NCBI RefSeq assembly: GCF_006345805.1
Contig: NW_021830103.1
Location: 1-5,274, forward strand
Direction of reading: 5' to 3'
Length of the DNA stretch: 5,274 nucleotides
From: Octopus sinensis
Lineage: Eukaryota
In this document: positions 1 to 5,274 of the stretch, piece after piece
Numbering within the stretch: position 1 is the first letter of the stretch
How the letters are laid out: each line of letters begins with the position of its first letter
Notes under the pieces: model-generated
The model's input: only the letters and a program-made list of their open reading frames with translations
Told to the model about the DNA's origin: nothing
Database searches by the model: none
Made by a program: the position numbers and the translations under genes

Positions 1-378
1 AACAAAAATTGTCGATAACCATTATGATTTATGCGTCTCGAAACAAACCGATAGAAATCTCTAAAAAGTTCGTTATTACCGGATTCTATCACTCTGTGAA
101 CGTTTCTAGTTCGAATCACACTTGTCTCGAGGTGTGCCGAAGATTTTTCTATTTTGGATATATTTGGAGTACTTAAGTCTGCTCAGGACTTGGTGCTTGC
201 TTTTTCCATGGGTATGAGTAAGTATTTCACTTATATCTCGCGTATTTGCCGCTGAAGAAGGGAAAATTTTCTTATGAATTAACCCCGAAATTGGATCGGT
301 AATAACGAATTTTTTAGAGATTTCTATCGGTTTGTTTCGAGACGCATAAATCATAATGGTTATCGACAATTTTTTGTT
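1..378. repeat. Long inverted repeat: arms 1-81 and 297-378 around a 215-bp spacer; left arm probably continues beyond the window edge
   Basis: 1-81 (aacaaaaattgtcgataacc...ttcgttattaccg) is the reverse complement of 297-378 (cggtaataacgaa...ggttatcgacaattttttgtt), apart from one substitution (g68) and a 1-nt indel in the A/T run. Confidence 0.95.
244..310 (+). ncRNA. Degenerate type I hammerhead ribozyme-like motif (HHR-1)
   Basis: CTGAAGA 252-258; stem II ggg 260-262/ccc 283-285 plus aatt/aatt; GAAA 287-290; wobble-rich quasi-palindromic stem III ttgg-a-tcgg 291-299; UH = ta 300-301. Stem I pairs only distally (atttg 244-248/cgaat 306-310). Confidence 0.45.
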
Positions 379-506
379 TCGGCATATTTGGCATTAGAAT
401 TTTTCTTCTGCTCTTATCTTGTAAATTATTTATAAATTTAACCTTTAAAGGCATTTTTTGATATGATGGCCATTGATAAAATTTTTCCCGAAAAAAAATT
501 TATCCT

Positions 507-659
507 ATATTAATTATATATATATTAATATATATATATATATATAATATATATATATATTATATATACATACAATATATATATATATGTAAAATATGTA
601 TATATATATGTATATATATACATACATAAATATATATATATTATATATTATTATAATAA
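507..659. repeat. Imperfect (TA)n microsatellite
   Basis: Long interrupted tatata run. Confidence 0.95.
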
Positions 660-783
660 TGGGCCTGCTCGCTTAGCCAGCGGAGTAGCGTCATTTGGAG
701 GCTAACAAACAATGCGAAGCGCATTGTGACCAGCGATGTGTAGCAACATCTGATAGCCTGGTCGGTCACGGTGATCACGGTGA
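660..783 (+). mobile_element. 5'-truncated 3' end of a SINE/LINE-type retroposon
   Basis: GC-richer island between TA tracts (gggcctgctcgcttagccagc...gcattgtgaccagcgatgtg...) ending in a short tandem tail (gtcacggtgatcacggtgat). Resembles an octopus interspersed-repeat 3' end from memory; not searched. Confidence 0.55.
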
Positions 784-811
784 TATATATATATATATAC
801 ATATATATATA
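784..811. repeat. (TA)n microsatellite
   Basis: atatatat...acatatatatat. Confidence 0.9.
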
Positions 812-1085
812 CGACACCTATACCTCCACGAGGCTCCGGCAGTGGATGGTGGCGGCGAACCCTGCTGTGCTCTTTCACAAAAACTTTCTTCACCCATTTT
901 TCCTGTATTTCAAAAAAAAGGGCCAGCCTTGTCACACTCTGTGTCACGCTGAATCTCCCTCAGAACTATATTAATGGTACACGTATCTGTAGAGTACTCA
1001 GCCACTTGCACGTTAATTTCATGAGCAGGCTGTTCCGTTGATTGGATCAACTGGAACCCACATCGTCGTAACCGATGGAGTGCCA
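812..1085 (+). mobile_element. 5'-truncated SINE body and 3' region (octopus-type)
   Basis: cctgtatttcaaa..gggccagccttgtcacactctgtgtcacgctgaatctcc...gcaggctgttccgttgattggatcaactggaaccc..cgtcgtaaccgatggagtgcca matches my recollection of an abundant octopus SINE 3' half. No tRNA-like head is present in this copy. Confidence 0.6.
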
Positions 1086-1297
1086 TATTTCAACGTTCTT
1101 TACTCCAAACCAGTTTTGGTTTTATAACTCTCGTCGGCTACGAAGACAGAAAAAAGTAAAGACCAATGGACGAATAGTTAAATGGAACTTGAAATATGGC
1201 TTTTAATAAGTCAACGAGATATAAATTATTATTCTTGGTTTGTTGTTGTTCTTCTTTTCTTTATTTTTATTCTTTTCGGTATTGATTCCGTCTGAAA

Positions 1298-1313
1298 TTT
1301 TTTTTTTTTTTTT
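1298..1313. repeat. Poly(T) tract
   Basis: Run of about 16 T. Confidence 0.9.
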
Positions 1314-1383
1314 GTGTACTATAGACATTTGTTAATGTACAAGACAAACCATTCAGCTCTAATATACAAACATTCACACGTGA

Positions 1384-1454
1384 TACACACACACACATAT
1401 ATATATATGTATATATACGCACATACACACGTATACACACAAACATGTATAGAG

Positions 1455-1493
<39 letters not shown>

Positions 1494-1743
1494 ACATATA
1501 CATGTCCACATGGACGTATGCGCATACGTATAAATATGTTGATACACAGAGAGAAAGAGGACACAGACAGACAGGCAGACAAGCAGACAGAAAGATTTAT
1601 ACATACTCACACACCCACTCACACACATGTATGTAAGTGCGAACATCTATACACACATACATATACAAGCATATGTATATGACAGGGATAGAGAGATAGA
1701 GAGGGAGGAGGAGACAGACAGAAAGATTTATATATGCACACAC
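1384..1743. repeat. Compound low-complexity block of (CA)n, (TA)n, (GA)n and (GACA)n
   Basis: Alternating purine-pyrimidine and GACA/GA runs; gacagaaagatttata occurs twice (about 1586 and 1717). Confidence 0.9.
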
Positions 1744-1848
1744 CAACATATTATGAGTATGGAATTCTAAATTGGGCCTGTGTTAGAAAATCGATGGTTT
1801 TTTTATGGAAAATATGGACGGAGGTTTCCATCATTTATCAATTTGACA

Positions 1849-1966
1849 GACAAAAATGCTTATCGACACTTTTTGCTCTTTACGTTCCAAGTCAACTTTG
1901 CTTTTCGTCCTTTCGAGATCGATGAAATAAGTACAAGCTGAACACTGGAATCAACGTAATCGACTA
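1849..1966 (+). mobile_element. Degenerate, internally deleted copy of the same tRNA-derived SINE family as 3203-3420
   Basis: aaatgcttatcgac...tacgttc / gtcaactttgcttttcgtcctttcgagatcgatgaaataagtacaagctgaacactggaatcaacgtaatcgact aligns by eye with the minus-strand SINE (aaatgcttagcag...atgttc...ttttgtctttcatcctttcggggtcgataaattaaataccaattgtgtactggagtcgatctaatcgatt). The B-box segment is missing. Confidence 0.75.
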
Positions 1967-3185
1967 GAGTAATCCCTCACCATGCCTTGGTTCACCTATC
2001 GCGCCTTCAGTACATCGCAATTCACCGATCGCGCACTCAGTATATCGCGGTTCACCTATCGCACACTCAGAACATCGCGGTTCACCCGTCACACATTCAG
2101 AACATCGCGGTTCACCTATCGTGCACTCAGTACATCACGGTTCACCCATCATACACTCAGAACATCGCGGTTTACCTATCGCGCCCTCAGTACAGCGCAG
2201 TTCACCTATTACGCCCCCAAAACATTGCGGTTCACCTATCAGGGTTCACCTATCGCGCCCTCAGAACATCGTGGTTCACCCGTCGCGCATTCAGAACATC
2301 GCGGTTCACCTATCATGAACTCAGTACACCGCAATTCACCCATCACGCCCTCAGTGCATCGCGGTCCACCTATCGTGCCCTCAAAGCATCGCGGTTCACT
2401 TATAACAGTTCACCTATCGCGCACTCAGTACATCACGGTTCACCTGTCACAAACTCGATACATCACGATTCACCTATCACGGTTCACTTATTGCGCACTC
2501 CGAACATTGCGGTTCATCTATCGTGCCCTCAGTAGATCGTGGTTCACCCATTACGCCCTCACTACATTGCGGTTCTCCTATCGCAAACTCAATACATCGT
2601 GATTCACCAATCGCGGTTCACCTATTGCGCACTCAGTACATCGCGGTTCAGCTATTGCGCATTCAGTACATCACGGTTCACCTATCGCGCACTTAGTACA
2701 TTGCGGTTCTCCTATCGCAAACTCAATGCATCGCGGTTCACCTATCACACACTCAGAACATCGCGGTTCACCTATCGCGCCCTCAGTATATCGCGGTTTA
2801 CCTATTGTGCACTCAGAACATCGCAATTCACCCATCGAGCACTCAGTACATCGCAGTTCACCTAGCTCGCTCTCAAAACATCGCGGTTCACTCATCGCGG
2901 TTCACCTATCGCGCACTCTGTACATCGCGGTTCACCTATCGCAAACTCAATACATCGCAGTTCACCAATCGTGCCCTCAGTACATCGCGGTTCACCTATC
3001 GCGCACTCAATACATCATGGATTTTTTGGCTAATATATATAAATTTATATCGCGGTATCCTCTATATAACGCGAGTTCCTGCGGCCGATAGGTATTTAAA
3101 TTTTTTAGATTTTAATTATTTCTGTGGTAAAATAAGCATTTTCACGCCTAAAAAGTAATAAATAAAAATACAGTACTGCACTGTA
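1967..3185 (+). mobile_element. Putative pogo/Tigger-like (Tc1/mariner superfamily) non-autonomous DNA transposon left end, with its subterminal motif expanded into a minisatellite; right TIR not seen
   Basis: TA (1965-66) is followed by gAGTAATCCCTC, resembling the TA|CAGT..CCC(T/C)C starts of Tigger/pogo TIRs. It runs into the array and exits through atcatggatttttt, with another tatcgcgg at 3048-3055. The right boundary is approximate. Confidence 0.5.
1989..3018. repeat. 30-bp minisatellite, consensus GGTTCACCTATCGCGCACTCAGTACATCGC: 32 full units plus five 14-bp half units
   Basis: Full units start at 1989-2199 (8), 2243-2363 (5), 2407 and 2437 (2), 2481-2571 (4), 2615-2855 (9), 2899-2989 (4). 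Half units start at 2229, 2393, 2467, 2601 and 2885. 32x30 + 5x14 = 1030 bp. Confidence 0.98.
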
Positions 3186-3202
3186 TAACACATTAATTAG
3201 AA

Positions 3203-3420
3203 AATATTCATTTCTTCTCTAGACACAAGGCCCGAAATTATGGGGAGGAGGCCAATCGATTAGATCGACTCCAGTACACAATTGGTATTTAATTTATCGA
3301 CCCCGAAAGGATGAAAGACAAAACAGACCTCGGCGGAATTTGAGCTCAGAACATTAATACAGACGAAATACTGCTAAGCATTTGCTCGGCGTGCTAACGT
3401 TTCTGCCAGCTTCGCTGCCT
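3203..3420 (-). mobile_element. Near full-length tRNA-derived SINE with a Meta-domain-like central region (octopus-type)
   Basis: Minus strand: GGCagcgaagc start; A-box-like TGGCAGAAACGTTAG (3408-3394); B-box-like GCTCAAATTCC (3345-3335); central ctttcatcctttcggggtcgataaattaaatacc resembling the MetaSINE core as I recall it; tail ggccttgtgtctagagaagaaatgaatatt. Confidence 0.85.
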
Positions 3421-3421
3421 T

Positions 3422-3478
<57 letters not shown>

Positions 3479-3496
3479 TATAAGTATGTATATATA

Positions 3497-3529
<33 letters not shown>

Positions 3530-3541
3530 GTGTGTGTGTTG

Positions 3542-3573
<32 letters not shown>

Positions 3574-3602
3574 TATATATTTTTATATATATAATATATA
3601 TA
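3422..3602. repeat. Compound (CA)n-(TA)n-(TG)n-(TA)n microsatellite
   Basis: Read directly from the sequence. Confidence 0.97.
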
Positions 3603-3792
3603 TCGCTCGAAGATTGACCGTTTTTTCTAAAGGGCCAATCAAACAAGTCCATTTCTTTTTAAGGTGTAGCGTTTGTAAGAGTCTAGATTGAATTGATATA
3701 TCGGTTCTATTCTAGAAAAAAACTGTCTGATGAACAGCAACGAAAAACTCAGAGTAACAGATTTTGTTGAATTTTCTGCTGCTTAAAAAAAA

Positions 3793-3793
<1 letters not shown>
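3603..3793 (+). mobile_element. Short hammerhead-bearing module between (TA)n tracts (putative PLE pLTR or retrozyme-like fragment)
   Basis: About 190 bp of complex sequence bounded on both sides by (TA)n. Contains a hairpin (tctaga..gaattgat/atcggttc..tctaga, 3682-3715) immediately before HHR-2. Confidence 0.5.
3718..3765 (+). ncRNA. Degenerate minimal type I hammerhead ribozyme (HHR-2)
   Basis: Stem I ctgt 3723-26/acag 3757-60, extended by aaaa/tttt; CTGATGA 3727-33; vestigial stem II; gaaaaa 3742-47 (G12 lost or two extra As); stem III a-ctc-a-gag-t 3747-55; cleavage triplet GTA ending at 3756. Confidence 0.65.
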
Positions 3794-3841
<48 letters not shown>

Positions 3842-3915
3842 AATATATATATATTTTGTATATTATATATGTATATATATATATGTATATATAATATATA
3901 TATATGTATATATAA

Positions 3916-3962
<47 letters not shown>

Positions 3963-4017
3963 TTATGTATATATAATATATATATATATAATATTTATGT
4001 ATATATATATATATATA
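3794..4017. repeat. Long imperfect (TA)n microsatellite
   Basis: About 220 bp of TA repeats with tatg/taa interruptions. Confidence 0.97.
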
Positions 4018-4090
4018 TGGCGGTGCCCCAGCATGGCCACAGCTCATAAGCTGAAACTGGAAAAATCAAAATCAAAAAAAAAATCAAATA
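4018..4090 (+). mobile_element. Extremely 5'-truncated LINE/SINE 3' terminus with stem-loop and A-rich tandem tail
   Basis: tggcggtgccccagcatggccacagctcataagctgaaactgg with hairpin cagct-cata-agctg (4040-4053), followed by an (aaaatc)n tail. This is the usual layout of a retroposon 3' end. Confidence 0.65.
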
Positions 4091-4091
4091 A

Positions 4092-4114
4092 TATATATAT
4101 ATATATATATATAT
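4092..4114. repeat. (TA)n microsatellite
   Basis: Perfect TA run. Confidence 0.95.
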
Positions 4115-4519
4115 ACTTAATCATGTCGAAGTGAAATGGAAATTAATAGAAATTTTTACTTCCAGTAGCCTAGCGTGTAAAAAATTAGTCCAAAGACTAT
4201 GTATTACTCATGAAATTAGGATGTATAAACAAGAGGCATATAATTGATTGCCTCGTGTTTTATGTATTTAATCTAAGGTGTACCTGTTGACGACGATTTC
4301 ACCTAGCGAATATTACTTTATTTGCTAAACTAAAATCAGAAACCAATTGGTCCAGGAAACTAGATGGTAAAAGTTTATTTTTTCATTTCGTTCCTTTTGG
4401 GATTTTATCCCTAATTTTGTGGTTATGGAACCTAGTTGTTCTTTCTAGCGTGATGAATCCCACGAGTGGATTCCTTATGTGTTTAAATGTATACTGTATT
4501 TTATGAGTAATACATAGTC
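4115..4519 (+). mobile_element. About 400-bp hammerhead-bearing module flanked by (TA)n on both sides (putative PLE solo pLTR or retrozyme-like element)
   Basis: Bounded by perfect TA tracts at 4092-4114 and 4520-4541. Contains several hairpins and the near-intact HHR-3. Confidence 0.6.
4271..4365 (+). ncRNA. Near-intact type I hammerhead ribozyme (HHR-3), predicted cleavage after GUC at 4352
   Basis: Stem I cctg 4283-86/cagg 4353-56, with distal atcta 4271-75/tagat 4361-65; core TTGACGA 4287-93 (C3U variant of CUGANGA); stem II gattt 4295-99/aaatc 4333-37 and tagcgaata 4304-12/tatttgcta 4319-27; GAAA 4339-42; palindromic stem III ccaattgg 4343-50; U16.1 = 4351, C17 = 4352. Confidence 0.8.
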
Positions 4520-4541
4520 TATATATATATATATATATATA
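4520..4541. repeat. (TA)n microsatellite
   Basis: Perfect TA run. Confidence 0.95.
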
Positions 4542-4622
4542 AAAGTTGAGTTGTGGGGTATCGCACGAGTGGGATTATATAAGAAAAAAGGTTTGAAAAT
4601 GCAATTTAAACGATGTTTATTT

Positions 4623-4663
4623 ACTTAACCGGTTTCACTCTTTGGTAAAAGATTGTCAAAAGT
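4623..4663 (-). ncRNA. Degenerate minimal type I hammerhead ribozyme (HHR-4)
   Basis: Minus strand reads actt-TTGACAA-t-ctttt-acca-aagag-t-GAAA-ccgg-TT-aagt. Stem I actt/aagt, stem II ctttt/aagag (one G-U pair), palindromic stem III accggt. The core differs from CUGANGA at two positions, both transitions. Confidence 0.6.
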
Positions 4664-4676
4664 TACATTTAAGGAA

Positions 4677-4814
4677 ACATTGAATAATATGGGTTCAAAA
4701 AAAGTTTTTTACATAATTGTCACATTGAATATTATGCATTCAAAAAAGTTTTTACATAATTGTCACATTGGATATTATGAATTCAAAAATGTTTTTTATA
4801 CATATTGTCACATT
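4677..4814. repeat. Three tandem copies of a 43-45-bp unit
   Basis: acattgaatattatg..ttcaaaaa.gttttt.acata.ttgtc at 4677-4721, 4722-4764 and 4765-4809. Confidence 0.9.
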
Positions 4815-5240
4815 ACATGTATAAATATAGTGTTTGGTAACAGAGAAGTTCAATAGTGTGATGAGAATATTTGGGAAAATTGGCAGAAAAGGATAAAAAA
4901 CAAATATATTATTGGGAATTGGTTGCGTTAATTATTGGTTGTCGCAAATTGTCACATTACATGTATATATATACAATCTTCGGTATATATATACAGCCTT
5001 TTGACAGCAAAAATTAAAATGGATTTTTTATACATCTCAGAATATTTTAAGTACAAGGCGAGAATATGTTTTTACTGACCTGTTGGTATTAGCAGAAAGG
5101 CTGAACTGAGAGAACAGAGGAAGTAGCCAATGTGGTGTATACTTCCCCTTTATGCATGAATGATTTTGGGGTTATCAGGAGGTTAGTATGCGGGTGTGAA
5201 TAGATGTGTCCGTGCCCGCTGGTCAGATAGCGTCTGTTTG

Positions 5241-5274
5241 TCACACACATATACACCACACACACACCACACAC
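5241..5274. repeat. Imperfect (CA)n microsatellite running off the window edge
   Basis: cacacacatatacaccacacacacaccacacac. Confidence 0.85.

Follow-up and report, generated by a model that had tools for sequence, protein, structure and literature searches.

The first 5,274 nucleotides of contig NW_021830103.1 of Octopus sinensis (NCBI RefSeq assembly GCF_006345805.1), referred to here as the window, contain four hammerhead-like motifs (M1 to M4) located next to (TA)n tracts, and the question arises whether these motifs belong to a single microsatellite-targeting ribozyme system or have separate origins. Our analysis indicates that the window is very probably a TA-rich stretch that received four independent insertions, with M2 and M4 as the 3' ends of autonomous Penelope-like elements (PLEs) and M1 and M3 as short non-coding hammerhead units, the latter two likely moved by Penelope-type enzymes. 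The four families are separate insertions into the same target, from at least two PLE clades, and not one system. The literature already covers hammerheads of PLEs and their U3-A8 variant, the targeting of (TA)n, a Hydra family from an octopus and a PLE origin of retrozymes, and a comparable arrangement has been described in other animals; the window is therefore an ordinary case of a known kind of system.

Repeat families and their TA junctions

All four modules are genuine high-copy repeat families whose 3' ends adjoin (TA)n (Table 1). The motifs lie where a sequence-only reading had placed them, and its expectation that the modules are repeated rather than single-copy was confirmed: first-look searches gave 2619 genome candidates for M1, 2425 for M3, 2188 for M2 and 1286 for M4, figures which are not copy numbers. 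The proposed adjacency to (TA)n also held, a (TA)4 run being present within the end distance of the family in 36/43 M1, 29/29 M2, 21/31 M3 and 23/23 M4 copies, compared to 20%, 13%, 21% and 11% of random positions at the same distances; 10 of the 31 M3 copies have no TA at the expected distance. TA junctions occur at two fixed distances per family, and element ends coincide with internal TA-like words.

Table 1 Features of the window with their positions, strands and similarity to other copies or predicted state
Feature	Position	Strand	Remark
M1 inverted arm, copy of 297-374, cut by contig start	4..81	-	99% complementary to 297-374
M1, 5'-truncated non-coding unit (~468 bp full), ends at long 3' end	82..512	+	91-94% to top genome matches
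M1 type I hammerhead, C3-G8 core, 5 nt of stem III gone	248..299	+	predicted inactive
(TA)n tract, M1 3' end	513..648
TA/TG tract, M2 5' truncation point	3446..3603
M2, final 190 bp (short-end form) of autonomous Hydra-clade PLE (putative)	3604..3793	+	96% to top matches
M2 hammerhead, Hydra type, G12 to A and broken stem II pair	3723..3760	+	predicted inactive
(TA)n tract, M2 3' end	3794..4018
(TA)n tract, M3 long end	4091..4115
M3 inverted arm with long 3' end	4116..4216	-	matches downstream part of unit in reverse
M3 direct arm (short-end form) of ~480-bp non-coding unit	4213..4519	+	89-95% over this part in most top matches
M3 hammerhead, U3.G8 core, long stem II, palindromic stem III	4283..4356	+	passes relaxed descriptor
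(TA)11 tract common to M3 short end and M4 long end	4520..4541
M4, 3' UTR/pLTR of young 5.9-kb Neptune-type autonomous PLE (putative), cut by contig end	4542..5274	-	98% to both pLTRs of locus L121
M4 hammerhead, U3-A8 core, 4-nt palindromic stem III, as in family	4623..4663	-

Hammerhead cores and predicted folds

None of the window copies is canonical as a hammerhead. A strict descriptor found 0/4 motifs in the window, even when two core mismatches were allowed, and the 50 Rfam matches of the window at E ≤ 10 included no hammerhead. The supposition that the motifs exceed shuffled controls applies to two of them (M3 and M4), which were detected by a relaxed descriptor compared to a mean of 0.033 in shuffles, with two matches reached in 0/300, a significance that is overstated because the descriptor was loosened after the families had been seen. 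In the genome, exact hammerhead patterns gave 254 matches for M1 and 142 for M3, while reversed controls gave 0; a loose core pattern with 55,207 matches against 37,143 in the control is too loose for counting hammerheads.

The CUGANGA core assumed in the sequence-only reading applies, with C3-G8, to the M1 (43/43 copies) and M2 (47/47) families, but neither to M4, where U3-A8 is present in 37/37 other aligned copies, nor to the M3 subfamily of the window, for which U3.G8 is typical (in the M3 family, n=32, U.G 24, U-A 4, C-G 2, none 2); these counts include repeat rows from overlapping loci. C3-G8 is also found downstream of 12/12 Hydra-type ORFs and U3-A8 in 14 of 15 hammerhead matches having a Neptune-type EN upstream, and four of eight Neptune-type ORF loci are without a clear downstream hammerhead call. 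The stem III forms described before were retained for M2 (1-nt loop) as well as M3 and M4 (palindromic); for M1 the parse ttgg-a-tcgg was wrong because the window copy has lost stem III, which in the family reads TTGG-A-CCAA. This 5-nt loss occurs in 0/59 other loci and changes the predicted duplex energy from -8.9 kcal/mol in a family copy to -1.8 in the window remnant. The M2 hammerhead has a 2-bp stem II and departs from the core through the change of G12 to A, which is seen in 0/29 other loci. Both window ribozymes, M1 and M2, are predicted to be decayed and inactive.

Stem III is predicted to be unstable in the monomer (0 to -0.9 kcal/mol) and to reach -7.4 to -13.0 kcal/mol in a duplex, and the hammerheads would fold actively only as dimers. 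When one copy each was folded as linear RNA and compared with shuffles, z was -3.03 for M1 and -0.21 for M3. RNAalifold predicted a three-stem fold for 25 copies of the M3 hammerhead, with two-sided changes in six of 17 pairs, all in stem II. Stems I and III of M1 differ in sequence from those of a sister family and still pair, although, where copies were selected by pattern, pairing of these stems is in part built in by the selection. The family hammerheads combine the conserved type I core or its variants with three stems, closed in stem I, and with covariation; self-cleavage at the UH site is predicted.

Published PLE hammerheads are similar in their short stem I, a short palindromic stem III, a predicted dimer, U3-A8 covariation, a stem II whose foot has an extra or an unpaired base, and the presence of many families per genome; the U3-A8 variant was described in PMC4209133. 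The families studied here differ in that the core follows the clade (U3-A8 in Neptune-type, C3-G8 in Hydra-type) and in the U3.G8 pair of the M3 subfamily, variants which may be listed by Lunse et al. (2017). In published assays PLE hammerheads showed low activity, and 1/9 retrozyme dimers was cleaved according to a 2026 preprint (Li, Clavereau and Pollet 2026, 10.64898/2026.07.22.740005).

M2 and M4 as ends of autonomous elements

In loci L126-L130, M2 follows an RT-EN ORF at a distance of ~1.0 kb. This ORF contains the RWK, DKT, YRDD, CxCX5C (intact in L130), CxxC and CxH motifs and an EN core, and had no Pfam match. RWK, DKT, the CxCX5C linker, the lack of CCHH, CxxC/CxH around E and N, and the (TA)n target fit the description of Hydra-clade PLEs in Craig et al. 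(2021, PMC8557442), where Hydra-1_Obim of Octopus bimaculoides is included, and the hammerhead has the same layout as that of Hydra-2_aMil (File S2 of PMC8557442). By its motifs, M2 can be assigned to an autonomous PLE of the Hydra clade, of which it is the end left after 5' truncation. It represents another family than the published Hydra-1_oBim, as the hammerhead of the latter, which has four matches in the genome of the window, is different. Other departures from the same source are the tandem period of M2 (3,432 nt, i.e. 3.4 kb, vs 'generally <3 kb' for the clade) and its tail of 71 nt vs 30-40 bp for PLEs.

M4 flanks an ORF of Neptune type in loci L121-L124, with an RT domain (PF00078, E 2.9e-8) and, C-terminal to it, a GIY-YIG domain (PF01541, E 8.1e-5). 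The element is long (5.9 kb, periods 5,882/5,877), and its N-terminal coding region belongs to no assigned family. It carries the Neptune-clade motifs, which are common to Nematis; by motif likeness it is probably Neptune rather than Nematis. Judged by its domains, M4 is assignable as the 3' end of an autonomous RT + GIY-YIG PLE of Neptune type (or Nematis). Contigs from four sequencing runs, whose RNA origin is a guess and which do not enter the evidence, span the greater part of the M4 ORF and show no GT-AG joint. The ORFs of the fetched M2 and M4 copies are interrupted. Both families display the marks of EN+ PLEs, namely partial pLTR tandems, 5'-truncation, inverted copies and a one-sided tail.

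The interpretation that a single microsatellite-targeting ribozyme system comprises all four modules as non-autonomous members could appeal to the type I hammerheads, (TA)n ends and inverted pairs found in all four and to the non-coding tandems of M1 and M3. It is already refuted for M2 and M4, which connect to the Hydra-type and Neptune-type ORFs described above, and as a whole it is scarcely tenable, since the families have no significant sequence in common and another of the four was present in only five of 176 loci (570 kb). What remains of the sequence-only reading in this respect is the PLE origin of the hammerheads, as the linkage of longer M2 and M4 copies to RT and GIY-YIG ORFs was found and the same architecture is in print; stand-alone modules of 200-500 bp and mobilisation in trans do not apply to M2 and M4, while M1 and M3, in the loci sampled, conform to the non-autonomous reading, with a presumed helper.

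The non-coding units M1 and M3 and their probable mobilisation

No contiguous PLE ORF was found for M1 or M3 in 30 pattern-chosen or 29 best-hit loci each. The units occur as partial tandems and inverted pairs. Tandem arrays, as anticipated, are present in 9/30 loci for each family (some overlapping), with periods of 463-468 (M1) and 453-506 (M3) and at least two hammerheads in tandem in seven and five cases, respectively; inverted arms were found in 17/30 M1 loci. Identity of M1 units within an insertion (0.958) is only slightly higher than between insertions (0.944) and does not separate circular from linear templates. No tRNA gene was present in seven loci scanned.

In these respects M1 and M3, as judged from DNA, resemble non-LTR retrozymes, which likewise consist of non-coding repeats in tandem, have a single type I hammerhead per unit, are low in GC and have been proposed to be non-autonomous PLE derivatives (Cervera and de la Pena 2020, PMC7229834; Li, Clavereau and Pollet 2026). 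Their unit sizes lie inside the 51-972 bp range of the preprint but are above the 170-400 nt of the circles in the 2020 paper, from whose retrozymes they further differ by PLE-type instead of canonical hammerheads, mostly one to two units with inversions, and PLE insertion marks.

An autonomous partner of M1 or M3 was searched for among 72 PLE-bearing loci, which cover few of the PLE families of the genome, and no homologous pLTR was detected, only adjacent M1 and M3 insertions being matched; a GIY-YIG family search and a second Hydra-type RT search retrieved other PLE families, none related to M1 or M3. A Neptune ORF directly behind M3 in loci L036 and L131 was rejected as partner, as TA lies between the two and the ORF is followed by a 3' UTR of its own. 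That M1 and M3 are pLTR remnants of older autonomous PLEs with unsampled coding parts, their tandems having arisen by local duplication, would be compatible with the 59 loci inspected per family and with the route from pLTR to retrozyme by local amplification outlined in the 2026 preprint. We consider this improbable, as the sequence upstream of a unit is the 3' end of the previous unit, shared upstream extensions reach at most 577 nt (M1) and 534 nt (M3) in 30 pattern-chosen loci each, and TA-joined ends with a long/short asymmetry recur at each dispersed copy, a pattern that duplication in place would not create.

This asymmetry is evident in outward-facing pairs, which combine a long and a short end in 14/16 cases for M1, 8/10 for M4, 4/5 for the M1 sister family and 8/12 for M2 (four unscored), but only 2/7 for M3, with some pairs counted repeatedly from overlapping loci. 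The tail measures ~40 nt in M4, 71 in M2, ~115 in a second Hydra-type group, ~90 in M1 and 95-120 in M3 subfamilies. Family-specific tail lengths and the combination of a long and a short 3' end in inverted insertions are modest additions to the known picture. As the tails of M1 and M3 (85-120 overall) are near those of Hydra-type elements (70-115) and not Neptune (~40), Hydra-type enzymes are indicated as helper, and we lean slightly towards M1 and M3 using Hydra-type machinery.

Mechanistically, the GIY-YIG endonuclease would nick (TA)n, the free end would pair with a short UA-rich word inside the element RNA, and the reverse transcriptase would copy through the hammerhead, often onward into the next unit. 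The short-end inverted arm would then arise from a second priming at another UA-rich word, a family-specific distance upstream. The role of the hammerheads would be to process multimeric RNA by cutting and possibly re-ligating it, rather than to define the ends of the insert.

The M1 inverted arm of the window ends no more than 4 nt from the cleavage site, for which reason clustering of 5' boundaries at this site was examined. A cleavage footprint in the DNA was rejected: boundaries within 4 nt numbered 2/88 for M1 (~1 expected if uniform), 1/45 for the M1 sister family, 0/87 for M3 and 0/36 for M2, the main copies having been picked for holding a hammerhead, which biases against ends at the site; for M4 (0/181) most rows are simple-repeat alignment ends and uninformative. 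A search for an allelic or empty insertion site found none, the query matching only another repeat. Both results, together with ~6 relaxed-descriptor matches per 400 kb of shuffled DNA, would suit the explanation that the hammerheads are chance folds or inert passengers and that the TA tracts were no insertion target but expanded afterwards. We regard it as very unlikely in view of the conserved core retained in nearly all copies of M1-M4, the covariation of stem II across M3 subfamilies, the compensating stems of M1 and its sister, the empty reversed-pattern controls and the two fixed TA-junction distances.

More tentatively, and with chances somewhat below even, M1 and M3 may be retrozyme-like units moved specifically by Hydra-clade PLE proteins, the distance between two TA-primed 3' ends serving as a fingerprint that assigns passengers to their helper without sequence homology. 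If true, this would, in combination with the absent cleavage-site boundaries, represent genomic evidence from an invertebrate that PLE enzymes start at two priming sites inside the element and use hammerhead RNA that is circular, or multimeric and uncut, as template; the 2026 preprint, by its own statement, covers mainly vertebrates. These side results touch on the role of PLE hammerheads, called unclear in PMC8557442, and on which enzyme moves animal retrozymes, for which PLEs were proposed in PMC7229834. With young M2 and M4 families and abundant M1 and M3 units in one genome, O. sinensis offers matched material for both questions.

Hammerhead motifs and their genomic background

Four type I hammerhead motifs (HHRs), one in each of the repeat modules M1 to M4, had been proposed by the sequence-only reading. 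None of the four window copies is canonical by a strict descriptor, and an Rfam search of the window returned no hammerhead; the observation holds because of the families, which are of high copy number and have members at these positions. First-look candidates in the genome numbered over a thousand for every module, and exact HHR patterns gave 254 matches for M1, 142 for M3 and 224 for a sister family of M1, the reversed controls giving none. A relaxed descriptor, drawn up only after the families had been inspected, picks up M3 and M4 in the window, a two-hit level reached in none of 300 block shuffles; for a descriptor set post hoc, this comparison overstates the significance.

The M1 family motif reads CCG CTGAAGA GGGG-loop-CCCC GAAA TTGG-A-CCAA TA CGG. 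The window copy of M1 has lost 5 nt of stem III (the same loss in 0/59 other loci) and that of M2 the core position G12 (0/29), which may reflect decay or assembly error; a search of the genome for an allelic copy of the window found none. M4 carries a U3-A8 core in all 37 other copies, the M3 subfamily nearest to the window mostly U3.G8, and other M3 subfamilies retain C3. Given 25 copies of M3, RNAalifold recovered the three-stem fold, and 6 of its 17 pairs showed changes on both sides. All six belong to stem II; stems I and III were held constant by the search pattern, and variation there was excluded. The M1 sister family (L203-L232) is about 77% identical to M1, has a period of about 475 and shows altered stems with pairing kept.

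Features of the window, with matches in 400 kb of background sequence
Feature	Position	Strand	Matches	Remark
M1 hammerhead	248-299	+		window copy
M2 hammerhead	3723-3760	+		window copy
M3 hammerhead	4283-4356	+		window copy
M4 hammerhead	4663-4623	-		window copy
43-bp unit, three copies	4677-4814			within M4 3' UTR, immediately upstream of HHR
GC-rich minisatellite	1989-3016		0	30-bp period, 14-bp half units, ~1 kb
SINE-like repeat	3205-3420		59	highly abundant; presumably an octopus tRNA-derived SINE
Dispersed repeat fragment	661-780		3	
Dispersed repeat fragment	818-1090		14	
Dispersed repeat fragment	1880-1970		11	
Dispersed repeat fragment	4019-4090		4	

The window is an entire contig of 5,274 bp in a genome of 2.72 Gb and consists mainly of repeats, namely (TA)n tracts, the 30-bp minisatellite, the SINE-like element and further fragments, which include pieces of four more dispersed repeats. 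Among 80 background blocks of 5 kb, 5 reach its TA cover of 8.3%. In 40 evenly spaced 10-kb stretches (L163-L202), the descriptor gave 18 hits at 17 places per 400 kb, compared with 6.1 in shuffled sequence (excess about 11), and a genome total of some tens of thousands of intact hammerheads of the type found in Penelope-like elements (PLEs), in many families, is suggested. The Poisson probability of two passing motifs in 5.3 kb is 1-2%, and windows with four motifs, decayed ones included, are expected about 45 to 2,400 times if the density is taken as 17-50 per 400 kb. Cross-hits between the four families (5 in 176 loci, or 570 kb, vs 4 in 400 kb of background) show that they do not travel together; rather than forming a unit, the window is a TA-rich spot in the upper tail.

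Autonomous ends and non-coding units

On sequence grounds, M2 and M4 are ends of autonomous elements and M1 and M3 non-coding units, since the former extend into or flank ORFs whereas the extension of the latter is short. Upstream of M2 copies lies a reverse transcriptase (RT)-endonuclease ORF ending about 1.0 kb before the module, whose protein has RWK, DKT and CxCX5C motifs, a GIY-YIG core without cysteines, and the motifs CxxC and CxH flanking E and N. In PMC8557442 the same motif set marks the Hydra clade, and Hydra-2_aMil has the HHR layout of M2. M4 is 98% identical to both terminal repeats of a 5,882-bp element encoding RT (PF00078) and GIY-YIG (PF01541) domains with Neptune/Nematis-type motifs. 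We take its clade to be Neptune. A long N-terminal coding region precedes the RT (L121:5731-7129; L123:5877-7748, minus); it matched no Pfam family above cut-off, and its frames are interrupted in the copies analysed. Contigs from three studies omit about 250 nt around the 43-bp units, without GT-AG ends, and probably represent a related subfamily.

Across 30 loci chosen by pattern for each of the other two modules, the shared sequence upstream ends by 577 nt (M1) and 534 nt (M3), and the sequence upstream of a unit is the 3' end of the preceding unit. Tandems occur at 9/30 loci for either module and inverted arms at 17/30 (M1) and 15/30 (M3), some loci overlapping in both counts. PLE ORFs lie nearby at 2/30 loci each, in antisense orientation, downstream, or as a short piece well upstream. 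The proposal that all four modules are non-autonomous therefore survives for M1 and M3, with no contiguous PLE ORF in 30+30 loci, but not for M2 and M4, which are ORF-linked RT and GIY-YIG ends; of the expected longer copies, ORF links appeared for M2 and M4 and tandems, but no ORF link, for M1 and M3. Adjoining a Hydra-type element is a tandem unit of about 492 bp whose HHR has a long stem II (L330:6860-7352); it is probably another non-autonomous family.

Insertion at (TA)n and the role of the ribozyme

That the modules abut (TA)n was borne out: (TA)4 lies within the family end distance in 36/43 M1, 29/29 M2, 21/31 M3 and 23/23 M4 copies, vs 11-21% at random positions in the same test. Each family has two 3' end classes, both falling on internal TA-like words. 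Outward-facing pairs combine one long and one short end in 14/16 (M1), 8/10 (M4), 4/5 (M1 sister) and 8/12 cases (M2, 4 unscored), and in only 2/7 for M3. This asymmetry is the same feature as the one-sided PLE tail of 30-40 bp described in PMC8557442. For M4 the tail (long minus short 3' end distance) measures about 40 nt, for M2 71, for M1 about 90 and for M3 subfamilies 95-120. A second group of Hydra-type PLEs (L329-L335, L344-L348), its tail being about 115 nt, combines a very long HHR stem II with ORFs of up to 1,124 aa that include an Asn-rich insert.

Stem III is predicted to be unstable as a monomer, with duplex energies of -7.4 to -13.0 kcal/mol, which fits the published dimer model for PLE hammerheads (PMC4209133). 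All 3' ends joined to TA keep a distance of at least about 30 nt from the predicted cleavage site, where 5' boundaries show no excess. Since the ends lie away from this site, the integrated template would have been read through it, either uncut or re-ligated, which fits circles and uncut multimers alike.

Published systems and a candidate helper

The M1-M4 families are new members of kinds already described: minimal PLE hammerheads and the U3-A8 variant (PMC4209133), inversions and tails, a bias towards (TA)n, the Hydra clade together with an octopus family of that clade (PMC8557442), and non-LTR retrozymes with a proposed PLE origin (PMC7229834; 2026 preprint 10.64898/2026.07.22.740005). The HHR published for Hydra-1_oBim (PMC8557442) has 4 matches in the genome and 0 in the control, in keeping with an octopus-like genome. 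In the curated O. vulgaris annotation (PMC13282606), 31 Penelope-like families are given as recently active, and 'hammerhead' is absent from its main text as far as covered; among the titles returned by a literature search, none dealt with octopus retrozymes or with tail length by clade. Overall, the sequence-only reading is partly confirmed as an observation and partly supported as an interpretation.

The HHR core type tracks PLE clade: a C3-G8 core lies downstream of 12/12 Hydra-type ORFs, and U3-A8 was found in 14/15 HHR hits with a Neptune-type endonuclease upstream, 4/8 further Neptune-type loci being without a clear HHR call. Because of their long tails and C3-type cores, we infer that M1 and M3 may be moved by Hydra-type enzymes, and this stays at the level of suggestion since 72 PLE-bearing loci gave no sequence link to an autonomous PLE. 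Tail length might then, with slightly less than even probability, be a fingerprint tying retrozyme-like units to Hydra-clade enzymes.

Follow-up and report, generated by a model that had tools for sequence, protein, structure and literature searches.

The window analyzed here is one whole contig of 5,274 bases (NW_021830103.1) of the Octopus sinensis assembly, and the genome searched was this 2.7-Gb assembly. A type I hammerhead motif lies within 4116-4520 (Table 1). The initial annotation had placed it in apparently empty DNA; instead, these positions are occupied by a copy of a dispersed mobile repeat. Elsewhere in the window there are a MITE-like element at 4-374, whose 78-nt inverted ends are 99% complementary, a GC-rich 30-nt minisatellite at 1989-3016 with higher-order spacing of 44 and 74 nt, and a 43-nt tandem repeat of about three copies at 4677-4814. 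The pieces at 3226-3420 and 4019-4062 resemble what we take to be tRNA-derived SINEs, and 4019-4104 was found again in other loci.

Table 1. Features of the repeat copy and of its predicted hammerhead (positions in the window; stems, loops and cut site as predicted from sequence)
Feature	Positions	Strand	Remark
(TA)n target, left flank	4091-4115		
Inverted element piece, unit 379-479	4116-4216	-	Ends at the distal 3' site against (TA)n
Forward 5'-truncated piece, unit 94-401	4213-4520	+	Ends near the proximal 3' site; 91% identical to the natural unit in L023
(TA)n target, right flank	4520-4541		
Hairpin directly upstream of the ribozyme	4227-4260	+	Inverted repeat I21
Type I hammerhead motif	4271-4365	+	Outer stem I, 4271-4275 with 4361-4365
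Loop I GGUG	4277-4280	+	5' strand of the predicted pseudoknot
Stem I 5' strand CCTG	4283-4286	+	Pairs with CAGG, 4353-4356
Core TTGACGA	4287-4293	+	U3 U4 G5 A6 C7 G8 A9; the 3-8 pair is U.G
Stem II region, 45 nt	4294-4338	+	
Extra base between A9 and G10.1	4294	+	Varies A/C/T within and between subfamilies
Two-tier stem II	4295-4337	+	IIa, 4295-4299/4333-4337; internal loop, 4300-4303/4328-4332; IIb, 4304-4312/4319-4327
Internal-loop CACC	4300-4303	+	3' strand of the predicted pseudoknot
Second extra base	4338	+	
GAAA, stem III and C17	4339-4352	+	GAAA, 4339-4342; predicted cut between 4352 and 4353
10-nt palindrome containing stem III	4342-4351	+	
Stem III, CCAATTGG	4343-4350	+	Followed by TC, 4351-4352

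The copy is made of two pieces of the repeat unit in opposite orientation, and the inverted piece is 92% identical to the natural unit in another locus (L023). A reading of the copy as a MITE, based on a 23-nt inverted repeat (4194-4216/4498-4520), was rejected, because the repeat arises where the inverted and forward pieces overlap. The copy differs from its own subfamily at 7 of 279 columns (median departure, 5.8%). Since it lacks unit positions 1-93 and has a single ribozyme, it could not release a unit alone, and it is likely a truncated, inert insertion. The description of the ribozyme as recently active therefore suits the source lineage and not this copy, with its seven divergent columns and one ribozyme.

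Judged by its sequence, the motif is a genuine type I hammerhead, with self-cleavage a prediction. Three helices surround the core, stem I is open, and A15.1-U16.1 and H17 are in place. Helices and core stand in register around the GUC site with every part exactly where the initial annotation had put it, and its assignment to type I with a palindromic stem III, of the kind found in Penelope-like elements (PLEs) and retrozymes, was equally confirmed. Compared with the canonical core (C3 U4 G5 A6 N7 G8 A9 / G12 A13 A14), the window copy departs at U3 only, and its remaining 11 core positions match. Starting the core at 4284 instead would, judged by eye, leave stem I unable to close, and that register was rejected. 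What had been described as a C-A apposition at the base of stem II is better taken as an extra base of variable identity that precedes a G-C pair conserved in the family; probably, two extra bases flank a normal G10.1-C11.1 pair (G4295-C4337). An unpaired base after A9 is described as typical of PLE ribozymes (PMC4209133).

The hammerhead fold is the unconstrained minimum-energy fold of 4271-4365 (-17.9 kcal/mol), and a loose descriptor had one match in the window and at least one match in 9 of 300 shuffles (mean 0.03). When more flank is included (4260-4375), the best fold differs from the hammerhead (z = -1.12). The hammerhead accounts for about 4% of the predicted ensemble for 4265-4370, and among the five representatives of the subfamilies its predicted share is low in four. 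Searches against Rfam at E ≤ 10 found no hammerhead, either in the whole window or in 4190-4520. The case that can be made from the window is modest, and the main support for the hammerhead is the repeat family. Cleavage by the window copy is likely weak or slow, by analogy with a mutational scan of a type III hammerhead, in which changes in the CUGA region were all reported as low-activity except a C-G to G-C swap (PMC9901934).

The repeat unit is dispersed, non-coding and shorter than 510 nt (~480 bases), with 479 nt in the window's subfamily and 441-505 nt across the family by locus comparison. The right half of the ribozyme has 959 exact matches in the genome, against 1 for a control, and the family comprises about a thousand copies, gathered by sequence matching that may miss remoter subfamilies. 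A 111-nt query returned 45 matches from the 40 scored of 1037 candidates, 40 of them full-length at 91-100%. Contigs of four sequencing runs presumed to be RNA held scattered pieces of the unit, which carry no information on ends, strand or level. DNA contigs under four other or uncertain labels had the motif with the same variable columns, and G8A made up 13-62% of their depth, a share that is not usable as copy number.

A tree of 93 copies, which is rough and has unsettled bootstrap values, shows five subfamilies, A1 (with the window copy), A2, B, B' and C; a clade D and a U-A group are additional to these. A 150-copy tree was built in quick mode and without the left half, after 19 of 169 copies with short flanks had been dropped. 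Both trees are unrooted and do not give the order of changes at the 3-8 pair. The five subfamilies differ at none of 11 core columns, whereas they differ at 76 of 184 flank columns (P = 0.007, Fisher's exact test). In some subfamilies the left half of the ribozyme had been fixed by the search patterns; among the right-half columns that were not fixed in this way, 0 of 14 differ (P = 0.001). Nucleotide changes concentrate at N7, at the extra base at 4294 and in the loops.

The helices are conserved as pairs. In stem I, 93.6% of the cells are paired across 111 copies. The stem IIa pair 4297-4335 is U-A in 64, C-G in 38 and U.G in 6 of 111 copies. With the best 3' offset fitted for each copy, at least six of the eight stem IIb pairs are formed in 158 of 169 copies, and the pair 4310-4321 is A-U in 95 and G-C in 54 of them. 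Both tiers of the long stem II, which had been pointed out from the window, thus covary. The palindrome of stem III is perfect in 77 of the 99 copies sampled (39 of one length and 38 of another), and in another 16 a single central base departs from it. Its 6-nt form cannot close a hairpin, and for the window copy a self-duplex is predicted at -13.0 kcal/mol against -0.9 kcal/mol for the hairpin. The palindrome agrees with the cleavage as dimers that has been proposed for ribozymes of PLEs (PMC4209133). The initial annotation had named, as the first half of a result that would speak against the ribozyme, paralogues with neither conservation nor covariation; the paralogues have both.

U3, which the window copy does carry, had been taken as a C3U change in a near-intact ribozyme. 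It is not damage to this copy but inherited, being shared by 36 of 40 aligned A1 copies. It is also found in 8 of 8 A2 and 7 of 7 B' copies, and C3 in 15 of 16 B copies, although the copies of A2, B and B' were partly picked by patterns fixing base 3. A C3 consensus, which the initial annotation had raised as a point to check, accordingly fails in the window's subfamily and holds in sister subfamilies, as the canonical C3-G8 core is present in B, C and D. Within one fixed flanking context genome-wide, the 3-8 pair is C-G in 152, U.G in 111, U-A in 43 and C.A in 3 copies, a table that reflects few events because the copies are not independent. In the 150-copy tree, C-G, U.G and U-A form groups, and the six C.A copies are scattered singletons. 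A sample of 56 copies chosen by the right half alone has C-G 28, U.G 18, U-A 6 and C.A 4 (P = 0.30), so that covariation of the 3-8 pair is strong in the fixed-context count and weak in this less biased sample. The subfamily counts indicate that U3 is the inherited state of whole subfamilies and not decay of the window copy. Hammerheads with U3-A8 occur naturally (PMC3088659; PMC4209133), U3-A8 is the 3-8 pair of the autonomous PLEs of this genome, and one hammerhead variant listed from a saltern combines U3 and G8 beside an insertion (PMC7151607). We found no report of amplified U3.G8 families in the part of the literature covered, beyond which similar variants may be described.

A further contact is predicted between loop I and stem II. 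GGUG in loop I is complementary to CACC in the internal loop of stem II, the two strands lying four and five pairs from the core. The pair 4279-4301 is U-A in 61, U.G in 22, C-G in 14 and other in 9 of 111 copies. In all 13 copies of clade D, 4280 is changed to U and 4300 to a purine; the pair 4280-4300 needed registration by hand, and the automated count has one double change. A pseudoknot of 3-4 bp is predicted from these sequences, with two compensatory events. Taken alone, its columns (1 of 8 differing) are not significantly more conserved than the flanks (P = 0.15), and the first G of GGUG can extend stem I instead. GGUG/CACC may represent a competing structure, since non-hammerhead folds contain this helix too. 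In hammerheads of all three types, ~40% of the representatives are reported to have a pseudoknot that holds stems I and II together (PMC3088659); the available portions of PMC4209133 and PMC7761336 describe none for animal PLE motifs.

How the copies are inserted bears on how they move. Of 354 distinct segments, 61 run head to tail into the next unit. Among free 3' ends, 215 of 293 fall at two sites, 112 at unit positions 375-402 and 103 at position 465 or beyond, and 164 of these 215 abut a microsatellite. The 5' ends are scattered; of the 293 that are free, 165 are inversion junctions. All these counts come from loci chosen for ribozyme sequence, a choice that biases which ends appear. The cut site shows no accumulation of 5' ends, and it is crossed by 13 of the 61 upstream parts of tandems. 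Two whole ribozymes stand in tandem at seven loci, spaced 441-505 nt; among 14 candidate tandem pairs, three were rejected as chance matches and three as having a partial upstream ribozyme. Natural copies with two ribozymes include L026 (U.G), L083 (C-G), L147 (clade D) and L216 (mixed U.G/U-A). A non-coding unit whose type I hammerhead recurs in two or more successive units is expected of a non-LTR retrozyme, and these seven loci show it. The sole insertion of more than two units (L198, 3599-4652) has 2.4 units with a period of 441, and as its two whole units are almost identical, the array may be a local duplication.

PLE insertions are described as partly tandem, often with a truncated piece in inverse orientation and sometimes a tail, in microsatellite or (TA)n targets (PMC8557442). 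The unit shows these marks: tandems, the inverted 5'-truncated piece, the optional tail and microsatellite targets. Two 3' sites have been explained, in the PLE PAc, as internal starts of reverse transcription (PMC11167929). Because its copies have the PLE insertion pattern, the unit is likely a non-autonomous retroelement copied by PLE proteins.

Candidate helpers are present. The genome contains a young PLE of Neptune type, with domains RVT_1 and GIY-YIG; its 784-aa frame has RVT_1 and a GIY-YIG match just below the curated cut-off, and a cysteine motif before the nuclease is read as Neptune-type by analogy with the published description. Its terminal copies (n = 10) end five and five at two sites ~40 nt apart, against (TA)n. 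This element occurs at L091-L096 in tandems of 4.4 kb and has many near-identical copies; a frame of 437 aa lies upstream of the 784-aa RT frame and overlaps it, and the element's hammerhead has U3-A8 and a stem III that is palindromic. Other PLE families, with U3-A8 hammerheads downstream of GIY-YIG, were seen at L226, L232, L233, L235, L238-L241, L248 and L123.

Of more than 5000 candidates, 6 RT loci and 30 GIY-YIG loci were examined, and none held a parent sharing sequence with the unit. Sequence shared by the Neptune-type PLE and the unit is limited to a separate insertion in one locus, and no RT or GIY-YIG ORF is contained within the unit, which is under 510 nt. By tblastn, 12 of the 212 unit loci contain PLE coding pieces. 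The three read base by base (L036, L123 and L014) are separate insertions, two with their own ribozyme; L123 and L014 had looked linked to the unit, as had L222, which is a separate insertion as well. Between two copies 4.4 kb apart there is no ORF. With no shared PLE sequence and with the PLE pieces read being independent insertions, the unit is best taken as non-autonomous, and since no autonomous element among the loci examined shares its sequence, the helper is one that we infer. Two further observations were made in these loci. At L227 (~760-1250, plus strand), a fold-back insertion between (TA)n runs has another type I hammerhead-like motif; read by eye, this has C3-G8, its stem II region is long and its stem III is palindromic. 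The insertion is probably a second miniature family. On the minus strand of L222 (~400-565 and 830-985), distant relatives of the 3' half of the unit, ~65% alike, suggest older subfamilies.

We therefore favor, with a probability of roughly 0.78, the explanation that the ribozyme belongs to a retroelement that is non-autonomous and relies on a Penelope-type RT/GIY-YIG protein to copy it in trans, and that the window copy is truncated and likely dead. In such an element, a source copy with two head-to-tail ribozymes would be transcribed, the two palindromic stems III would pair together, and the RNA would be cut slowly as a dimer, perhaps assisted by the pseudoknot between loop I and stem II. 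A unit-length piece might then be joined into a circle, for which we see about even odds. A borrowed PLE protein would bind the RNA and nick (TA)n DNA, and reverse transcription would start inside the RNA, ~150-170 or 247 nt downstream of the cut site, read through the ribozyme and stop at random, often with inversion. The U3.G8 form of the core pair would stand between C-G and U-A, weaker than these but tolerated.

As copies run through the cut site with no pile of ends there, the template was either rejoined or uncut. A circle is slightly favored because it explains selection on catalysis together with read-through, whereas the scarcity of arrays above two units (one locus) favors uncut RNA, since a circle should give more of them. 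PAc, moreover, is reported to transpose in vitro without ribozyme cleavage, which favors uncut RNA (PMC11167929), and eight of nine Xenopus retrozyme dimers are described as uncleaved in vitro (10.64898/2026.07.22.740005). The strongest form of the circular scenario, in which the units are ~480-nt circular-RNA parasites of Penelope elements with a new internal-loop pseudoknot, the hammerhead is functional with U3.G8, and the lineages record a C-G / U.G / U-A path, is a speculative one that we think rather unlikely as a whole.

The alternative that survives best keeps the same element and helper and takes the copied RNA to be an uncut linear tandem, in which the fold would be maintained for another role, whether to bind protein, to allow trimming at a late stage or to release the RNA from host transcripts, and the U.G lineages would barely cut. 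It agrees with the absence of a 5'-end pile at the cut site and with nearly all insertions being shorter than two units; PAc catalytic mutants still insert in vitro, the PAc ribozyme is said to need protein (PMC11167929), and U.G is expected to be slow (PMC9901934). It does less well with catalytic positions that, beyond the helices, are invariant across subfamilies, and with a tertiary 3-8 pair that avoids mismatch in the large count; this invariance and avoidance point to an active conformation. We regard uncut RNA as possible, if still short of probable. Another alternative is that the unit is the pseudo-LTR of an unfound autonomous Penelope-like element and that all copies seen are its 5'-truncated ends. 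Most PLE insertions are indeed described as 5'-truncated (PMC8557442; 10.64898/2026.07.22.740005), and the PLE loci examined are a small share of the total, yet at the 61 tandem junctions it is the end of the same unit that precedes unit position 1, and PLE coding sequence occurs in only 12 of 212 unit loci, the three read being separate insertions, which leaves this alternative improbable. A decayed or chance look-alike in neutral repeat DNA, with U3 as damage, could draw on the missing Rfam match, the weak folding z-score and the small part of the predicted ensemble that the hammerhead takes up in four of the five representatives, but is very improbable, being largely refuted by compensatory changes in stems IIa and IIb and the 3-8 pair, with the core invariant and U3 common to three amplified subfamilies.

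The trans-copied retroelement bears on two questions. The role of hammerheads in Penelope-like elements is called unclear in the literature consulted, and the enzyme that moves animal retrozymes has there been proposed from co-occurrence and pLTR homology. As the family is almost nothing but a ribozyme and two start sites, with selection on the core and a PLE insertion signature, both questions become testable with a 0.5-kb RNA, and natural C-G, U.G and U-A versions of the 3-8 pair are available in one scaffold. Should the circular scenario be true, it would give direct genomic evidence of PLE enzymes mobilizing retrozymes, and PLE hammerheads would be needed for spread. That this ribozyme shape is missed by Rfam suggests that further families of this sort await annotation.

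Earlier publications cover hammerheads in PLEs, retrozymes, and the proposal that retrozymes are non-autonomous PLE derivatives. Three things appear to be new: the shape of the ribozyme, a core pair with three states of which the wobble is widely amplified, and evidence for PLE mobilization at the level of insertions. The family is not described in the literature searched, a search apart from repeat databases, and the word ribozyme is absent from the accessible text of a recent octopus repeat annotation (PMC13282606). The type I hammerheads reported from PLEs (PMC4209133) likewise have a 4-bp stem I, an extra base between 9 and 10.1, G10.1-C11.1, a small palindromic helix III and dispersed copies, and their U3-A8 covariation in Schistosoma is akin to the 3-8 variation here. 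In contrast to them, as far as they are described there, the octopus family has a two-tier helix II (~45 nt), whole U3.G8 subfamilies and no ORF, and loop 1, poorly defined in that account, is here well defined and covaries with the internal loop of helix II. According to a review, PLE motifs lack helix III or the tertiary loop contacts (PMC7761336).

Animal non-LTR retrozymes (PMC7229834; 10.64898/2026.07.22.740005) share with the octopus family a short AT-rich non-coding unit, one type I hammerhead per unit, occurrence as monomers or dimers, and co-occurrence with PLEs. The preprint among these sources, which sampled vertebrates, three insects and a coral, proposed retrozymes to be non-autonomous PLE derivatives in families of 51-972 bp (10.64898/2026.07.22.740005). 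The octopus family differs in having no long arrays (at most 2.4 units) and no homologous pLTR among the loci examined, and its PLE insertion marks (two 3' ends, inversions and (TA)n) are unreported for retrozymes in the consulted parts of both sources. Whereas the canonical retrozyme hammerhead has a 6-bp stem I and a 4-bp stem II in multi-copy arrays, a 4-bp stem I and a two-tier stem II are found here. The Poseidon element PAc of Anolis (PMC11167929) resembles the octopus unit in its AT-rich targets, partial tandems and two internal starts of reverse transcription downstream of the hammerhead; it is, however, autonomous and has a tail of 30-40 nt, whereas the ends here are ~80-100 nt apart. 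Non-autonomous elements of Chlamys such as MRC1 (PMC8557442) are likewise short non-coding PLE parasites with head-to-tail insertions, and have pLTRs; unlike the octopus unit, most Chlamys elements are described as lacking canonical hammerheads, and they share 3' sequence with their helper. Finally, in pseudoknotted hammerheads (PMC3088659) stems I and II are held by a pseudoknot, as is predicted here; the example described there joins loop I to the 3' tail in a type II ribozyme, whereas in the octopus family two internal loops would be joined, in an animal repeat.
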